From assembly GCA_964304625.1 (NCBI GenBank), contig OZ199839.1:3071223-3135222 (forward strand): a DNA stretch of 64,000 nucleotides. The letters run 5' to 3'. Within the stretch, counting starts at the first letter, position 1. Each line of letters starts with the position of its first letter. The stretch is from Kudoa neothunni. Taxonomy: Eukaryota; Animalia; Cnidaria. Shown in pieces: positions 1-64,000 of the stretch. The translations under genes and the position numbers were made by a program. Below the pieces are notes generated by a model, which made no database searches, was not told the DNA's origin, and saw nothing but the letters and a program-made list of their open reading frames with translations.

Positions 1-1024
1 GGGTCTTTTGGACCCCAAGCGATATTAGTTATGAATTTTCTACCACATTAATTTATGAGAAGTTTCACTAATTAAAAAACTCTTTCATTACATAGAAAAA
101 AAGTTTCCAACGATTTTTTTTCATCAAATTATCCAAAATGTTTGGGAAGCTTCGAAAAAATTCTATCGACTAAATATATTTTTATTGCATGAATATCATA
201 ATAGTAATTACTCCGATACCGAGTCTTCAGATTTATTTTCTTGGTTTCATGATTATTTATCGTTAGAAAAGTTTGATATTGATATAGATATACAAATTAA
301 CTCATTAATACACAAGAACGGAATGTTATGTACGCCATTATTTTAAAATATAACAATATTTTAGGGTGGTAAAATTTTTGGTGATAAATGGGTCGAATTG
401 GATTGGTTCATTAACCGTTTATTTCTGATGGGATATCACAGGGATAACTGAGAATTGGTTAAAGAGATATTTGGGCTAGAATAAGGAAAGATATATCATG
501 ATTTATTCTCATGACATAAATTTATCCAGATAATGTGAGTTTCACATTTTGATGGTATGGGAAATATTGAGGTAACAAAATAATCGGGAAATTTTTGGCA
601 CGTTGGTGAACTACGACATATTTAGGGGGTTTTCACCCTAATGAACATTTCAAATGTATCTATGTTACCTGTTTTATGCAATAGTTTATGTCTATGCCAG
701 GATTATGTATGATGTTTTTTGATCACTATAGGTGCAACTCAAATAAAGAATTAATTTTATTAGATTAGCCGAATTTTAAGGTATGTTTATAGAAAATATG
801 TGATCTCAAGAGTAATACATACGTATACGCTGTGGTTAAAATATTTCTTCATCATTTTCACACAATATTGCATGATGTCATTTATGAAATTACTGAATAT
901 ATAATCTATAAAATATTTTAAAAACTTCTAAAAATACACATTACTATTTTTTCAAATAAAAACGTGTGGTCTTTTAGATTCCAATTATACTTGGAGGGTG
1001 GAAATTTTCATGTGACTTAGAAGG
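1..1024 (+). mobile_element. Degenerate piggyBac element, left end outside the window
   Basis: Right end ...GTGACTTAGAAGG|TTAA (1025-1028) is nearly identical to the right end of the element at 33925-36043. Subterminal palindrome GGGTC-n-GACCCC at 1-16. Positions 455-630 align by eye with the VKELFW...HFD...HIRELW region of that element's transposase. Confidence 0.75.
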
Positions 1025-1449
1025 TTAATAGTGAAACTTAAGCACACTTTTAATCTCGAATCTAAAATTTCCTTATCAAACCCTTTAGATACTCTCATCG
1101 AAACTGGTTTAGGAATGAATACTGCAATATAAGTCATAGAGAACAAAAGCATATAATAAAGCTATTAATACTTAATATTAGTAGTTATAATAGAAACAGA
1201 ATCTTTAAAAACAACAATATAGATGAAAATAGTTCAAATAAGTAGAACAGGTTGATAGGCCGAATGAGGGAGTAGTTAAAGTGAACGCATATGAGTAGGA
1301 TAGCCGTGTGAAATCATCAAACCGTAGTAGACGAAATAAGATATAAAAATTAACTAAAGTCAACCAACTATATAAATCAATCCATAAGAAACCTCACAAT
1401 CGTACCAAATTCATTAATATTTTAATATGAGAGTTTTTGAAGTGGACGA

Positions 1450-4253
1450 CTATTGTGACTTTTTAACACTAAGGCGTGCACTGAGATCTGAGGCAACATC
1501 TTTCCATTTGGCCATCTCGGCAATATTTCCACTGGACCTACAAATAAACAATACATCAATAACAACAAACACAAAGAGAAGCCAATTAATTGTGCAGCAA
1601 TTATTTCAAGCAAAAACTCAACAATAACAGTCGAATATTCACCTCAATGAGCCACGGATATCTTTAATTTTTCCAAAGTACACCTCGGCCATAGTTTGTC
1701 TCATTCTATTCTCCATATCTTCGATCATTCGACCGATAAATTCCAAATGAGTGTTTTCGTTTGTGACAGTGGCTGGCATTTGTGATTGGCGAGTCAGGTT
1801 ACCTCCAAGATTTAGCGTACCGTTGTCAGAGTTGTTCTACAAACACACACATGAATAGTATCAACCTCCAAATCAATCCTATTGATACTTGAAGCCAGAG
1901 CATAATGTTTGATGTGAGTTGAATATTACATTTGATAGTGGAACCAGATTTTTTCTCCTAATTATCATGGTTGGCAGTTAACAAATCGGTTATAATTAAA
2001 TCCAAAAAAAGTCCACTTACATCGACCTCGAATACGTGTAATGAATCCCAACATCCTTGAATTTTTTTGGATCCTTCGCCGCCTATACATCGAAAAATTG
2101 ATATAAAAATAGGCTCATTGTTAAAGCTGATGCTGAAAATTATTGAATGACCCCCTAACAATTAAAAAAAATGCAAGTAACTATTAGCACGATAAATGAT
2201 ATTCAGATGGCATTAGTTTTGACTATATTTAATTATTTCTGGTCTTTAAGAGCGAAATAGTGGGTTAGAAATAATTCAGTATAGCAGATTCTAAAACATT
2301 AAATTTACAAACAGCTTGTAAGTAGGAGTTGTTGAGATTAAAAATCCCCGAAAATTTTTATGATAAAAATTGCGCTCAATACTCATTACATAGCAAATTA
2401 ATTGTAAAAACCAATCCATAATATCCTGAATTCGAATTATATACACATCACATGTATATGTATGAAACATCCATTACAGTTCAACCTCGATTATCCGGAA
2501 AATTTGGGCCGGCGATTTTCTTTTTTGATAATCGAACATAAAGCATCGCGCACACATTAAAATTCCACCGAAAGGATTGTTTATTTAATTTATAATTGAT
2601 TTTCACTATTTATTAAGTAAAATGTTTAACTTCTGCAACGTAGATTGAAAATATTGGCATATCTATTAACCAAGAATATGAATATTTGAAAGAAGAAACA
2701 GCGCAAAATAATAGGAGAAAAACACGTCTCTAACAGAGTGCACTACTTTTAAAAATAATCGAACATTTATCGACGCGTAATTTCAATAAAATCCAAACAA
2801 AATTTAAACTATCTTCCGGATAATCGAACCTCGATTGTACCTTGATTTTTACGCGCCTAAGCATCACATGTATGAGACATCAATTAATCCTCAAAACTAT
2901 TTCCTATGGGCTCATTTAAGTCACAACTGGCTCCCACATTACTGATTGGAGAGGGTCAACCTTTATTCTTTACAAAGAATAAAACTCTCTAATTTCTAAC
3001 AGGTGGAATGAATGTTAAACTAAATAATAACAGAGAATATCCAATGAGAATGCATCAACTCCAAGTAGTTGCCCACAACTACTTTTCGACATTCTATATT
3101 AATTCTTTTCTCTTGTAGAAGAGTAGAAAACGAGAAAAGTCGTTTTCTCAATTGAAATAACATTGAAAAATCTAGATTGGTTTGAATTAAAAGTTGTTGT
3201 TCATTCTGTACACACTATCATTGTGTAAAATATGTGAAATAATAGTTATGGATTTAAATAATCAAATACTCGTCAACTTTCGGCGCTTCAAATAAGAAAC
3301 AAGGTACCATAATTATGTGTGTTGGGATTAACGAAATACTCCGAAATTTGACCCAGATTAATTTAAATCGCATAGTTATTTTTTCAATATTCCAACCCAA
3401 ATAAACAAATTGTTAAACTAAAATAATTAAACCTAAAATTTGTTCTAGGAATTAAGGTGTTAAATTATCTATGAAATTTAAGAATATTTAATTCTCAATT
3501 TAAAAATTACATGCGCCAGCAAAATTTCAATAGAGGGTCAACGCAGGTTACCGTCTTCAATTGTGTATAAATTACTTTTCTTTATCAGAACCACGCCAGC
3601 AAAACCTCCATCAACGTCCCACAAATACACAGAAGAGATACCTCCCTCGTAGTAACTACAATCACAACAACCCCATTACAAATGCCAAGTCCCAACAGCG
3701 TGAATACACAACAACAACAACAACAACAAATAGAAAAGAAGATACAGTTCTCGGTATTGGTTGAATGCAGTATTGGCTTCGATTTCCAACTTTCGCAGTC
3801 GATCGGATGGAACAGCTCCGTCGCTTAATGGAGGGTCGTATTGGTTGCTCCATGGCGATCTAAGAACAATCATCTACATCCAACCACCAAATCCAATCAC
3901 CTATAGGAGTCACCATCTCTGTTGTAATCGCAAAGAAGATATTGTCGTTGGGTTTCCTTACAAAGTGACACTTTAAGGGGTTGATCAACTGTGGCCAACA
4001 AATCTTCCATCAAATCTTCAGGTGCCTATCATCAAAAAGGGATAAATTAATCGGCATTACCCAACTATGTATTTGTAGGCGATATAAAAATTCGAAAGTA
4101 GTTACGAGTTGAATCAGATCGGAGAGATTTTTTTCCACATTCTGTGGCGGCATTCTTCTCATTAGATCCAAACAGCAATCTAATCGCTTATTTTGTTTCG
4201 ACTAGAAAACATCATGTTAAATTATCGGCGCAACCGAACACCAAATTTACCAT
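1450..4253 (-). CDS. CAPZB: F-actin capping protein beta subunit (spliced, about 8 exons; first coding exon is the ATG alone)
   Basis: Spliced translation M|[32 protein letters not shown]...[39 protein letters not shown]|[26 protein letters not shown]|[20 protein letters not shown]...[12 protein letters not shown]...[23 protein letters not shown] matches canonical CapZ-beta motifs. Stop TAG at 1450-1452. 1.5 kb intron at 2083-3575. Confidence 0.96.
2477..2837. mobile_element. pogo/Tc1-type MITE in CAPZB intron
   Basis: TA|CAGTTCAACCTCGATTATCCGGAA ... TTCCGGATAATCGAACCTCGATTG|TA. 14-bp perfect inverted core with TA flanks. Confidence 0.6.
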
Positions 4254-5306
4254 ATTGAGATGAAGATTCGAGGAAATTTAATCAAAAACTGTGGTGTTGT
4301 AAAGGGTATGCTCAACGGAAGACCAAATATCTCTAACCGAACCTAAATGTATAGAGAGTGATTAGAATTGTGTTTGTTTTGTAGAGTGGCAGTCATTTGA
4401 ACTACCACCCCAATTCAATTATCATAATAGTCGACGAATTGGCATTATAAATTCTCGTATCCTAACAGATCTCACTGAAAACCTACTTGAATAATGTGAA
4501 CGCAGATCCAAAGGAACCAACAATCCCTATATCCAAAATCTTAGTCGGTTTCAGTTGGTATATATCGGAATCAAAATAAGCTTATCAAGATAATGTTAAT
4601 ATCGTTAAACTTATTGTGTGTGTGAGCTGAGAGTTGATATAGGGTGTGAATAGTTAGATATCGTGAGGCAGGTAGATTGCTTTTGGTACTGATTAGACAG
4701 CGAATAACACCAACCATTGAGTAATACCAACGAAATAATTGTGATAATCCCCTTGTATTGTATCGACTGAATCTATCATATATAAATGATGAATATTTTA
4801 TTTGTTGGATTTTCATTTATTGTTAACCAAAAATTGTAATAAATGCAATCAGATTGTTTTCTCCATCCCAATCCGACTATCATTCCTACTATAGCGATAA
4901 TGCGATTACGAATAAAACACAGTGTTATGAACCTTGTATTGCTGTTCTAATATATTTTTATGAACTAAATAAAGTAGCTATCATCATAAATCATAAATAT
5001 GCTAGTTGGTTTTTAAAACTAAATATTCCTCGTTAAATCTACTCTCAACATAGCAGATTCTTGATTTTATCTACCGAACCTAACGAGGACAAAGTTTGAC
5101 GGAGTGTGATAAAAGATGATGCTGTATAATAATAATAATAATAATAATAATGTATGCTTATGAAATATAATAACAGAGTATAATGATGAAATGAGACGAA
5201 GTGATAGCAGCTGGCTAGAAAGGGAAACAACTAACAGTCGTCATAAAAATCGTATTAAGAGATAAAAGATGGGTGGGCAAACAGTCCGTTCGATAGTATG
5301 TTGTTA

Positions 5307-5457
5307 TTAGGCGATAAGCACATCATCGTCATCTAGCTCATCATTCATCAGTGGATTCGAATGTAGGTGGTCGAACTGATCATCAGATCTCGCCATAAAA
5401 CACACACGATACACACTCACAAATATACCCAAAAAGAAACACTAAATAACAATATTG

Positions 5458-5493
<36 letters not shown>

Positions 5494-8400
5494 GAGAACA
5501 ACTAATTATATATTACCAACAAGAATGCATTGATCGTATAGAATATAATACTGGCAAAGAAATTCGCTTTCAAAAAGAATGTCTTTAAAAATACAGCCAG
5601 AATTGTTTCCACACATTCCTCTACAAAGTTACAATGTTATAAATTGTTGTTGAAGAAATGGCGGCGAAATTTAACTAAATTCAAGAAATGCACCTGAAAA
5701 CAAGTTAAATTCAAGTTTAGTTGTTATTTTCTCAAGTTATTGCAACGTTAAGAGAACTATTAGTAGAACTTTTAATATTTTTAATTCTTTTAAATTGTTA
5801 AAAAACAAAGTTAATTTTCTTTCTAGAATGTTGAAATGTAATTAATTTTAATTTATCCCTGGAGATCGACCTCAAAGAATATTCCGACAGGAGTCGGTGT
5901 GAAGAAGCATCTTCCACTACAGTTTTGGCCTTGTAAACAAGCCCGAAACTCCGAATATATAAGGTAATGTGTGGGTGAATAATTTTAAAAGCAGAAACTA
6001 CTGGTTGGTTAAATTTTAATTCTAAACTACTTGTACGCTTGCGCATTGAGATGTTTTAATACCAAGCAAGAACTCGTACTCACAAGTAGGGTTGGAAATT
6101 TTCGATTAAACTCGATTTTGATCAATTAGAATAGTCGAATTGAAGGAAAATAGCTAGTTTGAATTTTTTTAGTCGACAAAATTGGTTCCCGCCGAAAAGG
6201 AACGTTTGAAATGAGAAGGAAACGATGTGAATTGACTAATTACTTGATGAAATGGAATGAATTAGAAGAAGTTGAGAATTCACCAATATTTTAATATTGA
6301 AAAAGACTCAACAAATTTTTGGAAATAAAATCTGATAGCCTCAATATGTTTTATTTCTCATTAGAATTTTTAATTGATGCTCTTAATCTGTTGTATGATT
6401 TCTCAAAATTAATAGAAACGAACGAGAATTGTGCATCCCCGAATTTTGATTCGATAAAAGATGACTATGTGATTAAAGCAGATAATTTAATCAAAAATCA
6501 TAAAGATATTATTGACCTTGTTCCATTTGAATTTTGAAAAAATTTGCTGTTTAAATGTGAAAATTTGTGATGTCACAAATGAAGAAATTAATCGATCAAT
6601 AAACTCCAATTATTATTGATAAATTAAATGTTGATGAGCTTCGTTACTTTTTAAAAGGTAAAGATTTAATTCAATTCAATTCAATAACGAGTACAACATG
6701 TTATGTAAAATGATAAAAGATTCAACTCGAACCCTAAATATTGATTTCTGGAATAAAAGGTCAAATGCTTGCCCATTCTTTCGAGACTTTATCAAGAAAT
6801 ATTGACTTTATCAGTTTCCTCCATTAATATTGATATGGGTTTCTTAAAATTGCGAAATACACTGACTTATGGGTTATGGGTTGTGCGTAATGATTTTGAT
6901 TATGTACGACACATAAAATACATGAAAACCATTGAAAATGTAATTTTTCTAAAGTTAAATTTAAGTAAGATTCTGCTAATGTTATTAAGTTTATATCACG
7001 TGAGTTAAATTTTCTGGATATTGATTAATTCATGTTTTATTGCGATATTACTTACGACTCATAACTGCGCACGTCCCCCAAGTTACTATATATTTGGAAA
7101 AGAAAGTATTAATCTTTGAGATGAGCGCTTGGAAATGCTCTCAATATTAAATTTTAATGGTCCATTATAACTATAATTAAAATTCTACTATCTATTTTTT
7201 AATTAGATACTTTTTTTTAAGTAGAAGTAGTTATAAACTGAATTTTAATCTTTTATTTGGATACAAGTCGATAAAATACGAATTTAATTTTTTTTTATTG
7301 CGGACGGTAAAAATAAATGTCGAAAATTTCTAACCCTATTCACGAGCTGCTATACAGAGATTCAATTATCTAGAATCTTCTATTTTTAATTATGCAATAA
7401 TTCAACAAAATTTGATATTAATTTTAAAAAAATATACAGCGAATTTATCCTCTAACGATAGAATTATATGAAACTTTTGTTTGAATAATGTTTTTGACTA
7501 CAACTGATATAAAAATTAAATAAGATAAATTACATTACACCGGAAAAGTAATAGATTTTGAAATTTTTTTCCCTCTTTAAAAGTTATTTTTTTCGTGAAG
7601 AAAACTTGTAAAGTTAGATAAAAAATTATTCCTTAATAAATAATTTCGAATATCATTAAAGTATACTTAAATCTCAAAAGTGAATAGTTCTATTTAATAA
7701 TTAACTTTACGGCATGAAATTTTCTTTGTGCCAATTTCTCTCAAAACATAATACGGTATTACGTTACCGATTTTCGTACTTTTAGCGCAAAATGCAAAAT
7801 TTTCATTTAAACGATGGCGAAAAGTTCGGCCTCGCTTTGTTTGGTTATGGTTATACAGTAGAGGCACTCGATTTTAAACACTTTTTGCGCATGCACATAA
7901 CAATTATGTATCCCCTTTTGGGGAATTTAGAAGAAAAATTCATGTTTTTTATTGAAATAATATAAAAGGATATAAATTCTACAACGGGGAACAAAATTAA
8001 ATGATACTTAGTTTTAATTTTTGAAAGAATCAATAATTTTCGTTTGTGTCATATTTTGACCCGCTACGACGTATACAAATCAATTTCCAATATTAACAAT
8101 GATCGAAAACGATCTAAACCTTTTAAAATTAGTGAGAAAATTTAGTTCTTTTTTTGAGGAGGCCATTACCATTGCCATATTTGATATGTCGAAATGTCTC
8201 GCAGTAACTATCTTAACGTTTATTTACGGAAACCTTTCGAAGTATTTTAATATTTTGTATTTTTATCTTCGCTTATCGCTAAATTTCTAATTTTTCAGCG
8301 AATAATTCTACATTGGTCAACAGAGGGCCCGGAGAAAAGTGTGCAAAATCGATACATCACGTGATTTTGGCTACGCATTTTACATCATTTGCAGCCTATT

Positions 8401-11400
8401 ATTTGAACCGAAATTACTCAGATGTTTAATATTTTTGTTTATATAAACATTGGAAACATTTAAAGTTATAATTAAATAAATTCGAAAAAAAGTGTGAAAA
8501 ATCGATTACCAACTGTACCAATTAATAAAATTTTATCATTTGTTCTTTTGGGCGGTGCTAAAATATTTTCTAATTATTCGACAATTTCCTCTTTATTTCA
8601 ATACTCCATCCAGTGTTAAAAGTGTCTTCAGATTAAAATGTTTAAACCCCTCAGCTTAGGCTTAGCTTCCCTTCGAAGTAAACTATCAAAATATTTAATA
8701 AATTCATATTTATCTTTAATTTTTCGGCGTTTATTGATTTGTCGTACCATTTATAAAGTACGAACAATCCGCAAACGTTTGGAAAATTACGAAAAATCCA
8801 CTGTGTAGTATTCTTCGTATTTGTTGAAAAAACTTTTATTAGATAAATATTTTTTCAATTCATATTTGATATTTTCCAATATATTTCCCATTCAGGAACA
8901 AATAAAAGCAAGAAAAGTTCAAAAAATCTCTTACATACTGTATCAAGACAGTGCTAAATTTGAGATGAAACTTAGTGTGAGTAAAGATCGATAGACAAAA
9001 TTATTTAGATCAATTAGACGTTAAGCTGAAAAGATATTCTGTTATAGTCTATAGTGAATGTATGACTAATGTATTATATCGCGCGATTGTCAGAAATAGC
9101 GCTTTAATAATATACATTTATTAAAAAAATCAAGACGTCTCTTAACAAATTATAGAATAATAATTTAAGTTAAAAATATTTAATTTGCTTAAAAATTAAT
9201 ATACTAAAAATATGTTCCCTACTATTTTTTCATTTATTAATAAATATTTAATTAGATTAACTTGTATTTTCCATAAATAATTTTTTTATATTTTTTCGTT
9301 TGAGGATTATTAGACGAAGCGTTTGTAATATTTTAAGTGACTATGCAAAACATACTTTGAGGGGAAGCACCATCACACGTAGCCAGCTTATTCGACTAAC
9401 AAAAATTATCCATCAAGACTAACCAGTATAAAACTACTTTAGTCACATAGGTTTGATGTCCAAATGTCATATAGGTTGGTAGAATGTTGAATAGTAGCGA
9501 ACTGAACGAGAGGCAAATAACCGACATCAGCAGCGTGAAGCAAATCAACGCTTGTGAATTACTTTTTCCGGGTCTCACGTTGTACATCTGTGGAAACATT
9601 GATGTAGAACAGTAGTCAGACTGCAGTGGGATGAGATATTGCATAAACAAGTACTTTCACTAGAAGCACTCGTACACCAAGACTTTTTATCGAATACAAC
9701 GACGCCACCAAGAGCGTAGCAAACATCATCGAGAAAATAATGTAATCCAATGGGAAATACTAAAATATGAGGTTAAGCGAAAAAGATCAAACAATGTGGT
9801 TGAACTATTGCAGCTGAGGGAATACCTGTTGTGATTTGGTGATGATAATGTCGGCTGGATTCACAATGGATGACTTATTTAATGCATATCCCAAAGAGTA
9901 TGAGCTGTGTATCCATTTGTCGACGCTGAATGAAACCCAATAAAAAATTAACGCGTTCACATCGCTACACATAGCTTACCAAATGGTGGATAACGAAACC
10001 ACTAACAATGCGGAAATAAAAAGTCCAACCGTTCCAAAAACCAACTTGAATGGATACAGGATTAAAAAACTCGCAATTCGTTTAAAAAATCCTTCACGTT
10101 CCTCAATAACAATAGGCTGCTCATTTATTTGATCATTGTAAAGGGATTGATGCTCAGCTACAGCGTTACGCGCAAATTCACTTTTTAGATTGGCAGTATT
10201 CAATGTGGTGATGTTAGATTTTGGCCTTATAGGGGATTCAATCAACTATTTACAATCATATGTGACCAAATTTTTGACTCCCCTTAGGCGGGAAACTGTA
10301 ATTTACTCGTTCCGTCGATTCTCTCCAATTGAAGAAACTATTGCAACGCAGTAGCACCATAGGAGTGTGAGACAATCCGTAAGCCTAATCGGCATCACAG
10401 TAGCAATACTATTGTCACAATTTATGGTATCGGATAGCTCACTGTGTAAAAACATGATGTTATTATTCCCGCAATTACCAAAGCACTGTAGACAAATCCA
10501 ATAGTGGATATGAACTCTAAACACACAGATCAACAGATGTAGCAGCTGATTTTTCGAAAATTACTTGGACTTAAAGAGTCAATAAGAATGTGGTTTTTGG
10601 AGGCAGGTGTTGGATTGACACCTTTTGGAGGAACAAATGCTCTATATTTGCAACAAATAATCATCGATTAAACATTATGAAGTCTATACCCACACAAGCA
10701 TATCACAACCAACAACAGCGTGGTGATAAATGCCGCGAAGAGTGCTCGATAACATTTCTACACATACAGGTTAGATATTAAGAAAGGATCAGATGGGCGT
10801 GTTTTTGTTCTACTTTGGATGCCACTTCATCGTCGTAATCACTTCCATCGTAAAGAAAGTAGAAAAATGGCAGTATACCAAAAACAAACGTTGCCAACGT
10901 ACCGTACAACGTGAAATAGATGATGGTTATAACCTTTTGAATGTGCATAACAATCTCATCTTTAACCCATGGCTAACAATTTTTGGATTATTTGAGTTGA
11001 TAATATTTATATGATGAAAGAAGGTTGGCAATTTTAATGTCAATCACAAAATGAGTTAGTTACCTTGAAATGACCGTCTTTACCCTTCATATATGAAACC
11101 ACAAACACATCAATCGGCATAATAAATGTAAGCACAATGGCAAACATCAATCCCAATCCACACACAAAAGAAACCGCTGTGGTTTTCCTATTTCGATTTC
11201 TCAGCCATAACATTGTGCTGTAAGAAACACACAATGATATCTACATTGTGTTATGTTAGATCTCATACGTGCGAAAATTCAAACATACAATCACTGCTAT
11301 TGATAAACCTATCCATCCGATCACTTCTGGCGTCAAAGGGTGGAGGGGTTGAGTGGGAGTCGAGTGTAAATTGGTGGACTCTGCCTTAATTTTACCCAAC

Positions 11401-11520
11401 AGTTCATTACCAACCAAATTAGCCTTTGACTTTAAGTTTTCACTTAAATCACCACCTATATTTCATTTCACAAATTGTACATTATGGTATGTTCAAGTGT
11501 ATTCTACTTTTCACGACCAT
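5307..11520 (-). CDS. LMBRD1: LMBR1-domain lysosomal cobalamin transport escort protein (LMBD1), multi-exon
   Basis: Multi-TM exons including IVLTFIMPIDVFVVSYMKGKDGHFK, LILYPFKLVFGTVGLFISALLVVSL, MYNVRPGKSNSQALI and LPTYMTFGHQTY. The last exons SNKLATCDGASPQ|KECVETILAVFL...DDDDVLIA* are joined across a 3735-nt intron (5621-9355). Start ATG 11520 inferred (M-V-V-K|S-G-D). Confidence 0.88.
5459..5488. repeat. (TA)n microsatellite in last LMBRD1 intron
   Basis: About 15 TA units seen directly. Other short microsatellites: (ACA)n ~3707-3729, (TAA)n ~5127-5150, (TTGA)n ~12963-12982 and ~22496-22517, (GAAT)n ~55124-55150. Confidence 0.9.
6087..7338 (+). mobile_element. Degenerate hAT transposon inside the LMBRD1 long intron
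   Basis: TIRs TAGGGTTGGAAATTTTCGA / TCGAAAATTTCTAACCCTA. 8-bp TSD CTCACAAG / TTCACGAG (6/8). Remnant hAT dimerisation domain FWNKRS..PILSRLYQEILTLSVSS..LKLRNTLT. Confidence 0.85.
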
Positions 11521-12026
11521 ATCTCAAGTATTTCAGCTAATCGGATATCACTTATTTACCGATTGACACTTTCAAATTATCTAATCTGCTTATTTGGCAA
11601 TCCTTTGATTTCAGTTATAGGATTATAACAATTAAATAATTGAGTTTAGTCTTAGTTTAATATGATTGAGATTTAAATTCGAAAAGTTTCCTGATTGACT
11701 CACTCCGGCTTTACACCTCTCATCACGGTGGCCAACCGAGTCAACCCTTTTGCCATGAAACAGTCAACATATCTTTATTATATCTAAATCTTGCTGATAA
11801 AACTAGTATACTTGAACCCCTCCCTTTATTCTTAACCATTCTTTTGTTACTTCCATCAATCTCTATTTATTTTAATTGCATATTGAAAGGTCATTATCTT
11901 AATATAATTAAGAACATTTATTCCCGTAAACTTCGTTGTATATTTTTAGAGTTATTTAGCAAATCAATTTAATTAGTAATTATTATTATTATTATTATTA
12001 TCATTATTTTGTGAGTTAGATTTATT

Positions 12027-12287
12027 TGTAGCTATAGGTAGTTATAAATATCCCTATATAAATACTTGAGTTGGAAAGATCATCGGCTTGATATGAGTGC
12101 CGGTATAAAGCTGGGATGTGGACTGTTCTTGTGAGCACATGATATAATCATTTGTTTTGGTCTTGGAAACAAATCTGGTAATAAATGTTTTCACTTTGTG
12201 TTTCTGAAGACAACTAAGGCTGGGGTTTGACTTGGTGCACGAATAGCACTGTTACTCTTAATGATTTGAAAACCTCATATAATTACA
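12027..12287 (+). mobile_element. Possible solo LTR
   Basis: TGTA...TACA termini, internal TATATAAATA followed by AATAAA, GC-richer than its flanks. 4-bp flanks TATT/AATT match only 3/4. Confidence 0.3.
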
Positions 12288-13325
12288 AATTTTTATTAAA
12301 TAATTATAGTTTTAATTTTGTTTATTTGTCATTAAAAAAATTCCCCACAAATTTATAAAGTATTTTTTTTTCAACAATTAATGGTTTGGATAGGCGTCAT
12401 GGAATACCGATTTCATATTGCATATTGCAATTGGGAACACAATGAAATAGCAATAATCTCTTTTATAGATGGGAAATAACAAGCTAGAGACTATTTTCAT
12501 AATAAATTTTAATCCAAAATAGTCATGCTTATACGCGTTGGTAATTTTTATTATCAAAAACTCTTACTCACCAGCTGTATGCAAATTTTATTTTTTGAGA
12601 ATCCTTTATATTAAATTATTTCTGACCCCCGATTCGTTCTTAAGGGCCAAAAATAATTAACCAAATGTTTCCAGCATGGGGCGTGGAAAATCCTGAGTAT
12701 TGGTATTGGTGTGACACGGATATTAATGTGATAATTAGGCAGTATGACTCACTTTGAAGTTAAAAATCAGCGATTTTCGATATCACTGATTTTTAAGTGA
12801 CGATTAATATCATAAAAAAATACAAAATGCAATGACTGATTACATCAAAATTAATAATAATATTTAACATCCTCCGACCGACTAGGGTCAGAATGGGTTG
12901 AATCTCAATCTCGTTCTATTTAGAATCGTATATCCCCATTTTTGAAGAAACCTAATATAATATTGATTGATTGATTGATTGATTCTGTGGTTATATTATT
13001 TATTTTCGGTTCATTAGCCCCGTATACATGAAAGTCTTCCCCAATGAAGGTTGGATTACCGCGAGTTTCATTTGATACTGTTTATAAAGTAACGAAGAAC
13101 TAAAGATGTTAATTTTGAAGATGAATCGATGAATTAAGTTAGATCTGATCGGATATATTTTAATTCTAACGAGAAAAGAAGTATACATTAATTTCTTTCA
13201 AATTCCAATACGATAGGGAACTTTTTTCAAAGAAAAAGTGAGCGCGATAGAAAAAAAGGTCGGAGAACACTAGATTAACCCGTTAAAGTTTTCAATAACA
13301 GAAAATTTCAAATTTTCAATTGTTA

Positions 13326-15032
13326 CAGAATGTAACCAATTTCACGCACTTTTTTGAGGGTATTTCTTGTTTATTATTTAATTTTGTCAATATTTAATGC
13401 CAACAAACTCCTATAATTATACCTTTTGTCGAAAAGTATAATACCACTTATTATTATAAGTCTTCAGTCTAATGACCCAAAAACTGCCACTGAATCACGT
13501 TTAATAATATCTATTATCTCGATTCTTAATGGCATCCTAGAGATGAAAAATAAAATAATAAAAACCTGTAAATGTTTTTAGAATCTAAAAATAGAAATTA
13601 TTTGCATGCAGGACAATTTCATTCTGTTGATGACGATGTATATGAATAGATTGAGTGGAAACGATAATCATCAAGAGAAATCAATTAGCTGATGAAAAAG
13701 GTTTACTTTCATGTGCAATTCGTGGTGGGTTTTGTTGTTTAAAAAAAGGTCCAACATTTAAAAATCAAATTCTATTAATTGGTCTGCTGATGCTACGCCT
13801 CTAACTAATTCGAAGTAGATCAATCAAATACGAGTATTGTTTAAAATATACTCTGAAAACTTCATTCACAATGTAGACGGAACTATCTTATTCTACCAAT
13901 AGCAACAATGGGAGTATTTCATATATTGCCGAAGAATAATTTTTTGAAAGTTAATATATAGTTAACTGGCCTTTTTAACCTTCCGAGAGTCTCTGAGGTC
14001 ATATTGACCCCAGACGGCATTCAGTCGTTTTTTAAACAAACTTAGAAGTCAAATTTACACTTAAAACCTTGGTTATTTTCCTAAAAATTATTGTTCTTGC
14101 TAAATTAAAGGTACCGAATGTTATTTAGAAATAAATAAGCTTTGAACAAAAAATACTTACACCCTCCCTTTTTTGGGGTCAATATGACCCTTGTCGTTTT
14201 TCTCAGCAAAGCTATTTTATACAGTTTTAAACTATAAATTAAATCTCTTAACAATTTTTTTAATAGAAATTGAAATTTATGACGAAATTGCTGAAAATTG
14301 CCATGTTGATAAAAATGGAGATAAATGACCGATTGAAAAGCCTAGAATAGCAGAAACTATGCGTTATACTACATTATAATCAATACAAGTGTCAAAGGAT
14401 ACTCAAATCGACGACCAAAAGCTGTTTTCTACAATATGATTGATATTAGCTTATTTAACACATTTCACATTTACACAAATATTTTCTCAGATTCTAATTT
14501 TTAGAACAGTTAGCTGTTAATCTATTTAAAAATTACATTCGCAATAACATAAAATAAGTTGAACAAAACGTTGCGACTAGCGTTCCTCGTTCTAGTAGAG
14601 AAAGATGCTATCCGTTTGACTATGTTCGAGCCAAAAAAATAAAAACATTCTGTTCCTATGGAAAATTATATTGTGAAAACCACTCAAACTCACCTGCTCA
14701 AAATACTCTAAATAAATCAATTATCAGGTTTCAAAAAAATATATTAAACTCTAATTTAATCAAATATTTGAAACACCATAAAGAGGAATTACCATACGAC
14801 TTAAATTAGTCAAATAATGATCAGATTTAAGTTTAATCCCCATAAAACGTCATAAAATATTTTATTACACGATTATGGGAAAAAATATCTGGGGTCATAT
14901 TGACCCCCAAAGAAGGAGAGCGTATCGTCGATTTTTGGCGCTCGGAAGGTTAAACGTAATTTAATCATTATTAAGTGTCAATTCTTTCTGTAATAATTGC
15001 ACACACAGGTGCGTGAAATTGGTTTCTTACTG
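13326..15032. mobile_element. Tc1/mariner-type non-autonomous element carrying a nested piggyBac
   Basis: TA|CAGAATGTAACCAATTTCACGCAC ... GTGCGTGAAATTGGTTTCTTACTG|TA. Confidence 0.7.
13979..14949 (+). mobile_element. piggyBac internal-deletion derivative
   Basis: TTAA|CCTTCCGAG ... CTCGGAAGG|TTAA. Three GGGGTCA-n-TGACCCC palindromes. Remnant C-terminal transposase (YNQYK...FYNMIDISLFNTFHIY). Confidence 0.88.
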
Positions 15033-16003
15033 TAAACGTTTATTTATTGGTGATATGAGTCACGACACCTACTTATACACCAAATGGATATATAAATGTA
15101 CGTAATAATGAACTTGTTCATTTATGGACTCCAATGAGTCTTCGCAACAAAAATTTCCTATTATATGCACGAATAAAATAATTTCATCGCTATGTAATGT
15201 TTAATATTAAAACAGTAACTTTAAATTATATATTTGAAAACTATTATTGTTTCAAAATTGACTCCTTTATAAAATGTATCGAGAAATTCTGAACATGTCT
15301 GAAACGAAACATAAACCTCAGATAAGTTAAAATATCTGACTCGCAAACCTACAAAATTACACCCAAATATCACTATTCCCAGAAATATTAATTCCCGTTT
15401 ATTTTCGGATAATCGCATAGATTAGTTCATGGGAAATAGCCGGCATAACGATAACATGGAGTTTTATTTCAATGCTTGAAGAGTTTAGTTAACTTGAATT
15501 CTCGGATATTTTAATCTAAAATCCAACAGATTAACATGTATGAACTCTGACACCCAACTGAGGAATTAATCGGATTAACCGACTTATTGTTGTGTAACAA
15601 AAAAGAGATTAGGTATTGTAGAAAAGCTGACAACTTTTTTAAATCTAATCCCATAACAACAAAATAATATGATTTTCGTAGTTGGAACATTATTATCTAA
15701 TCAAATAAGCACCTAGGATGGTTAATCAAGGGTAACATAGGGTCATTGATTGATTTCGATCATGTTTATTCGAGTAACGTATCAGTTCGAGACAGAACGA
15801 ATTTCAAAAAAAATTTTTCGGTCGGTTCCAAAATTTGAAATCTGTAACACAGATTAAATAGGATTGTTAGTTATAATTCAATGCTATTAAAAACATCGAA
15901 TGGTTTCACCAGCGTAACCTATATCATTTAATAACAGACTGTCGTTTAAATTATTAAACACCTTTAATCGGACCACATTGTCAAAGCAATCCGTGATCCT
16001 TGG

Positions 16004-18244
16004 ATGCAATCGTCAGCATCTATTATAATGCAGGTTAGATTGTTGGGAAATCTCCAAAAAAATATTACTACACTCACCAGATTTCCAGCACGCACACTCA
16101 CAACCACTCCATGTTTGTACGTTAACAAGAAAATTTTTGCATCCGACCTATACGATGTAACTTGCGAGGATAAAATGACATTCCTGGATATGACAAGATA
16201 TCATGTGGATCGAGCTATCGAGATTGCCACACCTCTTCTTATCAAAAGGGAGTACATTGGGTTGGCAGGTGTGTGTGATAGGGACAAGGAATATTTTGTT
16301 CGTGGTAGATGAGTTATTGGATAGGCGCTCGAGTAAACACATTATTATACCAAAATAGGTACATTGGAGCGACTAAAGAGATGTAAGCAGGTGCTCAAGT
16401 TGGAGTTTCCTTTGAGACGAGAAAACGGTCAGATCGAGTTGATTACAGCATATCGCGCTCACCATAGTAGTCACAGATTACCTTACAAAGGAGGTCATTA
16501 TTGATTCCACTTTTGTACAAATATATTGAATGTCGGGGGTAGGTATTCGTTTCAGCGCGAATGCACACACGGAGGAAGTAGAAGCTTTAGCTCTTTTAAT
16601 GACGTTTAAATGTGCAGTTTGTGATATACCATTCGGAGGTGCAAAAGGCGCTATCTCAATCAACCCCAACAATTACAGTGTCAGTTTTCACCTATCCTCT
16701 CTTCCTTCTTTTAGTTTTATGTATGCTGACCTTCATTGGTTGTAGGCTGGGGAAATTGAACGCGTCACTCGACGTTTTACTTTGGAATTGGCTATTCGTG
16801 GTTTTATTGGCCCTGGAGTTGATGTTCCGGCCCCAGATATGGGAAGTGGCCCTCGAGAAATGGCTTGGATTTGTGATACCTACAAAATGACCGTTGGCAA
16901 CTCCGATATCAACATAAATGCATGTGTGACCGGCAAACCACTGTCTCATGGTGGTATACATGGACGAACAACCGCCACTGGAAGAGTAAATTTCTTCATT
17001 AATCTATTTTTAAATGTCAATAATGGTTGGTTGTCGTTTGTAGGGTCTAATGAATGGACTCGACTACTTGCTGAATCATCGTATTCTCTCCTTTTTCAAT
17101 AATTTAAAGATTTATAATGTTGAAATTTAGCTAGTATTATAAAAGATGCCAATATCATCCCTGGAATCAACAACAAGACCTATGTGGTGCATGGTTTTGG
17201 AAATGTCGGATCGAATAGCGCTCGTTACTTGACGCGCAAAGGTGGAAAATGTATTGGTGTTGTTGAAAACAATTGCTCCATCTACAATCCCGATGGAATC
17301 GACCCTGAAGATTTAGACCAATACAAATCTGTACCTATATATTTAATTGCACAGGCTAAGAATTTGATTTACTTATTCTATAGAAAAACAAAACTATCAT
17401 TGGTTATCCTCACGCCAAGGTATTACATTATTTATATGTGACAACACTAAAAATGGATACAGCAAGTGAATGAGAATTTGATTGGCGCAGAGTGTGACAT
17501 TTTGGTACTTGCTTCCTGTGAAAAACAAATAACACTTCACAATGTGGACACGGTTAAAGCAAAAGTGCTCATTAGCTATTGATGGCAATCTTTGAATTTA
17601 ATTTTAGATTATCGCTGAAGGCGCAAACGGTCCTATCACACCCAAAGCTGATGAAATTCTTCGCAAAAATGGACACCTTATCATACCTGTAAATATTCAT
17701 TGTGTAGCTATAGTATCAAATTGATGTGTGCGTATGTGTAGGATCTCTACCTCAACGCAGGTGGTGTAACAGTTTCCTATTTTGAGTGGTTGAAAAACCT
17801 AAATCATGTGAGTTATGGTCGTCTCACCTTCAAACATGAAGAATCCATCAATACCGATATTTTGGACAGTGTTTCGTCATCGCTCACCTCCCACTTTGGT
17901 GATACCATTCCTATAACAGCCTCTGATGAGATGAAGAAAAGAATAGCCGTATTTCCGATTTTCATTAAGATATTGTCGTAAGAAACGTTTGTTTTTTACT
18001 TACCTCACATTAGGGTGCCTCAGAGAAAGATATTGTCAATTCAGGTCTCGAATATACCATGCAAAGATCTGCTAATGTACGGTTGATTGATTCAGCCATT
18101 ATAATGGTTGTGATGATTGATTTTTAGAAAATTATGACCACCCGCGAAAAATATAATCTACAGTGCGATATCCGTTTGGCCGCTACTGTGAACGCGATCG
18201 AGAAAATGACGACTGCTTTCTGCGACGCAGGTCATACTCTTTAA
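16004..18244 (+). CDS. GLUD1: Mitochondrial glutamate dehydrogenase, animal (antenna) type, 12 exons
   Basis: Motifs LPYKGG|[93 protein letters not shown], antenna region, GASEKDIV. 11 short GT-AG introns. Stop TAA at 18242-18244. Exact N-terminus uncertain. Confidence 0.96.
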
Positions 18245-20218
18245 ATTATTACACAACTAATGTCGTTATCCTCTTCGATTATCATATTTTGAATTCGTCA
18301 TTTATAATAACCTTAGTAATTTTATTCAAAGATAAATTTTTTTGATTTTTTCGCTTGCGACATTGCACGTCTTGGTGATTGTTTTGCGAATAATTTTCAA
18401 TATTAATGTTACATTTTTTGCTATATCACAAATTTTTCAAAGCCCTACAAATTTCTCTCTAAGGAAAAAAATTATTTAAAATTTAACTTGGAAATTGTTT
18501 TTACTATCAGAATCAAATTAAAAAAGGGATTTAATGTTGAAGAATGATCGTAATATCAAAGTTAACCACTTTACTTCGTTCTTTTAATTGTTTATGTTCG
18601 GAAAATCGTTTAATGATACCGTGTTGAGGTTTATTAAATTATTTGTAAGAAAATATTTTCTTTACAAGAGTACATTTAAGATCTCCCTGCATTTTTGGAG
18701 CAGTGTGAAGTTAAGAGGTATTTAACTAATAATTATTATTTTAATTGAATTAAATGTTATCAATAAAATCAAAGATTTAACAAATGGTTCTATTAAAAAG
18801 AGAAAGCAGGTTTATCCAACCCAACTAACGTTCGTGATGCTTGGGACCACAACAAATGTAGAACTAATTTTACGTATAATTTCGGCAATCAAAAAAAACG
18901 ACTAAAAAAATTAAGTATATACGACTTAATTTCAAGTTGAAAAGTTCTGTTAATAATTTTTATTTAGTTTAAAATAATATATTAATTGATGTATGAATGT
19001 GAGCCAAATTCAGTTTTATTGATTTAATAAAATTAAATGGTCGAATTTGTTTTTATCATTAATTCATGAAGAGTAAATGATGTAACTGCGCCAATTTCAG
19101 AGTTTATCTGCATAAACTACGAGGGAAAGAATGTTGTAAAATAATTTTTTTGTTACAACAAATCCCTCGTAGCTGCGATGGATACGTTCCACGACCTACC
19201 GCCAACATATGAATCACCTCTAAAAATCAACCTTTGGTGTTAAATTATAGTTCTTGACATTATTTGGCAATAATAACAGTATATAATTACTTAGGTAAGA
19301 TGTATTATTTTAAGTTAAAAGGTAAATTTACAAATCTCGCTAATCATCGGTCAGATCGACGAATATTGGCGAGAACAAGCTAGGGAATGTGGGACTCGAT
19401 TTTTTTTTAGAGATCATTATTTAAGACAATAAATTCTTAAATATTATATATGTTTTATTCAAAAAATAATAAAATTCTTGTACAAGATAGAAAATCATTA
19501 AGAGAATTTTACATTTTATAAGATACATGAAAATCACGAACTGTGTAAACATATTTTAAAATTCCGATAATATATTGTGAAAATTACTAACTTTTTCATG
19601 ACATGAATAACCTTATCGTGTTAAATTTTATCATTTCATATTATTACTGACCAAACACATTCGATGATGTTTCCATTATTTCACGTATCATGTCGTATTC
19701 CATAATAAAACAAAAAATTGTTATACAAAATCTGCTTATAAATAAAAATTTAATTTGTTTTAGTTTATAAACTTTTTATATTAATTTATTATTTATATTT
19801 AAAAAAATATTGAGCAATAATTCCAAAAATTTCACTTTTATTTTTCTAAATTATTTTTATTCATTAATTTTTAGTTTAAAGTTCTCCTATATTAATCATA
19901 AAAAATAAGTCTTAAGTATAAAGATTAATTGAAATAAAATATTATATGTTAAATCAATAAATAAAAATTAGCATGTTTTTATTATTTTACGAATATATTA
20001 GCATAGAAACGTATGTTCCTAACATTATTTGCTATGTTACAATTACGTGAAACCACTTCGATTTCATTTTTTTATTTAGGAAATGTCTTATTCTTCTCAA
20101 AACGCTGTAACCGAAACACAGAAAAGTACTTAAACAATTATAAAAGATTTACATCCCACAAAATGACTAAAAACATTTTCACATGGTATGATTGGAGGAT
20201 TTATGCAAACATATAGAT

Positions 20219-20368
20219 CAGTGTTTCCCAACGTGGCGCGTGACAGAATTTTTAAACGTTTACTGAATCGCTCTGGTGGAACGCAGAAAATTCTGAGTAT
20301 TGGTGTGACACGGAACTTTTTTTTATGGAAAAAGTGGGGCGAGATACAAAAAAGATTGGGAAACACTG
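20219..20368. mobile_element. hAT (Charlie/Buster-like) MITE, 150 bp
   Basis: Perfect 13-bp TIR CAGTGTTTCCCAA / TTGGGAAACACTG and perfect 8-bp TSD ATATAGAT (nnnTAnnn). Related fragments at ~12665-12720 and ~23352. Confidence 0.92.
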
Positions 20369-21399
20369 ATATAGATCATTTCGTTAAAGTTTTAAAAAGT
20401 TAATTTTAAACGTACCATAGTGTTTATTTTACTTTAAAATTATTAAAAAGTGATTTAGTAATTGAATTGGTTCAAAAAAGGAAGGTAATATTAGGTTATG
20501 TAGCCAAGCATTAATATGAAATTCATTTGTGGATATTTAACAAGATTAGTCCTATTCATATGGTATGATTTAGATATTACTGTGAACAACAAGAAAAATA
20601 TCGATTTTTTAGGAGCTTTAAAAAGGAAATTTTAAACGATCAGTATTGTTTATTCATTTCTAAAATATTAAATAAGGTTCATGCGTCTAATTATTTAAGG
20701 TGAGTTAATTAAAATACAGTTTAGGACTAACTACAATAACTGTATACGAACTTAGTGTGGCAACGACATACAATCGGAACCAAGTCGTTTCCTACAATTT
20801 GTCCTACTAATTGATTTCTCCTTCAAAATTTTGTTATATTTCTTTTTATCATTAAAAATAACTTAAATTCAGATCAATAAATAACTTTAAAATCCTAAGC
20901 CGAGCATACTTTGATTCATGTGTAATTTCCATTTTATTTAGAAAAAGTTTAACATTCTTTTACTTTTTATGTTAAAAAGAGTTATTTACATTAATTACTC
21001 CAGAATTTGTTTATAATGAATATCAGAGACCTTTCAGATAATTCATTGGTCGCCGCGTTTTATATATTAATATTTTACAAAGTTAAAATAAATTAAAGCA
21101 AACTCATGTGATATTTATGTTTACTTTCTTTAAAGGTACATTTGTGTGAACGTACTATGTAAAACGTAACAATTAACGGCCAAGAAACCTAAATAGATCA
21201 TATATTCACATACTAAAGTTTGGTATTTCAGTAAATTATAAATGTTTGGCGTAGTATTTCACTTTATAACCAAAAATTAATTAATAAATGTATAATTTTA
21301 GGTTTTACACCATTTTTATATTAGTTAAATAAATCAAACTTTATTTGTGCAATCTTTGTACTATTTATCTAAATACTCTTAATTTACTTTAAATATAAA

Positions 21400-21449
21400 A
21401 TGACCTTGGCCGGGAGAGGAAGCCTACGCGAAGCAAGGTTTTGCGCTAG
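21400..21449 (+). mobile_element. Helitron-like 3' terminus
   Basis: GC-rich imperfect hairpin containing GCGAAGC, followed by CTAG|T. 5' end not identified. Confidence 0.4.
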
Positions 21450-21603
21450 TTATCTTTATGTTTTAATTAAAATTAATTAATTTTAAATAAAATTTCATTA
21501 ATTTAAGTGAAAAATTCATTTAATTATTTATTAATAATTTGAAGAAAACAACTTTAAGTTTAAATTAAATTTATGATGGCGCGCGCAAGTTGACGATGAA
21601 CAC

Positions 21604-24600
21604 ATGAGTGTGTTTAGGCGAATTCAGCATGGAAATTTTAATTTCCTGTATAAAACATCTTTTAAAATTTTAAAAATCTTTACCATCTGAATATTTTTAG
21701 TTTTGGAAATATTCCAAAGATATTTGAAGGGGTTGTGATGTTGAGGGGAATAGGATTAGGGTTCTCTAAAACAGATATCCAGAGATATTTGCATCCACTT
21801 TTGGATCTAGGAAAACCAATTGAAATACAGAAAATCTATCGACTCAAGGAATTTCAAGTGGCGTTGATAAAATTATCATCAGAAATGCCCTACACGAAAC
21901 TGATGGATAGAAACTTACAGTATTGCTCCAACATAGCAGCGTATCCTGAGTTGATCCCAAACGCTGCATTTGAGTATGAGTGAAACATGGTTGTGCGCCC
22001 TATTAACTAATGAACTGTAGCTATTTTGTGAGTAATTTTGAGGTGGACGGTGAAAATTTGGAAACGCGAATCGATGAAGTTAGTAAAATTTTATTAGAAA
22101 ATTTCCCCACCTCGAAAATAATTTCACTGAATCATTATCATGTAACCACATCGTCGTCATTGAAACAAGATATGGAAGAGGAAGAATCGTTGATGGGTTC
22201 TCAACATGCGACATCATCGGATTTCAAACAGGCGTACATCGATATGTATGAGATGAATAAATTCCAAGAGTCATTGTCCACCTATTCTCCAAAGCTGTTA
22301 TTAAAATTTGATGATGATAGTCAGTTGGAAAAGATTGTTAAGTTCGGTGAGAAATCGATCAAAGGTAGTGGTTTTTCTGTTTGAAACAAATTTACATTTA
22401 TTATAATTACGTTTATTTTTATTTGATCGACATATATAGAATATGGATTCAATGTGAGAGTTAATCCGTTTTTCGACACTCCATATTCGTATGAGTTGAT
22501 TGATTGATTGATTGATTGTATTAATTGGAATGACTTTATGGTGATAGAGTCATGTCAGTGTACGATATCCGCTTGGATCTGATGAACATGAAATGTTCGC
22601 CTGATGTCACCTATCAAGATATTCAAAAATGGTGTTTTCCCGCCGAAATTAATGCTGCCGGAAAATATAAAACCAAAGATTTCTATTATGTGATACCAAA
22701 GGATTATTGGAGTTATTGCCAATTGCTGAAAAAAGTGGAACCGCTTAAACGTAACATAGTCTCTTCGTCTCCTGCCGAAAATTGCCATAACAACCTAATT
22801 TTTGCGAAACCTGTGATAGAAAGAAGACATCTTTGTCCGTACAATTCGATATTAGGCTCTGCTGAAACCGGAACAAAACAAACCAACTATATTGAATACC
22901 CCAAATATGTGAAAGTTGGAAATCTTCCTGTTGATATCACCAAGGATGATGTGAGACAATTGCTCTCTTCACATGATGCACACATTGAAGATATTCAATT
23001 GGTGAAAATGAAAAACTCGACGACTGCATTTGTGGGCTATTCATTTGTTTATGAAGCCTTTCTTGCGTTGTTTAATTCGGGTCGAGTTTTGAAAAATCAT
23101 GTGCTTATAGTGAAGAAATTCAGAATATATGGGTATGTCCATTTATTGAAGTGATTGCAGTTGGCTTATGGTAAAATTATGGTTTTTAATGTTGTCGATT
23201 ATTTCGGTTGTGGGTAAATTTTAGTTTAATTTGGAGGGTATAACTTAATATCACTAATTCTATATAAGAAATTCTGTACGTTATTCTTCTACGGTAGTTG
23301 TTAGGATTAAGAAGGTATTTGCGAATGCATGATATATTTTGTTATTTATATCAGTGGTTCCCAGCCTTTTGGGCGTCCTCGAACCGTTATCAATTAATAT
23401 GAGAATTGTGTTAAGAATTCAGTATATATATTTTTTAATAGCGCTAAGAAAAAATTCCACATATTCATTTTCTACCTTTTCAATCATAGAACAACAAATA
23501 ATATAAATATATAACTAATGAGATTTCTGCCTGTTTTTCTAGTCGTCAACCAGAAGCATCGTCACAAAATATATTCCTTACGAGTATCTCTCCACATTTA
23601 TCAGCGAATGTTTTGAAAGAATTTCTATACCCTATTATACCTTGGTCGGTTACTCATGTGAGAATAAACCATGCAGGAAATAAGTTGTTTCGTGTGAACT
23701 TTCGTTCTGAAGTGGATTATATACGTTTTCTTAGATCATATAAATTTTCAATATGTAAATAGGCCTTTTTGTTATGTAATATTTAAATCTGTTTAAGATG
23801 GAGAGTTTATTCATTTTCTGTCGCCTCACGCCATCAACTACGTATCAGATACAACACAAGCGTAAGTCGAAAATGTGATTAATTTAAATTGTCTAATTTT
23901 ACTGTTGTTGATATAGAATTGCCGATCGATTATCTCCCGGCGTGTTAAGTTTGTTAAATTTGCCACGAAATATCTCCAAACAAGATCTTACGGACTTTAT
24001 GGACAGAAGAAGTTACGATGAAATCAAAATATTACATATGAACCATCTTAATTTGGGAGAATCCTATATTGATTATCGGCGTCTGCTGGACAACACATTA
24101 GACAACGCATCTATAACCAATTCGAAACCAGCTAATGGGCATATTAGCAACGATTTGAGAACTATTTCGAAAATCTGTCAACAAAATTACACCAACTTTC
24201 CATTGGATATTAGATATGACCATTCCGGTCGATTTGTAGGCCTTGTTGATTCTACGGACATTCCCACTGAAAAATCTCAATCAGATGCAGAATCTGTTAA
24301 ACTATTTTTTGAGCCAACACTAGCCAAAATATACTTCAATAATTACTATGACACTAAATATGGTTACTATTTAGCTGGGAAGAAATTTCGAGGTAGAATT
24401 TTGTTGAATCTATCGCTGAATTTGTATTCGTAACTATTAACGTATAGATCACGGTTGTGCAGGGTACCTGATATGGGATATGGGAATATGTGACTTTCGT
24501 TCGTATATGAATTGCTCTTTTAGTTCGAATTTTAAATTAGACGTCTAGAATTAATAAATCAAGAGTACTCAACGTTTTTGATGTGAGAGGTTTCGATGGG

Positions 24601-25209
24601 CCCACCGTATACGATGATATTGTTAAATTCTTCGGTACCGCGAAATTCAACTCTATAGAAAAACATAAATATGGTTATTTTGTCTATCTTTCCAGTCTTC
24701 ATCTTGTTGAGAGTATTCTCTATCACGACGGAGAATATTTTAGTATTTTTATCCATATGTATTAGTTTGTTGTTTGAACTAAAGCAATAATTACAGATGG
24801 TAAACGAATCTCTGTCAGCAGTCTACTAAATGATGGCTCTTCGTTGTAAATTATTTAAATTGATTTTGTTCAAATCTGATACTTTGTATAGTTTGAATGC
24901 GGTTATTCTTCACAATCTACCATGTGAAGATGTTGAGCACCATCTAAAAACCATCACAGTCAACTACAAATATGGTTACTACGAAAACATTCAGCCTCTA
25001 AATCCTGGCACGTCTTCTTTGATGATACATTTTGATAGTCCAGATGATTACTACAATTTTGCGCATATTAATGGTCTATATTACAGTATTATTGGAATTT
25101 CTTGTTTCGATTTCCATCATAAGTCTTATTTTTAGATGGAAGAATTTTAAAGACACAAATTGTTTCCGCTAAATGGGTAAAATCCCATCACGGAACGTTC
25201 AACAATTAA
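21604..25209 (+). CDS. Multi-RRM RNA-binding protein (about 6-8 degenerate RRMs, spliced) with a mitochondrial-presequence-like N-terminus
   Basis: MSVFRRIQHGNFNFL|FGNIPKIFEGVVMLRG. One clear RRM: YVKVGNLPVDITKDDVRQLLS...TAFVGY...GRVLKNHVLIV. Further RNP2-like starts LSLLNLPRNISKQDL, FDVRGFDGPTVYDDIVKFF and VILHNLP. Ends GRILKTQIVSAKWVKSHHGTFNN* at 25209. Confidence 0.72.
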
Positions 25210-25270
25210 AACACTTTTGGATATATTTTTATATAATGATTTTTTTGTTCAACATTCTATTTTTCAATTA

Positions 25271-26175
25271 CAGTGACTTATGGGTCGTACGTAATAGCGC
25301 AATAAAACATAAATTAATGAATATATATAAAATTCAATTTGTACTCTATAAACTTTATAACAAAAGTAACATATTGCCTCAATTTGATCTTAGGAAAATT
25401 AAAATATCAATAGGTTTTGTGTATGTTATGTGTAGGGCGCGATTATGGCTCGTGCGTAATGATTTCTTTTTTATAACTACGAAGATTATGATTTGTGCGT
25501 CAATAGATGGTAAATAAATTCCAACTCTGTCCCAAAAATTGAAATTATAAAATATTATCAAAAAGTAGCGAATAAATCAAACGCCAAATTTGAAACAATG
25601 AAGATCGTTGATGTAAAAATAGGATCTGCCTTGAATACTATTATAATCATATAGACCGGTTGTTTTAATATTATAACGATTGCTCTATTCAAAAGTAATA
25701 AAAACTCTCAAAGGGAGAAAATATGGATTTTGATCGACAAATGGAAGAGTAAATTGAACTGCTGAGAGCAAAAAAACAATAAATTTTTTTAAAGCTAATG
25801 AACATTTTTCTCAACAATTAATGTTTTTTCCCCTTGATGATCCTGTTTGTATAGTCCGTCTGCTTCCACGACCATCATTCAACATAAGTGAAAGATGGCA
25901 CAGCTTCTTGCTTATTTGGAAGTCGATGAGCGAGTCCAAATGCATTTGGAGCACTCGGAGAAAGATCACCATAATCGTCACTGTTATAGTATTTCATATT
26001 ATAAAATAAATATTTGATGAAAAATCGAACTGTTATCAAAATTTGTTGCCGTGGGAAACTCCTTATTTTTAAAATTGCTCGGGATTGGGGATTAGTTAGT
26101 CATGAAACTTGCAAGTCTAGTTGTGCGTAATGGCTTTGACTTCCCTTTTGATTACGCACAACCCATAAATCACTG
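25271..26175. mobile_element. Tc1/mariner-pogo-type MITE with subterminal repeats
   Basis: TA|CAGTGACTTATGGGTCGTACGTAAT ... ATTACGCACAACCCATAAATCACTG|TA. GTGCGTAATG motif repeated at ~25452 and ~26123. The same family is nested in the hAT at ~6860. Confidence 0.75.
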
Positions 26176-27803
26176 TAATTAATATGACATTATCTTTTTT
26201 TCTCACTTAAACAGAATTATTATTTTTTGGTAAAGTTTAAAATATATAATAAACGTAAATTCAAATCATTTTCTACTATTTAAGTTTATAATTCCTATAT
26301 ATTATGCTTTCTAAATTGAATATATTTACTGTTGATAAATAACACTTCTATTTTAAACTTTTATTAAATATTAAGACTTATAATTTATGAATAAATAGTA
26401 GAATTTCCTTCCAGCAATTGTTGCCAGCAAGAATACTCATACTTTGGTTATTACACCTCCCAATTGATTTTAAATTATTTACGTTAGCTGTTGAGATTAT
26501 CAATATTATTTATTAATATTGTTTTTAGTTCTCCTGAAACTTTTTATATGTGTATCAAAAGGCCAATTTAATCCATACGTGACCTCATTACCTCTTCGTG
26601 CTGTATGTTGCCCTATGACAACATTTAAATTGGCGGGATTTCTAATTATGTACTTATAAAGTTTTAACGCAAGTTTTTATTTTTGTAGAAATAAATATTT
26701 TTTTATTCTAAAAAGAATATTCTCAATGTGTGATTTTCAGTCATTAATGGATTAAACGTTTATTGAAAAAATGTGATACTCAAAATTGTCAGATTATGAT
26801 TGTTAGTTTGTAAAAAATATCAAAAAGAAAAGTCAAGAGATTATTAATATTGGATAACAATAACTTCCGAATATGAGAGGATTTAAGAATTAAATACTTT
26901 TTATGTAATTTATTTCCTAGCATAAAAAAAATTATTAGAAGATAATAGTCCTTATCTAATCCGAACGAATTAAAATTAAACGCGTTAATCTTTAAACACC
27001 ATAGAAAATATCCAACACAAAATATTATGTATGACGGAATACTTTACTTATAGAAAAATTTAAATATCTTTGTATATTATTAAAATATTCAAAAAATTAA
27101 ATAAAATATATTTGATAATATTTATCCAGAATGAGTTGATTTTTTGATAAATTACGAACAAATAACTACTTACGATAGTTCCTCCATTTATTTAGCTGAA
27201 TTCCATCAAATTGAGGGTTGCCGTACAACGATTTTCGTTATGAATTGTATCATAGCGTACCTCAATTAGTTCATTCACAAAAATTAGTTTCCAGACTAAT
27301 TGTAAAACAGCCTATAAAATAAATTAAGACGAAAAGATTTACCATCATTAAAGATAACTATTTTTACGCTGAAAACTCGTTATATTGAAATGCTTCTTCT
27401 TTATTTTACGGCAGAAGGATCCTAGAAAAACACCGAGTTTCAAAAATTGATTTATTCACTCATAAGTCGAATAACTTGGAGAATAAAATAGCCTAAATCG
27501 TAATTTAACGACAAGCTGAACTCTTCATGTGGGCGACATATTTCGAACTTATATAATTTACCGTTGTATAAACAAATTAATATAATTGTATATCTAAATT
27601 ATAAACGAATTAGTTTATATTAATATACAAGAGTATATAAGAGCAAATTAAACAAGTTATTCATTAGAAAAATATATTTATACTTGGTGGAATAAAACGC
27701 AAAATAACATAATATAATTACAAACAAACAATAACATCTTAAAAAACGATAACTACTATTAATGAATACACTACACAAAACTAGTAATACCCGTTGGGGG
27801 GTA

Positions 27804-30449
27804 TCAAAAGTCTTTATCCCAGCCAGTGTTATCATCTGGTGGAATTTCATCATCTTTGAGGTAGGGAGCATTCTCGAGACTACTGATTTCGCTGAGAATG
27901 TTAGGATGATGAGGGGCAGGAAGTTCACGTTTTTGAAGTTTTTCCCAATTAAACCCATCAAACCATTTGTGTTTGCGAACCTCATTCCAACCCCCTTTTT
28001 GATGGCCGAGACGTTCGTTGGGGTTGACTTTACATAGTTTCTTGATAATAAGGGTGGCTACTCGGTTGACAAAATTAGGGAAAACCACATGATCAAGTCC
28101 TTTTAGGGCGGAATTATAGATTTTCATAGCATCGTCACCTCGAAATGGGGTATTTCCCATGAGCAGCTCGTAAATGAATATACCAAGTGACCAGTAGTCC
28201 ACTCCAAAATCATAACCTTTATTGAGGATAATCTCAGGAGCGATATATTCAGGTTCCCCCGTGAAAGTCCACGCTCTGCTTCCAGGGCCGAGTTTTTTGG
28301 CATTAACCAACTCGACCAGTTTAATATAACCATCAGAATCGATGTAAGTGTTGTCGGTCTTGAAATTTCTAAAGATGATATTGTTTTTGTGAAGATAGCT
28401 GAATCCTTCCACAATACAACCAGCATAGAATTTTGACGAATAATCATCCAACCGACCAGTTTTGTTCAACAACGAAAGCATATCACCACCAAGACAAGGC
28501 TCGAACAGCATATACACATATTTTCGGTCTTTGTAGGTGCGGTAAAGTTTGATCACAAAATGACAATCACATTTCGACAACACTTTCTTTTCGTGGATTA
28601 CTTTATCTTGTAGGTTGGCATCATGAACAGTGCGTTTTTTTATTTGTTTCAGTAGGTACATTTGTTTGGAGTCGTTTTTCAGCGCCACAAGATCCACCCT
28701 CGAGAATTGATCATTATTTCTAGTCATGATAACTCTTAAATCGTCAATTTTAATTCGCGATAAATCCACCCCATTAATGTTGATTTGTTGAGCACTTGGG
28801 GTACGACGATGAGTTCCTATAGGTCGCGGGGTCAATCTTCCAACATCTGCACTCTTAACAGTATCACAAGAGGAAGCAATATTGGAGGGGTATTCGGGTA
28901 CGTGTCTCAGATGAGGTCCAGTTGGGGTGAGATTTTCCACTTCCTGTTGTTCGTCTTCCTCGTTGATCAGCAGTGAAAAGTCATCGCTTTCAATTGCCAA
29001 CACCACACATCCACTCTCACCAGCGATAGCATCAAACGATCGACGCTCTTCATTCAAAAGGGCTTTTTCACCGAAATAGGAGCCACGTCCCAACTGTTTG
29101 AGTAGCACTGGTTTCTCAGCACTTTTATTGGGTTTTTTGTAGATCAACACCGACCCAGTTTTCACAATAAAGAACACTTTACCAATTTCACCCTTTTTAA
29201 AGATGCATTCCGACTTGCTATAAGTCAACTCCTGGACTATATTGATTACGCTCAATAACGAATTTTCTGATAGCTGCGAGAGTATTGGTACATTGCGTAG
29301 CAGCTCCACGTATTCGTTCTTCAGTTTGAAATGGGATTTTAGCATGATATTTTGGAAGACATCCTGCTTCAAACACCACACTTTACAATCAGCAGAAACC
29401 GCCTTACACGATGCAGTACGTAGACACCGGTACAGCACAGATGCTTCACCAGTCATACTACCATGAGTTATCTGACCAAGGTCTACATCGCGCCGTTGAA
29501 TCTGGAACACACCTTGTTGGATGATAAACAAACATTCTCCTGACTCTCCTTCTTTATACAGATATTCACCTTCTCCCACTGGAAACAGGAAACAACAGTC
29601 AACCAACTCCTTGTATTGATTTTTGTCTAATCGTGAGAAAAATTCGTTCTTCTTCAGCACACCGTTGATAAATTCTTTATCATCATTTGATTTGGAATAG
29701 TGAACTATTCCAGTTGAGAACATATCAGCTTGACCTGGTTTGGTTTCAATGGCCACATTCTGAAGACGTCTGTTCATCTGTTTTTTTATCTCATTTTGAC
29801 GAAGATCTCTCATTGCAATTTTCAAACGTTCGTTTTCCTCTTGCAAATAACTAATCTCCTCACGCAATTTGTAGTTTTCATTGGTCACTCGGTCCAACTC
29901 CACTTGGATAAGCTTCAGACGTTGTTCTTTGCTGGGGGTGCCATGTTTTTTGATTTTAGGATCAACTAAAAGATGCTTGAGATGGTTGGTTTTACGAGTG
30001 TCATGCCATGTTTCATTTGGATTGATTGCAGAAGAAGCTCCATGTTTGAGACTGTTGGTGTCGGACGAGTTGGTGAAGGTGTAAGTGCACGTAGTGTGGC
30101 CACTACCTAACATTACATCCCTCGATTCACAAGATGATTTTTTCTCCATTTCGTTGATTTGAGCTCCAGAGAACGAAGTCACCATCTTCGGCGGACCTTT
30201 CTTTTCGTTGGGTGTCAGTGACAACTCCTGGAACGATTTGTCATACGCGTCATCAAATTCTTTTTGTAGAGGTTCTTCCAATTCAACTGGTTCAACTGTA
30301 AAAAGTGGTATTTTTGAAGCATCGCATGGTGCTGGAAGTTGATTCATCGACTGAGATGGCAGCGTCGACGGATGTTGTTTCTTAGAAGCTGGGGTTCCAT
30401 TACATTTATCACCATGGTTTCCACTTAAAAAAAATCTGAACCTGGACAT
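27804..30449 (-). CDS. cGMP-dependent protein kinase-like protein, intronless CDS, predicted pseudokinase
   Basis: 881-aa ORF. Leucine zipper (LDRVTNENYKLREEISYLQEENERLKIAMRDL), two CNB domains (GEASVLYRCLRTA; FGEKALLNEERRS), AGC kinase fold (WTFxGxPEYIAPE, DYWSLGI), PKG C-tail PPDDNTGWDKDF. Catalytic motifs are degenerate (see findings). Confidence 0.95.
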   Translation of the reverse strand: MSRFRFFLSGNHGDKCNGTPASKKQHPSTLPSQSMNQLPAPCDASKIPLFTVEPVELEEPLQKEFDDAYDKSFQELSLTPNEKKGPPKMVTSFSGAQINEMEKKSSCESRDVMLGSGHTTCTYTFTNSSDTNSLKHGASSAINPNETWHDTRKTNHLKHLLVDPKIKKHGTPSKEQRLKLIQVELDRVTNENYKLREEISYLQEENERLKIAMRDLRQNEIKKQMNRRLQNVAIETKPGQADMFSTGIVHYSKSNDDKEFINGVLKKNEFFSRLDKNQYKELVDCCFLFPVGEGEYLYKEGESGECLFIIQQGVFQIQRRDVDLGQITHGSMTGEASVLYRCLRTASCKAVSADCKVWCLKQDVFQNIMLKSHFKLKNEYVELLRNVPILSQLSENSLLSVINIVQELTYSKSECIFKKGEIGKVFFIVKTGSVLIYKKPNKSAEKPVLLKQLGRGSYFGEKALLNEERRSFDAIAGESGCVVLAIESDDFSLLINEEDEQQEVENLTPTGPHLRHVPEYPSNIASSCDTVKSADVGRLTPRPIGTHRRTPSAQQININGVDLSRIKIDDLRVIMTRNNDQFSRVDLVALKNDSKQMYLLKQIKKRTVHDANLQDKVIHEKKVLSKCDCHFVIKLYRTYKDRKYVYMLFEPCLGGDMLSLLNKTGRLDDYSSKFYAGCIVEGFSYLHKNNIIFRNFKTDNTYIDSDGYIKLVELVNAKKLGPGSRAWTFTGEPEYIAPEIILNKGYDFGVDYWSLGIFIYELLMGNTPFRGDDAMKIYNSALKGLDHVVFPNFVNRVATLIIKKLCKVNPNERLGHQKGGWNEVRKHKWFDGFNWEKLQKRELPAPHHPNILSEISSLENAPYLKDDEIPPDDNTGWDKDF

Positions 30450-33400
30450 CTTTCAACAACTAAAACAACAACATTAACGATACGGTAAATATTTAGCTAG
30501 GTGAAAATTTAGCTGTTATTGTGAAATCACAAACAGGCTTTATCTAATAAACGAATGGTTGTCGGATAACAAATAAAATTCAACTAAATCTATACATAGA
30601 AATGTATCATCACAACTCGATCAACAGCTTATTCGTTAAGCAGACCGAAAAGATTTAAAAACAACCAAATTTATTCAACAACAATTATGGATCGATTTAA
30701 TTTGATTAAACATTGAAATATGTCGACAACAAGAGTGCACTATCAATTTGATGCTGTCAACAAAAATAACGTTCAAATTGAAACTAATGGCCGATGTGAT
30801 AAAGGTATGTTAAATTTATTCAATCAATCAAGTGAGAAAATTTGTTTAATTTTATATCAAATGAAACATGTTAGAAGTAAACAAGGCTTACCTTTGTGAA
30901 TTGATAAAGTGGATGGAAAACGATAAAACAATAAAATAAACTGAAAACGATTTCGCTGCAAGGTAAATTCAAGAAGTATGACAGAGGATCCCTAAAACAT
31001 GCACAGATCAATAGACAATCTCACATAAATCTGAGAACCAACTTAACATCAGCTTGAGAAACAACCAGCCAACGTAATTCCTTGGTGACTTTCGCGTTAG
31101 CTTACGATCTTTGTATCATATATAAATTGATAGATTTGGACTGAGAAAATTCTGATTTATTACCAACCTAAAAATGATTCGTCAATCCATCATCATCTCA
31201 TTGATAACTTCAAAAAATCAACCTCACAGAAATTAAAAGGATAAGTATACAATTAATCGGCTTATCATTTCGATAAAGTATACCCATTCTCAATTGAGTT
31301 ACGATCTTAGTATATAAATGGAGAAAATATTATTTGAAACTTGGCACATGTTTTTCTACCAAAAATCCACCATCTATAACCTTTAAACCAAATGTTCTCA
31401 TGGGCAGCTTGATTATGTATTAATCCATTTTCGTATTTATTGAAAAAGCACAGAAATGTATTCCAATATTAGAAAATAAATATTTATAATTTAAAATCAA
31501 CAAAGTCAACACCTATTTTTAAATAGATCTGCTTCATTGATTTCAACTATAGATTACAATCCGTATACATTGATAATAATATTTTTAACACTCTTAATCT
31601 TATATATGATTGAGCTTTCCGATCTATGTGAGAACTTAAGTTATTCAATAATTGTGCGTATTTCGGCTCGTCTTATTGGCATCAAATTCTTCCTTAAATT
31701 ATTGTGAATAATTACGAAACATTATTTTTATTCAATATAATATTGACACACACCAAATGAATTGTATATTTAAATAGTGTATTAGCTTGCGATATCTCCC
31801 ACGTTCAACAGAGTATCAGTGCAATAATAACAAGGAGACTGGATTGATTTGGATTAATCTCAACTGTTCATTAGGAACATTCCTCATTTGTCAAAATGAA
31901 TGTTTATGTGTTAAACTAGATATTTTCATTTATCCATTCTATCATTAGTCAGTTATCCAGTTATTCACCTATCAGGCACAATAGAGGATTTTTGTGATTT
32001 CATTGCTTAAAATACGGTTAATATTGTTGCTCTTCGTTTTCCTATATAGCTTTTAATTTGTTCTCTGTGTAATTAATGCACTACAGCTGTCCACATTAAA
32101 AATTTTAGTAATAATTTTCAGTGCAGATCCAGCAAACGTTGGTATGTCTAAAGTCTTACGAAATCAACGAATCTTCAACAAATAAAGTGCTATATTTTTA
32201 TTTGTTAAAATGTTACGTGGGTGACGGGTAATACGTAATCCTTTCGAGACCGGGGGAAAAGTGCGTATTGCCTAACATGGTTGGTTAATTCGCAATTTTT
32301 GAGACGCTTGCGTATGTTCAAAATTCTACTATTCATTAATTATTATCGTAGTATTTTGCTTTAGAAAACAATAATTATTTTTAATTGTTTCTTACACCTC
32401 GTCTATATGGTAAATAGATCTTCTAACTTTAAGCGGATTTTTAGAAAGAAATAGAACCACTTTTTTGTTAAATAACCATTATTTATTTGAGGCATTTAAA
32501 TGGTTTTTGTGATTAGCTATTTCTTCATCAACAGTTTCTAAATATGATAAGCTAATGTCTCCGGAATAACTGGAGGAATTCTTTCATTTTTTCATCGTCT
32601 TTGCTTCGATATTCACAAACCCCAAAAGTGGCACTTGAATAATGTTTTAGTTATATGAGAATCGTCTTGCTAAACTAAACCGAAGAATCTAGCTCTCCCC
32701 TTTTAATATTTTCTATACAGAGAATCACATCGAAATGAAATCGTAATTTTGTCATAGTTAAAAATCAACTCCATCTCGAGCAGGCACATGCCATGAGTAT
32801 TTGCTTTGAATAAGCACTCAATGGTTTTACTTCAGTATTAGATTACCACGAATTTCGAAGTTACCAAAAAAAATTCATGACTAAAAACTTTAGATATTGT
32901 TTAATTTAAATTTAAGAATTTTTCAAAAACTTAATTATTTTAAAATAAATAAATTAAATAAAACTACACGGGGCCTTTCTCTTGAATTCTATGTAAAAAT
33001 GTCGCTCCTTAATAATACAGCCACATAACCATTCTATTTTGTTGTATCAATTAGTTTGAAATGTTCTGGTAATTTGTATACTACTTTTTCTGTAATTGTA
33101 GAAGCTCTAGGATTGATCTACCATCAGCAATAACTTTTATTTCTTCTTCGTATGAAAACTTTAAATAAGTTTAACAGAGTCGTTACTATTCATGATTTAG
33201 ACGGCATCGTTACAGTAGACAACACAGAGATTAATTATCTACTCGGTAAATTGTAATGTTTCATGTTTATACAACAAAAATAATAAATTTTTTTATTAAT
33301 TTGAAATTAATCAACCAGCATAAAAATTGTCTAAACAAGCATGTAAAATTTTGATTTTTGAATAAAGAATTGAAAAGTCATGAGAAGCAGCGAAGATTCC

Positions 33401-33924
33401 ACCTCCAATGGCCAATAAACCTCCATATGTTAACCAGCGCATATGACACGTTAGTTTCGGGCACGTCTGTAGAATTAACTCTTCGTAGATAATCTTAGGC
33501 TTGACGAGCCCACCTGCGCATTAGCTTGGCGTTTTATCCTCGAATAAGTCATCATTTTAAACCGGAATTTCATGTAAATTTATATATTATGTTATCTAAA
33601 GATTCATATTATTAACGAAAAAATTTTTTCTCCTGATGTTAAATTGAGTTTTAACTAAAGTGGATTATTGTTATATCCTTTAATTCTGGTTTTATGCTCA
33701 ATTAATCTCTTACATGTGATTTCTTCTTGTAAAGATAGACGTTATTGTTTCGAATGATCTTTATCCATCCGACACTGAAAGCATCGCGTCTGATGAATTA
33801 AATAAAACTTTTAAAGATTTTAATGAGTTTGACGAAGATTTCTACTTGATTCAATTATTATGTATCTCTTTCTATTTATTAGACCATTCACTGTTGATAC
33901 ATAATTATCTAATGTCTATATTAA

Positions 33925-36043
33925 CCTTTCAAGTAAAATGGAGTATTATTATACCCGAAGCCTATTTAGTATTTAATTTTTTACCTCAAATCTAAGAGTT
34001 AAACTTGTTATATTCCACCCAATCTTCTAATGTTTTATAATACATATTCTTCCTGATAAACATTTTTTTTTGTTTTGTAATATGAAATATAACGCAAAAA
34101 TACACTCCGAGTAAATTTAGGGGATTTTTACATTCCACATTTTTTTAGACTAAGTTGTTTTGAATAAAAAATAATATTCTTTCGATGAATTTGATACATT
34201 TTCGCCGACGAATTATTGTTTAAATCAACAAATATTACTGGGCATATTGCAATGCGCTTGCGCCAATAGGACATTGGTGAAATGATCTCAAAGTGAATAT
34301 GGCGTTAAATATCCTGATACTGATTCTTCAAAGATGGATTATTCCTTTATGCGTGATACGTCATCAGATAATTTGGAAGTTGAAATCAATACTCCGCCTG
34401 AATCGCTAAAGATAAGAATGGAACCTTATGGACAATTGAAAAACCCTCGACTTCTAGAACTGCAGCCGAAAATATTTTGACCAGTCGTACTGGTGTTTCA
34501 TCTTTAGTTTTACAAAATGTAAATGAAATTATTGATACATTTAAAGTGCCTTTTCGCCAGAAAATGTTTGATTTAATTTCAAAACATACCATTCAGTATG
34601 GCAACAATTTTTTTGGTGATTCTTGGAAGCTATTAGATACTGTAGAATTCGATGGATTCGTCAGGTGTTGATTGCTAATTGGATTATTTGACGATATTCA
34701 ACAGCCAGTCAAAGAATTGTTCTGGTTAGAAGAGGGAAGACAAGTTTATCGTGACCTATTTTCATTAAATGGATTCCGACAAATCAAGAGAGCTCTTCAT
34801 TTCGACTATTTGGAAACACGAGAGACAAGAAAAACATTAGATAAATTTTGCCACATTCGTGAACTCTGGGATATCTGGGTTGACTCGCTTATCCAGAGTT
34901 TTCGAGCTTTTGAGGATCTTCGCATCGACGAGCAACTTGAGGCTTTGAGAAGTCGATGTAAATTCAAACAATATATGCCAAAATAGCCTTCAAAATATGG
35001 CCTAAAGTTTTTTTAAATAACTGACCCAAAGTCAATTTTTTCACGTCTATTGAGTTAGCTGATGAGTTGTTACAAAAAAAACTTACGATTGTTGGAACGA
35101 TGCGTTCAAATAAGAGGGAGATACCGCCATATTTGAGACCAGATAGAACGGCTTCTATTCATTCATCTCTTTGTTTTTAATGAAAAAAAGTGATACTAAG
35201 ATATATTCTTTGTTTTTTCTCAACGAACACTCAATTATAAAAAGAAAAGCCATTTAAACCCGATGTCATAATGCATTATAATGCAGTAAAAGGCGGAGTT
35301 GATACAGTTTCCAGATTATTGGCAGCAATGAATGTCAGACGAGTAACTTGTCGTTGGCCGTTAATTACTTTCTTTAACATGGTTGATATCGGTTTGATTA
35401 ATGCGTTTTGTATATAAAAAAATTTATTCCCTTCTTCAAAATTACTCAGGAGGGAATTTTTGAAAATGATGATAACCCAATTGACGCGTTGACTGCTTTT
35501 GAGGCGGAAAAAAAATATGGCAGCTAATAAAGACTGCTCTGTTATATCTGTTATAATGGGACAAAGTAGTTGTGGGAGATATCGTTTTTGCGATAGGAAG
35601 TATGATTGAAAACCCAAAATAAAATGCGATTTGTGTGCTTCATCTTGCTGCAAATTCCATTTGAATCATGTTTGTTGTAATTGTTTTAACCGATAACTTT
35701 ATGTCAATGTTGTCTTATTATTAATGTTATTCTTTTGTTCTTATATTTAATAAAATAATTCTAATGTTACTTAAAAGCTTTCCTAAATTAGAAATTAGGA
35801 TTTTGTAAACGTATTGTCAATACACATCCACACCAGATGATAAATTTTGATTTTGTGCGTATGCGCTTTGCATACTTAGCTAGAAATGTAGGTCTATTAT
35901 TTCAAATTTAATCGATTAAAATTTTTCAAAGTTTACATAAATAATTATTTTTATATTCTAAATTGTTGGATCCACAAAAATATGGGGTATAAAAATACCC
36001 CAATTATACTCGGAGGGAGTAAATTTTCAAGTGACTTAGAAGG
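33925..36043 (+). mobile_element. Near full-length decayed piggyBac with transposase pseudogene
   Basis: TTAA|CCTTTCAAGT ... ACTTAGAAGG|TTAA. Remnants DKFCHIRELWD, LRIDEQLEALRSRCKFKQYMPK*PSKYGLK, YNAVKGGVDT, RWPLITFFNMVD and a C-terminal Cys-rich region, with stops and frameshifts. Confidence 0.93.
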
Positions 36044-36664
36044 TTAATGTAAAATTGCGAGTTATAATAAAATTACAATTAAGTATATACAAACAACAAT
36101 TAACATAAGAAGCTGATTATGATGTTGGAATAAGAATAGAAAATCTTATAGTGATTTTTCAGTTTTTATTCTAATTGAAGTTTATCCAGTTTTCTTTTAT
36201 ATAATATGCGAGTAAAAAAGAAATGAAAAAAGATCTATTCGAATCATATTTACTTTCATATTCGACATGCTATCTGATACTAAACTTGTTTTTTTACAAT
36301 TAACGGCGAATTTTAAAAATACTTAATTTTAGTTTAAAAGTGTATTAGTCTGAATTATTGTGTAAAATATGACATTCAATGATAAAACATCTTTGATGTG
36401 TTAATAAAGCCTGAAGACAGCTACCCGATTAATTCTTGAGCCCTAAAATGATTAAACTAATTCGACTGGGCTCTTGGAGTCCAGTTCAACCTTTACGTGA
36501 CTGTCCGATGATAGTATACAAAGGGTTGACATCAATATTACTCTTTCTGCATTCTTTGAAATTTCTCTACTTTGTTTATCTATTTTCCTAAAATTGTGTA
36601 CAGTATAGAATAATAAAATTATTGAAAAAAATAGTTATAATAATATTCCGAAAAAATTTGTTAT

Positions 36665-37769
36665 CTTCGGAAGTCCTGGGGCCAATTTGATCCCAAGTTT
36701 TTATTTTATGATTTTACTATAAAAATTATTTTAAACGTGAAGCAGATGTATTTTTCGAATTGTATGAACTCAATTTTTTATAAAATAATGATTAATAAAT
36801 CACTTAATCCACATTAATACCTTACTAATGATTTCAGATCCTGTTCTCGAATTATCATAATACAAAATGATATCTTACTTTAATTGTTTTGGTAGTTAAA
36901 TGAAAAACTATTCATTTCTCATGAAAAAAAGAAATTATATGAGTTTTTAAAATATTCGGCCCGAACTATCTAATTATTTAAACAGTTATTACATTTTTTC
37001 GATGAACCTTCCCAACATTCTGATAAGATGAATGGTTCTTCGCGATCCTTGTGCATAGCCATTAGAGAGGATACACAAATAACCGATAAAATCGGTAGAA
37101 TCATATGTATACAATTGTTCTTCAACAGATTTTCTCCAATAATTAATTAAATCAATTTCTTTTTACAGATAATTTTAGAACAAAATATAAAAAGGTCTAT
37201 AATGTTACGAATCCGTTGATACTAATGAGTGAAAGGACCAGAAGATAGGTTCAAAATTTTTTTAGTCGAAATGCTTTTAGTTCGAGATCCCAAGAAATTC
37301 CAGATTTGCTGACTTTCGAGTTTCTAATTACTCTTGGCTCCATTGATTCGCTTGAATCTTCTGATGATTCCAAAAAACAGTCGTCAGACACACTGTCTGG
37401 TTAATTTAGTTCATCACCGAATTTGCTATACTCACTCATCGATAGTTATTGAATTAGATTTGAAAATGGGATTACACTTTGTTTAAATTCAGGGAAAAAA
37501 CAGAAAAAGTATAATGTTCTTCATGAAAATAAAATAATTGTTTGTTTCAGTTATGCATTAAGTTTTTGTTTACAAAAAATTAAAATAAAGAGATTTTTAC
37601 AAGGGAAAAACCAACCTTATTATTTTAAACAAAAAATTAGTCATTAGATATCGAAAATATCAGAAAATTGAATTGGTAATAATTTTTGTAATTAATTTAC
37701 CAAGTAACAATCTGGGGTTAAATTGGCCCCAAGAGACCTCCGAGGATGGGTTTTAGCTATTTTAGAAGG
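36665..37769. mobile_element. piggyBac deletion derivative A
   Basis: Right end TTTAGAAGG|TTAA. Palindromes GGGGCCAATTTGATCCC (36678) and GGGGTTAAATTGGCCCC (37714). Left end degenerate. Acidic N-terminal-like remnant on the minus strand. Confidence 0.65.
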
Positions 37770-37773
37770 TTAA

Positions 37774-39650
37774 CCTTCTATGTAGCTGGAATTAACTCCC
37801 TCCAAATATAAGTGGCGTAGAAATCTATCTCTCGTTTTTATTTCATAAAATTGTTTCAAATGAAAGTCAGTCTTGACTGAAAAAGTACATGAAAAATTCA
37901 TAGGGTGAATTTTAAGGAAATGGTCAATTATCCAATTCGTAACACGAATTTCATGTTGCGCAGCATCATACACTGATAACATTTTTTGGAATACGATTGC
38001 ATTTACGATTTTATTTCTGTGTTTTTAATGAAATCAAGCAATACAAATAATTTAACCGCTGTCGACTTATTTACCTTATGCTAAACAACGAGATGTAATA
38101 TTGCGCAGAAAAACAAAAATGATAGTAAATTGTGATTATTCCATGAAAACAGTAGTTACATATTTTTATAATTCTCTCTACAACACAAAACTAAACAAAC
38201 TACGATTATTTCATAAAAAATATATCACATATTTTATTGAATACTTTTTATAGCATGAAACTAAGAAAACTGTTAAAAAGTCTGATAGCTTTAAATAATT
38301 AGTATAAGTGTGATCAGAATGTGAGGAGGTATCGCTATATTCAAGAGAGGATGGTGTGCTTATATCGATTTTGCGCATGCAGGGTAACATCACGGGTATT
38401 GTTTCAAGTAATTATTTATTCGATATTTACTTGATAGAATTTCGTGAAATTTTTAAAAATGACCTTTATCGTTATTTTAAGTAATCTTTTAAATAAAAAA
38501 TGTGGGCTAGATTTCTACCCCCATTTATTATTTGGGTGTTTTTACATTAAATTTTTTGATATATGACCAAAAAAATTTTCATTTTGTTTTCTGAAAGCTT
38601 TTATAGAGATAGATGGTTATAAAAACTTTATAGGAGTTATATTTCAATAACTATCTGAGTCGCACGAGAATTTACACCTTCGAAATAAAAATGGGTAAAA
38701 ATCTACCCTAGAATTTGTTTGACTAAAATTGTTTAAAATCTTAAGTTACATAATCTCGACTAGTTTTAATAAATTCTACCGATTAGATTTTGAGTAAATC
38801 AAGAAACATTATTATAAGCTATTCTCGCGCATGCGCGCCGTTTTTATATCTAGCGGTTTTTGCCGTACGCTTATGTCTCATCAACAACAAATCTCTCTCT
38901 TTTTACTTAAAAATGTCCACTTAATGTAAACGAATTTTTAAAGGTTTATCGCGCACAAATAAATGTAATCTTGATACAACAAATTAACAAAAATAACAAG
39001 AAAACGGCGTTAGTTCTTGAAAAATGTCCAACAAACATGTCAAGAATGTTGTTCACATCAAAACCCTAAAAAATATCTCATGTATGGACAATTTTTATGC
39101 TGTACACTTATTGATTGAAGAATGTCTGAAATGTATCGACCATCGATTTAATATTCTGTTTTATAAAATAGGCAGCACTGAAATGATTATATTATACAAA
39201 ATGTTATTAGTTGGTGTTTTAATGGATGATGGAGTCTCAGTCTCCCATAATGTTCCATTCTTGTCAATAAGACAATCGACTGGAAGATTTATATCAAACT
39301 CGCATTTATCTGAAAATCCTTTGTTAATAGGCCTTAACACGTGTCTGATGAGTGATGAGTCGAATCTGAGCAACTTTCGCTGTATTCGCATCGACTAATC
39401 TCACACAAAACGAGAGGAGAGCATGCGCACATGGGTCCTAATACTAGTGTTTCTTGATTCACTCAAAATCTAATCGATAGAATTGACTAATATTATTCAA
39501 AATTAAATATCTTTTTATTCCTTATAACTATACTATAAAAACCGTTACAAGATTAAACTGCATTTGGACCATGTATCTTTAATTTATTGGGTAAAAAAGG
39601 ACTTCAAACATTACGTGGGGTAGATTTCTACCCCATTTTACTTGGAGGGT
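37774..39650 (-). mobile_element. piggyBac deletion derivative B, sharing the TTAA at 37770-37773 with A
   Basis: TTAA|CCTTCTA at the left and GGGGTAGATTTCTACCCC...CTTGGAGGGT at the right. Remnant KNGTLWETETPSSIKTPTNNIL resembles the piggyBac N-terminal motif. Internal 37-bp inverted repeat 38772-38808 / 39448-39484. Confidence 0.7.
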
Positions 39651-40071
39651 AAATACGCTACAATATCGCCTAAAAAATCTCTTGAGATAGAAATATAACT
39701 TATTTTACACCTTACCTAGGGAGTTAATCTCGTCGCACAAAATCCTTAAGCATTAATTTACACAATAATTTATGCTTTTTTAAAAATATTTCGCTGATCG
39801 AGAATTCTTAACTTTTTAATATGATTTTTGACAATATTTAGAACATATTCAATCGATAAACGTCAGATTATGTCTTAAATTAATTTGTAAATGTGTTAGT
39901 TTTTTGAATCATTAGAGGGCTGATCGGAACAAAATTTGAAAAAATTCTCACAAGTTTAATTCTCCCTTTAAAATTCAAAATCTCATCACAATGATAATTT
40001 TAGGAGTAGGTACGAGAAAAAAAGATACAAATAATATACCATTTTATATAAATGTAAATATAAATTAAAAA

Positions 40072-41234
40072 TCAATCATTTCTATAAATTTTGCAATGTA
40101 AAGATGGAAAGTATTTTATATTTTCGTAGACATCGGTCACAGAATCTATATTATTTATCATTTTAATTACGCGATCAGCTTTCTCCATTTTTTCATCGGT
40201 GAGTTCAATCAAACTATGAGGGATAAATTCGTTTGAGGATGATATAATCTCGATAGAGTCAGCTATTGCTGATTTTTTCAATGAATCCGCCACATTTTTA
40301 TGATTATTCATGTCACACACAAACTACACGAAATGTAATCACAATAGTTGGTAACAAACCAACCAATAAACAATACATACAATATATACAAAACGTACCT
40401 CGATGATTTTATTGTGAAATGGCGAAATTGAAAAAGACACTTCTTCTGCATTGGATTCAATAGCTAATTCTTCCATCTAAAAAAATTAAATGATTGAAAT
40501 CGTCCGTCCCTATTCACTTTCTCGACAATATCGGTAAATGGATAGTTGCTGGAGGTATCGCAATCTTCCGGGTGGAATTTGTCTCTAATTCGAACAACTC
40601 CTTTCGTGCTGAACTGATGCATTATCGAACCTTCGGTAACAATAGACATACTAGCAACAAATTGAAAATAGTAAAAACTATTAAAACAATGATTGACAAC
40701 AACTGTCAAATTACCCAAATTTTTTTATCACTTTATTAACATCACCAATCAACACTTCTCTGCTTCGTGAGTTCCCTTCAATCACTAGAATATATCCGCC
40801 ATCACCAACCGTTTCGACTCGTTGGGTTTTTTGAAGAAAAACTTTCGACTATTTTAATAATGATAGATTTTAAATAGTGGATGGCAACGTTTAGAGTTGC
40901 TACTTTATGTGCATTTTTAATGCAGGTTTCCACTGTTTTCATGCTTACAAAACTCGCTTTCGCCCTTTCAATCCAATACTCAAGATCTGGATTAAACTTA
41001 GGATCTGGTCCCCCTCCTTTTAATCCCATATTACTCACGTTCAACTACAATTCTACGTTTACTTTGCACTGCATTAAACACTCGCATTGTTATATGGCCA
41101 GTTATTTTGCTTTTAATGGCATCCTGACTTTCCTTTATGTTTTTTACATTTTTCCAATGGGAATGCCCTGCTTTAGAGACTGCTGAAATGCTCAAATCGC
41201 GCCTGTATGAAAAGTAACGTGAGATCTTAAGCAT
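40072..41234 (-). CDS. TACO1: Translational activator of cytochrome c oxidase 1 (YebC/PmpR family), spliced
   Basis: Presequence MLKISRYFSYRR, then AGHSHWKNVKNIK, GGPDPKFNPDL...AKA, HQFSTKGVV, EFIPHSLIEL and DSVTDVYENI, which are YebC/TACO1 hallmarks. Confidence 0.9.
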
Positions 41235-42218
41235 GGGACTTTAGAAAGTTATGCATGCGCACGCGTTATTTTAAAATATTTAAAAAATTCTTCTCTTATG
41301 TAATAAAATCAATAATGCCATCAATAACACAGTTTTCTTTTATTTAATAGTTGTAAATGTAAACCTTGCGGTAAAGCCGATAAACAAAGGTTATTTGCAC
41401 GGCAAAAGTTAATCCTAAATTCCCCGCGCGTGCGTGATTACATTTTTAATTTACAACAACTCTTACTCACAAGCTGTATACATATTTTATTTTTGTAGCA
41501 TTTACTATATCTAATTATTTCTACTCTCTCACTTGGTTTTAGTAGCCAGATCTAATTAAATATAGTCAAAATTAGTGACACCTAAATATTATGGACTTAT
41601 TGACTTATTTACCATGCAAATGGTCACGCCCTTATCTTAGTGATATTTATTTTGAAAACTAACATTTGTGAATGCATATTAACTTTGAAATGATTTAATG
41701 GTCTCAATCGAAAAATCATTATTGGTAAAAATAGATTGATTTGAATAAAATGAAATTTTAAAAATGGATTTATAGCCATGATCACGAATGACAGAAAAAG
41801 TGTTTGATTTTGCTTTGAATAAGTGATGTTATTGTTTAAATAAAATTTGTAAATGCCTAAAAAATAAGTAATGGTTAAATTTGACAATTTTTTAAGTTAA
41901 ATAATTTTCCATGTATAGATAAATTTAGATGTAGTAATTTGGATGCCACGATTATACACACATCAAGGGGGTTCTCCATTAAGTATTTTTCGTTGTCAAG
42001 GAACTGAGTAGAAAATTGTATGTAGTGTTACGTTAGTTTCACAATCAACTCATTTATACAGCCAGTACAAAAATCCAGGTTATAAATTGGTTCGTGAATA
42101 GAGTTAATAGTTGATCAAATGGGTATAGAGAATGAGCTAAATCAACATTCAGAATTACATTTTTAGTTTCATATTTGGAATTTGAAAACACTGTGAGATA
42201 TTTTCGGGGCTTTGGCGG

Positions 42219-43122
42219 ATGAACGAATACAGATATAAGTTTGTAGATATACAAATATTTTAATGTCCGTTCACAATTCTGACGATAAAATTTAGATTAT
42301 TTTTCGGGAAAATTTGGGTGACATACTTATGTGCCTAATGAATAGCCTCTTTTTATGCCGTTCTCAAGGAAAGGTGCATTATGGGGAATTAAATCGAACA
42401 CAGATTCTACCAACACTTTACTTTAGGTAAGATACACTGCAAACAATTCCTACACAGTCGATCCTATACGAACAGAGGACTTTTTTTGTTCCAGTATCGA
42501 GTTTGTTTCGGTAAAATTGTATTAATTAGACTAAAATTAATACAATTAATGTTTAGACAAAAATATGCTGCCATTCATTCCAGGAATTTCTACACAATAA
42601 AATACAGTCAATAATTGATTTGATAGATGCCTCAGATAATCCACCTCCTAATCAAATGAATGTATTTATTCTTGGTAAGTGTAAAAAATGATTGTGAAAT
42701 TAGATATTGGTTTCCTTTTATGTGGATGAAAATTCGACAAACCCTCATGTGAGAGATGCGACGGTGGAAGAAATGGACATTTGGGAATCGTGGAAATTCT
42801 CCTTATATTTCAAACGACATCAACAACCCAAATGTATGCCAAACATTTCTTCTAATGTAATATAAATATTTTATAACAATAGGGAATAATAAGTTGAAAA
42901 AATACTTGATTAATTCATTAAGAGATTCTGTAAGTATCCTGAAAGATTGTCTCTAACTATTCTCATTATCTTTACATCAAGATAGCTCATATGGCCCTTA
43001 TCGTAAATTCCATTGATTATGTGCCTAAAATAAAAAACTTCAAAGAATTCAATCAAGTCTTTGATAACTCATTCGATGGATTAGTTCCATACCGTAACAA
43101 CATAAAAGTAGATATTATATAA
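42219..43122 (+). CDS. ATG101: Autophagy-related protein 101 (HORMA domain), 7 short exons; not in the ORF track
   Basis: MNEYRYKF|IIFRENLGDILMCLMNSLFLCRSQGK|VRYTANNSYTVDPIRTEDFFCSSIEFVS|...|ILVSFYV...IWESWKF...|IAHMALIVNSIDYVPKIKNFKEFNQVFDNSFDGLVPY. This parallels ATG101 HRSTGK, TQDVDCDFIDF, PWEVW and YLPK...VFD...QPY. Confidence 0.82.
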
Positions 43123-43584
43123 ATAATTATTAATTTATGATTTTGACTATTAAAAAACATTGTCAACTCTTTTAATAAATATATTTCTAATCACACAATT
43201 AATAAAATTTTTAAAATTAGGAATAGTTGAATAAAAATATTTCTAAAATAACTATGCAAGTTTTTTGTTTCTCTAAAACTTAAATGTCTCTATTTTTCAT
43301 CTTATCGATTGAAGCGTCGACTTAGGAAAATGTCAGTTTCGGTACTATAATGCTTAGAAATGACAAAAATTAAAGAAACCAGTATTATCCAATCATTCAA
43401 TAGCCTATAAAATACCAAATACCAAATGCTTTATTTTAATTGACAAGATTAAAATAAAAGGAAGTTAATTTATCTTAAGATAAAATATTGTAATAGTTAC
43501 GAAAAAACGATAATTTTTATAAGATGAAACCAACTCAATGAAGCCTGAAAGAAGAATCTCGAAAGAGGGTCAAATAATGGCATA

Positions 43585-44798
43585 CAGTATTTCTAGACCT
43601 AAATGCAACAACGTCGAATCAAAATGGATTAATCGATTAAACGCATATAAGTATTAGTTTTCTATTTCTTCCATATTTAAACATCTTGGAAAATATGACT
43701 CTGCGTGATTAGAATAATTTTGAAGTTGGGAAGGTATTATTTTATCAGGACTATTCAAGATAGCTTCCATTAATTCACCTGTATTTGTGGGCGCTTTTCT
43801 TCGGACAATTAATTTTACTTGGTGAAAGAATTCCTCTATAGGGTTGAGGAATGATGAATACGGAGGCAGAAACAAAAGTTTGTGGCCATTTAAATTAATT
43901 TTTTGTCGAATAAAATTGGTTTCATAAAACCGATCTTATTCAATAATTAGCAACGCGCTTTGAATTTCATCGTTCGCTAAATCATCAAGAAGTTTTTCTA
44001 TAAAAGTATAGAAAACTTGCTGATTCATGGTGCCACTTTCCAGCTGAAATGTCCAAACTTTTTCAGAGCTAATAGTGGCTACCAATGTGATGTTTTTGGA
44101 CCGAATATGTTTACTTTCAGGTTCGCTCTTGAACCTGAAAGTGACCTTCCAAATGTTCGTCTCATAGAAAGTGAGAAGTCAGACTCATCAATGTGAATTA
44201 CAGGAAAATGGAGTGGTTTACATTGCAGATACTCTAAAACATAACTAATAAATATAACATTTACTGTTAATTAATAAAAACACTTTTTACGTTTTGATAT
44301 GCAATCCTAAGAATCTCTCGCAATCGGTACAATTGAAATCTTTTTGAGGGTGTAATGGAACTGGTTTAAACAACTAGCAATAGTCTGTCTAGAAACACCG
44401 ATATTATGTTATTCTTGTAATTTCTTGGCAATTGAGTCTAATGTAATTGTGCAATCCTCGTTCACTAAGCTTTGGATATATGATTTATGGGCGATTGTCA
44501 TTTTCGTAGGAATGCATTCTTCATCGGCCTCATCATCATCATCATCATCACCTTCGGATTCTGTTTTTAGAAACCGTGAAATTGTTGATTTACGAATGCC
44601 AACTGTTGTAGCAATTAAGCCATAGGTATAATTTTCCTTAACATCTCTCAAATATAGTTTAACTAACACTATATACTTTAGATAACCTAATGATAATTTC
44701 TTTCTTTGCGTCGTCCAAAGAAACATATTTTCTTGTTGTGACGTTAAGCTGTGATGAATTATGATCCAACACTGTTGCATTTAGGTCTTGAAGTATTG
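43585..44798 (-). mobile_element. Tc1/IS630-like transposon, decayed, with an intron-containing transposase
   Basis: TA|CAGTATTTCTAGACCTAAATGCAAC ... GTTGCATTTAGGTCTTGAAGTATTG|TA. HTH region, IHIDES and FLPPYSSFLNPIEEFFHQVK. Confidence 0.92.
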
Positions 44799-45220
44799 TA
44801 ATAATAAATTTGGCTGCTTTTAGGGAGATATTGTGGGCTTATTTTATTATTTCATGTTTTGATTTTATTTTTTTAATTTAGTTCTTTCGAACATTAAAAA
44901 AAATTCATCTATTTCTTCAAAAACGTCCAGAAAAAAGTGCCTACAACCGAGAGTCGCGTGATTAACAATCTGGAAATTTCGCAACCTTATTATATTATTT
45001 AGATCCAAATTCTTTACTTAAGACATTGAAAAAATATTATATATTGATTGTATATTTAATTAAGTATTATTCAGCCAAATTTTTGACTAAAAAACGAGGA
45101 ATAAAACAAAGAAAATGATAAGAATTTTATAATTAATTCTTAAATAATTATTACTACCAACATTTTAAACATTTCTACCATCGTCTTAATTGAGTTTAAT
45201 AGCCCTGAACAATACAACTC

Positions 45221-46796
45221 GGTAATGGGGGAGTATCCAGTTCCAAAATTTCGGCATCAGTCGACCTTCGCGCATACCAGCGATGACAAATGTTCACTCT
45301 TGTTTTGGACGTAATTAACCTTTTAAATTGTACAATTTTTATAATTTTTCAATCTATGTCATTTTTACGTTTATTAAAAATCGTCTGGCTGACATTATTT
45401 ATTGGAATCAACGTTTAGATTTTCTTCAGCTATGTTATTACACTTTTTAAACGTCAATTTTGCAATTTACGTGAATAATATTTCAAAATAGTATAATATA
45501 ATTAATTTTTTAGTTTTTATATTATTTTCATAAGCCTTAGTATTAAATTTAGCCAGTAAATCGAAAGAATATATTAAAGTTTTCAAATGCATGATGGAAT
45601 CAAGAAATATATGAATGAAAATATATTATAGACGAATAATTATGCCATGTGTAATTTAAAATTATATTATATTTTTATATTTTCGAAAGATTTTATAATG
45701 TTTCGCATTAATTTTAATACCGTTTATGAAGGCGTTAATTGACTAAGATTCCATCACGCATCAATACGCTATTTTAAACAATTAGTCCGTTGCTAACTTA
45801 TTTTATTTTCTCAGTTCTTACTGCGCCTTCTTAGTAGATATTCGTCAACTCCAACAATTTTATTTCTCTACCCAATTTCTCGCTTCGTTGAAACATTCCA
45901 CAGCCAATATTTTTTCTAAACTTTATGTTAATATTGTCAATCGTCATCTGTGTTCTTCAATACACCAATTATAGGTTAATCAAATAAGTGAGATACTGGC
46001 AATTTCGACGTGTTTTCTCTTAACTTGTTACTGTTACCGAAGAATATGAAGGACTTAGGGGCAAATGAGTATTATAATCTCGCCTGAAAATAAATATTTA
46101 AGAAAGGATTTTAAAAATAAAATTAACTTGAACATATATATGAATATTTTTCTATCTCATTATTAAATAAATTAATATAAGTTTTTTTTCCTTTTTGTCA
46201 CCTGCCGACATAAAATGTGAAACCTGAGATAATTTTCCCATACATCAGGGATTTTACCCATCCTTTACCGGGTGGGAAAGCAAATAAAGCATTCAAGAGA
46301 AACAAAATGTGGTAAAATTGAAGCTAGGTTATAAAGTCCGCCATGATGATAAAGTTATGTTGAAACAGATTAAAGCAATAATGTATAAATTTATCACTAT
46401 AAATCTTTTAAGAAATATGACAGACTACTTTCGGTGCTAATATTTATCCAAAATAAAAATAATAAGTATCATTCCTCTTCGTGTACAACAATTTATATAA
46501 AATAAACTTTCACCAATAAACGTAAAAATATTATAGATTGAAAAATTACAAAAAGTTTACGATTTTGAAGGTTAATTACGTCAAAAACAGGAGCGATAAT
46601 GGGTGCTTGCTGATATGCGCGACGGTCGATTGATGCCAAAGCGTGATTTTTAGTAACATTCTAGAATTGAATTTTTGAAATTTTTTTCTGGTCACTCGAT
46701 ATTTTTAAAATGAGTTAAATCAGAGGATATAATAATTGGGACTTTGCGAATGTGAGAACATGCCTAAATTTTGGAGCTGGATACTCCCCTATGACC
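45221..46796 (-). mobile_element. Merlin (IS1595-like) transposon remnant
   Basis: 37-bp GG-initiated TIRs GGTAATGGGGGAGTATCCAGTTCCAAAATTTCGGCAT / ATGCCTAAATTTTGGAGCTGGATACTCCCCTATGACC. 8-bp TSD TACAACTC/TATAATTC. Remnant KLG...IVGVDE...RRR at ~45820-45880. Extended subterminal IR ~45258-45330 / 46560-46637. Confidence 0.78.
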
Positions 46797-47439
46797 TATA
46801 ATTCCTTAGAAATCTTCTAGTACGTAACAAATCTCACATGAAAAAATTACCATATCCGATTTTGATGCCACGTAATTTACCCCCGCTTGAGAACCCCTGT
46901 GTTACAATATTACCATTAAGTGACGAAATGTGGGGTTCAAACATGAGCGTTCTCAAATCATAGGGCATGTTTAATTTGGGTATAAGCTCATTATACATTT
47001 AAAAGGAGTGTTAATTTATTCGTCTTACATTTTTTTCTAAATCTAAGTCAGATATATTTATATATATTTTTTCAAGATCCTTATTCGCACAATTTCGATA
47101 TTTTCCCTTAAAGGCTCGTCGACTAGACTCATTTATGTTTGAATGAACTTCTTTTATTGAGTGAAACGTTGGATTGCGAATGGTTTTCTAACGAACGTAG
47201 TCACAGCTTGTTAAGCTATTATATCTAGTCCAGCTGTCTGTTCGAATTGTTTAACCCTCTTCACCGTCATCTATTTTTATTCTCTCTACAATAGCTTGTT
47301 TTCTTTATTAAGAAATCAAAAAAAAATATTTTCTATTTTCAACAATGAATTGATATTTTTAATAAAATTTTCAAAAATGACTGATGTCATTCAGACTTTA
47401 TTTTGGGGCCTGTAAGTGACTTAATGTGATGGATCGGAA

Positions 47440-48010
47440 TTCTAAAAACATCTGGGAAAGATAGACTTATCAATGAATAATGGCTCCAGTTTATGAGTTT
47501 CGCTTTTGCACAAAATAGAATTGAAATTCGATCTTTTGAATTCTTTGTTCCTGAACGATGAAAGTTTGATAAGGTTTATAGGGACTAAGGCGATAAAATT
47601 AGCCGGTCTCATTGGCATAGTAAATGTCATGTAAAGAATAATTCCTTAGAGCGATTTTTAGTTCATTGGCCACTGAACCGGCTTCGCCACACAAAGTTTT
47701 TGAATCTATTTGACATCTTTTTGAGTCTATCATGTCGTCCTGATTAAAATGAAATTCCTCCTATTCCAAATCTATTTGCGAATTGTTTGGCATTTTCAGT
47801 GATAACATAGCCGTTTAAACACGCGTATTGTGTTTAGATTGGGGTTATCCACAACTAAAAGGCTTTCTTCAAGTCATCATAATTTCCTCCTTTAGGTGTC
47901 AACCTATTTGAGTTTTCAAGAGTCATGCATTTTGCAGGATCTCGTAATATGTCTTCAATTGTGCTGGCTGCTAGTTTAACTCTATTTCCAAACGAAACGC
48001 ATTTGATAAA
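47440..48010 (-). mobile_element. pogo/Tigger transposase remnant
   Basis: DIYYANETG*FYRLSP and KLEPLFIDKSIFPRCF resemble DDE_1 motifs DIFNADETGLFY and KLPPLVIGKSKNPRCF. CENP-B-like HTH remnant upstream. Confidence 0.7.
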
Positions 48011-48439
48011 TCTAATAACTCAGTTTTCAAAGTAAAAAAGAATTAATTATTAATATTTTATATGTTGCTGCAAAATGAAAATTATTTTAAGAAATGATCA
48101 TAATAATTGCCAATTTCCTGGCGAATAATTTTATGAGGGTTTTCCGCATTGATTTCATTAGTGCTCCATGAGCTTTTGGATTGTTGTTTCTCACAAGTAC
48201 CTTTCAGTTGTGAAACGGATTTTCTATCGAGTTCAAAAACAGATTTTATGGTGACAAAGAGAACAAAGTACGACCGGTTTTCTCAATTAAGGATTTGTTA
48301 TCGAAATTTTGCCGAAATCTGACGTTATCCATAATCTTTAGAGATTTTCAGAGCTTTTAACTTTACAAATCATCCATTAAATTTTTTATGTAATTTAATA
48401 GTATATCAGCGTTAAAAGTTTTATATCTTATTTCGAAGG

Positions 48440-48600
48440 TTTTTTTTTTGTTACAAGGTAAACCTTCTAGCGCAGCGTGTTAGATTATGAAGTTATGGCT
48501 TGTTAGGCCCTCCCATTAATGACTTAGGCACACCACAGACTTCGCGAGACGAGTAACATATATCCCCTCGTTCGTTATCCTTCTATTATATCTTAATATA
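48440..48600 (-). mobile_element. Possible 5'-truncated retroposon
   Basis: GC-richer segment ending ...TTGTAAC(A)10 on the minus strand. The same TTGTAAC(A)n tail occurs at ~19145-19160. Confidence 0.35.
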
Positions 48601-49643
48601 TCAAACATTATCATTTCTCGGATAATCACCACTCCAAACCCTATCTATCCGGAAAGACTAAATCTCTACGGAGATTTCATGTTTGTTAATGTCTCCCAGA
48701 CGATTCAAATAATTAATTAAACCTACTTGGTTAAATTCAATTATTATTTCAGCTGGAATTAAACATTTTCATAGAATTTCACCCCACCAGAAAGTTCTAT
48801 TACAGAATAGAATCACACCCGACGGTGTAACGATGGTTGATCAACGACGAGATTTTAACTCATTACCTTCGGATATGGAATCCAAACACCAAACCGCTGA
48901 AATATTTGCCCTCGACTATGTCAATAAATCAGGCATTAAACAGAAAACTATATTTTATTGCTAATGTTACGTAAATGTGACTTTTTTATTATTCTTTAAA
49001 AAAATAATGTCTGTTTTTTCCCTTTGTTTAATTTAAGTTTATTCTATTACCTATATTAATAGAACATTTTAATATACATTATACTAATACATCATTAATT
49101 TAATTTTTATTTTTACAGATATAATATAATATATAGATTATTCTAATGAATAAAGTTAAATTTTGGAGTTTAATCTTTATTTCTAAAACAAAAAAATTCT
49201 TATTTAACATTGAGAATAATTTGAAAAAATCAATTACATATAGCAATAAATGGTTAAAATTTCACATGATTTTTTTAAAATTATTCACCTTTAAAAATTC
49301 GAAAATTTCAGTCAAACAATAACGATAGGATATCATCGAACTAAGTGAGGATTTTAAGATTGTGAAAAATTTCGTTTGAAATAATTTTATCGCTTCAAAA
49401 TTGGGAAATAGGTGTACTCCTACCTTTTTCATTAAATTCTGCTTCGTAATCGTTTCCATCCTAAGATGATTTTTATGATGGACATTTTCAAATCTTTCAT
49501 ATCACAAGTAATATTGTATGAATAACTTATGCTCAGAAATAAATAACAAAGGGCGTAACTCATAAGAAGTTAGTAGTATAGTTTATAAGAGATGTAGTAG
49601 TAGAGCAGGTGGATGAGCTGCCCGAAATATAGGAACGTCAATC

Positions 49644-50127
49644 CTAAAACATTCTGCAAACATCTTTGCACACATCTGAAGTAGGAATGTGTAAAGCGTC
49701 TTTTTTGTAACGCTCCAATCCGTCAGTCATTAACTCTACACACTAAAACCGTGGAGCTAGAATTGAAGTAACAATAAGAATAACCTCGATATTATGTGGT
49801 GCAGCCATTTGGCAGAAGTAAGCAATATGTGGTTTTGGATTGGGAAATACACACATTGCTTTCATAACTTTATCATTGTTCTTACATATGAATAGGTTCG
49901 TGAGCTAGCACTAAATATCAAATTACTATGCAATCTTTGCATTCCTTGCTTTGGTGGACATTTTTATTCGCCGAACCTTTTACTGTGACGTGTAGATCAG
50001 GGAACGTTGGGGAAGAAACGTGTTTGCAGCTAATTAAAGCTATATTCATATCATTTAAAGTTGATAAAAGAACACGACTACCAAAAGCAAGGAAAACCAA
50101 GCATACAACAAAATGTTTTAAAGCCAT
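49644..50127 (-). CDS. Secreted saposin-like protein (single SapB domain), 4 exons, about 117 aa
   Basis: MALKHFVVCLVFLAF|ALISCKH...SKECKDCI|NNDKVMKAMCVFPNPKPHIAYFCQMAAPHNIE|CVELMTDGLERYKKDALHIPTSDVCKDVCRMF*. Signal peptide plus SAPLIP-like CxxC...C...C...CxxxC pattern. Introns of 42-46 nt keep the frame. Confidence 0.68.
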
Positions 50128-52148
50128 AAGTATCAATGTAGAATAATTCTAATATCTCGCAGCTTTACTATTATTAGTCAGATGATAGCAATATTTATAT
50201 TATTGTGATATTATTATGTACGTATTTTCCAGTAATAAGACGTTTTGTTATGAATTTTAAACAACTAATATATTTCAAAATAATTTCAGTCCCTCATAAA
50301 CAAAATGAGTACAACATACGTGTAGAAAATGATGTTTTTATAGTTTACACTTTATGCAGATATATTAAAACCTAATAATGATAAAACATTAATGCCTGTT
50401 TATTTTTATGAAACTACCGACTAAAATAAGGTTTCATTACGAAAACCCGTCATAAGAATTAGAATAATATTTTTGATTGTTACTAAATATTGTTATTTTA
50501 ATCTTCAATATTTATGCATATGTTTATGAGGAAATAGCGTAAACAAATTTGTATTTGTTAAATGAGGGATAAAAGCGATCAATTGAAAGATTTCATACCT
50601 TCTATATATTGCACTCCAATGTGGTTATTTTTGGGGAGATTTTGGTTAAATAATGCTAACACTCACTGACCCAAAATAAATCATCTTAAAGATGGAAATT
50701 TAAACAACCATGTTTTTACATTTCTCCATTTGTTAAATAATTAATACGATTAACATATCTTGGTATTTTTGATAAGGGGGCGGCTTTTCTCATAGATCCA
50801 TTTAATCCTCGGCCTGGACTCGCATTCTCATAATAATGAATATCTCCTGTGTTATAAAATATATTTAAAATCTAATTCTAAATTTAGATTTTGCTATTTT
50901 TATTCCAATTTTCTCTTCAGATTTTTTATTGAAAATTTAAACTAAAAAAATCACTGATTTGTCTACCCCATTTACATTGTTTAGATGAGTAAAATCACAT
51001 TTTTGAATCTAATATTATGCAATATAAACGTTGTAACTTAAATAAAACGTATAGCTGTTTAATTTTAAGTAGACAGCATTCTTTTCGTGCAATCTTGAGT
51101 CATTTACCATGTTTGAGTATAGACGTGAATTCTACTTGATTATGGGGCATTCTGTTGCATAAAAATGTTTCTAAATTTTAAAGAACTATGGAATAACTTT
51201 AAAAATGTGCAAATAAATTGATACAATAAGCTCGTTTGGGTAACAGAATCTAGGATGCTCCACAATATGAAATATCGAATGAAAAGAATGAGTAAGCCCG
51301 AAAAGTGATGTCGTGACTGTCCACTATGAAGCCCTGCTAAATTCACCGACCCAGAAATTCTCGTATGATTAATAAATTTTATTTTATTTTTACAGTTCCG
51401 AATGTGTAATTTAATGGATTAATCGGAGTAAAATTTGAAATAACCACTGCCCAATAGCAAGACCCTGAATTTTTTAAATGTTATTTCGTATGTTTGGATA
51501 TAATACTAGGGTAGAAGACTATATACATCGAAAAAGGTTACAATGTTGGTAACAGAGATTTGAAAAAAATGTCGACTACCTTCGAACCTCGCATTATCGA
51601 GACCTTACTACTGTACTTTGAATGGTAATAAAAATATGAACATTCTTTTAGAGTATCTATGGCAAAAAATATTTAAAATTGTACGAATTAAATAATGAAT
51701 GTCAAGCTACAGTAACGAACATTGATAAAACATAAAAATTTAACGTCTCAATTCGTTTCACCCATAAAATAAAAAATGTTATCAAACTCTTTCTCACTAA
51801 TTCATCAAAATCGCAGAAAATCAACTTTCTTCTAGAGAATCTAATTTTCAATAAAAAATAATCATTTTTTCAAATTATTTATTAGTTAGGCAATTCCACA
51901 GTTATTATTTCTCGTTTTTATAAATATCTTAAAATGGATTATACATTAAAAGAGGTGATTTTACTTTCATCAGAAAAAATATATCGAAATTAAACACACA
52001 TAACAACAATACGATACTCAATATCCGATAAAATGGCGGACCATTCTATTAAAAATAATACAATTTAAAAAGTAAACATCTAAGTTTGCAAAAAACTAAA
52101 ATCAGGCGATTCAGCTAACATAGTAGATTAATTAAGAACGTAGGCTAT

Positions 52149-53169
52149 TCATTCGGCAACAATAGAATATTTTTCGTAGGGTTCATCATCGACCGTATCG
52201 TAAATTTTGTAGGATTCAGATTGAAGAATATTGAAAATGTATTCCAATTTGGGGTAGGATGTAATGGTTGGAGGTATTGAAAAAAAGTGATTTGGTTGGG
52301 AGAAATCAAGCGGATATCCTCTATGGTAGACAATATACGAAAAGTCTTGGATTATTTCGATAGCCCAATCCACGACAAAGATCTCTTCGTTGGTCACAGT
52401 GAATACGATGATTTTGTTGGGGAGAATTTTGTAGAAAAACCTGGACAAATCGATATTTTTTCTTCACCAGAAATAATCATAATCAAAAAACCAACATAAG
52501 TAAACACTAAATTTAAGATACACGATATGATTTATGAGTTTTTCAAAAAAGTAATTCTTATCAAAGTCATTATCATCGTTAAAGACCATCCATATGGTAC
52601 GATATGCTTGTTCGAAAACGGGATCATTGTCTGTGATGGCCGTGAAATCAGGAGGATTATCCACAGTAGCATAGGGATGAGCTTTGATATCTCGATGGTT
52701 ATTATAAAAATCTGGAATCTCGTCGTTGATGGATGACAATTGTTGATCGTAGTAGTCGCCCCATCTTGGAAATTTGGTTGGATAGGCATTATCTTTGAGG
52801 CGCAATCTACCTCCAGGCTGGCGGATGAGGAATTTCTCCTCAAAGTGGTACTCGCAGATCATGCTAGATGATGTGGGCACAAAATGGTTTCTAATAAATA
52901 ATTCAAGAATTAGTTTCATCGTGTGGCACTCCTATTCGAATTTGAGCATTTAAATCAATTCAAACTCATCAGCTCAGTGGTGTACATGATCACAACAGCG
53001 TAAACAACCAACTGACAACGCTAAAGACATACTTTTGTATGTGGAGTAACCAACACCAGCGTAGATTATCATCCTTCGGAAAATGGAATACAGCTCCTTT
53101 TATTAGTTCTCGTTTGGTTGTGGCGTTGTAGTTGGTGAAGCACTGAGGTACACAGCATTTTCTACCCAT
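52149..53169 (-). CDS. THAP-domain protein, 3 exons
   Basis: MGRKCCVPQC...FHFPKDDNLRWCW...|NHFVPTSSSMICEYHFEE...LKDNAYPTKF is a complete C2CH THAP signature with an AVPTIF-like box. It splices to the 52149-52448 ORF. No DDE domain seen. Confidence 0.88.
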
Positions 53170-53181
53170 CACTTGGATAGG

Positions 53182-53393
53182 TGTTACGTGGGGATCAGAG
53201 ATAAGTTAATCTTCAACAACTAATCCCCGGTGTTATTAGTTGTCACCCTTGTACAATAGCGCATAAAGCTCCCGGTAGAAATTCTGGTAATGTATTATCA
53301 CATTAATGTCTGTTTATTTGTTGGGAATTAAGTTCGTAATTCTGTCATAACTCCGCTTCATTCACATCAAACTTTCTCCGGGGCAACGTAATA
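53182..53393 (-). mobile_element. Possible solo LTR abutting the THAP start codon
   Basis: Termini TGTTACGT...ACGTAATA (TG...CA with one change). AATAAA on the minus strand at ~53313. TSD unconvincing. Confidence 0.35.
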
Positions 53394-54237
53394 AGGGTAT
53401 TTTGTGAGGGTCGAAACTAATACCCCACTCGATTCGTCGGTACTTGCGTGATTGATCTATCCTGAGAATTTGGATGGCAGGTATGTTCAACTACTGGAAA
53501 TTAAATAAATTTCAAGCTAGGTGTTTTTCCTGAGTAAGGTTTAAGTAAAATGAGCGATTGACGCGAAATTTTTTTGAAATTTATTAAACTACTTCAACTG
53601 ATTACTGTTATAACGACCGAAAATATGCAATATGTAATAATTTGGCCCCATCAATCGACTAATCTAATACGTGACATAAAATCACCCTAATATTGATATG
53701 CGTTGCGCTCCTGTTATCGAAAAAGTATGTAGTCGAACATCAAAAATTATCTGAAAATGCCGAAATTAAACTTACGCGCACGCGCGAAATAAATTTGTGA
53801 AAGTTTTTTACATTATTTTATTTTTCACTATTATATGTTGATTTTATATTTAAAAAACGAATCCATTATATATACGTTCGAAATTTGAAAAAAGTGAAAA
53901 TAGTATTTTGAGATCAATACCTCTAGAATGTAGATGCTATGTAGCCTGTGCATGCTTGCTCCTGATACCTGACCTGATATGAGAGGCTAGAATGTTGCAG
54001 CACTGTATTAGAATGAAACTTTCTAGATTATAGAAAAAGGGTTATTATTTATAAATTAATAATTTCTTACATATTTTGATATTTTGAGTGTGCTTGTATT
54101 CGAAAATTGAAGAAAAAAGTTGTTCCGGATTGCGACCGCTGAAATTTTGATTAATCGAAATTTTTTGTTAAGTATATTACGTCAATTTCAAATAAATTTT
54201 AAAAAATCGTTCGGATTACGTGATTTTACTGTATATA

Positions 54238-55092
54238 CAGTATTGCAAGATCTAAGGCGACTGGGTAAAATCGAAATGCAACCATCCGCTGGCGCCGGAA
54301 AAAATCATTAAGTTATGTCGTGAATTTTCTCAAATTAAATGTTACAATTAAAGGTACAATCCTGAAAATGTGTAATTGAGATACACATGTAAAATCTAGT
54401 CAAGATGCTGATTCATTTGTGTAATAACTAAAAAATCTTGTACATATAAAATATGTATTAAAATCTATAAAAAATAAACCACTTTATATCCCAGTCGTTT
54501 ACAAAGTTGAACCGGAGTTTTTCATTTCTGTGAGAAAATCACTCGGTAGATCGACTTCTGAGAGCAGAACACATTTCAAAATTAAATGTGCCCGATCTAA
54601 TAACGTAACATTATTTTCTGTCATAAACTCAGGAGGTGTTGGGACTTATCATGTGGAGTATTGATCTGTAAATCAACATATATTTCATGTTTTCGTCGAT
54701 GAATTATTCATTGATTTGGATAATGAAGGAATCAAAAAAATTAGTCTTGTTATGAAAAATGTCAGCTTCCCTTTGACAGATTTAATTATGAAGTTATTTC
54801 GGATGAGAAATCATAAGCTTCTATTTTTGCCACCATAATCGCGATTTCTTAATACCATTGAAAAGTTTTCCCGCCAATTAAAAACTATTGTAACAAATAA
54901 ATATCCAGAAAATTAGGAAGAACTATTAAACGCTATTATAGAGAGTTCCGTAGAAGTTACCTCACAAAATTGTCTGAATTATTCAAACCGCGCTGAATCC
55001 CTATTTTCCGTGGCGTTTGAACGTTGAAGAAATTAACAATTAATTATAATAATTCATTTCTAAGAAAGTTGCATTTAGATCTCGAAATACTG
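54238..55092 (+). mobile_element. Second, more decayed copy of the Tc1/IS630 family seen at 43585
   Basis: TIRs CAGTATTGCAAGATCTAA / GTTGCATTTAGATCTCGAAATACTG. Remnant FLPP*SRFLNTIEKF. Confidence 0.85.
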
Positions 55093-56589
55093 TTTAATTA
55101 TTTTAAAATAAAATATAATTAAATGAATGAATGAATGAATGAATGAATGATTAATAAATATTATGCATAGATTTTTAGGGGTTTTACACTTATTCGCGGA
55201 AAGTCGTGGAATGTATCGTTTGTTGATTCTTACATTACCTTGATCCAGAACTTCCTAATTCATTATAGTTTCCACATCCTCGACATCTAAAGAAGATAAC
55301 TCGGCATCCTTTCTCAAAAAAAATAATGAAGAAAATTTATTTTTTGGCGGGAAAATGTATCTACCAAAATTACATGAAAAAGAAAAAAGTTTACTTGAAC
55401 GAGAAAACAAATGCAAGCAAAATTAATACATCTGATAATAAATTAAATGTTTTGACATTTTTCTTGTAGCTTGGGGAAATAATTATGTCGAAATGAGGCT
55501 CTTTATTAGATAGAGATAGATACACATATATCATTATTTATTAATCAACTAGACAATTGGTATCTTGAAGAAAAATGTCAGATACGAATAGTGGGGAGAG
55601 CGGAATGTTGGATTTTCTAGTTTTTATTTTAACTATAAATTTAAAAATTAAATGAGGAAAGTAAACATCTGACCCTATCGTGGACGTAAATTTTTATTTA
55701 ATATAATTTGTTAGTACAAATTTATTTTAACTTTAAGTAGACTATGTTAAAAACATAATTCAGACGCTAACTAAAATTTAATTATTAATTGCTTTATAGT
55801 TTATTTAACAAAAATATAAAATACAATTTTTAAGAATTCCATCCACCCTACAAAACTTTAATAATTTATATTTTACATTAACTAGAGTGAATATCTTATA
55901 ATTTATTAGTTTGGACCACTTAAGATTTTAATTTTATAATTTATTAATGAAAAAAATAAATATAATTTTTGTTTTATATATTAATAAATAAATCATAGTA
56001 TATTGTGTTAGGGCAAGAAACCATCGTTCAAATATGACAATCGTAATAAGGCAAGTTAATTTGTTCTTATATAACCGGTAATATTATACAGATGGGTTTT
56101 CACAGATAGCGATACCTCATCAGTACATAAGGGATTATTTTAGAAACCCACACACAATCTTCCAGCCCCAACAGAATGAAAACGCAAATTTATTATCAAT
56201 TAAATTTATCACATGATTAATGTTTATCAGGCTTATTTCGGCTTCGATTGCGGACGAATCTCGCGTGTTATACTTTCGAGTGAAATTCCGATTAAGTAGA
56301 ACTGGTAGATTACTTGTAAAGCCTACTTGGTCGTATAATTTTGTTCGTTGGCTCAGGGTATGAGTCTCGAGTCCCCGGTCGGGAAGCCTTGCTGTAATCC
56401 TTTCCATAGTTACCATACTTTGGTCTTCATAATTAAATGTAAGACCAGCACTGGCATTTTCATTCATAGTATTATATGACCCCGATTTATGTTGGAAAGG
56501 ATTGCATTAAAATTTAAAATTAAGAGCGGCGGTATCGCTTCAACTCAGGCTGATGGAGCAAAGGGTTTAGTGCCTAAATATTCTTTTAT

Positions 56590-58867
56590 CCTTCCGGGCG
56601 CCTCAAAAAACACTATACACTTGGTGCTCTTGAGGTCTATTTTTTGTAAAAATTGTGATAAACTTAGTTTAAGTATTTGAAAAAAATCTATCGAAGTGCT
56701 TCAAAGTTATCATGATAAACATTTCCTATGAAATAGCACGAGTTGCATCGAGTACAAAAATAATGTTACCGATCGCTATACTCTGAGCCTTATGAATTAT
56801 CGAAATCATTTTGATCCCTATTTTAGCGCTAATAAAAAAATTATAAAATGTTTAAAGAACATAAAAATGTATATTACTAAATAAATTGAGTTGTTTATCG
56901 ATCTCTAATGAATAATCAAAACAAACGGATTGTGAATGTTGCTCACAGCAATACTGTAAGCGTACAGTGCAGATGTTTCTTGATTTTCTGTCACTACTTC
57001 TCGAACATAAGTAGCATCCTCTTCTGAATTTTGATAAGTTTTCGTTGGTTCTATTCAACGTTTCTGTGAGAATATTAGGTCGTTTAATGTTCAAAAACGA
57101 CTTGACAAGCTCATCTGCTAAATTCTCAAGGAATTTGGATCTTGTAATTTTATTGGCACTGAATACGATTTTATACATGGAAAATGAATTAATTAAACTT
57201 ATATCTAAGATATTGAAGAAAACCATGGTTGGCCAACGGTTTGAATATCTCTTAACGCTGGTTGACGCGAATATTCTATCAACGGTGTCAACCCCACCTT
57301 TTGTTTTGTTTTGTTGTAACAATTAATAACATCTGGATTTCTGTATATATCATTAGATAAACTGGTATTATTTGTTGATCTTGTCGACATTAAAACCGCC
57401 TTATTTTTGTGCTACATATGATACCAGCATTTTCCTGTCATTAAAAAGAAAACGTGAACTGTATAAATCTCTGGATCTATTCGCTTTTATTACCTCAGGA
57501 ATATCTCATTTATTAGACCTGATGATACAAAGCATTGTGAGTCCTACATTTAGTAACTTATTGGAGAGGGGTACTGAGGTAAAAAATTGTTGGAAACAAT
57601 ATTTCTACCACTAGGTTCTAAATATTAAACGTGATCCAGTACAACACTCTCTCATAAGCATTTTACCCTTTGCTTATTGACTTCACCTAGATAAATGGAT
57701 ATATTATGACAATAATTAGTTGCGGGATCAACCAACAAAAAAATTTGATGCCATAAACCGCCGGTTTTGTAGGCATGTACAGCTTAAATGGGTATTTAGC
57801 CCTAAAAGGTACTAATCGCTCATCGACAGTTAGGTCTGCATGCGGAATCAGGTATTTAGACAATACCCCTGCCCAATTCTCAAACATTTATCGAATTGGG
57901 CAAAACTTATCGCCTTCTCTTCGCTGAGGCCTCATTTCAAAGTCATAAAAATGTAGAGCCCTCGTTCTTTCAAGAAATCTACGTAAAGGCATTATTGTAC
58001 GAAATATGGGTCTACGCTTGTTTACACCCCATAAAGATTTAACAGATTCTAGTTTAGATTTATAAATCGCCATGTATAAAAGAATGCCAATGTAAGCACG
58101 AAACTCTAAACATGATAACTCTTTCCACGATTCGAGATAATGTTGGAATCCAAATTTTGTTGTATTTCTGACAATAATATCTCAGAAATTGACGCCAAAA
58201 AATATATACAGGCAATCAAGTAACGCAACTATTCTGTTCGCTGTATAGGCAATAATGCCTCTAGCCTTATCCATTATGTTCTCCTCCCGTTCTTTGGAAT
58301 GTGTGGGTATTTCGGTAGACCATGCCTCGTTATTTTTATTTAAATACACAGAAGGTGTATTAACACATACATTATCATCAGAATCCGATGATAATCATTC
58401 TAAATCACTATACTCTTCAGTGTCAAGTATTTAACTGCAATCGCTATCGTTTTCACTGGAAAACATGCAATGGTAATCACTCATTTCTTAGAATCGATCT
58501 GTAATAATTTTTTTTAAAGCGGAAAAATATTTATATTTTTAATAATAACAACATATATAACGGCAATATTTGATTAGATATGGTTCCTAATTAAACGTTT
58601 CCATATGGCAACATTCGGCGTGAAAGGGTTAATTAATCGATAGAATTCTCTTAGATTTTAGTTAGAAAACATTTTTCTTCGCCCAAATCTATATAAATTG
58701 TTTGTTTTATCACTATGATATTTTTTTTAATTTAAGTGAGCATTGTAGAAAAGTAATATTTTTGGAAGAATGGACAGTGGATCTAACGTTCTCTATATCA
58801 GGAAAGGCAATAAAATATCATTCCAACAGGCTCTGTAGTCTATTAGACTCCAGAGTCGTTCGGAAGG
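56590..58867 (-). mobile_element. Decayed piggyBac transposon
   Basis: Remnants DKFCPIR, LTVDERLVPFRAKYPFKLYMPTKPAVYGIK, KTKGGVDTVD, RWPTMVFFNILD and the CRD CYLC...C...CEQH. Ends CCTTCCGGGCG (56590) and TTCGGAAGG (58867). A second-family terminus ...GTGAAAGGG|TTAA lies at 58600-58632. Confidence 0.9.
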
Positions 58868-59290
58868 TTATTAGTGCAATAATGAAGACGAAATACAGTT
58901 AAAACATAAAATAGACTTATTTAAACTAAATTATGTTAGGAGACATCAATCATAGATTATAGTTTAAGAGAAAACTAAACTTTGATTGCATTAAATCATA
59001 TAATATTTTTTTGGTGGGAATGATGCTAATTTGACTGAGGCGTACATGTGTAACATCACTTCGAATTAAAATATATATATATATATCATACAATCTCTAT
59101 TGCCAACATATAAGGTTTACATCGATTTTATTTAACCAATAAAATTATGGAAATAATTAGAAAACATCGACCCATTTAATTGTTTAGTAAAGCCGACTAA
59201 AAATTATGAATTTAGAACAAATTACAAAATTAATAAAATCTAAGTAAATGTAACACATTCAAAGATCAACATTTATAGGAGATCCATATA

Positions 59291-60194
59291 TCAATCAGTC
59301 GAAGGATTCTTATTTTCTAGAACGTTCTCGTAGGGACAAATATAGCTCCAATAAAAACTTCCGTTGATGTCTGGTCTGTAATAGAAAATATGGTATGAAT
59401 TGATAGGTTTGGCTTCATGGAGGGAACCCCTCAGTAGTTTATTGGTAACATCGCGTTCATAGTAGATCTAAAGATTTTTTTCAAATTTTAAAAATTGCCC
59501 CCCAAAACAACACCAGCACCAATCCACCTGTCTATAATTGAATTCCACTAACGTAACATAGGTTTTATCGACACCAGGATATGATCCGGATATTAGCGAC
59601 ACAAGTTTTGGCGGTTGTATAACTTTCACTATTCTCCAATGGATTTTTTTCTTTCCATACCACGAACGTTTCAATATTTCGTTGGCCACCTTGGGCATAC
59701 AGAATGTCAGTATAAGATTATCATCACCACTTGGAAAACATTTCAAATCCACACGTTTACAAAAACTCATAACAATTTGACAACATCACTTACTCAATGA
59801 TTGCATTGGATACAGTTCGATAGACGTGGAAACATTGTAAAGCGATAGATTCGGTTGAATGTGGTAAATTTCTATTTGAAATGGTATTTAGAAAAAAGCG
59901 AACCTCCCCCAAAAGTTACAATAATTTAACTTTCATATGAGAAATTCTCTTTTGCATCTAAGCATCTCAGATAAATATAAAAAATACAGGAAAATAGTAA
60001 ACTTTTGTCATGTTATGTGGATTTTTAAAGTTTACTTTAATAGAATCTATTATGAGAAATATATTGTAAAACTCTATTGACAATTGTATACCCATAGCGC
60101 TATTGAATGTTGACGACGTGGGTTGTTGAACAACGGTTTTTTCTAACCTAGAGCAATGCCTGGAAATACTTTGAAAGATACCCAATTTCATCAT
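59291..60194 (-). CDS. MRPL45: Tim44-like domain protein, probable mitoribosomal mL45 (MRPL45/Mba1-like), 6 exons
   Basis: Presequence MMKLGIFQSISRHCSRL. KKKIHWRIVKVIQPPKLV...YVTLVEFNYRQ|IYYERDVTNKLLRGS...YHIF...W parallels mL45 KTVRWSFVESLEP...[21 protein letters not shown]...YVVF...W. Confidence 0.65.
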
Positions 60195-60312
60195 TGGTTA
60201 AAATTGTGATTTAAAAGTTGATATGCGCGATTCGCAGCCAACATCACTATATCTGATCGCAACAAATTCACCAACTCACGTGATAAAAAATTGTCATTTT
60301 TTTGACGATAAA

Positions 60313-61151
60313 ATGGATTTTGAGGATATACTAGAGCCTCATCTGTTAAATACAACTTGGAATGATGTGAAACCATTCCACGAACGTTATTTCAAAATGT
60401 ACACTCCGAAAAGTAACAATACACTCAACCAAGTTTATTGCAGCTAAAAATTGTTTAAATAAATAGATGATACCATTAATCCATCCCCAATCTATTTGAT
60501 TCACACTAACAAGTAAATAATTGCGTAACCAAGTGAGTGTATAAATTAATAACTAGAATTATTGTGATATTGTTGGCGATGAATGCTAACAGTGATAATG
60601 AGATAGAAGCAATAGAATTTGATTGTATAAAAGGTTCGGTTTGAGGAATATAATTGTGGTGTTCGTGTAAAAAGAAGCGTGGCTGTCAATTTTTGAATAT
60701 CGGTCAGCCAATGTTCACTTAAAAATGAAAGATGGTTCCATTTTTCAAGTGAAATCGTATGCTATTCTCCCACCAATCTAACAACTCAATTTAATTGAAA
60801 TTTTTGTCGAAACGAGCTAATAACACGTTAGTTGATGTTGGTTAAATCTCTAATTTTTTCAACCATCTCAATCTCTAATTAATACACTAAAATTCTCACA
60901 TTTAACGATCTAGTGACATAAACGGAAAAATTATCGAAGTGAATGATCGACTTTTAAAGACCCCCAACCTCATTAGCAGTGAAGTAATTGTTACTAATGC
61001 TTTATGGGATTGATTTAGCACAATTTATAATTATTCTCAATCGTAGGCATACAAATACAACGGGGGTTATCTTATGATTATCGACAACAAAAAAGCGAAC
61101 CAACCAATAGAAAATAACATGGAATTAATAAATCCAAAATCTGCTCAATAG
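60313..61151 (+). CDS. ABITRAM: Protein Abitram / FAM206A (Simiate), spliced; apparent 1-nt frameshifts in this sequence
   Basis: KPFHERYFKMY, IYLIHTNK|IIVILLA, KKKRGCQFL...KMKDGSIFQVKS|DINGKIIEVNDRLLKTPNLI..|..GGYLMII match FAM206A motifs. The frame is broken near 60632, 60667 and 60720. Confidence 0.8.
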
Positions 61152-61199
61152 AATAACTACTATTTATAGCGTTAGATGTGTATTTTTTCTATTAGATGA

Positions 61200-61949
61200 T
61201 TAGTTGGAGGTGGTTGTTTGTGAGTTTGATTGGTCGTCATCTGAATCACTTTCAATGTCTGCATCCCCAAAATTTTCAAAATTCGGCTCGCCCCATCATA
61301 TCTTGAGCGTTGTTGTTGTTGTTGTTGAAAAGCCCCATATTTTTAAACATATTATTGTCATCGACTGGTCTTCAGTATCATCAGAACTTCATCGTGCATT
61401 CGGCGAAAGTCCGTTTTTATGAAGTTGGGCTAAATTTTAAAACACATAACAAATGTTATCAGCGGTCGGTCACCAGTGCAACGAATACCTTAGCAATAAT
61501 CGGAGAGAGGTTGCTTCCAGAATCGACCGTCTTTGTTCTTTTTCGCCAATGTGATAACGATCTCTCTACCATACACAAATGATTTATGATCCTATATTAA
61601 GAATGTGAGTAGATTGTGATGATAATAAGTCAGTGGTTAATTGATAGTTGGTCGGCTGATAAGATTTTTTAATGGCAAATCTCACGTATTTTTTTGTATA
61701 ACAAAAATATTAGTTGTACATCAGTGTCAACAGCATCGAATAGATTTAAAGTGACATCGTACGGTTTATCGTCATTATCTTTAGCGCTAATTAGGATCGA
61801 TTCAAATGAGAAACTATCATAATCACAATTCACCTAAATGTCAGTTTGTTTTCCTCAACTTTGTATTCCAAATCTTTCCCACCATTTAACTGGAAAGAAA
61901 AACAAACATGGTTTTCGTTATCTTGAGACCACAAAACTTTTGGGATCAT
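61200..61949 (-). CDS. PTGES3: p23 / Hsp90 co-chaperone (CS domain plus acidic tail); apparent 1-nt frameshifts in the 3' half
   Basis: MIPKVLWSQDNENHVCFSF...KVEENKLTFS|AKDNDDKPYDVTLNLFDAVD|...GREIVITLAKK...FWKQP...PNFIKTDF...acidic D/E/N/M-rich tail. Indels near 61498, 61388, 61367 and 61293. Confidence 0.8.
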
Positions 61950-62507
61950 TCCAGATGCTAACGCGAGTTGTCGCGAAAACTCGCCAATCTTACTGGGCAA
62001 ATTGACGTTAGGTTTTTGGCTAATCTTTAACAGTTTTAAGCGAACAAGATACTCGAAAATGATTTATATATTTATGGGATTATTTTAACGAACTACCAAC
62101 GTTGATACAATTAAAATGACAAGTTTGTCACCGGCGTTACATCGTTTCACGCCATGCATACATACACACGCAACAACGTGAACGAACAACACGCTCTACT
62201 AACCTCTTAGCCTTAGCACGTGGTTTTCGGTTTATATTTTGTATATTTATTTGATAAACAAGTATTATTTATTCAACAATAATTAATCCGCGACAATTGG
62301 CATTACATTGTGCTTCGTAGCCGTTGAAATTGTTAGTGGCTGTTGCAACGCATGGGAATATCCCCTAAAATAACGATTGTACCAAAATGTTAATTCCATA
62401 AATTCATATAACAATAAATGAACTATTATTCAATAAATTAGTCGACTTGTTGCCCCTAAATTTAACTAGTATGCGGCCATTGTTTAAAATTTTCCTTCTA
62501 CAAATTA

Positions 62508-63097
62508 GGATCATATTTAAAATACACCCCAAATCCGTATAATGGAGTGAATCATATGTCAGATTTGCGCGATAACAATTATTCTGCCACAACATATATA
62601 TATATATATATTGATTTAAAAAAAATATATAATTAAATTTGATGTAATAATCGGGGTTTAATTCATCTAAAACCCCAGTCCACAAATCTTCTTCGTGTGT
62701 GTCATCCTCCATTGAAATTCACAAAGAAATTCGTTGATTCCACCTTCATCAATTCCATCAGGTTCATCAAAGTAATCTACCAATGAGGTCAGATTTCTTG
62801 GCGATATTTTATATTTAACGACTTTCCATGTCCTCTCAATTGTATTTGTATGTGCTCATGTAATTGAGTCCACATATTCTATCCTTTTATTAAACTGTAA
62901 ATGCTGTTCAAATTCATGGAATTGATCATAAGTGGAAGAACAATTTATGGATATCGTACGTCGTTCTATCATGTGAGTTTTATTAATGAAAAAAACGACG
63001 TGTTATTCCACCACCATATACAGACGGATTATAGTCAGTCGATTATAATCTACATTAGGCAGTATCGGATTTGGGAGGCGTATGTTAAACCTCAGCC
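62508..63097 (-). mobile_element. Merlin (IS1595/ISXO2-like) transposon remnant
   Basis: Remnant EYVDSIT*AHTNTIERTWKVVK...EFLCEFQWR. GG-initiated degenerate TIRs share TTTAA.ATAC..C.CAAATCCG. 9-bp flanks TACAAATTA/TACTATTTA. Confidence 0.78.
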
Positions 63098-63236
63098 TAC
63101 TATTTAATTTACTTTAATATAGATATTTCCTACCAACGAATGTATACAGGGATAAATTTTTATCTAATCATAATGCTAAATGTAGTCACAATGCACAAGT
63201 ACAGTCGAACCCCGTTTGTCCGAATGATTCTTTAAA

Positions 63237-63641
63237 GTCGTGGGACAGATAGCACATCGGTGTGACACTCGGACTCAGAACCTTGAGGTAATAGTAGTAG
63301 GTTCGAATCCGCCGGTGGTCAGACTACTGCTTCCGTGTCGGCGGGTCTCTATCACATATTTAAGGACTGTGGTTAACATGTTCGCTCGCTGTGAGGTGGG
63401 ATGCATTGGCAGCCAGATTTGCGTGAATAGGAGTTTGAATCTCCGGAACCTATCGAAAAGGCAAAGTGATTTGCAGTTCCCACAGAACCAGCGTCCTTAA
63501 AGGGATAGGGTATAGGGTTTGGGGTGGTGGTCGTCCTAAGACGAGGATGTTTAGTGGGTTAAAGTCCCACACTACCGCATAAAGATAAGCGACGGGGTTT
63601 CATGTTACGTCCCTGTGGTGGCCTTAAGCGTTAGTAAAAAA
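63237..63641 (+). mobile_element. tRNA-derived SINE (~405 bp)
   Basis: Pol III A box TAGCACATCGG (63250-63260) and B box GGTTCGAATCC (63300-63310). GC-rich body with an A-tail. 14-bp TSD AATGATTCTTTAAA / AATGATTTTTTAAA (13/14). Inserted just inside a TA|CAGTCGAACCCCG MITE end at 63202. Confidence 0.88.
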
Positions 63642-64000
63642 AATGATTTTTTAAAATTTATTTGAAAATTGTGGATATTCTAAATAAAATAATTTCGTTT
63701 AAACCGAAATCCGAATCAACTTTTAGCTGGAATTTTCGGGAAAAATGCCTTGGAGTCCGGATTAGTGCCTAGTTAAAATGGCGCCTATGTTTATTTTTTT
63801 GATACATATGTTTGTTATTTATTCAATTTAAGTTTATGCTTAATTAATAGAAATAACGTAGTGTAGATAATACATTATTATTGTATGTTCAAAATGCAAC
63901 CATGTTCATGATGAACGAATAAATGTTGGGTAAAGACAAACTCTTTTGTATAATTTCATGAGTAATAAAATATAAAAAGGGAATTTTTGGATTGTTTAAT

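What the first reader, a model, noticed from the sequence alone, without database searches (positions are those of the whole stretch)
27804..30449. Intact PKG-like protein that has lost its catalytic machinery: a candidate cGMP-sensing pseudokinase
Seen in sequence: an uninterrupted 881-aa ORF. The Gly-rich loop (PKG GVGGFGRV) reads RNNDQFSRV. The catalytic loop YRDLKPEN reads FRNFKTDN (Asp to Asn, codon 28365-28367). DFG reads ELV (28305-28313). The P+1 GT reads GE. In contrast the beta3 Lys, APE, DYWSLG, the C-tail, the N-terminal leucine zipper and both phosphate-binding cassettes (GE...RTA and FGE...RS, the Thr/Ser cGMP-selective type) are kept. Established: simultaneous loss of the G-loop, HRD-Asp and DFG-Asp defines pseudokinases, and PKGs dimerise through the zipper. 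Inference: an open frame with selective loss of catalysis points to purifying selection for a non-catalytic role. It could be a cGMP-switched scaffold, a cGMP buffer, or a dominant-negative/allosteric partner of an active PKG. I do not know of a described PKG pseudokinase of this architecture.
Basis: partly seen in the sequence, partly recalled or inferred. Interest (0 to 1): 0.82.

Follow-up and report, generated by a model that had tools for sequence, protein, structure and literature searches.

The report
Myxozoan cGMP-kinase turned pseudokinase
A fish parasite (a myxozoan, very likely Kudoa neothunni) keeps a cGMP-dependent kinase whose enzyme site looks dead but whose cGMP sensor and overall fold are strongly conserved across distant myxozoans, so it probably acts as a cGMP-controlled switch or scaffold rather than as an enzyme.

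Summary
Observation confirmed: an intronless 881-aa PKG1-type ORF with G-loop, HRD-Asp, DFG and P+1 Thr replaced. It is neither an assembly error nor a decaying pseudogene. A same-sample contig is identical; a second study's contigs differ by 32 silent versus 8 replacement changes; a 64%-identical ortholog carries the same dead motifs. Degenerate relatives in Henneguya and Thelohanellus form one clade with it (100/99, motif columns removed), grouped with cnidarian PKG1. Gene order supports orthology for Henneguya and the 64% ortholog. A separate 21-exon PKG with intact catalytic motifs lies on contig C1; guanylyl cyclases and PDEs are present. Additions: adenine-pocket positions are bulkier (A70L, L173Y, gatekeeper Phe) with Asp at Gly52, as in VRK3, while the Lys-Glu pair and substrate-groove acids stay. 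Correction: only CNB-A keeps cGMP contacts in all four; CNB-B does not. Best reading: ATP-blind, dimeric, cGMP-switched scaffold or regulator; partner unknown. Heterodimerisation with the active PKG is unsupported. No paper describing a PKG pseudokinase was found, but unrelated degenerate PKG1 copies occur in teleost fishes. The scan had not noted this before. No biochemistry was possible.

The parts
27804..30449 (-). Intronless ORF, 881 aa, PKG1-derived pseudokinase
29940..30449 (-). Variable, probably disordered N-terminal extension (aa 1-170); begins MSRF like the ortholog and like the MFKFF start of hydrozoan PKG
   Evidence: 24% identity to ortholog; pLDDT under 50; alignment
29784..29930 (-). 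Leucine zipper (aa 174-222); heptads with Ile/Val/Leu at d and Leu/Asn/Ile/Met at a
   Evidence: continuous helix 174-231 in model; heptads read; aa 171-250 are 62% identical to ortholog, 0 replacement vs 7 silent changes in close strain
29739..29777 (-). Autoinhibitory (pseudosubstrate)-like segment with RR-x-x-N-V (aa 225-237)
   Evidence: aligns to the RxQGISAEP segment of PKG1; RR kept in ortholog, absent in myxobolids
29325..29699 (-). CNB-A (aa 251-375); cassette GE...RTA at 29409-29453 keeps Arg plus Thr/Ser in all four myxozoan copies
28950..29324 (-). CNB-B (aa 376-500); fold highly conserved (82% to ortholog) but cassette at 29028-29075 reads RSF / RPF / no Arg
27960..28763 (-). Pseudokinase domain (aa 563-830), PKG fold retained
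   Evidence: model pLDDT 95; TM 0.94 to PKG Ialpha catalytic domain
28695..28721 (-). Degenerate Gly-rich loop; Asp580 at the Gly52 position is shared by all four myxozoan copies
28647..28655 (-). beta3 L599-L600-K601: C-spine Ala70 replaced by Leu, Lys72 kept
   Evidence: Ala in 98% of intact kinases
28344..28373 (-). Catalytic loop: Asp166 to Asn695, Leu173 to Tyr702; Arg165, Lys168, Asn171 kept
28305..28313 (-). DFG replaced by ELV (EFT in ortholog; NFM and NFI in myxobolids)
28233..28268 (-). Activation/P+1 loop: phospho-site Thr728 (PKA Thr197) and APE kept, Thr201 replaced by Glu732
27807..27959 (-). AGC C-terminal tail ending GWDKDF; adenine-contact Phe327 position replaced
   Evidence: the C1 active PKG model also lacks this Phe, so it is weak evidence
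16358..18079 (+). Glutamate dehydrogenase gene, tail-to-tail with the pseudokinase as in Henneguya; synteny marker, not part of the mechanism
40081..41210 (-). Multi-exon gene also found upstream of the ortholog on L007 in the same orientation; synteny marker

Best explanation
The gene is an old myxozoan pseudokinase derived from cnidarian PKG1 and kept under purifying selection beside a separate active PKG. Shown by sequence: loss of catalytic and Mg-binding residues, orthology across Kudoa and Myxobolidae, selection, an intact CNB-A cassette. Inferred: (1) it dimerises through its zipper; (2) its kinase domain binds no ATP, because bulkier residues fill the adenine pocket and an acidic G-loop blocks the phosphates, and it sits in a VRK3-like pseudo-active shape; (3) in the Kudoa lineage the RR segment still docks in the acidic substrate groove; (4) cGMP binding to CNB-A releases that docking and exposes the groove or another surface to partner proteins. 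It would thus be a cGMP-switched scaffold or allosteric regulator whose output is binding, not phosphorylation. The partner is unknown.
For: Same dead motifs in ortholog P0001; degenerate PKGs in Henneguya and Thelohanellus; one clade 100/99 with motif columns removed; shared neighbours; 32 silent vs 8 replacement changes; A70L, L173Y/F, gatekeeper Phe and Gly52Asp, with K72, E91, R165, T197, D220, R280 kept; VRK3 has a filled purine pocket and Asp at Gly52 (PMC4718504); Phe at the Ala70 position abolishes activity in PKC and Akt without destabilising the PKC protein tested (PMC12721161); RR segment and groove acids (D656, D699, E734, E761) are kept together in the Kudoa lineage, while both RR and two of the acids are lost in myxobolids; guanylyl cyclases and PDEs in the genome.
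Against: No experiment on binding, activity or partners. Pocket filling is inferred from alignment; the model's pocket could not be inspected and it was built on an alignment of mostly active kinases. Pocket-filling changes and HRD loss are limited to the Kudoa-lineage pair; myxobolid copies keep HRD-Asp and Ala70. CNB-B, the cGMP-selective site in mammalian PKG1 (own knowledge), is the degraded one. Expression is only suggested.
Confidence: 0.55

Rival explanations
1. Direct regulator of the active PKG on C1: it heterodimerises or acts in trans as a dominant-negative or allosteric partner, tuning cGMP signalling.
For: An intact-motif PKG exists in the same genome; these two genes are the only cyclic-nucleotide-binding proteins found by the genome searches (lower bound); the AU test does not reject a common myxozoan duplication (p 0.12); pseudokinases often regulate their active paralogs (established).
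Against: The two zippers differ in type; mammalian PKG zippers are isoform-selective homodimerisers (own knowledge); no co-expression or binding data.
Confidence: 0.2
2. Constitutive structural scaffold or cGMP buffer without switching: the domains are kept for folding and protein contacts, and cGMP binding is passive or absent.
For: CNB-B is the most conserved domain (82%) although its ligand contacts are changed; the autoinhibitory segment is not kept in myxobolids.
Against: CNB-A keeps GE and Arg-Thr/Ser in all four copies, whereas the fish degenerate PKGs lost that Arg, which argues for selection on ligand binding.
Confidence: 0.15
3. Atypical low-activity kinase (metal-independent, or Glu standing in for the DFG Asp).
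For: Lys72, Glu91, Lys168 and Asn171 are kept; DFG Asp is Glu; myxobolid copies keep HRD-Asp. Some predicted pseudokinases such as CASK are weakly active (PMC4718504).
Against: The catalytic base is Asn in both Kudoa-lineage copies, all three G-loop glycines are lost and the adenine pocket positions are enlarged.
Confidence: 0.08
4. Young processed pseudogene or assembly artefact.
For: The gene has no introns in an intron-rich genome; if this is the K. neothunni assembly, its read coverage was about 7x (PMC12239612).
Against: Open frame and same dead motifs in an ortholog at saturated dS; pN/pS 0.07; intron-containing orthologs in myxobolids, with conserved gene order in Henneguya; identical same-sample contig.
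Confidence: 0.02

Closest known systems
cGMP-dependent protein kinase 1 (PKG1 / PRKG1 / Drosophila foraging; cnidarian PKG1)
   Same: Domain order zipper - autoinhibitory segment - CNB-A - CNB-B - kinase - AGC tail; 38-39% identity to cnidarian PKG1; groups with cnidarian PKG1 in trees; TM 0.94 to the PKG Ialpha catalytic domain.
   Different: G-loop, HRD-Asp, DFG and P+1 Thr replaced; adenine pocket positions enlarged; CNB-B ligand contacts changed; different zipper type; 170-aa N-terminal extension; no introns.
VRK3-type nucleotide-free pseudokinases
   Same: Asp at Gly52, degenerate G-loop, bulky hydrophobic residues at purine-pocket positions, Lys72-Glu91 kept (PMC4718504).
   Different: Unrelated kinase group; VRK3 has no ligand-binding regulatory domains; pocket occlusion here is inferred, not seen.
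Degenerate PKG1-like proteins of teleost fishes (Astyanax, Aulostomus, Iconisemion; annotated as PKG)
   Same: Same architecture, DFG Asp lost, derived from PKG1.
   Different: Separate clade (independent origin); HRD-Asp kept; CNB-A Arg lost, the opposite of the myxozoan pattern. No paper describing them as pseudokinases was found.
Non-catalytic cyclic-nucleotide effectors (PKA regulatory subunit, Epac)
   Same: Proposed working principle: cyclic nucleotide binding releases an inhibitory contact and changes partner binding.
   Different: Here the output module would be a dead kinase domain in the same chain; resemblance from knowledge, not tested.

Membership tests
PKG family (by descent and architecture) | N-terminal zipper, tandem CNB domains and AGC kinase domain in one chain | tested here: met
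PKG family (by descent and architecture) | Groups with PKG1 in a tree | tested here: met
   with cnidarian PKG1: SH-aLRT 98 in the 54-row tree, 93/93 in the careful 31-row tree; long branches apply
Active PKG enzyme | GxGxxG, HRD/YRD Asp, DFG Asp, GT of P+1 loop | tested here: not met
Active PKG enzyme | cGMP-stimulated phosphotransfer | not testable with these tools
   needs recombinant protein
Pseudokinase (sequence definition) | Loss of at least one of beta3 Lys, HRD Asp, DFG Asp with the fold retained | tested here: met
   two of three lost; model pLDDT 95, TM 0.94
Pseudokinase (sequence definition) | Functional gene under purifying selection, not a pseudogene | tested here: met
   pN/pS 0.07; orthologs in three other species
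Pseudokinase (sequence definition) | Expressed as mRNA and protein | tested here: inconclusive
   contigs of a second study cover only 27771-30461, a transcript-like footprint, but the run is not on record as RNA; the RNA run laid gave no reads
VRK3-like nucleotide-free pseudokinase | Purine pocket filled and G-loop side chains blocking ATP | tested here: inconclusive
   residues fit by alignment; pocket geometry and ATP binding not measured
cGMP-binding CNB domain | Cassette Gly-Glu and Arg followed by Thr/Ser: CNB-A | tested here: met
   kept in 4 of 4 myxozoan copies
cGMP-binding CNB domain | Cassette Arg-Thr/Ser-Ala and capping Tyr: CNB-B | tested here: not met
   RSF here, RPF in ortholog, Arg absent in myxobolids; no conserved capping Tyr between window and ortholog
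cGMP-binding CNB domain | Measured cGMP binding | not testable with these tools
   needs binding assay

The most novel reading that the evidence does not exclude
A pseudokinase directly switched by a second messenger: cGMP bound to CNB-A opens a dead, ATP-blind kinase domain that signals by partner binding, kept across distant myxosporean parasites as one of their two detectable cyclic-nucleotide receptors, with PKG1 having been converted to a pseudokinase independently in fishes.
Probability: 0.45. Interest if true: 0.8.

Novelty: new variant of a known kind. Interest (0 to 1): 0.62.

Why it matters
PKG is known as an enzyme; a conserved dead copy that keeps a cGMP site would be a natural test of what PKG does without catalysis and an example of a pseudokinase with a built-in small-molecule switch. 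Myxozoans have lost many genes, so retention across Kudoa and Myxobolidae points to a needed role in the parasite's cGMP signalling. Public annotations call the myxozoan and fish copies ordinary PKG1 or hypothetical, so the class is currently hidden.

Tried and rejected
Assembly error and young pseudogene: rejected. Recent retrocopy of the C1 PKG: rejected as recent, because myxobolid orthologs have introns and the Henneguya one keeps the gene order; an old duplication from the same ancestor is not excluded (AU p 0.12). Common origin with the fish degenerate PKGs: not supported. Word search with the zipper region found only P0001. Full-length structure from a 12-row alignment was poor in the kinase domain and was replaced by a 110-row kinase-only model. 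Literature searches for PKG pseudokinase, myxozoan PKG, CG4839, prkg1l and teleost inactive PKG found no description; two pseudokinase reviews do not mention PKG. The Kwon et al. 2019 pseudokinome survey and the PKG1 CNB-B structure paper were not held, so prior listing there is unchecked. The RNA run X11 gave no reads and is no test. SRR31175926 could not be tied to a species.

Full report
Observation. The ORF at 27804-30449 (-) is open for 881 codons with no intron. It carries two cNMP-binding domains and a kinase domain and its best solved relative is human PKG1. In 263 intact PKG-family kinase domains retrieved here the three G-loop glycines, Gly186 and Thr201 are 98-100% conserved.

Organism. 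The genome is 40.26 Mb in four contigs with one (TAAACC)n array at the end of C2. Weber et al. 2025 (PMC12239612) describe Kudoa neothunni as 40.2 Mb, three chromosomes plus a mitochondrial contig, with that motif at one chromosome end. I infer this is that assembly. The protein's clustering with Henneguya and Thelohanellus proteins agrees.

Not an artefact, not decaying. A same-sample contig matches 27237-32200 without a difference (not independent). Contigs from a second study (X5) cover only 27771-30461, that is the ORF and a few flanking bases, which looks like a transcript, but the run is not on record as RNA, so expression is suggested only. Of the 40 listed differences in X5, 32 are silent and 8 change a residue, none in the dead motifs; pN/pS is 0.07 overall and 0.03 in the kinase domain. 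An ortholog, P0001 (Logan run SRR31175926, species unknown, intronless, extremely AT-rich), is 64% identical overall and 77% in the kinase domain at saturated synonymous sites, and has the same dead motifs: RMTDQFSRL, FRNFKTDN, EFT, GE. The gene upstream of it lies upstream of the window gene too.

An old myxozoan lineage. The full HMMER search found a degenerate PKG in Henneguya salminicola (HZS_5948), and a word search with it found one in Thelohanellus kitauei. Both have an acidic G-loop with Asp at Gly52, and Asn-Phe-Ile/Met for DFG, but keep the HRD Asp and Ala70. Both are split into two gene calls in the public annotation and have 19-26-nt introns in the parts I modelled. With the motif columns removed, the four myxozoan proteins form one clade (bootstrap 100, SH-aLRT 99) that groups with cnidarian PKG1. 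Long branches could help such a grouping, but gene order is independent support for Henneguya: glutamate dehydrogenase lies tail-to-tail with the gene there and in the window. So G-loop and DFG loss most likely predate the Kudoa-Myxobolidae split, and the Kudoa lineage later lost the HRD Asp and the introns.

Active paralog and pathway. A second PKG at G000:C1, about 14,220,580-14,224,015 (+), has 21 exons with GT-AG introns, an open 717-aa model and intact GRGAFG, YRDLKPEN, DFG and GTPEY motifs. Its tree position is unresolved; holding it with the pseudokinases is not rejected (AU p 0.12), so an old duplication inside myxozoans remains possible. The genome also has guanylyl-cyclase-type genes and phosphodiesterases. 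The two PKG genes were the only cyclic-nucleotide-binding genes found, a lower bound because short exons are missed.

Anatomy of the dead site. In both Kudoa-lineage copies the positions lining the adenine pocket are larger: Ala70 to Leu599, Leu173 to Tyr/Phe702, gatekeeper to Phe649. Lys72, Glu91, Arg165, Lys168, Asn171, Thr197, APE, Asp220 and Arg280 are kept. This matches the description of VRK3, with a filled purine pocket, Asp at Gly52 and an intact Lys-Glu pair (PMC4718504), and engineered Phe at the Ala70 position inactivates PKC and Akt (PMC12721161). The kinase domain models at pLDDT 95 and TM 0.94 to PKG Ialpha, though the alignment was mostly active kinases and the pocket could not be inspected. 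The tail Phe327 is also lost, but so it is in the C1 model, so I give it little weight.

Regulatory half. CNB-A keeps Gly-Glu and Arg-Thr/Ser in all four myxozoan copies. CNB-B reads RSF here, RPF in the ortholog and has no Arg in myxobolids, yet is the most conserved domain between window and ortholog (82%), which suggests a structural or docking role. The RR of the autoinhibitory segment and the acidic groove residues (D656, D699, E734, E761) are kept together in the Kudoa lineage; myxobolids lack the RR and two of those acids. The zipper has regular heptads with Asn at two a positions and differs from that of the C1 PKG.

Mechanism. Most likely (0.55): a dimeric, ATP-blind pseudokinase in which cGMP at CNB-A releases the autoinhibitory contact and changes partner binding. 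Shown: loss of catalytic residues, selection, orthology, intact CNB-A cassette. Inferred: dimerisation, lack of ATP binding, cGMP binding, switching, partners. Rivals: direct regulator of the C1 PKG (0.2), passive scaffold or buffer (0.15), atypical weak kinase (0.08), pseudogene or artefact (0.02).

Comparison and novelty. By descent it belongs with PKG1; it fails the test for an active PKG and meets the sequence definition of a pseudokinase. It would work like a VRK3-type scaffold with a cyclic-nucleotide switch. I found no paper describing a PKG-derived pseudokinase, but the main pseudokinome survey was not available. Teleost fishes carry a separate degenerate PKG1 clade (Astyanax, Aulostomus, Iconisemion) that lost DFG and the CNB-A Arg, so the conversion happened at least twice. 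Other readers noted further dead kinases in this genome (unchecked), so pseudokinases may be common in it. Verdict: real, selected, a new variant of a known kind; interest 0.62.

Noticed in passing
P0140/P0275 (Astyanax), P0153 (Aulostomus), P0172/P0279 (Iconisemion), P0151 (Oryzias melastigma): Teleost PKG1-like proteins annotated as ordinary PKG but with DFG changed to GFA/GFT/GSR (Oryzias: YRN and DFR) and the CNB-A Arg lost; a clade independent of the myxozoan one. No description found.
   Followed up: partly
G000:C1:14220580-14224015 (L032:3580-7015, +): Intact-motif 21-exon PKG, fast-evolving (about 46% to other PKGs) with a divergent C-terminal tail.
   Followed up: partly
L036:1335-4077 and L037:1020-3505: The Henneguya and Thelohanellus genes are each split into two gene calls in the public annotation; short introns join them into full-length PKG-like genes.
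   Followed up: yes
window 16358-18079 (+): Multi-exon glutamate dehydrogenase gene, syntenic with Henneguya.
   Followed up: partly
window 40081-41210 (-) and about 42305-43119 (+): Two multi-exon genes also present beside the ortholog on L007; the first looks like a TACO1/YebC-family gene by eye (not tested), the second is unidentified.
   Followed up: partly
window 22010-25135 (+): Several ORFs, one with a weak RRM match, between GDH and the pseudokinase; probably one multi-exon RNA-binding gene.
   Followed up: no
window 52464-52919 (-), 56852-57322 (-): Weak THAP and piggyBac-like DDE transposase fragments (below Pfam cut-offs).
   Followed up: no
G000:C2:5426127-5426748 (L034): Only a 3' fragment of the 18S rRNA gene with ITS and 5.8S-like sequence was found by the fast search, preceded by unrelated DNA.
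   Followed up: no
P0154 (JGI) and P0246/P0280 (Galendromus mite): Other degenerate AGC kinases in the hit list: a PKG-like protein with NFG for DFG, and a mite protein with two degenerate kinase domains.
   Followed up: no
whole genome G000: No PKA regulatory-subunit-like cNMP domain was found by two searches; if real, the two PKG genes would be the main cyclic-nucleotide receptors. Searches miss short exons.
   Followed up: partly
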